Source: Rhodosorus marinus CCMP1338 (lineage: Eukaryota > Plantae > Rhodophyta). Taken from it: a DNA stretch of 64,000 bases. Both the position numbers and the translations under genes were made by a program. Shown here in pieces: positions 1 through 64,000 of this stretch; within the stretch, counting starts at the first letter, position 1, and each line of letters begins with the position of its first letter. The stretch lies in contig JAMWBK010000009.1 of assembly GCA_029953675.1 (NCBI GenBank), forward strand, positions 62,001-126,000, in the 5' to 3' direction. Under the pieces are notes generated by a model. It was not told the DNA's origin. It made no database searches and saw nothing but the letters and a program-made list of their open reading frames with translations.

Positions 1-18
1 CTCCTGCTGACCCAGCTG

Positions 19-798
19 TTGTTGTCTGAGTCGGCTCGATTCTTGCTGGCTCAAGTATCTCATGAGAGAGCAACTCAAGCGGTGCTCCAGATGGCCCGGC
101 AGAACGGGAAATCGATCAACTTTTTGTTTCCCTCAACTGATGAGCCCAACTTCCGACTGCGATCACATCCGCATGGAGCCAACGGTAGCACATCCTTCTT
201 CGCCTTGTGGAAGCCGCGTGTGGCTGTGCTTACCCTGGCTATTGGGTTTGCGCAGTTTGCTGGGACAATGGCCTTCTACGGTCTAACCCTATCGAATGCA
301 CAGCACGTCACGGAAAACCAGTATATGAATACCGTTCTCGGAGCCTTTGCTGAAGTCCCAGGGATCTTTGTCACGTGGCTCGCAGCTGAGCGCTTTGGGC
401 GAAGGATAACGTACGCCGCGATTTTGGGTACACTAGGTGTCGCCCTCATTGGGGCCTCGTTGCCCTCGCTGGGCGGCGTGGCGACAGGAATCCTGCTTCT
501 CGTTGGTAGATTTGCGGCAGCTGGAGCTACAATGATTTGCTACGTTGTGTCTGCCGAGTGCTTTCCAACAGACTGCCGCAGTGCTGGAGTGGCCTGGGGA
601 AGTAGCTGTGGGCGACTGGGTGCAATCCTTGCCCCATTAACCTTCGATCTTCCGTTCGGAAGTGTCGCGTATTCAGTGATTAACCTATTGGCAATGGTTA
701 GTACCGCCGCTCTTCTACCAGAAACTCTTGGGAAGAAGATGGACTCCCATGACAGCAACGAAGAGCACGAAGACTACGAAGAGATCGAAACTGGGTAG
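19..798 (+). CDS. MFS sugar/organic-cation transporter, C-terminal half (5' end probably upstream of window)
   Basis: 259-aa ORF with multiple TM segments, loop motif AERFGRR and E-C-FPT-x-x-RS-x-G motif of the sugar/SLC22-like MFS family. Confidence 0.85.
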   Translation: MLSESARFLLAQVSHERATQAVLQMARQNGKSINFLFPSTDEPNFRLRSHPHGANGSTSFFALWKPRVAVLTLAIGFAQFAGTMAFYGLTLSNAQHVTENQYMNTVLGAFAEVPGIFVTWLAAERFGRRITYAAILGTLGVALIGASLPSLGGVATGILLLVGRFAAAGATMICYVVSAECFPTDCRSAGVAWGSSCGRLGAILAPLTFDLPFGSVAYSVINLLAMVSTAALLPETLGKKMDSHDSNEEHEDYEEIETG

Positions 799-1613
799 AC
801 TGAATTGAGTATGGCGAGGTTGGCTGATCGCCGAGCACCGCACCTACATACATGAGCGACTGTTTCAGTGTTTTGAGGAAAGACCGGCGTCTACCTGACG
901 AAAAGAGGTTGTGTCCAAAGTAACCCCAGACTAACGTAACCGCGTACACTTACCCCCAACTGCAGGTAGGCCCTGAGAGTTCCTTTACAGAGCGGTTTCT
1001 AGTCGAGACTTTGGGACAAGGCATTGATGGGATGCGCGGACCTCGAGGGCTGAGTTGCAAGAGTGCACGCTCAGAGCGTGATCTACACGATACTATGTGG
1101 CTTGTCACACCTCCACCCAGTTGGTGACGATGTGTGGTCCCTTTCCAATCTAGCCTCTGCGTAGCAGCACCTTCCCTCGCTGTCCAAAAAGGCAGGACGC
1201 CACAATCACATACGGTGATTGTACATTGGACCGGAAACACTATGGTAGAAAACTTTCATCAGCTATCCGCGAGGTTGTTCCATACGCTTTGAGGACCCCA
1301 TCAATAAAGACAGACATGATAAACCCACAATGTTCTCTCGTTGCTGCCACCCCCATCCGTACCCGAGTAACCCACAACTCTAACACAGTTGGATGTGCAC
1401 GCCGAGCTTTTGATCGATGTTTATCGTGTTCGGGATTGTCACAGGAGCGCGGCCCACTTTCGAATGTCCGGATTCTTTAGTACGGAGCACATTTGAGTGT
1501 GTTTGCACTTGAAACGGTGTGGAGTAATTGATCGTGTTCAAATTTCTAATGACCACGTCGGATTGAAAGATCGGCTACCTTGTTTTCGAAAAGCTCGGTT
1601 TTTACGTTCAGAG

Positions 1614-2117
1614 ATGCCCCGCCCACGAGAGCCTAAGGACTATGAATGGTGCGACAACGTTCCTCTGAATGTTAAATTAACGAACGATCCGGTACCTGTG
1701 CTGAAGGCCATAGCAGAAGGAAGAATTGACACCGCCATTGAAGAATTCTCCTTCAAGCAGTGCGACAAGCAAGCGCAAGAGTTTGTTCGCTGCGCTGAGG
1801 TAAACGGAGGCCCTTCAATTGAGTTTCCTTAGCAGCCTAGTCCACTGCTTTCTTGTGCGGCACCTACGTGCTACCCGAATTGCTGCTAATTCACTCTTGG
1901 GTTGCTTCCTGGTTCTCATCCTACAAAGGGAAAGTTTTTCTCTCTGCTGTTTTCCTGCAAGACCGAGAATAGAACGATGCTGGACTGTACGAAAAAATAC
2001 CGGAGCGAGCCGTTCCGAGACGTGTTCAGACGTGCATATGCGAAGCAGTACCCCCACACAGTGCTTGACTGGAAGACGCCAGAATATGAAACTTCGGCCA
2101 CTGAAGAATCAACATAA
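1614..2117 (+). CDS. CMC1: Twin-CX9C mitochondrial intermembrane-space protein, CMC1-like COX assembly factor (2 exons)
   Basis: Exon 1 ends CDKQAQEFVRCAE at GT 1800; after AG 1928 exon 2 reads GKFFSLLFSCKTENRTMLDCTKKY, giving two exact CX9C motifs. Confidence 0.75.
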
Positions 2118-2853
2118 TGAGGACATTCATCTGCTATGTTGACAGTTTGGAGCGGTCCAAGGGGCAGGAGGTTGACGCAATCAGAACCCAAACTGGAGCT
2201 AAGATAGAAACCCTTAGAGGTGCATCAGATCCTCGAACGGGGAAAAACCTTCCATGCCTCGGGTGTCGATGTTCTGTTGATGGACTTTGGCTCTGCGCCA
2301 CCATGATTTCAGATACCCGCCGCCACCGCGCCCCCTCCCCCTTAAGCAACGAAGACGAGGAGCAGTGGGCTCTTGGCGTTCCATGACATGTGAACGCGTG
2401 TTCGTTTCTGGGGATGGGCGTCTGACAGTTCTCATTAAACGAATTTTCGCACACTCCCGCGGGCCTGGACATCCGAAGACGAGCGTTCATGGGTGCTCTG
2501 GTGCAGCTAGGGGGTATTGCGGTTAGGCTCCGCTGCCCTTTTTTTCTGAAAAACGAACGAGGATTGGATTCCTCCAATGTAAAATTTCCCACACTGGTTA
2601 GATTACTACTCCCAGATGACCACCCCAAGGGATGTGGTGGTGCCTCGCATGACATCTAAGTTTCTCACGCGTCACTCGGCATGCCCAAGACGCTGAATCA
2701 CATCCAGCCCATGTTTGCATAGTAGAAGCTCACTCCGTCATTGGGCAACTGTGACCACCATGCTCACGCTTCCACCGAAGCACTGATCTTCCAATTATGA
2801 CACCAAAATGATTGCGAAATCGGTACTAGGGTGAGGGCAACTCACGAGAATGG

Positions 2854-4117
2854 ATGCTTGATTGGCAGGAGGGAGTCGATGGACAGAAACAACATATGCA
2901 GGGACTCCAGGACCTTGTATGCTTCTACTTGTATGCTATCGTAATATGGAGCCGCCAGCTTTTTCGAAATCTACTCGTTGGAATGGAGCGTCCAAACCCA
3001 TCAAGGTTTGCTCAGGCATCTCCAAGAATATGCGGAAGAAAGTTCCTTGTCACTGGGACTGGATCGGGCATTGGAAAGGTACTCTGTGATGAGCTGCACC
3101 GACTGGGAGGGATTGTGGTAAGGTTTTGGAATAGTAGAGCAGTGCCTGCTGAAGGCACGAAGCTGAAAATGTGTAGATCGTTCATGCAAGAGACAGGGCT
3201 CGGTTATTAACAGAAATCGCATCTATATTTTTTGCTCCGAACAGATAGCGCTCCATGGACCCCACACCGACGCTCCCAGAACGGCGTCTGACGCGTATGG
3301 ATGTGATTTTACCAGCGTTGAGCAGATCAGAGCCACAGGGGCTACAGTAGCCAAGCGACATTCAGATATCGACGTTTTGGTACATTGTGCCGGTGTGATG
3401 TTCCCGAAGGCCCTGAACACAGAAGACGGACTTGAAACAACAATACAAGTGAACAGTATAGCGCCTTTCATTTTGACAGAAGCACTACAAACTGGCCTGG
3501 TCCGACCTCCTCGTGGTATGCCGTTTTAACGGACTTGCCCTAAGAAAGAGTGAGTGCGGGACTGGTTGCCTTCGTTCAACTTTCTTTACTGTTGTTTCTT
3601 ACGATATCCAGCACTGGTATTTTTGTCATCTGAGATGCACCGATGTTTTCCCATTTGCACCTGGAGGGCTTCATATGTGCACACTCGAAGATCCAGATAC
3701 CACGCGTATGCCCTATCAAAGCTGTGTGCGCACGCATTACTTGGACGTCGCAGCGACGCGGAGACAAACTTATTTGTGCACCCAGGAGTAGTTGACACAG
3801 CTTTGTACGAGAATGAAACCGGTATTCTAGGATCAATGGTCCGATTTGTCCAAAAGCTCTCTTTCTGGTCACCCGAGTACTGCGTGCGGGAGCTCCTGGC
3901 ACAGGCTATTGGTCCGAGCCTTGGAGGAGACCTGAGCGGAAAGTACGACCTGAAACCACCAATCTATTTGAACCTCCCCGAACGGACGTCTTGGCCGCTG
4001 AGTATTCCTGACGATGAGTACGGCGAACTGCATGCACATCTTGCGCGTGTGGCGCATCAAATCAAAGAGAATGACCACTCTGCTTCTGGGAAGTTGCCCC
4101 GTACAGGTCATTCGTAG
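2854..4117 (+). CDS. Short-chain dehydrogenase/reductase, retinol-dehydrogenase-like (about 3 exons)
   Basis: LVTGTGSGIG (TGxxxGIG), DVLVHCAGVM, GLETTIQVN, YALSK (YxxxK) and VHPGVVDT joined across GT-AG introns near 3118-3245 and 3515-3600. Confidence 0.88.
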
Positions 4118-4199
4118 CGAAGTGCTCTAATTTCCACAGCGAACAGACCGAAAAACGAAGATCATGTCCGTGACAAACTTCTAAAACGGGTTTCCGGGC

Positions 4200-4545
4200 T
4201 ACGCAACTGATGGCAAGGCCTTCGAATTTCCCAAAAACGAGCCATCAGCTCTCATAGTGATGTCGCTTAGACTAGGTTTAGCTGAGATATGGTCTTGACT
4301 CTTGAACGACTTGTCAAGATGGTCATCGACGATGTCCGCCAAGCATTGCTTAGAAGCGGAGTGGGCGTTCGGCAAGATACTGGAATCCGAAACAATGCTA
4401 TCTACCACATCACCCTTTCTACGACGTACATCATCGAATTCGGATCCATCAAACGTTCACGAGGCTCGTTACTTCCGCCAGCCCCGAAAGTCTAGCACAT
4501 ATTGGGACATCGTGAATATTGTTAACTCTGGATGATACCAATTCA
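4200..4545 (-). pseudogene. Decayed Copia-type RT/RNase H junction fragment (inverted homolog of 4965-5310)
   Basis: DIVDDHLDK...ITMRADGSFLGN aligns with DILADHLDK...INITADWSSSGN on the + strand; stops upstream; Copia identity inferred from a DxSFxxN-like motif. Confidence 0.45.
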
Positions 4546-4756
4546 ATAGTTGACCTTCATGAAGCCAAGGGGGAGGGGACTCCAATTTTGTGTTGTACCC
4601 AATTGAGAATTTAACCATCTAAGGTCGACTGACCCCGGAATCATCGATTTACGTATAGACGTTATCCAAAAACACTCCCAAAGCCTGATCAGAATAGACA
4701 TTCAGGGGGTTCTCAAAAGCGCGGGATCTTCAGTAGTTTGTGTAGGTCCTCAGACT

Positions 4757-4800
4757 CCTTTTTACACCTTTTACACCTTTTACACTTTTTACACTTTTAT
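4757..4800. repeat. Tandem array of about 4.5 x 9-bp ACACCTTTT-like units
   Basis: cctttttaca-ccttttaca-ccttttaca-ctttttaca-ctttta read directly. Confidence 0.9.
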
Positions 4801-4964
4801 GCACTGGTGTTTTTTTTATGTAGCACCCCTCCAGGTGGGAGTGCAGCTTGCATGAGGCCTCATCCAAACCCAAGGGTTGAGCTTGGAGTTCGACTCCGAC
4901 TACAAGTGCAAAGAGTACGTTTCGCGTTTGCATCAAACGATCATTGAATCGTAGTTACTTTGGG

Positions 4965-5690
4965 AGGTATTTCCTGCTGTTAAATTTGCTGCTGTTCATC
5001 CTACGATGCTCTCAAGGTTCTGTTTTCCACGGCTTCTCGCTGGAGCAACGAGCCTAGTGAATGTAGGATTGATCCCCAGGTCGATGGTGCATGTTGTAGA
5101 AAGGGTGAGGTGGCAGAAAATGTTGTTTCGTATCCTGCATCTCGCCGAACGCCCACTCCGCTTCTCACCAATGCCTATGTCCGACATCCTCGCTGACCAT
5201 CTTGATAAGCAGTTGAAGACTGAAGGCCAGTTCCCGGTTGAACCTACTCTATGCAAAATCAACATAACAGCTGATTGGTCTTCCTCGGGAAACTGGACTC
5301 CTCGTCTTACTTGCTGAAATTGCCGCTTGCCGCTTAGACATAGTGTTCCAACAGTTGCAACACGGAAGATAGTGAAGGTACTTCGATATCATGGCTGAGA
5401 TAGTATGATTGCTGCTAAGCGTACTGCAGACCCGTGTTGTACACTCAATGAGGACCTCAACTATATATACACACATGCGTTCCAACAACATAACACTTCA
5501 AAAGTTGGGTTTGCATTGGAGAAACACATCGGTTTGGATAGAGGCCAATTAACTCATTTCAACGCAAGAGAGTTTACTATTCAATGCCGGGCCCAGCGTT
5601 TTGGAGACACAAAGCCGTTGCTGATGTTGCAAACGCAACATAAAAACCCTTCAACAATAACGGAATTCGCAAGCCAGAGGGCTGACTGAA
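4965..5690 (+). pseudogene. Decayed Copia pol 3' end (RT C-terminus plus RNase H)
   Basis: Frameshifted pieces ADWSSSGN, TGLLVLLAE, IMAEI, EKHIGLD..QL...NARE and GDTKPL occur in Copia RNase H order; purine tract aaaaagggagcagaaaa follows near 5725. Confidence 0.45.
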
Positions 5691-5989
5691 TTTCGCTACG
5701 GCCCGCAGTTTAGGCTCAACACTAAAAAGGGAGCAGAAAAGTATTAGCAATTCATTAGTTCCTAGGATTTACACGTACTATATTCTACGAGTATAGACTA
5801 GTCAAGACGCGCTGTACGGGGATTAACCCTGACCAGATGGGAGCGGTCTATCGAAGCAGTCTTATGCCTATGGGCGGGCCCATGTGCGTTTCCCGAAGCA
5901 CGGGTTTATCAGCGTTTTAACCAGATGAAAACCAGATTTCCGAATCGCATTTGGAGTATGAAGCTTGACGGCGTAACCTCCAATGAAGA

Positions 5990-6288
5990 TGTTGAAACGG
6001 TCACGGGGCAACGGTGACGATACGCTCTCAGCATCTAGGAGGATGATTCACACATGGTCACACATACGGTAGGACCGATGTGAAAACAGTATACGGTAGA
6101 CAAACCATATAGAGGTTCACACATTTGAAATAGTTTGAACAGTACAAGCTATCGATCTTCCCCATAGTATAGTAGGATACTTAAGTGGTAGATATCGAAC
6201 ACAAGGGTCAGGGAAACCAATAAAGAAACCATCGAAGTTCGCTTGGTGCAGCCTCTTTCAAGGTTGGAAACCAGTAAAAATCTCTACA
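5990..6288 (+). repeat. Copia LTR, left arm (299 bp)
   Basis: TGTTGA...TCTACA termini, AATAAA near 6219, followed directly by PBS-like TGGTCTCATCGC. Confidence 0.8.
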
Positions 6289-6731
6289 TGGTCTCATCGC
6301 TTGGTGCGATTACAACGAAGACAGAGGTTTAGTTTTCAAGGGATAATGACGACGAGAGCTATGTCACGGGCATCGACGAGGCAAGGTCGAGAGACTTCGC
6401 ATTGCCAACAGTCTTCTCGGGGGATCAGGATTCGTACCAATCCTTCCGAAACTGGAGGCAGCAAGTGGAGTGTTACCTGGCTGTCAAGGGCCTAAAGCAT
6501 GTCATTTATCAACCGCAGGATGCAGCGGACGAAGAGAAAACGTTCGTGTCGGCGGTTTTGTCCCGGGTGCTGGATGGACCGGCGCTGGACACCGCCTATG
6601 CATCCTCCAGAGAGGCCACGCCAGACGAGGCATGGGCTGCGTTGCGGGCAAGGTACGAACCATCGTCCAGGAGAGCGGCAGTCAACGTGTGGAATGGAAT
6701 CAATCGGCGGAAGCTACGTCGTGGGGAGGCT

Positions 6732-7067
6732 CCGCGCTCCTTGACGATGGTTCGTACCTTGCCCGCAACGCAGCCCATGCCTCGTCTGGCGTGGCCTCTC
6801 TGGAGGATGCATAGGCGGTGTCCAGCGCCGGTCCATCCAGCACCCGGGACAAAACCGCCGACACGAACGTTTTCTCTTCGTCCGCTGCATCCTGCGGTTG
6901 ATAAATGACGTGCTTTAGGCCCTTGACAGCCAGGTAACACTCCACTTGCTGCCTCCAGTTTCGGAAGGATTGGTACGAATCCTGATCCCCCGAGAAGACT
7001 GTTGGCAATGCGAAGTCTCTCGACCTTGCTTCGTCTCCAGATGCCCGTGACATAGCTCTCGTCGTCA
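6732..7067 (-). pseudogene. Truncated Copia gag N-terminus; in frame in the right arm, frameshifted by a 4-bp deletion in the left arm
   Basis: ORF 6700..7113: MTTRAMSRASGDEARSRDFALPTVFSGDQDSYQSFRNWRQQVECYLAVKGL...EAWAALRARYEPSSR. Confidence 0.8.
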
Positions 7068-7125
7068 TTATCCCTTGAAAACTAAACCTCTGTCTTCGTT
7101 GTAATCGCACCAAGCGATGAGACCA

Positions 7126-7417
7126 TGTAGAGATTTTTACTGGTTTCCAACCTTGAAAGAGGCTGCACCAAGCGAACTTCGATGGTTTCTTTATTGGTTT
7201 CCCTGACCCTTGTGTTCGATATCTACCACTTAAGTATCCTACTATACTATGGGGAAGATCGATAGCTTGTACTGTTCAAACTATTTCAAATGTGTGAACC
7301 TCTATATGGTTTGTCTACCGTATACTGTTTTCACATCGGTCCTACCGTATGTGTGACCATGTTGGAATCATCCTCCTAGAGCGTATCGTCACCGTTGATC
7401 GCGTGACCGTTTCAACA
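7126..7417 (-). repeat. Copia LTR, right arm (292 bp)
   Basis: Reverse complement of the left LTR with an 8-bp and a 1-bp indel and a few substitutions. Confidence 0.8.
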
Positions 7418-7599
7418 CGTTATAAAGGACAATTGCATTTACCTGGGCTTTCTCAAGTGCACCCTGCAGGCTGCTCTCCGCGACAAGTTAAAATTTAGCG
7501 GGTACAGCCTTCTTGTCCTCACAACAGCTGTACTTCTTTGTCAGTCAAGAATTACCTAAGCATACGGTGAATGGAGTTGCCAGGCAGCACGATGAAAAG

Positions 7600-7810
7600 C
7601 CCCGCTCGTCGATGACGGGCGGCCCAAACAAGCCTTTTTACCCAATATTGATACCAACTCATCCTGCAAGCACCTCGTGAAGTTCCAAACGCGCAATCCT
7701 TCCGTGTATGGATCTTGCCGAGAGGCCCAAGAAGCTTTGTGGGTGTTCACGACGGATTCGATAGGGGTATCTATCTACTTGCAACGCACAGTGTATCGCG
7801 GAAACAAGGT
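7600..7810 (-). pseudogene. Decayed Ty3/Gypsy RNase H-like fragment
   Basis: Frameshifted VVNTHKASWASRQDP / GRIARLEL resembles the VVTDHKALxWL...KDPxGRLARW motif. Confidence 0.4.
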
Positions 7811-7974
7811 TCCATCTGGTCCCAGGAATGTCAAGAGAGCAAGTGCACAATACGCAAGCAATGAATTACAAAACAGAAGATGAGGAACAAAGTAGTGACG
7901 CAAACTGCATCAGCATCACCATACCCCCGAGTTCTATTTCACCTCATAGCACTCCTCAGCTCATTCATTTATTT

Positions 7975-8269
7975 CTGGTTGGAAGTACAACATACCCGGA
8001 AGCAAGCGCCTAGATATCTCTTCGAATCAGTATTGAACGCCAGCCACTCCCTCCGCCTGGAAACTTGCACTTCAGAATATTTTTTAAAAATAATCCTCCC
8101 ACCCAAGATAGGATCATATATTTTCCGGGTTGGAAGTCCACCACCCCCCACCACGACCGGAAGCGAGCACGTAGATATCTCTTCGAATCAGTAGTGAAAG
8201 CCAGCCTCTCCCGCCGCCTGGAAATTGTACTTTAGAAATTTTTTAAAAATATTCCTTCACCCCAGATAG
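7975..8269 (+). repeat. Diverged direct duplication, about 150-bp units (7975-8111, 8126-8269)
   Basis: Shared core tagatatctcttcgaatcagta and ccgcctggaaa...ttttaaaaata...agatag. Confidence 0.85.
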
Positions 8270-8770
8270 CGCCACATACGTATATATATATATATTTCTT
8301 TTTCACTGATCTGTCTGATGTTTTTCCTATCGATGGATTTCCCAATCCTACACAAGACAGAACGCGAAATTGAGGGAAAGTAGCCTGCCTCCGGCTCGCT
8401 GAGGTTTGAAGCTGGTGGGAACGCTGGGTGAGGCGTGAGGAAGCAGAGCTCCAAATTTGCAAAGGCGTATTGTCTTCATTTTTGGGGGAAGGATCAGGCA
8501 GACTCTTTTCGAATTTGGGACAGTCTCATTCGTTCTGTTAGCTCGTGTTAGCTTGATTGCCCAAAACTTGGCCGGTAATTGGCCTTCACGGGACTTCAAT
8601 CCTAGCAGGTGTTTTGTGCAGCGCGTATGGTGGCTTCGAGAAGTAGGTACGCTTGAATGTGGACGAGAGTGAAGCGGAAGGGGGTTTGTCCTAGTGAAAG
8701 GGCTCAGTGATGTAATGCGCGGCGGCATTCGCAGAGGAATCTGGTCAGTATATTTCGGGACAATCAAGCA

Positions 8771-9334
8771 ATGCTAGCGGGTTTCGTTCTGGTCGCGGTG
8801 CAGAAGAGGAACGGAGCGGAGAGTGCAAAGCGAAAGGTCCATAGGTGTCGGCTTTGTAGGGCAGTAGGACACAACGTTAGGACCTGCCCCGAGTTGAAGA
8901 AGGTTAGGCCGGAGGGGTTTTACAAGCAAATCTGCAGCGTATGTGGAGTTGAGGGTCATAACAAGAGGAATTGCCCAAAGAATTCTAAGTGTACGGTCTG
9001 TAGCGGAACGAGGAGAATACTCTGCAAGGCCTGCAGTGGTTTCGGAACCTTGAGTGGTCTGAAAAAAAATGTGGAGGACGACTCTCCTATGAAGTCTTCC
9101 CCACACAGTGGACCCTTGGGAGTGCTATACGACTCGTCGGCAGAGTCCCAGAGTGATCTGGAGATGCTTCAGCGCGCTCGACGACGTGTGCAGCACCACA
9201 TGCAGCTGATGCACCAGATTTCCGCGGAGAACTCGGACTTGGACTACTTTGTAGGAGGAACGGCTAGAGCGAATGATCAGTGCCGGGTCTGTATGGGGAA
9301 GGGCTACTTGAGATGCCTTTCATGTGCGGCTTGA
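8771..9334 (+). CDS. Zinc-binding protein: two CCHC knuckles plus a split DnaJ-type cysteine-rich finger (5' exon probably upstream)
   Basis: CRLCRAVGHNVRTC and CSVCGVEGHNKRNC (CX2CX4HX4C); CTVCSGTRRILCKACSGFG and CRVCMGKGYLRCLSC (CxxCxGxG repeats). Confidence 0.75.
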   Translation: MLAGFVLVAVQKRNGAESAKRKVHRCRLCRAVGHNVRTCPELKKVRPEGFYKQICSVCGVEGHNKRNCPKNSKCTVCSGTRRILCKACSGFGTLSGLKKNVEDDSPMKSSPHSGPLGVLYDSSAESQSDLEMLQRARRRVQHHMQLMHQISAENSDLDYFVGGTARANDQCRVCMGKGYLRCLSCAA

Positions 9335-9876
9335 GGAGCATTATGAGTTAAAGCTCGTGACTTTGGAGTTCTCTTTGTGGAACGCAAACCATGCGTTGGG
9401 GTGGTAGGAAGAATGTCGATTCTGATGAACAGTTGAGCTTTGGGTAACCTCGGTGTTGGTTCTGGATTAATGTGCAGGCCAGGAAAGTCTGTCAGAAAGG
9501 GCAGATTATTGAGAACTCCCCGCGTGAGTGAGTAGATTGTTTTGTGTTGAGTTCCGCTTCTGAAATCCTCGATTTCTAATAAGGAAGGGGCTGAAAACAG
9601 CCATAGGAAAATCGCCGTCAAATCCTTCAGCAGCGTAAGCTCTACGTCGCTTTTATATAAAACTAAAGGTCTGGTGCAGAATGTCCTTCGTCGTTTTCCG
9701 ATTACTTAACAAGTTCATTTTACAAACATAAACGGAACTTATGGGAAACATCAATTTCCGCCCTCCCTGATTGTGAACACTAGCTCAACTCCTTTGAAGC
9801 AGAACTCCTAGGAGTCAGATCAATTACCTATACATAAACGGAAGCCCGCCAAGTTCAACGAGGCAGCCTCCGTCGC

Positions 9877-10203
9877 CTACTGAGACGAAATGAAATACGG
9901 CACGCCAAAACCGAAGGATGACTCTCTCTTCTTCCCGTCGCCACTCGTATGCATGAAATTCACGTACGTATCAGGGCTGTACGAAACAGGATCTGGGACG
10001 TCGAAGTCTCCTAGCGGCAGGTCGTATTCGTCCGCTAGCTCAGACTCAGGCTCACCGACGTGGCCAAGAACATCGGCGTTGCTCAAACACTTCGGGTTGT
10101 CTTCCCAGTCATTTGAATACCCAAGACATGCACCGAAGCCTCTGCTCACCCGCTTCTTATCTGAAAGTCCAGAGCTGCTCCTCCTCCAGCGAAAGATCTT
10201 CAT
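9877..10203 (-). CDS. Hypothetical protein or terminal exon
   Basis: 108-aa ATG ORF with plausible composition; no family recognised. Confidence 0.25.
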   Translation of the reverse strand: MKIFRWRRSSSGLSDKKRVSRGFGACLGYSNDWEDNPKCLSNADVLGHVGEPESELADEYDLPLGDFDVPDPVSYSPDTYVNFMHTSGDGKKRESSFGFGVPYFISSQ

Positions 10204-11286
10204 TTCACACAGTAAAAAGAAACGTTTAGCCTTGATACTCCTGTGCTGCCAAATGCCAATCTTGTCGATCCTACCGAACCATCAACTCCGAGGTCTACCC
10301 CGCAATGTTCACCAGTCGGTTGCTCTTATTCCCCTCGGTAAGCCGCGCCCATTCCCACTCCAAACACCATTCGCTGGATATGGCCATACGTAGCGCAAGT
10401 CAACACAATCTAGTTTTCGGATGAGATGGGAAGGGGAAAAGCGGTCAAGCGCCAACGGCAACTCCCTTTTACCCTTGCACGCGCTAAATAAGATGGCGGT
10501 GTTAGCCAACCCTTCCCACAATCACTCCAAAAATTAAAAGACAAAAGAGAAATCACATCGATGGGGCAAGTGCTGGTGGATTGGATAGTGAAAGCTATCC
10601 AACTCTTCGCGACCAATTAACAATCCTGAACAGGCCAGAACGGTCTAATTTGATTGTCGAACCCTTGGAACAAGTCGTGGTGTCTCATGCCATCCGACAA
10701 CCGTACCTTGCAGAAAAAACATCAAAACTAAAAACAAATTTGCTCAATTTTGGGGGGTTTCCAACATTTGCAGAAGGGGTAGTCACTGTGACTTGTAACG
10801 TGGAAGGCTACAGCCTTCCCCGTTAAAGATATCCCCAATAAACAAGAAAAAACTTCGTACCCGTGAAAGCCAGGCCAATTTCTGGAACTAGTTTTAGTTC
10901 CTAGATTCATCTTGTTTTGGAGCCGATTGTAAATCTCAATTTTCAGGGCTTCCTTTTCCAGAAAACTCCAGCTATGTGGGCTGCAATATTTGCGTCTTGG
11001 TCGTTCTTGTTCTACCCAGGACAACGCCAAATCTAGCTCGATAAGCCTATTCCGACAATAGACCGCTTATTTCTCAGCGTCGAAATTAATACAAAACAGA
11101 TTGGTTTCCGGGGTTCAGCAGCTGCCTCTGAAACAGTCTAGAAGTTATCCTTCCGTGCAACTGCTGCTTTTGTGAGAGCCGCTTCACAGATAAGATAATC
11201 TATCAAGCACCACAGTGAGACCAACTCACAGACATCGTAGTCAGAATGGAGTCCAGCCTCACCGCAGCACACTGAAACTATGGTTG

Positions 11287-12173
11287 TCACACTGCTCCGT
11301 AGCGACCGCGAAGAATTTCGAAGAACCGCTTTCTGTACTGCTCAGGACGAGCAACGAAGTCCACGTTAGCCTCATCAAGGCGTTGCCGGAGTAGCGAAAT
11401 AGGTATGAAAGAAACATCGGACACTTCAGTCTCTCCGATCCGATCGAACCGATAATCAGACCGCTCGCCCACAAGCTCCACCAGATAGACGTCCTGAAAT
11501 TCGTTGCAGGAAACGCTATCAGTAGAAAACTGAGAAACCGCAGTGAAAAGGTACTCCATCGGCAGATCACCAGCTTCGAGACCTGGAGAACACCGCCACG
11601 AGGTGGTCAGGTATTTCCTCCTCGACCCGTCAAGAATCGCAGTGCAGATGCATTTCAGATTTCATGTACATCTCGTACCTAGCTCCTCTTCCAGCTCTTT
11701 GACTGCAGTGTCAGAGGATCCATCCCCGTGGGTGATATGACCAGCAGAAGAGACGTCCCACTTATTCGGGTTCGTGTCCTTGTATTTCGACCTGTCCAGG
11801 AAATCCAGTGGGAATGCTTCTGTTCAGCTGAATCGAAGTTGCCCCTTGCCTCGATACGAACGCGTTTAACCAATGGCACAATCTTTCGCTCTCGTACTTA
11901 CCGCTTCTGCAGCACTACTGACTTGGTTCCGGGATGAGTCAGCCATACGTGAACTGCCCGATGCCAGTCGCCGTCCTTGTGAACAAACCGACGCTCCTTA
12001 GTCCCAATAGGGTTCCCGGTATTTTCTATAAAGCCGCCGTGACCTGTTAGAGGTGGAGGGTAAATATCAAAAAGCTCTGAAGGATTCTGTCCAGGAGGTC
12101 CTGAATACACCGCGCGTTTCATCCTTTTCCCAAGCACAGATGCAGTGCTCGGTATCACAAATCCAACTTTCAT
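11287..12173 (-). CDS. Nudix hydrolase (IPP-isomerase-like / NUDX3-type) with probable plastid transit peptide (3 exons)
   Basis: VHKDGDWHRAVHVWL, LQKRS..KDTNPNKWDVSSAGH, TAVKELEEEL (Nudix box), NEFQDVY, EVSDV; starts MKVGFV. Confidence 0.88.
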
Positions 12174-12700
12174 CCCTCTGTCGAAGAGTGCCTGAGACTT
12201 CTAGATCCTTCTCCCACACTTGACTTCGACTCAAAAAGGGACAGCTGGATCCAACCCTTGGCTGTTTTTTAGTAGTGTCCCCTCAAAATCTGTCTACAAC
12301 AATCTTCTGATCTTGTTTCACACTCGGTTTTTATCATGCATAATACGCGTGAATATTAAAATGCACTCGTTGAGGAGGAAGGCTAATATCGGAAGCGAAT
12401 CAATGGACTCCCGACTTTCTACGTTCAAGGCGCGCAATGGTAAACTGGGTATGGTTCAGGGATGCAGGCACTCTCCCAGACAAATAGCTAATGGAACCCC
12501 TAAAGCATTTCCTGGGTGAACCGTGGACTCCTTGCACTTTTTTTTTGTGGCTTTGCAAATGGGAACGTGTGGCGCTTTTTCCACTTCGGACTCTCCAGCC
12601 TTTCCACTAGTACACCCTCGAAGCCCAAAATCTAGTGTAACCGTGCTCTTCAACAAAGGCAGGAAGCCTGTGAACAATGTGTCAATCATCGTAATCAGAG

Positions 12701-13366
12701 TCAGTTTATCTTTTTCGGGCTTGGAACATCCCCCCTCAAGAGAGTCGGGTCATTCGTTTTCAAGACCACGTAGTTCACAGTTGTTGCAACAGCCGAGAAC
12801 CCAAGGTAAGGGACCATCAACTTCGCGGCATTTGTACTGTAGATTCCGAAAGTGAAGACGCACGCGACGACAAGAACAGTCATCACTGAAATATCAACCA
12901 GAGCAAGGTCTGGGCGTTTCATGAGGAAGAATAGAGGCGACCAAGCCCAGTTGAGAACCATCTGCGCAACGTAAATCGCACATGTTAACGACAATAACAT
13001 ACGATCATCATCTCGGTTCTGTATGACTATGTAGAACGCCTTGCCCATAGCTAGATACAGCAGAGTCCATATAGGCCCGAAGAGGTACTTCGGGGGAGTG
13101 AACCTTGTGGTTGCATCGGGAAGGAAGCAAGGGGTTAGCTTCGGTTTGAGCTCAGTTGTTAAAAGAGCAGATTCCCCTCGCTCCCACGAAAGAAAAGCGA
13201 GAAAACAGCTGAATACGAAAAGAAGCTTCGGCGCTCACCATGGCTTTTTCAACTTTGGATACCAGTTGTCGACTTGGTCAATAGTAATGACCGAAGTTGC
13301 AAGGCCCCCGAGCAACGGAAGAGACATGGAGCCAACCCACAGCAGTGTATCAGTCGAAATATTCAT
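12701..13366 (-). CDS. TSPO: TspO/MBR translocator protein (2 exons)
   Basis: WYPKLKKP / FTPPKYLFGPIWTLLYLAMG, QMVLNWAWSPLFF, LMVPYLGF. Confidence 0.9.
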
Positions 13367-14356
13367 GTTCAAGTTGTCCACCCCAGCGTCGTTTGGCAAA
13401 AGTAATACTCGGAAATTAGAAACTAGATTGTTTTAGGGTATTTTTCAATGCTCCAATCCATCGACCCAACTTGAAGAAGCACATCCTCCGGAATCCGCCT
13501 CCTTCAACTCGCTTAAAGTCAGTTTTGGAAACCATCAAAAATTAAAATTAAAGAAAGAGCACAAAAAGGGGGCTTGGAAGATCGAAAATCGGGTGTTATG
13601 CCTGCATCGCCATTGGGGCCATCGATGCTTACCCTAACGTCCAATAGCAACGCGGTGTCCGGTCCTCCTCTTTTCCGTGCAGTCTAGACGAAAATGAACC
13701 GTACCTTACAGTTCAAGATAACTTTCTATTGGTCAAAAGTCGATTTTTTTTTGGTCCAACCAGTGCGTATAGAGTAGTATCTCGACAATCTCGATCCGGC
13801 AAAGGATCAATGCGCATGACCCCCCCACCCCCCGGTAAAGAAATATCTTGTGAGGAATCATCGAATCGAAAGGCGCTCACATCGTGTCAGTGCTTGATTG
13901 GTTACTGAAACGTTGCGAACGGCTTTTTTTAGTTTTTCTTTGGAAAGGGAGTGGAAGGACTATCGTGGTGAGGCACGGAGTGGAAGCATGAAACAATTTG
14001 AACCGCCAATCTCCAGCAGCATCGCTCGTTCACAAGCATTGAGGTACGAGCTCTCCTGAGCTGGCGGACTGCCTTCCGGCTACAGGCTAATCGATGCTTG
14101 ATCTTCGGAAGCGGATTGAAAAGTGGAACCTGCCCCACAATGGTGCTGATTGAACAACCCCAATTGATAAGATTGAAGATCAACAGTCTCAAATAGCACT
14201 CGTTGGAACCACTGATGGCCCAAGCTACCACGTGAGTGACTTGGCGTCGGCTTTCACACGGAGGCCCGTGTGGGCTGCTGGCAACAGTGGAAATCAACTT
14301 ATACGGAATAGATCTTAGGACAGTTTCGCCGGAACCCTGTATCAGTATCTACCGCT

Positions 14357-14650
14357 ATCCTCATTGGACCCACTGGTACATCCGAATCCCGTGACCCACC
14401 CGATGGCAGTAGGACTCTTCCCATTTCCACCGACGATGTGGTTCAACAGCTCATGGACAGCCATCGCACCCCGGCGATTGCTGCACGCCTGCTGTTCAAC
14501 CAGTCCGGACAAGTTTGAAAGACCTTTGCTTGGTCCTAACAAATGGCTCGATCCCGACGACCATTCTATCCCGAACTTAACCTATGAAGAAATCGAAAGC
14601 CTTTCGCAGCTCTTGCGCATGATCACCATCTTAAGGTGCGAGGTCAATTC
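14357..14650 (+). pseudogene. Dispersed repeat, probable decayed Copia integrase core (homolog at about 22300-22410)
   Basis: Clear nucleotide similarity of 14357-14452 to 22309-22410; translation LVHPNPVTH...WTAIAPRRLL resembles the integrase core. Confidence 0.4.
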
Positions 14651-14953
14651 CGTGCTGTTTCTCATCGACTCCACAGATGTCCCTTGAGCTACAAAGTAGA
14701 TCGATTCACAGCACTTTTCGCATGCCATCATTGTCAAATACGAACCCCGCCGAAGATTGCACTACCGTCAAGAAAATTCGGTCGTGGGGCGCGTCTATCG
14801 GCACTCGACGAGGATCACATATACGGAAGTTCCGGAAGGATCGGGCTTCAGGTGGGGGTTCGCGGTTGGGGGGACGCTTTCTGAGGATGTGAATCAGTTC
14901 CTTTCTGCTTGCTATAAGTTGGGTCTCACGCTCGCTGGAATTCGCAGGGGAGG

Positions 14954-15945
14954 ATGGAGGGGACTGGCTCTGCGTTCGTGAACGTCCAAGTTCATCTAGA
15001 TTCTCAGAGGAAATCCGGACGATGCATTTGCTCTGCGTCTGAGAGTGCTTCAGGTTCTCGGAGGATTATTGTCATTGGTGTTTTGGGGGGTATGGTGACT
15101 CTCTTATTTCCCCAAAGGAGTGTAGGAAAGCCAATCAATCCCGAGTACCCCGACAAGGAAACGAAGTTCATTCCGAAGGGCTATCCTACGGATGGGCCCC
15201 TTACTCCACCTAAGTTCGACAGCTCCAAGGAGGTACGTGGAGACGGGCTTTTTTTTTCTTAAGAAACATATGTTCTGCTGGTTTCAAGGACTTTTATGTC
15301 TGTTTCTGATGGACGTTCGTGGGGAACGATCATCCCGACTAATCCCCATGACCTTATGATGTAATTAAGGTCGAAAAGGCGGAAGATCTAGAGTACCAGG
15401 ATGTCGAGCCCGGGAAGGGCAGACAGATCGAGTTGGGCAACCTTGCTGTGGCCCACTGGAAAACAACTCTAGAAAATGGCCTCATTGTTGGCGACACGCG
15501 GATTGAGGGGAAGCCAATGTTGTTTAGAGTGGTAAGTATATGATCCCTTCGGCTATGTGATCCTGAATTGTAGGTCTCTTGGAGTGTCCCATAGCTTGGG
15601 TTTGCTTATCTGATTCTCCGATGAGCTGACCAGCCAGCTTGTCTACACCGCCAGGGAGCTGGACAAGTGGAAAAGGCCGTTGACAGGATGGTTGAAGGAA
15701 TGCGGGTTGGAGGAAGGCGCCGAATTAAGGGCTTATCAGCGGCGATGCTAAGTGATATTACCACTGGAGAGCGCTCGTTGATCCCATCAGATAGCCAGGT
15801 AGGTAACCAGTCATCGTTTGCTGTCTCTGTCGGCCTGCTACGCGTGTTGACCAATGCACATCGTGCTGACTATCTCATCTTTTTATGCTTTGCACAGTTG
15901 TATATCGACCTCGAGCTTCTGGGAATCAATCCTTACGGAGGCTAG
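14954..15945 (+). CDS. FKBP-type peptidyl-prolyl isomerase, probably thylakoid-lumenal (about 4 exons)
   Basis: SAFV transit motif; RR plus hydrophobic signal (SRRIIVIGVLGG); LEYQDVEPGKG, KPMLFRVGAGQV, EGMRVGGRRRI, LYIDLELL. Confidence 0.85.
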
Positions 15946-16424
15946 CGTTGAAAGCCTTGTACAACGAAAGCCAAGATTCAACCTCGCCTATACTACGGAC
16001 TCGTGGTCCTTTTCGGTGTACTTCGACGTTCGGACGAGTGTGCTGCGCACATCGGTTTCTTGTTCCCACATCCACTACCGCAACCACGGAAGAACTCCGA
16101 TGGATGAAACGGATCTGTGGCGCAGTAAATCAAATAAAGAGGGTGTGCGCGCTCTAGAGAGGGAACATGTGCGGTATTTGGAGCAAGGTAGAATCCGTGT
16201 ACAACTTGCATTTAGGCAGAAAAGCATTCACGGCAGGACACGGAATAATACAGCCAGCGCGGACATGAACACAAACAACGTTATCAAAAGGCGAAAGACG
16301 AACACGACACTCTAGCAAATCCGAGCAAGATAAGGGCACTCGATCATATTCCCAAAACAGTTCCTTTCCAGTTTAATTAAAGTTGTCTACACAAAGTTAG
16401 GTCACATGCACTTCAAAAAACACT

Positions 16425-17664
16425 TCACAGCTCACAATCGATCAAAACCTTAATTACGTCCTGTCCACCACCCACAGTATCGAACGCTTTCACAGCATCG
16501 TTAATATGGAATCGGTGCGTGATAAGGGGCTTGACGTTGAGCTGGCCGCCAGCGAGGAGATTCACGGCAACGGGATATGCATTCACATATCTGAAAACTC
16601 CTCTAATATCAACCTCTCTAATCTCCGCCTCCAAAATCGGAAGAGTAAACTCCGGCTTTCCCATACCGACTAGTACAACCGTACCGCCACTATCCGCTGC
16701 GTGGATTGCTGTTCTCGCCCCAATTTCAGTTCCGGAACATTCAATAACTGCCTGAGCTTGCCCCTCAGAACAATCGAAGTCCTCTCCAAAAGCAGCATTT
16801 GCTGCTTTGGCCGCAGCTTGAGCGTCCAGACCCATCACGTTCGCCACTCCCCACGCCCCGAGCTCCTTGGCCTTTGCCAATCTTCGATCATCAATATCAG
16901 TTACAACTACTGCACTGGCGCCATTTGCCTTCGCGACCAGCAACGAGACAAGCCCGATTGGCCCAGCACCACTCACAATCACCTTGTCGCCTGCTGTGAC
17001 TCTCCCTCTCTGCACAGCATGAACGGCCACGGCCAGTGGCTCCAGTAGAGCAGCTTCCTCAAGGCTCACGTGGCTAGGCAATTTAAAGCAAAAGTCAGCA
17101 TCGTGTACGAAGTAAGTAGACATCGACCCGTGCACGGGTGGAGTAGCGCAGAACTTCATCTTCGAGCAGAGGTTGTATCTCCCGCCCTTGCACTTCGCAC
17201 ATCGTCGGCAGGGAATTCCGGGCTCAATCGCCACTCGGTCACCAACTTGCAGATGGTCTACTCCCTCTCCCACAGCCGCCACCACCCCACTGGACTCGTG
17301 TCCCATCGTCATCGGGCAGTCCACAACGAAGTCCCCAATTCTGCCATGCTTGTAGTAGTGCACATCAGACATACAAATTCCCACCTGGAGGAAGATGAGA
17401 TAGCAATTACACACGCTCAGAACAAAGTTGAACACAAGATGGGGATAGTCCGCCTCCCATTCAAATCCATGTTTACGAACTTGGGCCCTTTCTTACCTTC
17501 TTAACAGCAATCTGAACCTGGCCGGGACCTGGCTGGGGGATGTCAACCTTTTCAAGTCGCAGGTCGCCGACACCGTGCAGCACTAGCGCTGTCATTTGCT
17601 CCTTGCTATTCATTTCAATTGTTTCAGGTTCTCCTCTGTCCTCATGCAATCCTCTCCTCGTCAT
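16425..17664 (-). CDS. SORD: Sorbitol (L-iditol 2-) dehydrogenase, zinc-dependent MDR (2 exons)
   Basis: ALVLHGVGDLRLE / VGICMSDVHYY, MGHESSG, GDRVAIEPGIPCRRCAKCKGGRYNLC, GAGPIG, EVDIRGVFRY. Confidence 0.92.
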
Positions 17665-17815
17665 ATTCGTATTCAACTCAGCTATGCCTTCCGCCCTCTC
17701 CGCCAGCCAATGCTTCAAGTGATGTGGCCTTAAGTAGACTCAGAGTTTCGGCTGGCCAAAAGCAGCTGTTGCCGAACAAGCAAAAAGGAGAGAGCTCAAG
17801 TTATGCGGGAAAAAA

Positions 17816-18170
17816 ATGCTACATACCGAAATCGTTGACAACCAGTTCTCAGGAGCAATGCTGAAAACGCATGAATTGAGAAGGAATCCTCGCTCCTTTC
17901 GAACAATCGTAACGATGACTGATGCAAAAACCAAATTCGGCGCTTTTTCAAAGGAAAAACAAGTTTGGACCTGTTCCCGATACAAAATCACAAATTTCCG
18001 GTGCAATTTCCAATGATTCTAATCTCCATTTTCCACCCCCCCAGGTTGTTGCTCGATGGATACATCGCCCAGGAGAACGAAGCCTGGTTCGATCATTTCT
18101 AACGGGTTCTGATCAACTGATGGCCCCTTGTCACTGAGGATAAATTTGAGATACGGGAAAATGAAAACTT
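17816..18170 (+). pseudogene. Possible TLDc-domain relic
   Basis: TIVTMTDAKTKFGAFSKEKQVW and DKFEIRE resemble TLDc motifs but are interrupted by stops; weak. Confidence 0.2.
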
Positions 18171-19780
18171 CTCGTGTCTCTCTGCGGATGAAGGCGAAAA
18201 TAGGTTCTACAAGCTTTTTGATTCGCTAAGAAATACCTAATTTTAGAACAAAACAAAGACCATGGCCTGGAAGCATTTGTGTCAGCATCAGGGAAGAGCC
18301 ACCAAACGTTCCAACTACCAATTAAAATCGTCGAGAATAATCCATTGGTTCGCGACTTCACCAATAAACATAGAGGAACTGAGGACAACATCGAATCAAT
18401 CCGTAGAACTGGACAATACCAGCAATATTCCCAAAAATAAAGATAAAACGGAGTTGTCCCCCCCCTCCAAACATGTCGTTATAAATTGGCTTGACCAGAC
18501 CCGAGACGGCCAGCTTCAAATTCCACTCATCTGTGAAGATTTCTGAGGCTCCTTTTTTTCTTCGAGCTGGGAAGCCAGCCGGAAGGGGGTTGGAACTATC
18601 CTCAGAACTCTCGACGATCTCACTGGATAAAAGAAAGTCCCCCGTGGGCGGTGGTATCCAATAATATCCTTTTCTGGAAGGGCTTCGCTGGTATAGCCGG
18701 GATTCATGTCCAATGAAGTTCGCGTATCGGATTGACGACGGAGGCCCTGGCAAAAGAAAATTCGTATTACAAAAGAAAATGTGAACAAGAAAAAAAAAGC
18801 AACTTTGTCTTTCTTAATTTCTTCAAATATTCTATTACTCATGAAACCAGGGCGGTACTTTCCTCCAATCGGAGCCTTGAATATCAACAATAAATTTTTC
18901 ACAAACATCCAATCAGCGGAGACCTACTACCAGCGGGTGACATATTTGGGCAATATAGAAGTCCTTCTCGTCCTTCTTCAGAACAGTTTCTGAATGATAC
19001 TTTGATACTGTGTTGCGGAGCCTTCAAAATTCATGAGGTCTCCGTTCAACTGTGTTTGGCTGAAACTGGCCTTCTGGATTCTACTGGTTGTTAACCTGTT
19101 TCATTTAGGTGGGGCAATCAATTGCGTACCAACTGGAGTGGAGTTTAATCTTCCAAGAACGGTATCCGCCGGTTCGTGAATAGGCCCGTAGCTGATTTGT
19201 GCGAGGGCCAGATACATTCCACCCCACTTCCGTTGCCTTCCCCGTTGCTTGATTTATTTTCAATGGCTGAAGTTTCTTCACAACAGAGCGGCTGCATGTC
19301 AACCGAGCTTTTTTCCACTGCGAACTGAAGGCCAATTCCTGCTAGCACATGACTGCATGGCCACACCTCCCACATTCAGCTACCTCGCGGATCCTCACGC
19401 TCACGATCTGCCGTACAGATTCAAAATCGATCAAGATAGTATGGAGTATCATAAACGTTTTTCAAGCCAAAGGTAGACGCACAGAAGCCGTCATTCCGAG
19501 ATCGACCGTGGGCATTTTCATGGCAGCTGGTTGGATTCGAGATATGATCTCATCCAGATCGGTGAGCATCCAGGCTCGACAGTCGCACGCAGGAGAACGA
19601 CTAATGGGAACGCGGACTGACCACCAGCTTTCAAGGCATGCTTCGGACATGAATATTCCCGCTTTGACACTGAGGATTGCGCCAGAATTCTCTTACATAC
19701 TCATTTTGGTTTTTACCGAAAAGAAATGGATATCAAATACAATAAACTATCTTGAACTATGTCCACTGCTCGTGCTCATC

Positions 19781-20566
19781 TTAAGCTTCTAGTTCTGGGG
19801 TTGACGTGCTTTCGACCTTCCGCGTCTGAGAATTAGCCAGCCATAGTAGCAACGGAAACGAAATACACCATTCAATCGCGATAAGCACCATGAAAAACAC
19901 GAGATCATGAGGTACTTCGATAGCCCCCAGCTTTATCCCCGACCAATAGGACACCGGACCAAACACAAGGCCCAGAATTGCGGGCACCCACGGAAAGCTC
20001 GTCGACTTCAGGAACCCGAACGAAACGTTTAAGCTCATCGCAAAGTTGGCCCACAACGCAAGGATGAAAGGAGGTGCCACCTACAAGGAAAAAGCAGGTG
20101 GGACGGGTATAGAAGGATCAGCAGGGTGTGAATCGTTTTCCACATCCTGTTCTCTAACAACACGTCAAGCTCCGGACAATTCCTAAATGCTGCGCGGATA
20201 TCAGGGTGGGCACTCGTACGCACCGTCCACGGGACAACGTTGAAGAAGTACCCAAGGGAGGACTCAACCACTAGAGCATAGAGCACCTAGCGAAGCACAA
20301 GTCACGAGTTAGACAGAGAGCGGACTTTTCACAGACTTCATGTATCATACCGACGCCAGGATTATGACAACTTCACCCCTCCTGTCCAACTCATAAAGAG
20401 GACAAACAAGGAGAACGTGCAATAAGCCCAAGCCTACTTGTGCAGACGGACCCCAAAGTGGATGCTGGTGCGCGGCAAGGAGCACGTTCGCGAACCAGCC
20501 AACATTGCATAGAGCTGAGTTGAGCAGAAGCCCTGTTTTCCTTCGCCAATCATCCCAGGAGGACAT
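19781..20566 (-). CDS. DUF2878-family membrane protein (about 3 exons)
   Basis: NSALCNVGWFANVL; APPFILALWANFAMSLN; LGLVFGPVSYWSGIKLGAI; GT-AG introns. Confidence 0.75.
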
Positions 20567-22674
20567 AGTCTCATCCGTATTGGTTTTACCACAGCATGAG
20601 AGCAACACTCCAAAACGAATAGGCAACCGAGTTCAGTATGACCAAGCTCCCAAGCCACAATCGTTCAGGCCTGTCTTGGTTTGCTGAAGAGCGCAGAATG
20701 AAACCACTAAATCCGCTTGTGGTTTCCTATGCCAACAATACCTCCAGTCCTTGATCGAACACGTGTCCATGTACAAATGAACAAATGAACAGATAGGGTC
20801 TCCTAGATCGATCAAAAATCATTATGTTCTAACTAGATTTGTGAGGGCCCCAGGTTGTGATGGGACTCACACGGATGTGACACGTGGATGCTTATTATTG
20901 GCATATAGGCTATAGTTTTTTGAAAAAACGTAGATCGAAGAGTGAAAAGCTAGATCACCCCAAATGTAGTGCATCGACATGGATAAGATTACAAGGAAAT
21001 TAATCATGAATCCTTTTCAGAATCTAATCTGATACCGGATTAATCAATGGTTCTCCCCCATAGGATTCTTATGCTGGTGATTGAAGTTGCACAGCTAAAT
21101 GGAATTCATAAGCAAACACGCATAATATTTGTGAGCGGGGCAAATCTGATTGTCCGTGAAGCGCCTAGACTCTGATTGAAGTGAACTAATTCTATTTATA
21201 GAGCATATCAAATCAATTACTGCGCAGAAGATGGCAAGGAGTAATAAGTGGGTGCCCACTTCGTTGAGCGGGTATTTACCGCTTTACGAGATGCGACCAT
21301 ATCGTGACCTAATGGCATATGGAATGTGAACCGGTAAGGAGGAGACTCAAACATAACAATAAACATGCAACCGTGAACTTTGCTAAGCAGCTGCCTGCTG
21401 TAGCGCTTCACATTTTCTACCACTATCTAGGGAGAAGCTTACGCGAACCCCGCTACCAGGGTCTCACGGTACTTTCTAAAGAGAAAACAGGAACCAGTGG
21501 ATTCGGCAACTGGTCCACTCACAGAACGCCTATCGCAATCTCTGCGTACCTTGACAAAGTTTCCGGTTCATCTGAGCCTGCAGGTCGCTCAGCTCTGTAC
21601 TGCGGTGCAATAAACGTTTGCAACTATCTTGCAGGAATTCCGGTGCCATTTGTCCTTTTCGCCCAAAGCCCCCTCTCGATCATGATGGGAATGAACATGT
21701 CGTCTGGCCTCTCATCGCTAGTTGCTCTTAGGCCTCCCGCTTGGGCCGTGAACATCTTTGGGCACGGTTTCACTCGTATTGAACCGGACAGAGAACAGTG
21801 TTCCTCATCCAGCTGCTCCAACGACACGAGTGCAAGTTCGAGCGCGCCCGGCTACAGTGGCAAATTCCTTGGGACTAAAACATAATAGATTAACATCGGC
21901 ATGCTGCACGTGGGGGTTTATTATTGGACTAAAGATTAGAGGTTTTTGAAAACTTTTACGCCGAAATCAGAGCTGGATACTTCCACCACCTAATCTGGAT
22001 AAATCAAACTATGGAACAAACGAGAGAATTGAACTCAAAGGACGCGCTTGGAACCCTAAATAAGTACCAAACGATTTACTGTAATGTGGGGATCTCCAGC
22101 ACTTCGCAATAGGGGGAGGGCGGAAAGCTGCATGATCTACCGTGCACAGGGGCTGGCAAACACTTTGTCTCGAGCAGAGGAAAGGTTACGCTAGACACGG
22201 GCTTGAAGGGCTATTGCTACATATACGACTTCATCATGAAAATATTCAACTTACGCAGAAAAGATCTCCTGAGCGTTTCGCAAACCACTGCATCACAACT
22301 AGCAACACCCTCATTGGACCACATGATGCATCCGAGTCCCGTGAACTACTAGAGCCGTATCGCAGTCGGACTCTTGCGATTCCCACCGTCGATGTGGTTG
22401 AACAGCTATAGTCAGCCTTCCACGCAAGCGATGTAGGCACGTCCTGCGGTGCAAGACCAAACAAGTCCCGGAACAAAAGCAGTGTAGAGATTCGCGTGTT
22501 TGTATTTCTAAAGAAATATTGGAGCTTAATCAGTCATTGGCCGCGCAATACCAATTGCAGTTGTGTCGACGCATGGCACAACTGACCTCAAGCGATTGAA
22601 GGATTGGATTCTTCATTCTAAATAATGAAGAAGAGTAAATCCACCATTATTTCGAAATTTCCTGAGGGGAGGAA

Positions 22675-22950
22675 GCTTGCCATTCCGTCTCCTAAGCCGT
22701 TCTACTTCGGGTTTTGGGAAACTAGTCGCTGAAGACGAGTGGAGCAACAAGTTTGGAGGGCATTCTACCCAGGTCATGTCCGATTTCAAGCTACTGAAGG
22801 ATTTGATTCCTCATGCTAAATAATTATGTGGAGGAATTCCGCCATCAATTAGAACCTTGCCATTCCGCTCCCTGAATCTCAACTTTGGGTATCGGAAAAG
22901 GAGCCGCTGAAGACGAATGAAACAACAAGTTTCGAGGGCACCTCAGAGGT
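22675..22950 (+). repeat. Diverged direct duplication (about 100-bp units, about 180 bp apart)
   Basis: cttgccattccg...gctgaagacga...caacaagttt.gagggca occurs twice. Confidence 0.75.
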
Positions 22951-23901
22951 GAAGAGTCTCTGATTTCCAGCTGAGCATGTGTACCCGCATGTCTGCGCAC
23001 GCTTTTGCGGGATGATGCGAGGGAGGGCACTATGCCCGTTCATGGCATGAAAACTTCCTGTATTGTTCTGCACAGCATCTCACGCTCGACGAGCACGCCT
23101 TCCCGTGGGAAGAGAAAACTCAAGAATCCGGCAGCTTTCCTCATACTGCTTCCAGCTATCTTTCGAGGATACGATTCCTCCGGGATCCGAATTGACGAAA
23201 CGCTGCGACTGGGCAAGAAGCTTCCACAACCACATTAGAGTGAAGGACGTTCTGTATGAGAGCTGACGGCCAGCAATTCATCAATACAATATAGTGCGAG
23301 CATCCCTTTTCCTATTCATACACATACTGAGTTGGTTCATCTGGTATTGTACTATCTAGATATTTGCTGGACTCGCAAAGACAAAAACACTCCCGAAGCA
23401 GACTCCGAGGTCGCCCCGAATCCGCGTGCAACAGGATTGCTCTGCTCGAACTCTCCGAGCGCTTGCCGTGGGTTCCGTACGCGATCGCATAAGTTCTATT
23501 GTACGTCGTTTGCAAGCTGGCAGGGCAGTTCTCCGAGCCTCTCAGGAAGCTCGGAAGGCTATAGATTACGAATGGTTGGGGATCAAGAAGCCAAAAATGC
23601 TTCACTGCGACCCTGAGTTTGCTCAGATCCGAATGTACCCGTCTTGTCCAGTTCCAGCAGCCATGAGCCGCAAGACTCCTTCCGCAACAAACCCATTTGC
23701 GATGATTGTAACAAGAGAAAACAGGGCGTTGTGGTCGAAAGACTGAGGGAGCGCACAAGCCTCGTCCAAGACATTGTCCTTGAATTGACAAGCGCTATGG
23801 AGAGAATTTGTTCCAACGAACAGGAGGAGATAGTGTTGTCAGCGAACCGGTTACTCCAAGCGTTGTTCAATGACACGGCATGAAAGGTTCTTATCGTGCA
23901 C

Positions 23902-24868
23902 TTACTCTGCGAGGTACGCCCAAACAGCACCAGCAAGAAGAATAAAAATTGTGCCAGAGGCGAGGACCGCAGCTCCACTGCGCCCCTTCAAGGACTCCGG
24001 TGGACGAATCAATCGAATCAAGGACGCAATCAAAACTATTATCAAGGCCCCAAACATTGCTCCCACAAGTCTGGATTGCAGAGCGTCAGTTACGTATGGG
24101 AGGTCCAGAGTAGTCCCAATTTTCTTTTGCCACACAAATGAAGGAAAAGCAGCAAAGCTCAGCTCTTTCTGTCCGCAAACAACTCGTGAGTTCTACTGAG
24201 CGCTCCTCAACGCTACTACCAAGGCAAGTTCTCGAAAGACAAATACTTACAGGTCCTACAATCATAGCACTGAAGAACAGTGCCACAATATTGACCAGAG
24301 TCAATGCAGTCTTCCAGATCCGGTACCTCATCTCCGGGATTGCCACCAGAGCTAGAAAATTCCGTGTGCACATTTCAAGAAAGTAAAAAGAAGCAAAGTT
24401 CATTAAGAAATGCAATTGGAAGCAATAAAGCGAACGCCCTGAAGGGAAAAGCTTTGCAGGAACCTCGAGGTCGCGTACCGGCTCCAGGAATGCAAACGAA
24501 TAGAGTGGCAATGATGAAGAACGCAGACGCCGTAGCGACTACTTCACTGAACATGCCCTCAAAGGACTGCAGGGCGAGCACGCAGCTAAACGCAGCAGCG
24601 GATTGGAACAAGAAGATTAAAGAAAACGCTCTGGCGATTCCTTCGTGCGCGTATGGGTCTTGTGATCTCGACACCTGCAAAGTGCAAACGCACACAAATT
24701 CAGACACATGCAGATCGGTTGCAAGAGCCTGCGAACGAATTCCGTAACTATTGATACGATGGTATCTATGTGAGCCGCGCTACTTACGACAGCGAAGAAC
24801 AAAATGCACTCCAGTGACAGAGCATACAAACATAAATGAAACGCGTAAGTAGGATCCAGCTCCTTCAT
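23902..24868 (-). CDS. Unknown multi-pass membrane protein with apparent frameshift near 24385
   Basis: Successive hydrophobic ORFs (24617-24868, 24375-24707, 24086-24511, 23902-24135) join via short introns plus a one-base shift in a T5 run. Confidence 0.4.
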
Positions 24869-25565
24869 GATGCCGAAATGTTACGATGAGCTCCGCATTC
24901 AAGATCGAGCAGTCAACCGATCAAGGATCAAGCCGTGTTCCTACAGATGATCTTTCAAAACCGAAAACAAAAGCCTGGGGGCTCCGACTTAAGCCCCTAC
25001 ACCGAAAACCAGCGGGGAATTCTCAAAAGCCCTCATATCTTTTCATCAAGAGGGCCATAAAAAGCTTCCACTAATCAACACCTTTCCTCTTCCAACCCTT
25101 CGAGATCCCTACCCATTCGCAAAAATTAGCAACAACTAGCTCTTTCCCAAAATTGGAATAAATATCTAGACCCATACCAAACCCTACTTCCACCATACTC
25201 AACTACTAAACTGAGCTTGCGATGCATGTAACTGCCTGTCCTTTGAAAACCAGGCTATATTTCCCTCTCTATTTGCGGACACAGAATAAAAGTTGGTCCT
25301 GGATAGCGGGCTTTTGGCACTAGACCTTGGGTGGAGGGGAATTTGATCCTTACGATCAACAACTACGCTATCAAGTGTGACCGCAGGAAACCTCAAAGAC
25401 CGTTATGCTCAGTCGACCAACCTCTCGGATAAAATTTTCGTCCTTTGCTGTTTACGTTGTTCCAATACTTTAGCCACATTCACAGGGTTGGTAATCCTTC
25501 ACTAGGTTTTCAACCCCCGGGGTCACTCCCCGCGGAGAAAATGTACATCGTAGAGTAGGGTCGCG

Positions 25566-25613
25566 AACCTTATGAATTTGAATGTTTAACAAAACATGCA
25601 AATTCATAAGGTT
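25566..25613. other. Intergenic hairpin, 22-bp stem (1 mismatch) with 4-nt loop
   Basis: AACCTTATGAATTTG-a-ATGTTT aaca AAACAT-g-CAAATTCATAAGGTT. Confidence 0.9.
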
Positions 25614-25868
25614 GTTACAGTGTTCTGAACAAACATGCAGTTAATTATGGCTTCGAAGGAAGATACCCGTCTTCAAACAGTAAGTGCTAATGTATATGAC
25701 ATCCTTCCAATCGAGGCGCGTCAAAACGCAAAGATAGTGAGGTTTGCTGATTTCATGCGAGCCAAGTTAGCGGACCGTGCGCAAACCCGTGCCAGCTCCG
25801 CGCAGGGGCATCCCGGACTCACATGCGGTCGGCTTGCAAGCTTCAAGGGCAGCTTTTCAGGCGTTCTC

Positions 25869-28800
25869 CTATCGCTTTGGTTGCCAAGATTCTCCTGGGC
25901 GGTTCGCTCTGATGTGCCCCCTGATATGCGAATCTCGTGTTGGTCTACGCTCTTCATGGCATTGATAAAGACTGTTTCGGTGTTTCACGTCCCGGGATGC
26001 CTCAAATGCATTTTTCGCAGTTTCGAAGAACGTTATTAGTACAGAGGCGCAGCACAAGAAACGAATTCCCAGTGACGAAATATCACGACCACCATAGTTT
26101 ACAAATTCAACTTGTATGTACAGGTAAGTAATCGCTAAGCAGGCTTCGTCACAACGCATCGTCCCATTCGAGTTTGAAGCACAGCGAAAATTACAGCGAG
26201 CTCAGGGAACGTCTTGAAAATCTGGGCTTCACCGTTTGCGTCAATTTTGCAACCGTTCAGCAGCTGCCCTTGCAGTATTCCATCACCAGTCTCGTCCTGC
26301 GTGATTAGAGCTTCAAAATTTTTCGCCAGGGTTTCGGCAGGCATGCTCTGCGAGCTTTGCCACACACGGACAAAGTCCCTGTTGAACAACAGCAAATTTA
26401 CAGAAAAACAACCAAATGAGATAGACCCACCGGCTTCCTAATTCAGAAGCGAGATTGACGGACCGCACCTGCTAGAAACTTTCTCATAAACGGGCTGTAA
26501 ACCGTTCTCCGACAAAAAAGAGCTTTTCTTTGTAACGAGTTTCGCTCGGCTGTCCTCTTCGACTGGCACCATTTTTGCCAGAAACGAACGTGTTGATTCA
26601 ATGCCGTCAGGCGACATGAAGAGGGGGTTGCTGCAAGAAAGATCATTTCTGTATACTTCGTTCGGCTTCATGTCCATAGCTTCAAAGTTCTTCCATGAGT
26701 CTACCTGGGCGTAGGTGAAGTTGCTATCAAAAAGCTGTCCCAAGTTACCGGCCGGAAAAGAGAAACACGAAACGTAGAAACAATGCTCACATGAGTCAGT
26801 TGCAATTGGGGAAAAACTGCAGCAACGTCGAAGAAAACTGGAATTGACTACGAAAATAGTATGCGAGCTGCATTCGCATTGTCAAAATCTCGCCAGGAGA
26901 GGTTCTTCCATACCAACTGTTTGCTGCTGCCCGACTTGACCGTGGTGCTTTCGTACACTTCAACGTCCCCAATTGAAAACAAGTTGGAATATTTGCACGC
27001 ACAACTCGAGTCCCTCTGCCATAGCAATCTCGCGTATCCTGCAACGTTCGTATTTCTCTCCAAGATAGTCAGAAGAGTGGCCATCGCCAAGACCTGTGGT
27101 ATTTTGAGTTTGGAGTGAGTGGCCTTATTTCCCAGTCTTCCTGTTGAAATGGTCATAGCGGTTTGATCGGTACAAGCTCGTGCGCATACCCTAGCCGCGC
27201 AGCCACCGTTCAAGCGTCCTAGGATGGTAGCGTAGTCCTCCTGCGCGGAATAGTAGACCACCTGCTTTGCGAGGAACTCCTTCGTAAGACCTTTAGCCGA
27301 TGCTACAGGTGCGCCTAGCTTCTGCAGAACATATCTGAGCGCTTTTAGCGATGCCTCCTCAACTGCCGTGTCTCCGATATCCTCTTCAAAAGTTAAGTGC
27401 TGGAAAGAAGGTTGAATTGAGAATCAGCAAGCAGGAAAAAGCAGGCTTGGAAAAGCCATACGAATTCTGGCTACGAGAGGTTGTGGAGACGACGGTAACA
27501 AACGCACATCCTCGGCAGTTCATCTGAAATACTTACAGCGTTAGCGGCTGTCAACTCATATGTGCGAGCGATACGCCTACCATCGGAAGTCATATCTTTC
27601 AGTTTCGAATTGAAAAGGACGGTTTGGCTACGAATCGTCCAGGGTGGTGCGCCCATTTGTGTAACCAAAAATCTGTTCTTTGTCATCTCGACCTGCAAGC
27701 AAGGGAAACGGGACGTCAGTGGATTCTGCAAACCAGAATTTCAAGCCGTCGACAACATCGGAGTTCTCTGCCCACGCTGAGCAACATGTCAAGACTTTAT
27801 AGAAGCGAACCTCTTCCGCCATCGGGTCCCCGGCATTCATTATTGTGAATCTCCGGAGTCCCTTTCCGGTACCTTGAGGAGCAACCTCAAAGCTCGTATC
27901 ATTCAGAGACAGGAGCGTCGCCTTTCTCTGCATTTTCACTCGAAGCGCGAGGTCTACATCAGCATATCCAAAAGAAACGATGCGTTCGTCGTAGCTGTTG
28001 GGATTGGATGTACAAGAGAACTCCATGTCAGGGTTCCGTAATTCGAGCGTAATCCGTACCAGGCTCTGAAAGGCACTTGAAACTCACCCATTTACGGCTA
28101 TCAGGTCTATTCTTTTCCCGTATATAAGACCAACAGCATCGGGGCTTTGGATATGGGAGGATTCTTCGGAGGAAGCCCTGTAGAGTATGTCACCTTCCAT
28201 TCGGTGCGTGGTCAGAAAATCCCGCGGTACCAACGTATCACAACCAACCTTGAATACGTGGCTCCTCGAAGCCATTAGAATGGCCACATTGCTGGCAACG
28301 GATTCTTCCCAATTCGATTGGCCCTAACATCCGAGCAGGCAGCGTGATAAAGAGGGGACTCCGGTAAGAAATCTCTCGCGACCAGAAGACTACGAAAGCA
28401 TACTGATGTCAGCTTACCGCGACTGTAACGAACACGATCCGACTATCTGCGAGAATCTCTGGGTAGTCTGCGAAGATTACGTCCACCAAACGTGCCTTTG
28501 AAGACCAATCAACCAATACGACTTCGTCCACGCCACGAACAGCAAGCCAGTTTTTTAGGGACGCAACTACTGAGTCTGGTCCATCTTTACACGCAGCTAC
28601 AACAGAGGTCCCGTTGCGTATCCACCATTCACTCTCGACCTGTTGTAGAGTCCGATTTCTCTAGAGGCAGCAAGACAAATTCGTCAACGGCGTTGTTTCG
28701 AGTGAGTTTCATTGCTAGTGCATCACAACTATATCTTGAACAAAATCATGATCTACTCACCCAATCGCCGTCATCGTACCTCCACCAGGTTTTCGTATAG

Positions 28801-29813
28801 GATCCTATGAAAGGATGGAGTACATAAAAACAATGAGCACACTCAGTTCCCTATCTCTCATACGAACCAGTAGAGCACGTATCTAGTTCTTATCCTCTCA
28901 AAGATAAAGAGCTAGCTCAGGTGAGGTTGCGGCCCTAACCTTCGTTTACTAAGGCATCCGCCACCTCCCATGATAGTAATTGCCACGGGATGACCAGAAG
29001 TCCACCGCATTCCAACTCGCTGCAGACTCCAAAAGCGGTATCCGCGATATCCATTTCAGTTGGATCAGAAGCCGTTGACATTACGGACATTCCGCTGACA
29101 AGACCTCCGGCAATCAAGAAGGAGTCCGATTCGACGCGGGACTCATCTCGAAGTTCTTTCGGCACTGAGTATAGCATACAGACGAGTTGGAAGTTTCAAG
29201 GGAGTAAGAATCCGTCTCCTGTGGCAGGCAACAAGGTCGAACAAGGTTCTGAGCCGTGTTCAATGGCCATTTGGATCGCTACCTTTCGAAGTATCACAGA
29301 GCTGAACGCTTTTCGCTGGCAAAGCAATTCTAAAATCTCCAAGACGTGGAGATCCCCTATACACCTCCTCTACTCTCACAAATAACAATTTCTTGTCCTG
29401 TCAACGAGGATTTCAAACGATTTCAGAGGCGTCCATTGGCGAGGCGCGGGCAGCCTTCTTTTACGCAAACCCACCTTGCTCGGGCCCTCAACTGATGCCT
29501 TGAAAACCGTTCGGGACTTTGCCAGCTGGCTCTTTAGATAAACAACATCGCCGTAACGGGGACACTTGCAGCCGCTCTCAGTAAAACGCATGTTCCACAG
29601 GATGTTGGAAGATCCGCCTTTGGGCAGCAGCAAAACCACCGCTACGAGAACTAGAAACAAAGCAGCCATGACCAATTTCACTCTACTCTGAAACTTAAGC
29701 AAGAATTCTCTATAGATCCTCCTCAAGAGTTTCTTCCATAGTAACAACAGATCTGGATCGCTGTGACTCTGCCCACTGCCACCTGTCGTGGGCAAACTCC
29801 CACCACCACTCAT
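25869..29813 (-). CDS. Type II membrane GT2/GT7-like glycosyltransferase with long C-terminal extension (many exons; 3' end uncertain)
   Basis: N-terminal [22 protein letters not shown]; [30 protein letters not shown]; FKVGCDT; [20 protein letters not shown]; consistent splice chain. Confidence 0.75.
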
Positions 29814-31161
29814 ATTTTCAAATAATCCAAGCTGCCAGCCGGGCAAAGTGCCTCCTTAGCAATCGATTCCTTCTCCCATTGTACCTACAGATCTGCAGAC
29901 TCGACTAGCTCCGCGTTTCTTCCGCAACGGCCGGTCCCGAACTCAACGAACCAACGAAATCTCGGAACAACGAGTACCACCCTAGCTCCTAGACATCCAT
30001 CCTCCTCAATCCTGCCTAAGCGCCTCTGTGCCTCGCACCGCACGGATCAACCAACGATCTACCCTTGGGCTACACCCTGTCAACAACACCCTAGCTCCTT
30101 GAAGTGAAAAAAAAGGAACTGGTCTGCCACACCAACCATAAGTCGTCAAGTTCCCCAAGCGATGACGATATCGGAAAACACACAATTTACATCATATTAA
30201 CGATATAATTTTGGCATAATTTTCTTGCAATAAAATCGAGTAGGATTTGTCAGCATCGTCTCCATCAGCGTGAAAAGTCTCAAGACACGCGCTCATCTTA
30301 CAAGATATCCGCTTCTGGTGTCCTGTATGGAAGACTTTGAGGATTGTGCGTGCGATTCTGTTTTGCTCGCCTGAGCAAATCCCCGTGGAGCAGCGATGGA
30401 AGCCATGGCAAAGGAGCTCTGCGGTAGCGCCTTCAACATTTTGCTGGAGACATGACTCTGGGCGAAAAGGCCGATCTCTGTAAGATTTGCTTTTGAGTTT
30501 TGGAGGACGTTGATATCCAGCAGGCTCAATTCCCAAGTGCGACCATTGCAAAACAATAGTCTCCTACCTACTCCGCATAAGCTTTTTGCTTAGTACCAGC
30601 TCTGAGTACGTGGCCTCGAATCGGAACACCAGCGCTTGAGGGGAGACTCGGAGGCAGTGGTGAGCCTACGTATTGGAGTATAGCAGGTCTTGGTGGGCTG
30701 CTCAATACCCGTTTGTCCGACAGTGGCTGGGGAACCTTCTAGGGGTGCGGCAGACATCAGAAGCAGACTGCTGTACTACCGGAACCTGTGAGCCCCCCTC
30801 AACGGACAGCTGCCCAACGAGGAGAGTTGCGCTTGCGCTGGAATGCAGTATCAAATACATCACTGCCGTAGCCACCGTAGGAATTCCTATAGAACCACGC
30901 CTGCCGCTGTGAGGATTCCTCGCTTACAACAACCAGCACTGTCGGGGCTGACGGGTTAGTCTTTCTGTGCTCGAATTGATTTATTGCTTCCCAATGCAAA
31001 GTTATGCCCTCCTAGTATTCCGTTTGTCGCAAAGACTATACTACCACAACCATCTAGCCCGCTTTCTTGAAAAACTAGCTCGTGTTCGTTGGCCTGACGT
31101 GCAAAGTGGCGCCTGCTGGGCAACGCCGTCACATGAACACAACTTTGAAAACATGAGCTGT

Positions 31162-33472
31162 TCACGTCCCAAAATAACGGTTTGCAAAGTCCCCAACGCC
31201 AGGAACAACATAGCCATCTTTGTTGACTCGTCGATCCACGCTAGAAGTCACTACCTTTATCTGGGAGCACAAACCAGCCATTCCCTTTCAGCACCGGCGA
31301 TAACCGAAACAGAGTAGTTACCATATCTTACTCTAGGATATTTCCCGCAAATCAGAGATAGCCCGTCGGGGCTGGAGATCAAGTTAAGAACCGTTATGTT
31401 GTCCATGGGTACCCCTCTCGAGAGCAACTCTTCGATTGCGCAGGCAACCGTCCCTCCCGTGTCCAACACTGGATCAAGCAGGAGCACATGGAGTCTGCAC
31501 AAAGTTCATTGCAACGACAGAGGAAACCGTCGGGAGAGCGATCACAAAAGGACAAAAGGTCAGATCCCAGAGGTCAGCAACTCCAATTTTGAACACATGG
31601 TCGAGCGATGAATTCAATGCCTTTTGGAGCCCTCATCACACGCACCTATGGATTTCTTGGGGAAGGCTGCAGTAAGCAATCCTCCTGTTCGAACAATCGA
31701 GTTTAGGCCCATCGTTGGCTATCAGCATTTTCCCGATCCGAGCAGTTTTGCAAACGGCTAAGGAACAGAAGAGCATACGGCGAAGGTCTCTAAGCAAAGG
31801 GTGCCAAACTCAAAGCCAAGATCATGCCGCACGGAGTCCTCTGGAAGTCTCCAAATTAGTCGCACCTCTTAAGGATGTCTCCATGGCCTCTCCGCTTCGA
31901 ATGATGCTCACTCCTATTATGCCCTGAACGAACGCTACGCCAAAATAAGGTTCGCCTGTCGGAGTCGTAACAATTTCGCGGTTGAACGGCAGGAGGCCGA
32001 GGCCCCTCTCAACGATGAGCCGGATGAGACGATCCGCGTAGAAGACAAAGTCCTTTTGGGAAAAAGCGAGAAGGAGACATTCCACGTCAACCTCTTAGCG
32101 ATCCGTACCGAGCGGTTGACAGGGAGTATGTAAAAAAAAACAAACGACGGGAATACTCGAATTTGTCTCAAAATTGATCGCATATGTGAACCTCTCTTGA
32201 CACTTCTGTGTTGCGAAATATGGTATGCAGTCCTCTTATCTGCGAGTTGTCCTCAAGTCTGTGCAGTTGCGGATAGAGTTTTCTGAAGTCACCCTCTTGC
32301 TGGAGTTTCAGAGCAATGTGCTGTACAATCAGATTTATGGCGACGTGGTTCCCCCCCCCGCGGGGTACAATTATGTCGGCATGTCTACGAGGAGAGCAGT
32401 CGCCAAGGGGTTAACGATCAATACATTCGAAACACTTATACGTGAGGCTGTCATCCGCTTTTCCGAGCTCTGTGACAGAACAGAACTTACCGTTTCGTTG
32501 GAAAGATGAACTCGTCATATGCAGGCTTGACGAATTTCTCGTACTGACTCAAAACCTGAGATATGGTTCGCCCTCTAAACTCAATATCCCGTCGAATACG
32601 GCGACATAAACAAACATCGGCGTCTTCGTCGACGAAGATTTTCATGTGCATCATCTTGCGAATGAACCTCGGATAAAACGTGAGAATTCCCTCTACAATT
32701 ATAACCTCTGCAGCATTGAGGAGGACAGAAGCAGACCTCTTATGAGTCTTGAAGTCGTACGTTGGAACCTGGAAGAAAAAAACAAGCACGGGAAGAACGT
32801 CAAGATCAGATCAGCTACCGGATCGTCGCTTCTTCGAAGAACGCATGTTCTCACATCGACGGGTTGACCCTTTTGCATCAACTTCAGCACTTGGTACAGA
32901 TAGTTGAAGTCAAAAGCATCCGGGTGATCAAAATTGTAGTCAGAACTGTCAACGTTATCCGGGATTCCTTGGCAGAACCAATCCAACGAAACGAGCACGC
33001 ATCTGTGATCCCCAAGGCCTTGAATGATCTTTTCGCAAACTGTAGTCTTGCCAGATGCAGAAGCGCCAGTGACTCCAATAATGAACGGTTCTACGACGGT
33101 GGACTGCTCCTCTACTCCGAGAACCTGCAATCCACTCTTCGCGGAGTCTCCCTTGGCTTCGGCACTGGCGACTTCCTTACTCAACTCATCAAGCTCTTTC
33201 AAGTCTGCATGCGAGCCTTGAGCTCCGATCGAACCTTCCCGACGATTCCTGGTGGGCGCCGGAACGGTTTTTCATAAATGCTCAGTACTAGCCGATTCCT
33301 GGGCTTCAGCAAGCCATCGCATCACGACCACAAGCTTCTTTGTGCTTTGAATAATCGCATACCAGTCTTCTGATGGACTCGGAGAAACTCTCTCTGGGAG
33401 ATGATCCCGCATGAGCGAGGTGACTCGACTCAGCATTTCCGCATCCCCGATTTTGGCTTCGTTGCTCTCCAT
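31162..33472 (-). CDS. Bifunctional uridine kinase / uracil phosphoribosyltransferase-like protein (UKL/UCKL1 type)
   Basis: IIGVTGASASGKTT, NFDHPDAFDF, IIVEGIL, KIFVDEDAD, FYADRLIRL, GVSIIRSGEAME, VLLLDPVLDTGGT, YVVPGVGDFANRYFGT*. Confidence 0.93.
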
Positions 33473-34319
33473 GGCGGTCTACTCTCACTGCAGGGTTTGC
33501 CTAAACCAGTGCTGTGGGGCCCTGCCTACCTTAATCCAATGAAAACCAGGTTGGATACATGTACCTACTCCATCCTACAAGCAAAATGTCAGCGTTCGTT
33601 CTCAGCGAGAGCCTGCCCGCGCGACCAACACGCCGAACCCGAAACGGTGCAACACTCCGCCTAAGCCTCGTCCTTCTTGAGCATTCAAGGGTCCTCTGTA
33701 TTCGTCGAACTGCACGAGACTACTACTCAAAAGAAAACGAAACCCAATCCGGCACAGTCCGTTGACAACAGGGATTGTAAAATCCTCTCAAACCAATTAA
33801 TTCTCGGATGAGTGCGAACGAGATCAAGTCCACGTCGAGTTCCCAAAAACCGTCGGGTAGGAGACTGTCGGCGTTCGAGTGTTCATGCAAACCCGATATC
33901 TACCAGATTGCATCCGTAGCATGAAAATGACTTTGTCAGAGCTCTGAACTTCTGGAGCCTAATTTCTGTCCCAAACTTTTTCAAGCGCACAGTCCCTACA
34001 GATGAAACCTCTGGGACTGCAGGGAAGGGACGGAGTTTCGCCAGCGCTAGGTATTCGTAGAAATTCTTTCCTAAAAAGTCGTTCCTATCTGTTATTTAGT
34101 GACACTACAAGTATAAGCTCGATCGCAGCACGGGAACCAGAGTCTAGTCAAACGGCTAGAGTGGCCTCTCTGGCACGTTACTAAACAATTGCTTCAGCGG
34201 GGAGCCATCTTCCCTTCGGCAGTAAGCGCTGCCCCAAGCCGGCGACAAAGTGAACTCTTCTAGCGGCCAATTTTCTGTTCACTTCTCTATCTACATTCTT
34301 CTCGCGATCTTGTTTCACG

Positions 34320-37300
34320 TCAGTAATAGGCGGTAGCACCCAAGGCATCCATGTCTGCTGAGTGCTTGATGTACTCCATCTGACGGTGCAGAAAAGGTTT
34401 AGACAAAAGGTTCAGGAAAGCTGCAGCGAGCCTTTGGAGACCAGGTTCTAGCTCAAGAGTGTCCCTCTTCAGCCATACCTCTGCAGTCAATGCCTCTCGC
34501 ACTTCGGCCAATGGACTAACAGGCTTCCTTGGCCGAAGCTTCTGCGCCAGACGCTCGAATCGTGACGTTTCAGTCTCAATATACGACTTGGCCTCGGCAA
34601 CCCAAAAAGCCAGCCTTGACGGGTCCGTTTGATCGATGTCTGTGCAGTTGGTCGGCGGGTTAAACCTAAAATACTTATCGCTAGGCATCAGGTCCTCCAG
34701 TGCATGGTGGGTCTTTGGTGACGATCCAAAAACGGAAATCGATTCAATGAGCTAGTTCATGCTTTTGGCCACTGGTGAGCAATCATGAGTACCTGTTCGG
34801 TTGAGGTCGCGGATGTGATAATCGACCCAAGGAGCTCAGTCCATCCTATCCCGGGGTTCTTCCCACCTTGCCGAGCAATCGACTCCACTCCCGCACTATT
34901 CAAGATTCCGTTTCCGCATGATACTAGCAGCTCTACCGGGACTCCGGGGTAGATACTGTGTGTTTCATGGAGCGCCACCGCGGCTGGATTGTTCGCAACA
35001 ATTGCACCATCAGCATGAACTTCACCTGCCACAACGGGGAAGTAACAAACCGTTTCAGAGGGACTCCAGAAATCATCTGATGTTCCCAGGCCCTGCAAGC
35101 CCGAACTTACCATTGACTCTCATCTCCGTGAAAAATGTGGGTGCAGCGCTAGAGCAGCGAAGCGAAAGCCACAGAGGAACATCCGCGCATCCATAATAAC
35201 GAGAGTCCTCCCCATCAGCTGGGTATGTATAGTTTCTGAACACGTGGGCCAGGACTGTCCGCTGGGGTGTGAGCACTGCACTCACGGCGAACACCTTGGG
35301 ACCTTTCCCGTCCATAGTAGAATCCAGTAGTCTCAGGTCTCCACATTCACGCTGTAGAAGCTGCTCAAACACAGACGTGTCGTAGTACGCGCGCGTAAAT
35401 AACATTTTTGACGAGTTCAGCTGTTCATAATGAGTAGAATCAGAGATTAAAATACCGCGCTAAGTGATTGCGCTTAGATCAAAGCTCCTCGTGGATGCGA
35501 TCTACCCATCGATCATATCTGCTCACCGGATGCTTCGCAAAGATTTTTGTGATCAGTTCTCGATAGAGCGCCTCAACCTCCTCCACGGGCTTCTTCATAA
35601 CGCCCAGCGCTCCTGCAATAATGGCCCCTGTACTAGTCCCACCAATGACGTCAAACCTTTGCAAACCACCAACAGGAAAAGGCAGGGAACGCGAAAACGA
35701 GTTAGCACAAACGGGTGTCCGGTGCGGCTCGCGTGCGTGTGTAGACCGCAAGTCAGTTCTCAGTATCTCACATTTCATGAATTTCACAGCCAGTTATCTT
35801 CTTTAAATGCTTCAGAGCCTCGAAAGTCATCAGGGCCCTCGTTCCACCTCCGTCAATGGATAACACTCGAAGGCCCTTCTGTCCAGGTACACGCGGGGTC
35901 CAACTGTTTACGCCTACGGCGGTGAGACAGGGACGAAGAAAGGAAAGACCGCCATGAACACGCCGGGAGTGTTAGAGGATATCGGCCACGCGATGGTAGC
36001 AACAAGCATTTTTTGCGCGGCGAAGTAATCTTGGTATTCAAGAGATAAGCGAGCGCTGAAGAGGTGCCTCTCAGACGTACCCAAAATCGCCAGTGTTCTT
36101 CTCGCAGATCTAGCGGTTCCTTCTGTTTCTCCATTCTTTACTCCACCCGATAGATGTTCTACACATTCAACGAGCCTTTTGTTCAACGCCAATTTCTTCC
36201 TTTCCTCCTTTCCAACATCGCCGGGTATCAAACCAAGGTAGCCGACGAGATCCACTGCGCTTATTCGAGCCTGGGTCATGTATCCGGTTTCAACGCTGCT
36301 GTTCCCAAAAAGGCGCTGCCACGGGCTTTTTGGAATATAGATGGCGTCCATGATCGTCCCAACGATCGACTCGCTATCCGCCTTGAGGATGTCCACCCGA
36401 GTCGAAGGCATATGCATAGCTATCACTGACAATGCACCTAAAGCACTCGCGTGCCGAGATCCTAAGCCGCGATGAAACACGCACATCGCACAGCCTTAAG
36501 GGAACAAGACCAAAAGATCTGCGATGTTTTGAACAAACGCGACGTACCTACAGATTGCCTTGCAGCAACTACCAACGATCGCACGCCAACAGTCTCGACG
36601 AATTCTCGTGCTGTTTCGACGCTATCGACTTTGCCAGCCTTTTGGATCACGGTCGGGATGTCAAAATTAGACTCTGCGGCAGGGCCTCGCTTTACGGCGT
36701 CCTCTGTGTCTACCCGAGTTCGGGCCTCATCCTCTGTACCGAGGGGAGCTTCTCCTTCATCTCGATCTGCGCACAAAGAAAAAGTAGCCAACGATCCGGC
36801 TTACGAAAGTTAGCAGGAGGCCGCCCAATCCACTTCCCAACAAAAATCACCAAACTGGCCTTCCCCCGCGCAAGTCCATGCACAGAGGAGCTTCTTCCTT
36901 TCCTACCCTTCTCGCTTTCTTTTGCCTCTTTCCTGAATGCGCCTGTAACAAGAGCCACCGGAGCCAAGAACCAGGGCTGAGAGTTTCTTTCGTTTTTCGC
37001 CTCGTCCTCTATTGTGCTCAAGCCGCTGCTCTGCTTTCTCCGCGATCCAGATTCTTGAGTAGCGCCTTTCACTTCGGTGGTCGCTTCCTCATCCACTGAG
37101 AGTGAGAATGTTTGGGCTCTAGTTTAAGCATGGATCATCGAGTGAGGATAAGCCGATCCCGGCCCGAGGCGAACCGGGGCGGTCCAGTGCACAGGTACAG
37201 TTCATACCTCCAACTTCTGCTAGCGGTTTTACATGCTCAACGCGGCCGAACTCCTCGAATAATTCTTTTTGTAGATCGTAAGGGACTACAGTCGCCAGCT

Positions 37301-37690
37301 CGAACGTCGAAAGCATACCCGTCTTGATCCTCCGCTCATGAGCCTCCGCCAATACCTGGAAAGAAACTCCAAACTGAATATCGCGCAAAAATATGACTTT
37401 GAAACGGCACGGGGTTCCTCGCGATCTCCAGGCCATTACCTCATGGACGTAGGACTCATACAGTCCTCCGTAGGACCTATGGTTGACGCTGTTCAAAGCC
37501 GAAGTTATGGTGCGATGGGTTACCGCTTTGGAGTCGCTATCTAACTGGGGAGCACCTCCTTCCTGCTCGTCTACTGGGGCTCCCAGATCTTCCCCGTCCA
37601 CCTCGGACGACGTGTCCTCAGGATCCTCTGCTTCAGGATCCTCGTCACCCGGTGGATGTTCCTCTTCAGCATCACTGAGAATACCGTGAC
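34320..37690 (-). CDS. Patatin-like calcium-independent phospholipase A2-gamma (PNPLA8-like) with long N-terminal extension (may extend further 5')
   Basis: LRVLSIDGGGTR, FDVIGGTSTG (GxSxG), SSAAPTFF, ADGAIVANNP, YFRFNP. Confidence 0.9.
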
Positions 37691-38697
37691 GAATGTCATC
37701 TTCCTCAGATCCTTTTTCATCTAAACAAAAGAGTTCGGTTCAGATAAGAGCTGCTACTCATTCTAGCCCCGCTTAAGGCCAAACGCATCTCGCGCTCACC
37801 CCTGCTCGCCGGTGTCATCTCTTCAGAACGAGCGGTCCGTCTGAAACGCAACACCGATAGGGCGTTCGAAAACCAATTGAGGATACCCCCGGACTGGTCT
37901 CGTTCCTACGGGAACACGAGTTTTAACTAGCTGGTGAGCGCTTACTCGCAGAAGCCCGTCAAACACGGCCGCTTGGGGCCAGGGTAATGCAGGTTGCACA
38001 AAAGGGCCCATGGCGCAGTCGATCCAAGGTATTCCAAGAGTTCAAACAACATACCTCCCTTACCGGACGTGATGCGGGGCTGGATTCACCCAAGAACATA
38101 ATCACAAGGCAATCCTTTCCCATCTGCTCTATCCTGATTCTCCGCTTTCTTGATGGGGAGGCAGCTGTCGCCAAGGAGAGTGCGGGCTTCCCCACTGCTA
38201 GCGGAGGAACGAACCCAATCCGCAGCTCCCCCGAGTTGCACATGTTTGGCAACGGAGACCTCTTCGTCTACACACTCTCCGAACACGTGTCCCTAGTTTC
38301 CAATGGATTATCCGATCCTCTCAATGCGCCGTCCAATCCACTACATCCGGGGTCAGACAAAAAAAAGGCTGAATACAGGTTACGCGCTCCACTCCATACT
38401 CCCCTCTCACACTTTTTCCACCTCGCACCTCTTCGCCCCGCAACCGGAATGGAACAAACCTTTGTAGTATGGAGAACTGACCTCGCTTCCTTCCATTCCT
38501 ACATCTAACCAAACCCCTCCCCACCGCCAAGAGGACCTAAGGCAGAGGAAGCAGCTTCCCGTCACCGCAAAACCCTCGAAACCAATTCTTCCACGCAAAA
38601 GAATAGAGTAAAACAAACTAAAGTATTTATTTCATAAATTAAGGATATCTTGATTTCGCATATAGCTGTTCGAATACTGACCTTATTGAGCCTCCTC

Positions 38698-38731
38698 CTA
38701 TTGATGCCTATTGATGGCTATTGATGGCTGT
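38698..38731. repeat. 3 x 10-bp CTATTGATG(C/G) tandem
   Basis: ctattgatgc-ctattgatgg-ctattgatgg. Confidence 0.85.
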
Positions 38732-39697
38732 CTCATTGCACGGGGCAGTGTGCAAGTCCAATTTCTAGGTTTTCTCACAACCACTAACTCCTCTTTCAAG
38801 AGCAAAGGAGATGTGAAGTATTGTGGAAGTTTTGCAACGACATGGACTATTTACAAGATTCCTTCGTACGCGGACATCAATTTTCGTTAAATTATGAGAT
38901 TGTACCGGCATAGAATTAGAACTCTGCGTTTCTTGATTGCTTGGGTCGTGGAATCGGCACGTGCTACGAACGCATATGCTTAAATGGTATTCGTGTGACA
39001 TTTGGAATCATCAGTATTTTGAAGCATGGCGTAGTTAGTGGCATAGCTGGAGTGTAGGACCATAGAACGAGATCCAGATAGATTTCCCGTCATTGGTTGT
39101 GCATTGAGTCTGAATGGAACAGAAAACTTCGGAGGGATCTCACCCAACAGTCAGGATTGAGTTACAGAAGGACCCGTCCTCAGCCAATCTTGTCATTCAC
39201 TAGTATTAAGAAGCAAGAGAACACCTCACCAAAGAGTTACAGCGTTCAGATGACTTGGAGGGAAGCCCGGGCCCGAACGCAGACAGTTGGCTTTCAAAAT
39301 CCCTGTTTGAGGGATGACCATCATCATCAGTTTATCAGAGCCTAACTACCCTGCGTGACCATCCTGTTCTTTTCGCGGGTTGAAACAGAGCACAACATAC
39401 ACGGCGGATTCATGCTCCCTTCGCACTCCGCGTTCAAAACTCATCCTGCTTCCACGGGCCACTGTGCAGTAAAGCTTGTCCGAAAAAAATACCGTCGGTC
39501 ACTACGTAAGGAGTGTATTGCTAGATTTTCTAGCCTTGGTTGAGCTCTACTCGTCCCGGCTAGCGGAATCGTTCCAATCCCGATGTTACTTGACACTGCA
39601 CTTTTATGAAGCATCCTGACTTCCTGCTGAAGCGGGTGCTGTGACACTTCATGCTAGGCAGGCTGGTGTTGGGTACCGAGGATTCTTCGAGGGGGCC

Positions 39698-40872
39698 ATG
39701 GCTTCTGTGGCATCGCTGAAAAAGCGATTTGATAGTGCTATAGAGAGTTCTGATTTGTATACTGCAGAGCAGACGTGCAGGACAATTGCGCATCGGTTAC
39801 GCACAACTCGAGACGGTGACGAATCCTTCCACCACGCACGAGCTCGAGAAGCACTGGAGAGCGGTGCCCTAGCGCTTTTGAAACTGAATGGTACACAATC
39901 AGGAACTTCTCTGGCATTGGACTACGTCAACGCCCTTAGGACGGATCATGTACCTTTCTCCGAGGGTAAGGCGAGTTTGCTAGAGATTGTCAAAGCGTAC
40001 GGGGACACGGAGTTGTCCGATGAGGGGGAGGTCGAGAAGCTCCGATTTGTCAAATCCTGTATTGACTACTCCAAAACAGACCTTAACAATGCAGGATCTA
40101 AGGTCGAGGACAAGGAACTAAACGGGATTGCTGCTATGTGTGAGTCGATTTTCCGCGGAAAACCCCCGCCTAATGCTTGTTGGAAGGTGTCGTAGAATTG
40201 CCTGATCTTCGTACGGAGTAACTGACGGCGAACAGCCTCTGTCTTCCCGTATGAAAAACAACTGCAGCCTCATGGGCTAGACGAGACTTTGGAGCTGCAC
40301 AAAAGTACTTCCTATTATCGGACCAACCCGAGAAGTTTGCAGAGATGCTTCTGGAGTGGAGCTCAACGTACGGTTTGAAATCCGAGGTTGATCTTTTCCT
40401 CACGAGAGCAGTTCTGGAATACGCGCTGCGTAATAATCTACAAGACGCTGCGGTTGTGCATAGCGCCTTCGTAGCACGATATGGCGATTTCTCACCGCTG
40501 GCAAACTTTTGCGAAATGCTCCTGAAAGTTCTCCCAAAGTAAGTAGAGGCAATCAGCGCAAGTGCGATGTGAAGACCGGCAGTTCTAGCTAAATCCGCGG
40601 GAATGGCAGTCCGTCGAATGGAAATCTGACACTGTTCAAATCTGCATGCTCGACGCGCACAATTCAGAAACGATGCATACAATCTGTTCAAATACCTTTG
40701 TGAGGCATATGATTCATCACTGAAGAGAGACGAATCTTTCCCGAAGACCCTCGGATCACTTGGAAAGCTGTACTATGGGGTCGAACCACCTCGACATCAA
40801 GGAAATGCTCTACAAGATATGATGTCCGGAGTAATGAAGAGTCTCATGGGCGGGGCCCCATCGAGAACCTGA
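39698..40872 (+). CDS. GET4: Golgi-to-ER traffic protein 4 (DUF410; 3 exons)
   Basis: YTAEQTCRTIAHR, SGTSLALDYV, EVDLFLTRAVLEY, PLANFCEMLL, YDSSLKRD, GKLYYGV. Confidence 0.85.
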
Positions 40873-40949
40873 GCATGTGCTTGCGGTTCTTCTGAATCCA
40901 TCGCTGAAGTCAAAACGCGATGGCCATTTCGAACCCGCGTTTTCTCGAC

Positions 40950-42000
40950 TTGTGGTATATGTGTCCAATACCAGTGCTGGTCAGCTTCCCCTGACGAAAC
41001 TTGAGGTGACAGGGTAGACACTGTGAAAGCGCGTGCGAATCCAAAATTTCTGTACCAGCTCAAACCACCGCCTTGCATAAAAAGACTGTCACTCCTTACT
41101 GCTTTAGGATTCAAGGTGGAAATGCCATGTGTATAATATACAAAGTTGGAACGCACTTTCTTGGTTCTAATGTTGCAGAAAGCAAGCTAAGTTCCGTAGC
41201 TTTGGCCTTTAGCTCCAAACTCAAGCCATCTGTTACTGCTCGCTTGTAAGGAGGACGGCAAACAAACGAAGCAAAAACTCTGAGAAGCAGCCAGAACGCC
41301 GAGGTTCTAAGAGCTCCTCTAGTTGGGACTCAAGATAGGATGAGGAGCGGCATACGCAAGCCGGATAAACAATAATCACTGGCGTGGACAGGACCTTACA
41401 AGAAAAGCAGACTTCAAAAATTTCCCAGTCCTTCTGGACGATGAAGAGTTCCCCGTACTACGTCTGTGGAGGAACGCTGGAACCTAGTACGGAAGCTCAG
41501 GTTCGGACAAAGCTGTGCGCCCCAGCATTTCCAGGCCATCCCGACTGCTTCATAATGTTGCCGATATGGCTTGGACGCCTCGATCAATCGCAATATCCGA
41601 TAGAGCTGGTCATATCGCAGCCCTAAATGCATCTTTAGGGAATAGCGAAGACGTAATCCCAGAAGCACTCTGTCCTCGCTTTCCTCCCCACGACAAAAAT
41701 CGGCCAGGGCAGGTCCCAAGCTGCTTTCGGTTTTAGAATTCTGGCTCTGGCATTGAATAGTGATCGTTTCCGGGTGTGACAGACTGTCACTCTCGACTAA
41801 GTTGATGTGGTCGGCCGCTGCTGGAAGTTCCATCTTGAGCTTCTGGAACACCCCGTTTTTCAGTGGTGAGTAATACCTCTCCACTTTACCGATTGATTGA
41901 GGACTTTCTATGGGTGCCGGCTTAACGACCACTGCTTCACATCTACTCACGAAAGCGGTTGAAGCAAATTCAGAACCCCTACGGTGGTGTCGAAATCCGG
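40950..42000 (-). pseudogene. Decayed Copia integrase (plus possible RT start)
   Basis: RGSEFASTAF...KPAPIESPQSIGKVERYYSPLK matches the integrase core D-G-x-E-F / P-x-S-x-G-x-x-E-R region; downstream SNFV...FMQG is weakly RT-like. Confidence 0.6.
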
Positions 42001-42255
42001 ATATCCGGTTTATGGTAATACCCAATAGAAATCGTGGTCGGAGTCCAGATCCCATTTCTTCCACGGAATCTTCGCGAGGTCGCGAAGAGCGTTTCCTCTT
42101 GAGGATTGTGGAGGATCATTCCGCTTGATTTCACATGGCATAGTTGTGTCCATGCCCAGTATAGTTTCCAACGCTTTTTTGGTGCGCCCGGGTTCGTGGA
42201 TCAACCCATATCGTGGCGTACAAAATCCGGATATCCGGTATCCGGTAATACCCAA
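41993..42255 (+). repeat. Two 33-bp direct repeats 230 bp apart, each with palindrome CCGGATATCCGG
   Basis: aaatccggatatccggt....ggtaatacccaa at 41993-42025 and 42223-42255. Confidence 0.85.
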
Positions 42256-42855
42256 ACTCGAAGGAAGCCCCACCACACGCTTTCAGCTGTCTCGGCGGCG
42301 AGCAATTCCGATGCCTGAAAACTCGTCCCCAGGCAGACGCCGTTCCTTCCAGATAAAGTAAGTAGGTCCATCTGCACGCCTCGGTTGAACTCTGCCTCTG
42401 CAGGTAGAGCTGCGGTTGGGTGCAGTTTCCGGATCCCCCAATCGTTGACACTGTTCGCAGTACTTCTGAATTTCTTCCAGTTGCTTACTGCTCTTCCGAA
42501 TGATTCTTCTCAGGGTCTGCTCTTTCCATCTTCCGGATCCTTGGAGCCTTAAAAGTGAAATTCAGCATTCTGACTGATTCAATCTTTTTGGTAGGGATTA
42601 CTGACATTCCGATTTTTTATTTTTTTGGCTATTTTTGGATCACCCGTTTTGTACTGGAATCTGTAAAAGGGTTTTGGATTTTAGAAGCTTCTAGAAGTAC
42701 TCATGGGCAAGAAAAGAAACCCTGATTCCAATAATTTGATGAGATTTTCAATACTTTTACGAAAGCCGAAAATTTTGATGCAGAACTTACATCGTGTGAA
42801 GTGCGGAGTTTCTCGCTCAGGAAACAAGCCGCCCTGCCAATGGCAGGATAATATA

Positions 42856-43993
42856 TATGAGGGTTGTCACTCCGTCCGATAAAAAACAGTCCTATTGCGT
42901 CCGATATTTATCGGACGGTCGGATAAACGTGTATCGGACCTGTATTTAGAAATAAGAGAGCATATTTCCAGTGGGCTGCGTTCTATATGAGTTTATCAGA
43001 CCTGAATAGAAAATACAATTAATGGATTATTGGATAAATTGTCCGATAAATTGTCCGATAACGACCGATTGCGTCCGATATTTCTGAATGCTCTTTTCGG
43101 TGCACGGCTAGCTCTGCTACTCACTCGCACAAAGCAGCCGGCTATTGACCTGCTTAAGAATATATCTTGTGAAGTCCGAGTAGCCATCGCGTAAGGAATA
43201 GGACAAGGGGTAGAAAGAGGACAGAGGGCGGTGGCCAACTATCTTGTGAGGAGGGTGAGAAAGCATGAACTAATGCCAAGCAACTTCAACCGAGTGACCA
43301 AGTCCTGCGGATTACCCAAGGGTTTCAGTGCCTACCGACTCCGCCCGGGCTGATCGCCTCTTCTTTGCCCCCTCGTATGTTTAGGATATCGTTTTTGTTC
43401 CGGTCCCGTGCGGATGAAGGAAGTCTTCTTGTACCAGCGTAATGGCGACTGAGGCTGCCTGAGAAGCTCAGGTTTTGTTTTCTTGGGCTGCAGTGCTGCT
43501 CCTCTTTATGGAGACCCGCCCCTCCCGCCTACCTATGGGTCGGATCCTCTTGTTTCTCAGAGTTCGCTGTCTCGACTGAGGTTTAATTTTCATCAATGCG
43601 CGAGGAACGATTACCTTTCTCGGTGGGATCAGAAAGGTAGTTTTTTCTGGTTCGAGCACGGAGATGACAGCCTGTCGATTTCAGAAGTAATCATAATTCA
43701 TTATTCGCCGAGAAGTAACCATGATTCATGATATGCGCGCGTGAGCTCGCATATACCAAGAAGTAATCATGATTCAATATCTGGACGGAAGATGATTGAT
43801 GGCGAGACTAACGTTGGTTGAATATCGGACGATTTATTGGACCAGTTATTGGACCGGCAATGGGACCTGTTTTTTCGAAGAATTACAATCCGACACCGAC
43901 TATTTTTATACTTTATTTCAATAGTCTATCCACGTGAAAAATTTATCGGACCGTCCGATAAACGTTTCTCGGACCGCACATAACAACACTCTA
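42856..43993. mobile_element. Non-autonomous DNA transposon-like element (hAT/MITE-like) with subterminal TCCGATA/TATCGGAC arrays
   Basis: Imperfect termini TA(t)GAGGGTTGTCA and TAACAACACTCTA; roughly 15 (counted by eye) copies or near-copies of the motif clustered at 42875-43080 and 43822-43974; no transposase ORF; no TSD found. Confidence 0.55.
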
Positions 43994-44427
43994 CGCAGCA
44001 AACGTCACTAGATGTGTATGTACTTCAGTACATTGGTATCCACTCTCAAGTTCTGGAGGGTTCCTTTTGCTGAGTGGGGAGTGGGGAGTGGGGAGCGGTG
44101 AGCAGTGAACGGTAAGGGGCAGGACCTAGCCAAATTCCTCAACTGTGAGCCAATTTTGGGAGTAGGGCGAGGATGTAAGTGTATGTGCACATGTGCAGTA
44201 TCCGTTTGGTGTTAGCTCCTTTTTTTGTCTTGGGCGTTGGGGGAGACTCATACATATTCGCTTCAGTGGGAACATGAGTGAGCATTTTTTTGGACTTTGT
44301 TGAGGCCGGCGTTGGCATGGAGTAGAGTAGAGTTTTCAAGTTCAGTAGTAGTAGAGTTTGCAGTGTGCGGAAGTCGACTCAGTTTGAATCGTTCTGGGAA
44401 TGAGTTTATGGTGCGACAACTGAAGGC

Positions 44428-44790
44428 ATGGGGAAATTTGGGAAGCGCTGCAGCCGGGAGCCAGGCATGGAGTGTGGTCTCTACGTCGAAGGCGGCGTAG
44501 CATCACTGGAGATGCAGATGGGAAAAAGCGAAAGTCTGGAGGTGTCCGGGGCTTCGGACGGTAGCGGCGGTATGAAAGTAAAGAGAAGGAGAAGACCAGA
44601 CGCGAGCGCGTATGTGCTGAGGACGGTCGTGGTTCCCGGGGAATTGGAGGTTGAGCGAAGTCACGCAGTGTTCCAGAACGAGGTCTTGAATGTAACGGTT
44701 CCTCTGCATACATGTGATGGAAGTATGTCACAGAGCACTAGGCGAAGGACGTGCCAGCTCAATCGATTGCGCTTTGGATCTGGTAGCTAG
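44428..44790 (+). CDS. Divergent HSP20/alpha-crystallin-domain protein
   Basis: RTVVVPGELEVERSHAVFQNEVLNVTVP matches the alpha-crystallin C-terminal strands. Confidence 0.45.
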   Translation: MGKFGKRCSREPGMECGLYVEGGVASLEMQMGKSESLEVSGASDGSGGMKVKRRRRPDASAYVLRTVVVPGELEVERSHAVFQNEVLNVTVPLHTCDGSMSQSTRRRTCQLNRLRFGSGS

Positions 44791-47700
44791 GCACTTTCGC
44801 GTTACCAATCTATTCGAATGGTTTGACAAAAAGTCACCGTTGGATTCTTCAAGCATCGCTAGAAGACCTGAAATGACTGGAATGCGAACGTGCATTGTTT
44901 GGGGCGTGAACGTCTGGATGTTGGGGTGCACATAGGCGTGGCTTCTCAGTCGGTGGGACGCGGCAAGTGTGAAGAGGGTCTTCAACGAGTGCAATACTTA
45001 TTTGCTGAATTTCCCCATGCTGGACGTGACAACAATGACAGAGTCCTCCTCTTGGTTGGGGCTTAAGACCGTGAGAAGGTGTCGCGGCAAACCCAATGCT
45101 GATGGTCGCTAAGCTCGCATGGGGTTGTAGAGCAAGAACAGTGTCCTCGCGCGGTGCCTTGTCCATGGAGTAGGTATGCAATAGGCCGTCCATTGTCGGG
45201 CTGGGCGCTTGAAGGACCTGGGCGCTCTCCTTCGTTGAGCTTATAGCGCCATCATGAAGTCTCGTTCTAGCTGATTTTTCATAGAATGGTGCGGGTGACA
45301 CACAAGGATGAGGCGATGTGGAAAGTTGTTAGTAGTTTGTGGCAAGGTCTTATTTACACGTTGTGCGAGGGAGTTTGTCCACTTCCGTCTAGCCTGGATT
45401 AGATTATGATTATTTATTAGTTTTCATCGAACGCCAGGAACCTCTATACACACAAACGTAAAAGCGAGCATTGCTTCGATTCTCCGCTAGCTGCCAAAAA
45501 CCCTTTGAAAGCCTGTCAGTATTGAGGTAGTTTTGCCCGACTCCCGGCGGACAGAAGCCCACGTCTAAGAATTCAATGCTGTACACTACCACTGCGAAGT
45601 CAATGCGCAGCTGGTGCAACCATGGATTCACAAATTCGCGCTTTTCTGTCTCATGTACCCCACGGGGAGCTCAGTCAACGTCAGTGGACTCCGCTGATGA
45701 TAGACGCAGCGCCATTGCGTTACAGCCCAACCAGGGAAACGAAAGCCCTTAAAACATTTAACTAAATTGACCTGGTCCGCCCTGCTGTACGCAGCACAGT
45801 GCTTAGGTGTGCTTGATTCGTACGCAGAGGCCTCCTCCAAACGGCATCGTTTATAAATTCCGCACTTCACGAAACGAACACGTTTGGCTGAGGTTAAGTT
45901 TGCTGAGGACGAATTCTTCATAGCAGGAAAGGGTCTTCTCAGGACGCAACAGGCCGTGGCCATTCCAAGGAGACCCCTAAAGATCCCATCCACGCTGTCG
46001 AGGGGCTTATCACGCTAGGTGGAAAGGGCAACTGGGCAAAAGGTCGGAGCGTGCTATATCAGGGGAAGCCCTGGCCTTTCTCCCCTGACCTACCGGGAGA
46101 GTTGGGAGGGGGCAGCAATCACTGATCAGACGCCAAGATAGGTTAAGATCAGTCACTATGGGGAATCAATCATTAATAACTTTTTTATCAACGTGATACG
46201 TGCTCTTCCTAGAAGTCCGAATATATTTGGGAATAGAGGAAAATGATGAGGGTAGGATAGTTGGTTGTCCCATGAAAGCGGTCACGTTGGGTCACCCAAA
46301 TAACCCCTGCTACTCAAGACGAGGGTGGTATTTTCCTCGCGTTAGAGTTGCGACCTACTTGGACATAATTTAGATGAGAAGCTACTCAACATGTACCCAG
46401 ATGCACAGATACGAAAAGTACGCGTATATTATGTTGCGCTGGGCTGGTAGTCGTTTGCAGATGTGCAAATCGTTGCCTCAAAGTCCCGAAAGGGCCCCCT
46501 AAGATGGGAGAAGGCCTCTGCAAAAAAGGGATAAAGGAGTGTCACATTGTGGACTAGTCCCAAACTGAGATTGATGATGAATTTTTAACTCATATTTGTG
46601 TACTACCGAGGACGCTATTATCACAATGACTTGGAAATTCTAGCGAAAAAGGCTTTCAGGGTGGTGGTGTGCTGTAAGAAAATCGAGTGAGTTCGTACTT
46701 TGACGGCAGGCAAGCTCCAAGTGAAATATGTTTCGTTCTGTGATCAAGGCAGCTTCATGCTAAAGAATTTTGCTCAAACCCCCACCGACCGAGATATATG
46801 CGGAGTTCTTTTTTGCAAAAATTCACATCCTTCCAGTATTTTCAACATTCGATATTTTGGTAGCGGAAATTCTTGAAAGTCCATACGTATATTTACACAT
46901 TCCAAAGAAAAAGTCAAAATTCGCTGTTTTTCAAAGGTTGAAAATCCTTTTGTCCTCGTTCGGATATATGGCTCTCCATCCGTCAAAAAATATAAAATCC
47001 GGTGGAACAATTTTTTTTGCGCGACCCCATTGGAGGAAGTCTCGTCGAGAAACACGAGATCTGTACGTAAGGCGCTGCTAAGCTATACTCATCAGTTCGG
47101 ATCCTAAGAACGAGACCATTACATACTCAAAAAAATGAAAAATGAAAAATGAAAAATAGTGAACCCACTGCAGAAAAAAAATGGAGGAAAGTCAATTTCG
47201 CCGAACCACTTGAGATTTGTTTACAATTCGAAAATTCACACAATACGATATAGTACGTTGGTATACATTACTCATATGAAACGGATCTGGCTCTCCCGCC
47301 TATATGGAGTGAATTTTCTATAAAATAGTGGCTCCCAAATCGTGGGATGTCGATGTCCCCAAAAAAAGAAAAGCTATGCTTCTCAGGGGGTCCGGATATT
47401 TATTATTCAAGACAATTTCCGCTTCGCCCCAGGTAAGCACCAATATGTTTCCAACTCCTCATTGTATCCAAAACTATTATCCTGTTTGATTGATTTAGAA
47501 ACGGGGAAATGAGAGCAAAGAAAAGAAACCCCCTGGGTCAATCCAAAGCTTCAATCAGGGAATATTGGAACCTTATCAATCTGCCTTTAGCGAACATTTT
47601 CGGGAGTTTCCTTGTTTCTCCCCGAAAGGCCCACCGGTCCCCTTCTGGATATAAGATATTTCGAGCGTTTGTAAACTGTTTTTCTTTGATGTAAGCTGAG

Positions 47701-48046
47701 TTGAGCTGAGAAAACGCTGTTTTTGAAAGGGGTTTTTAGGCTCACATTTACTTGATTGTCTTTTGAATACTTTTTCATTGTCTCTGGGGCTCGTCGCAAC
47801 TTTTCTGTGGATCAACCAAGCGGTTGATTCGGGTGCTTGGGTGGTCAACTTTGGGCGTTATGCTCAAACGGAGTGCCCGAATATCATCTAGGTCTGCACC
47901 TCTGGCTGGTTTCTCTCTATACGCAAAAGCCTTTCAACTTCACTAGATCCAAGGCCACTTCGCTTCAAAAAGTGATGGCCATGGGCGAGAAGCATCTTTC
48001 TGAAACCGCGCCAGAGGTTAGCCTGGAAAATGCTCGTAGAGCCGCG

Positions 48047-48100
48047 TCCGGAACAAAAGGGATTGGGTATTAATCCGGAACAAAAGGGATTAATACCCAA
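48047..48100. repeat. 14-bp perfect hairpin with duplicated loop segment
   Basis: TTGGGTATTAATCC ggaacaaaag GGATTAATACCCAA; tccggaacaaaagggatt is also repeated just upstream. Confidence 0.9.
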
Positions 48101-48627
48101 CGCGCGTACCAGTAGTTGAGAATTCCTCCCTTAGCGCAGCAATCTTGTATTAGACTTCACTCTACAAACCTCGAAAGCGTAAATGGAAGCCCAGACTGAT
48201 AATTATCCTTCGGAATATGCGGCCAGCTAGTGTCAATTCACTCGCACTATAGTTTTCTTATTTTTTGATGAAAATATCCATGTATCGGGGGACGACCTTT
48301 CCACTTTCTGCGAGCTATCGCAGCTGACTGTCAACCCGGCGTCAACAGGCATGCCTTGTGGTGGACTCTTGATAACATAAGCGTTCAGAAACGTTTGGAA
48401 TGAGTTGGAGGGTTCACTTCGTAGAAAGGAGTCAAACCTTGGGTCTTAGTATGTACAGTCGGGAGATCAAGAAGCATATCCGCTCTTGGTGGGTGAGGGC
48501 AGGCGCTAGCTACTATCGCAAGAAGGTAGCTCGCGGCCAATCTTTTCCGAAAAAATAGTCAACGTTTAATTAATGTGCATTATATCTAGTTAGCAACATT
48601 CTGATATCGGTTAGCAAATGATGTTAT

Positions 48628-49365
48628 CTACGCATTGAGGATCGCATCCAAGCCGAGCCCAAGCCTAGGATACTCCTGATTTCTGTGGTATGCGTCCAAA
48701 TGTCTTTGAAGTGAACCCTTCGTGGTGAAGTCTCTACTGCACTGAGAGCATCGCAAAGGCTTTCTCTTCTCATGTACCATCTTGACGTGCTTCTCAAAAT
48801 TCTCCCGCAGCCCGAAAGCCTTACCACAGTACGTGCAGCTGTATGGTCTCAACTTTTCATGGACTGTAAGGATGTGGCGCTTCAAGTTCGGTTTGATCGA
48901 AAACCTCTTGCTGCACAGAGGGCACTCAAACGGCCGAATCTTCTCGTGCACACACTTGATGTGCTGCCGCAAATCGCGCTTCACTCTAAAAAGTCGGCTA
49001 CATATACCGCATCCATAGTTCGTAATCTCACCGGTCCTGTACACAAAAATATTCGCGCTCTGCTCCTTCGAAGCATCTTCAATGTGTCCCTCCTCATGGT
49101 TGCTTGCACTAATACTGTCTCGTGCCGGGGACATTGCTGATGACGTGCCATTCTCCGCCTCCATACTGTCCTCACCCACGAGAAACGCGATAGAGCACTG
49201 CCTTGGAGTAGCTACGCTTCGATCTGTCTCTCCCTCACTCGGGATCTCTGAGATCTGAAACGGAGACTCAGAAATCTGCAAAGGGGAAAGCAATGCTCCC
49301 TTTGCCCTCCATGGGCTGATGTTCGCCAGAGCAGGCAACTGAACCTTAGTTACTGTATCCTCCAT
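48628..49365 (-). CDS. C2H2 zinc-finger transcription factor (4 fingers)
   Basis: Four CX2CX12HX4H fingers with HEKIRPF/HEKLRPY linkers. Confidence 0.93.
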   Translation of the reverse strand: MEDTVTKVQLPALANISPWRAKGALLSPLQISESPFQISEIPSEGETDRSVATPRQCSIAFLVGEDSMEAENGTSSAMSPARDSISASNHEEGHIEDASKEQSANIFVYRTGEITNYGCGICSRLFRVKRDLRQHIKCVHEKIRPFECPLCSKRFSIKPNLKRHILTVHEKLRPYSCTYCGKAFGLRENFEKHVKMVHEKRKPLRCSQCSRDFTTKGSLQRHLDAYHRNQEYPRLGLGLDAILNA

Positions 49366-50472
49366 TCCTCAAAACCTTTCGAAACCAAACCTGCCAGTCC
49401 ACACGTTGTCCGCTAAGGTCGCGTGGCCCAGCTATCCGCAGTGTAGAATTCTTCTCGAAGGCTCCTTATATATGCATTCTCTGCAAAGGAAAAAACGAAA
49501 CAAAGGACAATACCGCGCAGGGCGATAAAACCAATTTCCAAATAGAATTCACCAGAATCTGAATAAAAGCTCAAACATTCCGCATTTGAGTAGTTTCTTA
49601 TCATTCCAAAGCACACTTGATTTTTCTCTCGAATTTCTATTATTGCCGGGTTTCCACGGAAAAGTTCGGACCAACAGCGATAGAGGGCATCATCCGCCCC
49701 AGCGGTCCTGTTGAACTTGAGAGTCTGGGCAAAACATAAATTGTGTATATTTCCCAACATAAAAGTCCCTACACTTAGCCAAAATACTCAAGTTCCATAG
49801 CGAGAGCTTGGGCATTCCCTTTGCAAAAGAAAAACAAAAACAGAAGGGGGGCAAGTGTGCTTACCATGTTTTGAAGCTCCTGAAACGCACTTTCGCTGAA
49901 TTTTGCTGAAAGGAAAATATGAAAATATGAAAATATGTAAATTTGTGCCGGTGTTGGGGTTTGGTCGCGGATGTGCACAAAAATCAATCCTGTAGCAGCA
50001 GGATATGACTTGGCATCTAGAACCCAGGGGCGGGGGTAGCTTGACCACATATGCACCTGGGTATTTCGAATGATAAGAAAAAAGACAAAGAAGCAGCCTA
50101 TGTAGCCTTGTCTTTGAAATACTAAAAATTTACAAACAAATTGGTACGTCACATGTTCTAATATGATTAGCCAAAAAAAAGGTTTGTTTGGAGGGCGCGA
50201 CGCCCGCATTTCCGTAAGGAGTTGAAAATCTTCTCGGTGTAAATTTCAACCTCCAGAGGCACACAATTTCTTATGAGAAAAAGAAGATATCCGGGAAATC
50301 AAGAAAAATAAAAAAACTTGAAGGATATTCAGTTTGATTCATACATTTTCAATCTTACACAAATACTCTATTCCCCACATTTTGACTGAGCCAGGCCCCA
50401 GTCCTGGTTCTCTTCTTCCAGGAAAATCCTTTTGGATAAAATTTGGCTGTTTCATGAAAGAAGCACATGGGC

Positions 50473-50524
50473 CATGCGTTCAGTACGTTCTGGGCCTGCA
50501 GGCCCAGAACGTACTGAACGCATG
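50473..50524. repeat. Perfect spacerless 52-bp palindrome
   Basis: CATGCGTTCAGTACGTTCTGGGCCTG|CAGGCCCAGAACGTACTGAACGCATG. Confidence 0.95.
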
Positions 50525-52369
50525 TCGTTGATCTAGATCATGGTGTGTGCGCGACCCAAAAAAAACTTTGAGAGAAGGGGCCCGGACTGGATATAGCCTC
50601 GGATAGGCGGGAGGTGAATCTTGAGCGCGCTTATGCAAAGGAGTCCATTGTCTTGTCGCAACTTTCGTTGAAAGACCTCTTGGTTTGGCGCCACGTCGGT
50701 CAACACCATCTTATGCTAAAGGCAATTCCCCAACAGTATGGTCCTGGCCCCTACATTTACCTATTATGGCGGCGCTGCTGCTGGCCTAGTCAGTCAGCAG
50801 CAGTGCTGAGGAACCGTTCCAACCAATCTATCGGTTGAATCAATATTCCTGTGTTGCCAAGACGAACTTGATCATCAGAGCTTCTCAACGTGAGTGTTTG
50901 CTTGCTTGTTTCCCAAAGCCCCGCCTCCTTCCCTCAGATGCCTCTGCTCAAGCGAACAATGAGCGCTCCAACTGTCATGAAAAACTTTCACTATGCGACC
51001 CAAACTGTCGCGTTTAAGCGTTCGGAAGCTCGAGGACCACACGGGCATCTTGCGCGGATTTGAACCAGGGGCGTTTCGTCTTGAAACAGGGTTGAGAATT
51101 GTTGCCAGTGTCGTGTCCGGCTTCACCGAAGCACCCTGCCCTGCTTCCACCAGTTGATTCACTTTCACACTGGGAAAACATCGGGGCTTGAATATCTTTG
51201 CTAAGAGCATCACACCGCGGCAGACCCACATACTTACAACGAGTGTTGCATGGCCCCACCCCAAGGGGGCTTTTCATCGTTGCAGGAACAAGAGCATTTG
51301 TGGCAGAGCTCATGGGCCCAATTGCAACACCCATATCAATATTTCATTAACACATCCTAGAACAACGCTAATTTCCCTAATCTATTGCTGAAACGAAAAA
51401 CTAGGGTTTTTCTTGTGATCTTCTCCGCCTCTCTCTATGAAAAGAAGCGAAGAAACCAGCCCGTTAGAATCGGGATCGCCAACAAAAAAAAAGCCAAACA
51501 CAACCGGATGCAACGTGAAAGCCTTCAAAGAAACTATTAAAAAATCCAATTACTTCGATGCCGCTCATGTGCGTCCCAGCACAAAGTACGTTCTTTTCGT
51601 TCATTGTCGCTCCAAGAGTGGCTCCGAGTACGTACCCATTCTTTAGAGCACTAGCGGAGGCTATTATCGCCCCCACATATAATGTATTAGAAAGAAATTT
51701 GGTGCTACTCCCATGAATATTTGAAAAACGGAAGTGGTATATTGTTCGGTTTAAGAAGATGGAAAAAAGGCGTTCAAGACAGACTCGGCAGAACGGAGAT
51801 CGATCCCCTGATCACTTTAGATACGTATATTTTGAAAGAAAACTAATAGCCACCGAGAGTTTTTACCAGCACAACGTCAAAAAACAGAAATTGATTGAAA
51901 GAAGTTGTGTAAAGTAAAAATATTTTTTCCATCGTCTTCAAATATTTTGGAATTACAAACGAGGGTCATTTTTGCAACACTAAATGAAGCGAATCAATGT
52001 GTTAATTTGGAGAACGAACCGACGCTGACAACAAAAAGTGGAGGATCTAAATGTTAAAAATATGTAATTTTTCTGCTATATTGAGTCGTATGGTTGCATC
52101 GCTTGGGGAGCGGCTCTCCGCCTGGCTGTGAATTACGTAGGGAAGAGACCCTACTACTAGGCTCAGGATCATCCTTTTTGCTCGTCCTCGAAAAGCTCCC
52201 GCTGTCTGTGTTCGTATATAGCTGAAATTTCCGTAAACTCATTGAATGTGGTTCCCCAGAAATTCGCGGGCCCCCCCCCCCGAGTCTTCAATTTCTCTAT
52301 GCCAAGTCATCCCCTGTGAAAATCATTCGGAAAGAGTACGTCGAGGTGTTCGACCTTCTACCGGCTCTC

Positions 52370-52690
52370 CTAGAGGGAACGTGTTTGCTGAGGCCATATG
52401 CTAGATACGTGGTGTGCGCCAATGTTTTTTGGACCTATGTAAGATCTCGACTGACTCCTAAAATCAATATTGCATCCGATGTCGTCCCTGGCGCGCACGA
52501 GTCCGTTTTCGGTTTGCGACAATGGAGGTTTTTGACTCAACCCACCGCAAGTGCAAACTCTTCCCAACCAATCACCGCGCTTCTTTTGCACGCCTCTTAA
52601 CAAAGAGCTTCCATCTGAAATTGTCAGTTCTTGTTGACTGACCATCAACAACACTAGCAGCACCACCAACAGTTTACTCATCCTCATCAT
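52370..52690 (-). CDS. Possible small secreted protein
   Basis: ATG ORF with signal-peptide-like MRMSKLLVVLLVLLMVSQQ; no family recognised. Confidence 0.3.
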   Translation of the reverse strand: MMRMSKLLVVLLVLLMVSQQELTISDGSSLLRGVQKKRGDWLGRVCTCGGLSQKPPLSQTENGLVRARDDIGCNIDFRSQSRSYIGPKNIGAHHVSSIWPQQTRSL

Positions 52691-52921
52691 CGTTTAATCG
52701 GGAGTCAACTCACCAGGACCCCAAAAATTCGCAGCCGCTGTAGGCTCCTCCCGTTTCGATGCTAGCAGAATGTTGGCTACCATTACGCCCTCCAAAGTCG
52801 CTTCACATTTTGCTCTTCACCTTGGATGTAGTTTCCCTGTAAGTGCGTGGCACAGTCGCGTCGAAGGAGGCGTATGGGATCTCCTTAGCCTAGATTAGTG
52901 TGCTTCTCGTAGGAGTCCTAA

Positions 52922-53210
52922 AGCACTGCACACCGTAGTTTGCCATCAAGTGGAAAGTGGGAGACAGCTAAATGCTGCATATCCAGCACTTGACGAAAGC
53001 ACTCACACAGTCGTTTGCCATCAAGTGGAAAGTGGGAGACAGTTAAGTGCTGCATATCCAGCACTTGACGAAAGCACTCACACCGTCGTTTGCCATCAAG
53101 TGGAAAGTGGGAGACAGTTAAGTGCTGCACATCCAGCTTGACGAAAGCACTGCACACCGTAGCTTGCCATCAAGTGGAAAGAGGAGACAGTTAAGTACTG
53201 CATATCCAGC
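52922..53210. repeat. Minisatellite, about 3.9 copies of a 73-76-bp unit
   Basis: Units start at 52922, 52998, 53073 and 53146; core TTGCCATCAAGTGGAAAG..GAGACAG. Confidence 0.95.
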
Positions 53211-53357
53211 CTACTATTCTAAGATACTACTCTAAGTTGGCGCAGATGAGGATTGTGGACGTTGCACCCCACTATGCTCTGTTTCAAAGTAAAGTCGGCC
53301 AGCGCCTTTATTTGGTGCTCGATAACAAACAAGTTCATATCAATTCAGACTCCACGC

Positions 53358-54026
53358 TCAGACCTTTTCGATCGTGTACGTTCCAGGTGGGATTCCCTGG
53401 AAAGTGCTCGCCAGGATGCTAACTATGGGGAGCCTCCTCCCAGGTGCCAGGGGCATGTCCTCGCTCATAAACGTTTCTCCAGCGTCCGTTCCGGCGTCCC
53501 AGGCGGATAAGTTGCCCGTCTTCATCTCGAAGTATTCTCCAGTCTCCACATCACACATGTTCGTTTTTTCGATACCTGTGAACCAGTCGGGACTGGGGAA
53601 GAACATGGAGATCGCAGAAATGTATGGGCGTGCGCCGTGCACATCAAGCGTGTAGGAGATTGTCGAGGTTCCCGATGCAGGACCATCAGCAACCACACGC
53701 TGGAAAACGTTGCGATAGTTCTCCGTCTTGAGCTCGTCGGTGATTGCCGACGTACCTCCGGTCTCCGCTACCATCTGAACACCAGGGCTAGAGTATCCAA
53801 GAGGGCTCCACATTGTGTAGTACTCTCCGTGGCTCGCAACCACAAGCGGCGAGAAAAGCCCTCCCTCCGGATACGACATGGGATGAGTCGCAGCGCTCCA
53901 GGAATACGCAATCGTTACTTTGTATGTAACCCTCCCCGAGCAGGGGAACATTGAGAAAACACCCTCTGCCGAGGCCAGATTCAAGAAGGCCAAGACCGTC
54001 GCCAAACATACTGCTGAAATTCTCAT
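53358..54026 (-). CDS. Secreted Spondin_N (F-spondin/mindin-like) domain protein
   Basis: Signal peptide; WSAATHP..YP, FSPLVVASH, SPGVQMVAETG, SMFFPSPDWFTG, WDAGTDAG. Confidence 0.92.
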   Translation of the reverse strand: MRISAVCLATVLAFLNLASAEGVFSMFPCSGRVTYKVTIAYSWSAATHPMSYPEGGLFSPLVVASHGEYYTMWSPLGYSSPGVQMVAETGGTSAITDELKTENYRNVFQRVVADGPASGTSTISYTLDVHGARPYISAISMFFPSPDWFTGIEKTNMCDVETGEYFEMKTGNLSAWDAGTDAGETFMSEDMPLAPGRRLPIVSILASTFQGIPPGTYTIEKV

Positions 54027-54584
54027 TTTTCACTGACTTTTTGATTACTTCCTCATACGATCCTTGGCAATACTTGTGAAGGTCCCGGCATACTTCTCAC
54101 CCGATCATTAGCCTGTGCGGATGCATTTATACCTTTGGCAATTCGCGCAATTGTTCACACGCACGGTTTCAAATCCGTACGTATCTCTCTTTGCTAAGCA
54201 TTTTTTGGACATCCGCTCTCCATGGAGAAACCGCGAGATAGATTATTGGTTTGGGTTTCTGAAACGGGTGTCGATAAGCTCTTTCACTGTAAAAAGGACC
54301 GTCTCCTGTTTTTATGAAATATGGAGAAACTCTATCGAAGATCAAACCAGCCTTTCAGAATTCCCCAAGGGTGACTACATCCACCCCTACTGAGACCTTC
54401 AACACTCAAACCAAAAAAAAAAAGGAGGAGAAATTAGAGCCTATTACCAGAAAAATTCTTAGAACAGCTTGGGAAGGCCCCAACCGTGGAAAGCTTGAAA
54501 AAGTATGCAAACGGAAACCATCGAAATTATTGCTCTTTTTTTTGAAAACTCTGTACTCAATTTTCCCCAGCCAGAACCAAACTC

Positions 54585-56050
54585 TCAGATGGAGCCCAGC
54601 GGCCCCCACTCGCTCCAGTTGTTCCCCTGCGTTTCTCTCCTTTTTTCCCCTCATTTCTCTATTACTTTGTCGAGTTCTTTTAGTGTTTTTCTTTTAGTTG
54701 TTCCATATACTTCCGCCCACATAGCGGTCAGCCCTTTCCCCTTCATTTCAATTAGGCACTTTGTCTACTGCTCTGAGCACTGGCCGCTAGATGCGTCGCC
54801 TGGTCTCTAGTTTCCGTCTATTTTTAGTCTTTTATTTCTCTACTTAAGATCGACTTGACCTTGGTTTTAGATCGGAGCCTAAAGTAAGGACAAACTGGGT
54901 TTCGAAGCTATCTCAATTTTGGTTTCATCGATCGGAACCGGGCCTAAAAAGTCTCACTTCACCTGGACGACCAACGCCATATCGGATCGAGAGCCCGAGC
55001 CGGGCGGCGATTCCTAGAACTTGGTTCCCCGGGGCTTCGTCCAGGACCCTGCTAACCCTACTAGCCGCCACCCAACGTGCAAGTCTCCCCTTCAAAGTAG
55101 GAAGGTATCGTAACGAAGCTGAAAATCAGGCGTCTCGATGGGAAAGAAAATTAAGAACGGGACGATCATCAGGCCCCGATACGGACATGATGGGTACGGT
55201 CCTCCGTTGTTTTGCAGTAAATCAGGACATCGCCCAAGTAGACTACCACCCATTCGCCGACGCAGTCCCTAAGCCTGTCCGTCATATGGCGTACGAACGT
55301 TCCTGTTCCTTGTTTTAGACATGGAGGGGTGAACGCCGTTGGGGCTTGAGAGTCTACGGCCGCGGGTAACTCCGTACCCAGTCCGTCGGTCCAGCTTTGA
55401 AAACAGGGTCGCCTCCCTGGCCGTTTGCATAAGGCCGCCGAGGCGCGGTGTGAGAATCGGCTCCCACGCCGTGACCGCGTTCAACCTCCAGTAGTCCGTG
55501 CACAACTTTTGCCCTCCGTCTTTCTTATCTACGAACAGCACCGAGGCCGCATGCGCACTGGAGCTGCTACCATGGGCCTCGTTGCAATTGGCTGTCCAAC
55601 TCCTTTTCCATCAAGAGGTTGATTCTCAGCTTTGCTACCTTATCTACTTTGAAGGGGAGACTTAAGAAGATGAACGGTACGAGACCGCTGGTAATGTTCT
55701 GCAGGGTCCTGTGTCTCGACACCACCTTCGACATTACCGCAATTATCATAGGGCTATGATCAACTTTCGCGTTCTCCTTCTCCATGAGTTTGTGGCCTTG
55801 AACTCAGAGGGAGGCATGTTGGAACCTACCGTTCCAATGTCCCTTGCGTTTCTCTTCTTGTTTTTCCCGCCCAGAGCACCCTTTTTGACCTTACTTTCAT
55901 TTAGGCACTTTCTCTATCTCTCTGCCCCACTCTCTGCTAGATGTGTCGCCTAGCCAATCTAGTCTACTGCTAGATTTAGTCTTTTGCATCTACTTTAAGA
56001 TCGAATTTGACTTTCGTTTTAGATTTTAGCCAATGTAAAGACAAGCTAGC
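54585..56050. mobile_element. Decayed, rearranged Ty3/Gypsy LTR retrotransposon
   Basis: Diverged LTR-like direct repeats at about 54585-54915 and 55800-56050; PBS-like TGGTTTCATCG at 54920; RT fragments on - strand (LFVDKKDGGQKLCTDYWRLN, FSKLD, VVVYLGDVLIY); PPT-like TTTGAAGGGGAGA in both orientations. Confidence 0.8.
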
Positions 56051-56725
56051 ATTTTGAATCTTGCACCAATAACACGCGCAATCGAACAAAACATATCAGC
56101 AATTCTTATGCGCATTTTCGACGCGAAATGCGCGTAGTTGCAATGAACACCCTATTCATAAATCAAAAATTATCAAATATCAACAACGAGCTGTCGTGGA
56201 GAGTAACCAATCATTATCCAGCAAGATGGTTGAATGCGGCGATTATTGGTCCAACCAATGATTGTTTGTTTTGTTTTTTTCTTCATGTTTGTGAGCGGTT
56301 AGCAAATGAGTCGATCACGACTGTCAGCACACCCCGAGAATGGAGAAACTTGTTCGGCATGAATGATCCCCATTCATTAGCAGATAGCACGTTTCTCGGA
56401 AAGTAGATGCTCAATGGTTGAAGCCCGAATCTACTCGAGGTGACCCCGACAGGATAAAACGTGTACTAGTGTGTCTCAAAAATAAATAAAAACTCCTCAG
56501 AATTGAGGGTGAGGCCCATTCTCGTGTTTTTTTTGGTTGTGAGGACGTTTTCTTTTTTTGGCGATATATTGCCTTTTTGATTGAATCTCGTGGATATGAG
56601 TTTCTCCACATTTGGAAGGTGCTGTTTCCAACGGATCTGGAGCGGTGGCCCGAGAATCTTGCGGGCAGTCCTCTAGATTTCTTCACCCAAATGTCCGATG
56701 TCGTGTCTTTTCCTCCTCTCATCTG

Positions 56726-57045
56726 GAAGCGGTCACCGCGTAGACCCTTGGAACAATAGAGGATCGGGAAGTGCTTTTGCATTGAGGGTCACTAGAGGAC
56801 TTTCCTTTCCGTCGCTTTTTAAAAAAAAATGTTGATGTTCTGGTCTGACGCCCTCGGGACCCAACTCCAGGCAGTCGACACGCGGCCATCAGGAAGCAGT
56901 CACCGCGGATAGCCTTGAACAATAAACAAAAACCGCTTTGGTATTGAGGATCATTAGAGGACTTTCCTTTCCACAATTGCTTTTTTTCAAAATAATGTTG
57001 ACGTTCTGACGTCCCTCGGAACAAACCCCGGGCAGTCAAAACCCG
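56726..57045 (+). repeat. Tandem duplication of about 165-bp units
   Basis: ggaagc.gtcaccgcg...tagaggactttcctttcc...aatgttga.gttct occurs twice. Confidence 0.85.
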
Positions 57046-58499
57046 TAACTCTCGGGAATCGTCGGTTGTTTCAACGGGTTTTAACTTGACAGAGCTAATC
57101 GCTCTCATGAATATAGGGCCTGACAGTTCTCTTCATACATTAGTCCTCGATGGGAGAAGAAACTCGGACTACTAGCTTTTCAATATTTTCCGATCCCCGA
57201 GCAGGTTTTCCTATCAGCGACAAGACCACAGGCACATGTTTGTCAACCATGACAAACTAGAGATGTGCTTACAATCTGGTGCGTATATAGGCCGAATGCA
57301 TATTCATCATTCGGAAGCCTTTGTAACCTTAACTGCAAAACGTTTCTCGGTTCTTCTTCAAAGGAGGACCTTGCCCGCGAATTTGCTGTCCTTACCGTAC
57401 AGACAGGATGAAAACTTTTAAGCTACAAAATCTTCATGAGACAGGCCTGAATTTTTGATGTCCACAGTCGCACGTAGTAGACCAGTCAATATCTCGTCGT
57501 AAAGCGAGAGATCGGGGCTGTAGCAGTGCATTTCTCCGTCATCCCCCCCAGGACAGATCCCAACATAGCAGATGTGCTGCCACTTCATGATCATCAATCC
57601 TCCTCCTATCTCCGAAGGAAATACTACCCTCTGAATTCGCTAGCCATTTCCGAGAATAGTCCAGAGTATTTCCGGTGCAATTGTTCTCTTTTTTGACTTG
57701 CCAGGTCGTAATCATCCGCAAGAGTACCTTGTAGAGAAGAACCGAAGGCGCCGAACGGTTTTTCTCTACTGAGGGGGTAGTGCAATGGCCCAGTTTTTCG
57801 TTTCCGATGCGGGAAACTCTCATCAACTCGGACTTCCCTTGACCCAGATCCTAGATAATACAGCGGCACAGCCATGACAACACGGAATCGAAAAAAAGTT
57901 CATCGACCACGTCCTTCGGGTCTGCGTTGTGGGTGCTTTCAAGAACCTTTGCTCCAGATAGATTGGAAATTTTTCAATTGAATGTTCTTGGCAAGCTTGG
58001 TCCTCATCACTGCAGTGCTTGCTCCTCTCCAAACAAACCTCCGCTTGCCCTACTGCAGTCTTCAGCAATTCTATAGACGTTGCTAATCTAGGGCTAGACA
58101 ACCAAAAAGCCGATATGACGTATCTTCAAATATTCAAAAAACTTGTTCAGGGATATTTTTCTCAAATTATGTCTATCTCAATCTCAATTCATGCAAGTAG
58201 AATTTTCATGTAGCGATTTTCTTTCGCTTCAGAAAAGTCATTTCAGCTTTTGTGGCTTTCAACGCTTTGCTGAATGCTAAGCTCACGAGCTACGTGAAAT
58301 AGGTTCTAGATAGGATTATGAGGATGCGGGCGGCGGGATGAGGACAAGGTCTAGCGTATTGTACAGAAGCTTAGGTACTTCTTCTCTACTTCGGCAAGAT
58401 AGAGGTAAGAAACGAATTGCTTTTCAGATCGTATTTAGTAGAGAATGTGCAAGAATCTGATCCTTGAGGTTGTTGCGCTGTTGGCTCCGCATCCTCGGG

Positions 58500-59292
58500 A
58501 TGGAGATAGAAGGGGCGATAAGGTTGCTGTATGATGGGAAATGTCCCCTGTGCTTGAAAGAAGTTGCTTTTCTCCAGAGGAAGGATAATGAGAGGTATAT
58601 CCCGACAAATATGACGATTGCGCTTTCCCTATCTATCTACACGAGCGCCACGATCGGTTGCATTGTTTGATAAGTCAGTCATACTCGTTGGCCTATTCCA
58701 AGGTCTCTTGTACAGTTTGTGGATATAACATCACCTAAATATGACCCCAAAAAGCATGGTAACGTAAGTTTCAAGCAAGGAATGGCGCGTATCCATGCCG
58801 TCTTGCCGGATAACAAGCCAGTAGTTGGGGTGGAGGTGTGAAAAATGGAACAGATAATCAGAATTTCTACGATTTATGTGCTTGCTGACTGTTACTCACA
58901 CAAGAGTATCCTTGCATTCATCGTCGAAAAGGCATTTCGCCTGGTCTACACAAGACTTGGTATGGGATGGCTATATTCTTTTACAAAAATTCCTGTCCTC
59001 AAGAGGGTTGCTGAAGGCATCTACAATTTCTGGGCCGACCGGCGAACGCAGGTGTGGCACGAACCCAATTTTCACATTCGACCGCGAAAGCACCAAAATC
59101 TGATTGGAAAATTTCATTATGTTTACATGCACTATTTACTTGTTTTCCCCGCCACGGCAATCGCTGTCGTAGCTCACGAAAGGAAAGACTCTTGAGCAGG
59201 CCATTGAGGAGCATGAAAAACTCCTGAAGGATATCGAAACATGCTCCATCCCAAGTTCCAAGAGCTCAGGGTCGGGGTGGCCTGCGGAATGA
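58500..59292 (+). CDS. DCC1-like thiol-disulfide oxidoreductase (DUF393; about 4 exons)
   Basis: LLYDGKCPLCLKEV (DxxCxxC), FVDITSPKYDP, MARIHAV, AFRLVY..LGMGWL, YNFWADRR. Confidence 0.9.
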
Positions 59293-59595
59293 CCCAATAG
59301 GAAACAGAGGCCATAGTCCCGCCAAGGTAGAACATCCTTATGATAACGCATATGCTATCTCGCGAGTGCAAAGACTTCGCTAGCATTTCGGTGTTCGGGA
59401 CGTGCGAAAAGAAGCCAGTCATCGGCGGTTAAGTTGTCGGAACGGTGATGCTTGACTCGTCAGTTTTCGGAAAGAATACAAAACGCCAGGTTTCTCATTA
59501 ACTTCAACCTCACTGTCGATAACAACTGCTCCTTAAGGTGTTTGGAAATTTTAGAGAACGGTAGTGCTAGAAGTTAGCTCCGAAATCAATGTCCA

Positions 59596-62589
59596 CTAGT
59601 GCTCTTCGAGACTTGAGTGGGTTTTCGTTACCGGGTCTGCTGCACTGTTACGCTGCCTCAGCCCCTCCAGCAGAGAGTCTCTGTGCGCCCCAGTCGAGGC
59701 TGAAAGCGTCTCCAACGCTTTTAAGAGGCTGTAAGTTTCATCCTTGCCTATCCCAATAGGTTTGCCCTCTGCACGCGCGTCCGTCGATGGGAGAAGGATG
59801 GAAGCACAGTCGTAGACTACCACTCCTGTGATACAACATGAACGCAGCAAACTGATAAATCGAGTACTAGGGCAGCAGAGAATTTGTGAAATTTTGGAGG
59901 CGCGATTCGTACCCCAATGTGCCTCGGGTAGTCCACCATTCGCTCCGAGCAGGGCAGATGCAGAGGAGGCTGCATCCCTCGCCGCAGAGGATTCCTCATC
60001 CGCATTGATCAACGATGCTTGAAGCTCAGAGTACATACGCAGGTAGTCCAGCTTTTCCTGGATCAACGGGTTGTCGCAAACGCTGATTGCTTCGGCAGTT
60101 CTACAACAAGGACACGAGGTGATCAGAATAGATCCACTCCTCAGCACGGTATAGACTTGACCAGTCTCTCTTTTGCAAGTAATGAACTAATGCAGAGTCC
60201 ATGCTCGACAAATCCGGGAGCAATGAAAATGTCGATGGAACGCTTTTCAGGTAACCCTCTACTCGGAAGCCTGGAACACCTGGGCACTTTTGACAAATTC
60301 CGAAACCCACCTGTCAAGAGCCTCGGCACCCGCTGAATGGCAACCACCTATCTCCGCGGATGTCAGAGAGGCCTCTGCCTGAGCTACTGCACGTTCAGCA
60401 TCATTCGCACGCGTAAACCAATACGTTGCTCCAGCAGAATTGCCAATGACTGCACAATTCGAGGCCAGCCTAGTACATATCTTACGAACGACCATTTCCG
60501 AGCGCTTCGGAGATACTAGCCACGAAATAAGCATGAAGTCCAGTAAGGAAAGCAAACCGGAGCTTGCCATGTGCGAAGAATGTGGCTAACTGGAACACTT
60601 ACATTTCTTGCTTAAAGCGAACACTTTCTCAACGGCAGGATCAGCAGCGCTCTGCGTTTCCATTCGACAAAGTATATCAGTCAGGATTTCCTCCCCGCGC
60701 CTGCCGCATGAAAGGAGGTAGTCCGCACTGAGCTGAACTGTGCCTCGAAGGGTTTCCAGACTCAACGCATACTCGCTAACAAAATAGTCGCGAAGACTCT
60801 TCTGATCGTTAGCCGGGACCATGTAGAGGTCCAACTGATGTTCCCGAAAATAAGTGAGTAGAAGATCTACAAAATCAGACCTCACGTGATTTGCGGAACT
60901 GAAAGTAGTGGAGGCCGTGCTGGCTCTGGCGGTTCACCTTTCCGGCTCTGCTGAACAGGTCAGCAAGATGTGCAGAGTAGAAATACTCCCCCGGCCGCGC
61001 CAGTACGACGATCGACTCGGGAGGGTTGGAATCCGCGAGGGCCAGGAGCGCCTTATGAGTTGCTTGAAAGGCGCTTGCGATCTCAACGGATCGCTTTCTC
61101 CTATCTGCTGGGTCACCACCCACTCTGGTGTACAAGTACCCTGCTACGAACAGCTCCTCCCAACTGCGACAGGACTTCTGCAGTGCGGAAGGTTGTCCGC
61201 CAAGTACGCCGAGCAGCAAACCAAGTTGACTGTACAGAACATAGTGGCACCACCCCGAGGTCAATGAAGCGAACAAAGGCTGACACAGACTCTGGACTGA
61301 GCCGACAACGACCGTGCGACTGTGCGACCGCGCGCCCAGTTCATCCAGCTGCAAATCTAATCGAAAGCTTGTAGACTTACTTGTCACCAGACTTAACGTC
61401 GAGCGCCTCCAAAGTAGCAATGCACTCCTCCTGCCAAACCCGAAACTGGCCATCCAGTCTGGCCTCAGCTGTGTCCGGGGGAGCATCCAACAGCGCAGCC
61501 TCTGCAACCTGCGAGAAACAAGGGTCTATTGAACTAAGACCATTACCCGCTGGACTCTTCTTCGAAAAACTTGACGTACATAAATAGGCTCGGAGGAACC
61601 TGCATCACCCAACGCAGCAGCCCCCATGGCTCTGCTATCAACATTCTGGATTCTAGTTTGAACGAGCTCAGTGGCATCCTCACGCCGACCTATAGCAGCA
61701 AGCCGAGAAACTACCTGCCAGAATTGTGTTTCTTCTCCACACGAAATGAGGTTGTACTGGTTCAGTCACTAGGAATGAGAGTAGGTCGTTCACGGCACAG
61801 GAGGTGTGCAACTAAGTAAGGCGGGGTCGACTAGGATTAGCATGCAGAGCGGAGTATATGCCAATATCTTAGGTGCCAGTTCGAATCTGGAGGTCATTCG
61901 ACAAACGCAACAGTTCACTAGCTCACACAAATGTTGTCAAAGCAAGTGACCTACCATCTCCGCCGTCCAAGTATGACTGGACAGCCTCGTCGACACCGGC
62001 ATCGTGTACCCTGAGCCAATCACGAAGGAGTGAGAGAGCAGAATCCTTGGACTCTGGTACGTATTAAAGCAGGCGAACGAGTTCCGGATCAGTTACTTGG
62101 GATTAAGAAGGGCGTCTGAAAACACTTGGCAACGTACCGTCAACGAAGTACAGGGCTTCACAAAACCAGAGGATCTTGTGACCTTCCGTGACGACGTCCA
62201 ACAACTGCAGATTCTGGGCAGACGGGTTATGCTCCTTCGCCAGTGCTTCAATGCACTCTTGGATCACTGCGCGATAGCTTTTGCTCTTTTCCGCGACGCT
62301 CATGTCTGATGTGAAAATCAAATGTGCCTAGACATCATTCAACATGAATTCCAGAGAAGCGCTCCTCCGTCGTCAATAGGCAGCAAGTGCTACATCCTCT
62401 TAGATAGACAGTCAATCTGGGTTTGGAACAAAAACCAACCTGATACTTCATGGACAGGATCGCCGATACATTCTGAGCTCGTGGGTCTAATATCCGAAAC
62501 GGAACACCGTCTTCCGTATTCGAAGCTCCCACCGAAGATACCGCAATACTGCCGCCGGGAGCCCATGATATTGATCGCTGCGCTCCCAT
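59596..62589 (-). CDS. NUP85: Nucleoporin Nup85/Nup75 (multi-exon)
   Basis: ILWFCEALYF, WEELFVAGYLY, YFYSAHLADLF, LRDYFVSEYALSL, SADYLLSCGRRGEEIL. Confidence 0.8.
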
Positions 62590-63521
62590 TTTTTAATATT
62601 AATGACCATTTACTCTGCTCGGAATAACCAGTACAGAAGCTCAACCGGTTCCAAACTGCCCAATCCCGCCTGAACGCATACTCCAAACAACCTCGTCAAA
62701 ACCGAATAGATCCTCACAGCCGAAAACCCATTAGTACACGAATATCTGGTACTATTCTTCACTCGCCCTTGAGCCAGTTCGCATTAGGGCTTCGGGTGCT
62801 CACAGGTGCTTGGGAGCGTTGCCGTGACCGCCCTGATGCTCTTTCTGGACTGCATGCTTCTTTGAGTCTGAATCTCTGGTGCTGTAGCGCTGCTTTAGCT
62901 CTGCAAGGCACGCTCTCTGCGCGCTTCCGAGCGTACCCCATTTGGGGACCTTAGCCTCCGACTAAAACGATCTGCATGAAGTTTCAAAGCCGGAGATGCG
63001 TTCAATTTGGGATTGGGTTCCCTCCAATGATAGGCTGTGGGGCAGCGTTCGACTTGCTATGCTGTTTTCGGTTGCCTTATTCTCCCTGACTGCTTGAGCA
63101 TCTGCTAGTCATGGACATCGCTCGTTTTTGAGTCGTCGGTGAGGTTGGAAGTCGAGTCGCTGAGCACAATGAGAATCCGCACTCGAGACGCGACGGTGGA
63201 TAATCGGAATGGTCAACTCTTGAAGACGGGCTCTGGCTGACTGAAAGTGGCATTTGGACGCTTGAGGAGAACATCGGCCAGGCTGAAGAAGGGGTGAGCA
63301 TCATTTGCTAAAGAACTGTGTCGTATCTTTCCCTATCGTTTTTGCAAATCTGGCCGATTTCTCGGACAAGGAATACGGTGGTTCACGCAGGAATGAGCCT
63401 TCAAAATCTTGCTCCGCTCATAGTTGATGACGTTCGATTCTTTTTAAAACGGGAGCGCGCTCTGCTTTGCCCCCTCGATAAACAATAGTATCTGGTTAAG
63501 CGCAAAGTATGGTCTCGCGCC

Positions 63522-64000
63522 TTAGCTAGCCTCCACCACCTCATATGGTTCAATTGTCAGCTCCCCAGAATTGATCTGTCCAATAATATCCTGCGGGGCC
63601 ATGCCGTTAACGGTGCATCCAACACTCCGGGCTGTTCCGAGCACTTCCTTCATTGTACCGGACATTTCCCTAGCCTGATCACCACAGAAAAATTCAAGAA
63701 AATGAATTGTGAGTTCCCAGGTTCCTTACTAAACGAAAACAAATGGGCAAAAGCCTACCCCCGATTTTGTTCGCAGCGCCTTCGCAATGTCAGTGATCTG
63801 ATCCAAAGTGAGATTGCCATCATGTGCGATGTCCTTGACCTTCTTTCGATCTCTCTCCGGCTCCTTCAAGGCTTTAATGATCATAGATGCGGCAGAGGGC
63901 TCCACAGTCACCTATGACGACAAAAGTTCAACATGAGTTTCATGCTCTCACCGGTCTCCAGACGCTTTACGGAGAAAAACTTCATCGAAGTAAAACAATG
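63522..64000 (-). CDS. RPL12: 60S ribosomal protein L12 (uL11), 3' exons; 5' part beyond window
   Basis: [24 protein letters not shown]...GNLTLDQI / [20 protein letters not shown]. Confidence 0.95.

Follow-up and report, generated by a model that had tools for sequence, protein, structure and literature searches.

In maize, the Mutator family is silenced by hairpin RNA from Mu killer, a natural locus in which the 5′ portion of MuDR is duplicated in inverted orientation (Slotkin et al., 2003, 2005, as summarized in PMC11624286). Mu killer has a DNA transposon as its source, and transcription, siRNAs and heritable silencing in trans have all been demonstrated for it. For the Arabidopsis Copia element EVD, antisense nested or head-to-head insertions have been proposed as "LTR hairpin" silencing triggers; these are integrase-mediated nested insertions with LTRs ~2–2.5 kb apart, and siRNA output was untested there (PMC11624286). 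TE inverted duplications with hairpin potential are a recognized class, and opposed Copia LTRs have already been discussed as a trigger for EVD (PMC11624286). A locus in the red alga Rhodosorus marinus resembles both systems. As in Mu killer, the duplicated and inverted segment comprises an autonomous element's terminal repeat and the beginning of its first gene, and a transcript would form a long hairpin that shares homology with the 5′ end of the element. Unlike Mu killer, the Rhodosorus locus derives from an LTR retrotransposon, lies in a red alga, has arms that carry their own promoters and is known from sequence alone. The analogy, which extends to the inverted duplication itself, is one of structural resemblance only. 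With EVD the locus shares its superfamily and the placement of two opposed LTRs of one Copia family at a single site, a possible siRNA source, but it folds back compactly around a 53-nt loop, lacks a target-site duplication (TSD) and, as we argue below, probably arose by a template switch.

Inverted segments can also arise when DNA synthesis is primed on microhomology, as in LINE-1 twin-priming 5′ inversions and in self-priming (snap-back) by reverse transcriptase. Those cases involve non-LTR target-primed reverse transcription or short minus-strand events, whereas the Rhodosorus locus appears to derive from plus-sense LTR-retrotransposon DNA carrying U3. Two phenomena described in yeast are also comparable. 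Non-homologous end joining (NHEJ) captures Ty1 cDNA replication intermediates at breaks (PMC11372161), and the likeness lies in a partial Copia-type cDNA end-joined without a TSD. In addition, microhomology-primed fold-back synthesis documented at breaks gives rise to inverted duplications, for much shorter tracts (bioRxiv 10.1101/2024.03.07.583931): the yeast events are mostly 5–34 bp, whereas the Rhodosorus arm is ~670 bp long and fixed in a natural genome.

We analyzed a 64-kb stretch of R. marinus CCMP1338 DNA (the window). Local alignment of positions 5960–6740 with the reverse complement of 6670–7450 defined a 1.4-kb inverted repeat, with arms at 5990–6678 and 6732–7417 and a 53-nt loop at 6679–6731. 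Positions 5990–6678 pair with 7417–6732 such that 673 of 694 alignment columns are identical, and a separate repeat search returned the same two blocks with 99% complementarity. The repeat is far beyond chance, and the window holds no comparable one except the sole other inverted repeat in the 64 kb, at ~4203–5314, which is old and unrelated. Sensitive blastn and tblastn searches and the repeat search found only chance matches to the arm elsewhere in the window. No TSD is present, as the outer five bases (GAAGA and CGTTA) bear no resemblance to each other. The alignment agrees with a first-pass annotation of this DNA, which had reported these arm lengths, a 53-bp spacer, 8 substitutions, 3 indels (1, 8, and 4 bp) and the missing TSD.

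To identify the family, we turned to relatives in sequence collections. An exhaustive phmmer search was required, since a word-indexed homology search with the gag fragment gave no match; it returned seven gag homologues (E values from 7.6e-29 to 3.5e-05), most of them from R. marinus transcriptomes and the others from the green alga Tetraselmis striata. A profile search with the gag alignment likewise recovered only R. marinus and Tetraselmis relatives. The closest sequences found are gag fragments of other strains, 64–70% identical. In five related contigs (L001, L002, L003, L005, and L008), whose gag is 47–64% identical to that of the window, the 12-mer TGGTCTCATCGC follows ...ACA, which places the boundary between the LTR end and the primer-binding site (PBS) at 6288/6289 in the window. 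A scan of metagenome contigs with the PBS pattern gave no matches. L008 carries both LTRs, which align to the window arms along their whole length, and its 3′ LTR starts with TGTTGGAACGGT (longer: TGTTGGAACGGTCAG) directly after the polypurine tract GAGAGCGAGGGGGAG. From this start and the full-length LTR alignment, the arms begin exactly at the family U3 terminus, TGTTG(G/A)AACGGT. The L008 transcript has a poly(A) tail after GAAGTTCACGATTG, downstream of the conserved AATAAAGAAACCA, and this polyadenylation site puts the R/U5 boundary of the window at ~6248–6251.

The relatives also supply the remainder of the element. Downstream of gag, L001 encodes a CCHC knuckle and a DSGATDH protease motif, and L003 encodes a protease followed by an integrase-type H..LGH...CETC finger (judged by eye). 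The C terminus of pol in L008, ...VADLLTKVL, lies just before the polypurine tract, and in a more distant Tetraselmis homologue (P0085) a homologous gag is fused to RVT_2 (E = 2.8e-35). The order gag-protease-integrase-RVT_2 is seen in the relatives only and comes from separate contigs. Judged by these alignments, the arms are genuine Ty1/copia 5′ ends. Because the TSD is absent, the locus is no normal integration product, though it was made from Copia sequence. A long-TIR or Foldback DNA transposon is excluded, as the arms are homologous to Copia LTR-PBS-gag and there is no TSD.

Each arm consists of an LTR, a PBS, a 45-nt leader, and the gag N terminus (~107 codons). The left-arm LTR (5990–6288, plus strand, 299 bp) reads TGTTGAAACGG...TCTCTACA, has termini of the TG...CA type with its 5′ end at the family LTR terminus, and aligns over its full length with both L008 LTRs. 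It contains an AATAAA at 6219–6224, followed by the equivalent of the R/U5 boundary. The left PBS occupies 6289–6300 on the plus strand. The left gag copy (6346–6745, plus strand) comprises ~133 codons from an ATG at 6346 and is frameshifted through the absence of TGGA at 6374/6375; it continues through the spacer (6679–6731, the hairpin loop), whose native gag codons, ...AVNVWNGINRRKLRRGEA, align to the relatives, and into the first 12–14 nt of the apparent right arm. On the minus strand, the right-arm gag (6747–7068) spans codons 1 to ~107 in an intact frame from an ATG at 7068, and its N terminus, MTTRAMSRASGDEARSRDFALP, aligns with MPTRTRGSKVEHDARLKDFALP of the relatives. The right-arm open frame has 122 codons, with a stop at 6700 and a last 15 codons that are not gag. 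The right PBS (7114–7125, minus strand) is the mirror image of 6289–6300, and the right-arm LTR (7126–7417, minus strand, 292 bp) lacks CTCAGCAT and ends exactly at the family U3 terminus.

The locus encodes nothing functional. No Pfam domain was found in the arm's 113-amino-acid ORF, even at E ≤ 1; pol is absent from the window, where the gag N terminus is the only coding part of the element present; and a scan of the 64-kb window for tRNA genes that might supply the PBS primer found none. The transcriptome relatives, and not Pfam, uphold the earlier description of each arm as an LTR, a PBS, and about 110 codons of gag. The same description had the spacer continuing the left-arm gag, which is correct, and native gag extends further, into 6732–6743.

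Between the arms there are 8 substitutions and 3 indels. The 1-bp indel lies at 6006; the 8-bp indel, CTCAGCAT, is present at 6026–6033 in the left arm only; and the 4-bp indel, TGGA, is present at 7036–7039 in the right arm only, opposite a left-arm gap between 6374 and 6375. The differences are unevenly placed. Three complex events fall within the first 62 nt and none in 6052–6374; the 4-bp indel and one substitution follow at 6375–6380, one substitution is at 6500, and the substitutions at 6668 and 6674 adjoin the spacer. Variants specific to one arm or the other include those at 6006–6008, 6050–6051, 6380 and 6500. When the microhomology described below is excluded, 6 substitutions and 3 indels remain, with half of the events in the first 62 nt of U3. 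Both gag substitutions outside the microhomology are synonymous (CAT/CAC at 6500 and GAG/GAA at 6380). The first-pass annotation had named CAT/CAC and TCC/TCA as synonymous changes; the former stands, and the latter (6668/6742) falls within the fold-back microhomology and does not count as divergence between the arms. Both the 4-bp and the 8-bp indel have 2-nt repeats at their borders, which is usual for real deletions. Each arm carries one private derived deletion, 8 bp from the right and 4 bp, which breaks the frame, from the left. In the LTR alignment, relatives carry bases at the site of the right-arm 8-bp gap, and the 8 bp of the left arm look like the ancestral state. The remaining U3 differences are too diverged from the relatives to be polarized.

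The junction between the arms is most informative when read as protein. In relatives, this part of gag reads ...RRK(L/M)...(E/D)T-PRSL-(I/V)NWL, with PRSL 20 residues past a conserved SSR (P0076 and the L003 translation); one homologue, P0077, has SRSH in place of PRSL. The left-arm frame of the window reads SSR-RAAVNVWNGINRRKLRRGEA-PRSL, with GEA preceding PRSL and the same 20-residue spacing as in the relatives. This PRSL is encoded by 6732–6743 (CCG CGC TCC TTG), the first bases of the apparent right arm, where the reverse complement of the left arm is CCG CTC TCC TGG (PLSW). R and L are specified by precisely the two mismatched bases, 6736 and 6742, which convert PLSW to PRSL, and among the 594 two-substitution combinations possible in those 12 nt, only one has this effect. 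Because PRSL occurs in relatives at equal spacing, 6732 to ~6745 is best read as native gag of the left copy and not as a diverged other arm. On this comparison, the two substitutions nearest the spacer are native gag rather than arm divergence.

This native gag also matches the sequence just upstream of the spacer. CGTCCAGGAGAGCGG (6664–6678, plus strand) and CCGCGCTCCTTGACG (6732–6746, plus strand; PRSL plus T, mismatched to the left arm at positions 6736 and 6742) form a 13/15 inverted match, the only one of at least 13/15 with a loop of at most 150 nt in 5990–6746. Any such inverted match occurred in 2% of shuffled sequences. Past 6746, the sequence is the complement of 6663 down to 5990. 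An inverted match in native gag, with a copy beginning directly beyond it, points to a 3′ end that snapped back and primed synthesis on itself or on a sister strand of like sense.

On balance, we lean toward reading the locus as a defective, palindromic, partial Ty1/copia copy that formed from fold-back extrachromosomal cDNA and was captured by end joining. The starting strand would have been a plus-strand cDNA intermediate, extrachromosomal and of sense polarity, equivalent to 5990 to ~6745: the U3 terminus at its 5′ end, then R, U5, the PBS, and ~133 gag codons, with its 3′ end ~457 nt past the PBS. This 3′ end would have folded back, 6732–6746 onto 6664–6678, using the imperfect 15-nt inverted match 53 nt upstream, and extension would have copied the same or a sister strand back to its 5′ end. 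The palindromic product would then have entered the chromosome without integrase, the likely route being end-joining capture at a break. Afterwards, the arms would have lost TGGA (left) and CTCAGCAT (right) and gained a few substitutions. This model requires a full-length family gag that reads ...GGGGAGGCT and then CCGCGCTCCTTG (PRSL), followed by (A/G)T.

Several features of the locus constrain the template. The genomic RNA of LTR retrotransposons has no U3 at its 5′ end; since the inverted copy includes U3, the template was probably DNA and not genomic RNA. The template also appears to have been linear and to have ended at the LTR terminus, because the copy stops exactly there and the flank beyond shows no relation to the left flank. 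The same geometry excludes fold-back at an integrated chromosomal copy that had broken, since the inverted copy would then continue into the flank. Autointegration is likewise excluded, as it yields circles with internal LTRs and not outward-facing LTR termini. When we searched both strands of the flanks (2700–5989 and 7418–11200) for pol or other pieces of the element, we found a gene for a short-chain dehydrogenase and a cellular CCHC zinc-knuckle ORF, and nothing else. This excludes an arm that continues into a full element, as well as a nested insertion. With no TSD and no pol nearby, neither normal integration nor nested insertion accounts for the locus, and the missing TSD argues for insertion without integrase.

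We infer the cDNA origin and the end-joining step from this geometry alone; the identity of the copying polymerase and the placing of the arm differences after formation are inferred likewise, and the passage from hairpin cDNA to an integrated linear palindrome involves extra steps that we postulate. Since microhomology-primed fold-back synthesis is known at breaks, the copying enzyme could be a host polymerase instead of reverse transcriptase. The capture of Ty1 cDNA in yeast makes the end-joining route credible, as does the unusually high content of NHEJ-inserted NUMTs in R. marinus nuclear DNA (PMC10250338). Two observations count against a fold-back cDNA. The stability of the snap-back hairpin is ordinary (z = −0.03 versus shuffles), and the arm differences, crowded in U3 and synonymous in gag, would also fit two source copies.

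Two source copies are the premise of the main competing explanation, in which two family members inserted tail-to-tail and a microhomology-mediated deletion then joined gag to gag. It explains the exact LTR termini with unrelated flanks and the missing TSD partners with no extra assumptions, it accounts for the arm differences, including the U3-biased variation and the two of two synonymous gag changes, and the 13/15 match could just as well have provided direct microhomology between one element and the other in reverse-complement orientation. We nevertheless consider it rather unlikely. The two breakpoints must be almost mirror-image, 68 nt apart, in elements of several kb, which we put at a few per cent on the assumption that every inverted match in the element is usable, whereas a short loop is what intramolecular snap-back predicts. 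Moreover, the 64 kb hold no other copy or fragment of the family. The 31-Mb Nanopore assembly of CCMP1338, polished with short reads, is reported to contain only 15% repeats (PMC10250338), so a side-by-side double hit is unexpected. The first-pass annotation had proposed two distinct family members joined by deletion or template switch. Our analysis retains a junction of the template-switch type; as for distinct members, the differences fit later decay of one self-copied molecule equally well.

An assembly or library artefact, either a chimeric fold-back read or a collapsed repeat, is very improbable: the assembly is Nanopore-based and its short-read polishing is weakest inside repeats, so some arm differences could be uncorrected errors, but fold-back read artefacts centre on fragment ends and span kilobases, whereas here both arms stop at a defined LTR terminus and are flanked by unique sequence, the junction contains native gag and microhomology, the one other inverted repeat in 64 kb is old and unrelated, and 2-nt repeats border the 4-bp and 8-bp indels in the manner of real deletions. 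The defined termini and unique flanks thus bear out the earlier view that this is no read artefact. What probability remains belongs to mechanisms that we have not thought of.

Whatever its origin, any transcript crossing the locus would be expected to fold into a near-perfect long hairpin. In a folding prediction, a model RNA covering 6200–7207 (1008 nt) formed one uninterrupted hairpin of −1027 kcal/mol, in line with the first-pass annotation, which had anticipated a hairpin RNA. Its further proposal, that either LTR promoter would give a dsRNA of roughly 690 bp, was overstated. A transcript started in an LTR lacks U3, so its stem would be at least ~414 bp (from a start upstream of ~6250 to 6663), and the full ~670-bp stem would form only by read-through from a flank. 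Convergent transcription is a further possibility, given that the LTRs point toward each other.

These properties raise the possibility, independent of how the locus arose, that it acts as a Mu-killer-like silencer, in which LTR-driven or read-through transcription would give hairpin RNA for Dicer to process into siRNAs that repress intact copies of the family in trans. Beyond the predicted hairpin, such a role would be consistent with the retention in both arms of the LTR region conserved with expressed relatives, TACTTAAGTGG...AATAAAGAAACCA, and with transcription of the family in R. marinus strains, as seen in transcriptome contigs. Other mesophilic classes of red algae (Porphyridiophyceae, Bangiophyceae, and Florideophyceae) have been reported to possess Argonaute, which Cyanidiales lack; Stylonematophyceae were outside the sample (PMC8304369). 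Against a silencing role, the arms show ordinary decay and no sign of selection for complementarity; and since any inverted TE fragment has equal structural potential, the prior for a real function is low. We therefore judge a silencing role improbable. The full scenario, in which a snap-back plus-strand cDNA captured at a break became, in one step, a self-promoted hairpin-RNA gene against its own family, working like Mu killer within a unicellular red alga, is a shade less probable still. For now, the locus is a structural curiosity with a putative silencing function.

To our knowledge, a TE-derived trigger of RNA silencing has never been described in red algae. If the locus is transcribed and diced, it would be the first candidate for such a trigger in this group and would offer a tractable test of RNAi in Stylonematophyceae. 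Should the fold-back cDNA origin be right, this would be a clean, naturally occurring case in which an aberrant LTR-retrotransposon replication intermediate became fixed in a genome, with a junction that still shows the mechanism (its microhomology, a template that ends at U3, and no TSD). It would also reveal how a retrotransposon family can, by a simple route, make an inverted repeat against itself without two insertions. The advance is modest yet concrete, namely a compact Copia fold-back that occurs naturally in a red alga and whose junction records its making.

The rest of the window contains genes for a sugar transporter, a zinc-dependent dehydrogenase, C2H2 fingers, GET4, Nup85, and a Spondin_N protein. 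Exact-match look-up of the proteins from the right-arm ORF and the Spondin ORF gave no record in the searched collections, and protein similarity places this DNA in a stylonematophycean red alga near to, yet distinct from, the R. marinus strains in the databases. The Spondin_N ORF shares 86% identity with a protein from a Rhodosorus marinus transcriptome; its next named matches are from Pyropia and Porphyra.

The Copia palindrome (5990-7417) shares the region of its primer-binding site (PBS) with relatives in the R. marinus transcriptome. A 22-nt stretch, TGGTCTCATCGCTTGGTGCGAT (6289-6310), which begins at the left-arm PBS, is identical in three transcriptome contigs (L001, positions 72-93; L005 and L008, positions 495-516 in both). 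It is unchanged between family members that share only ~47% identity in gag protein. The PBS implies a primer ending 3′ in GCGATGAGACCA, which is not known to match the end of an initiator tRNA. ATCGC and GCGAT could also pair into a small stem.

Two of these expressed relatives, L008 (1-1747) and L005 (1-1672), carry an internally deleted Copia derivative, in which only ~1.0 kb separates the LTRs. Between them lie, in order, the PBS, gag, a short stretch, the final ~45 codons of pol (ending VADLLTKVL), and the polypurine tract. The derivative appears to be a non-autonomous member of the palindrome's family. In a related transcript contig, L003, gag on the plus strand is joined to an integrase zinc-finger fragment, which is followed by two fold-back junctions (548-668 and 882-1035) with arms of 41 and 61 nt and loops of 39 and 32 nt; beyond these junctions, protease-integrase sequence lies on the opposite strand. 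The L003 fold-backs are either an artefact of RNA-seq or assembly or further family copies rearranged by fold-back.

No Pfam model covers the N-terminal domain of the gag of this red-algal Copia family. Its sole detectable relatives beyond the family are gene models of the green alga Tetraselmis striata (P0081 and P0084-P0090), which are ~30% identical to it.

To the left of the palindrome, at a distance of 700 bp, is a second inverted duplication, with arms (4203-4485 and 5035-5314) that are ~280 bp long and ~72-75% identical and a spacer of ~550 nt between them. This duplication is much older than the Copia palindrome. It matched nothing in Pfam and does not resemble the Copia arms; its outward-facing ORF remnants have the motif D(I/V)xDHLDK in common.

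The palindrome's neighbours are an intron-split short-chain dehydrogenase gene (2830-4114, plus strand) and an ORF encoding two CCHC knuckles and CxxCxGxG-like motifs (8711-9331, plus strand). The latter is a cellular gene rather than a retrotransposon gag. This ORF would lie downstream, on the same strand, of any transcript from the left LTR.

The window also contains tandem repeats. One, a tandem duplication of ~155 bp (units 7967-8091 and 8118-8252; 74-79% identity), starts 550 bp beyond the palindrome's right end. Immediately upstream of a Spondin_N gene on the minus strand (53358-54026), a 75-nt unit occurs three times in tandem (52929-53153; 76-95% identity).
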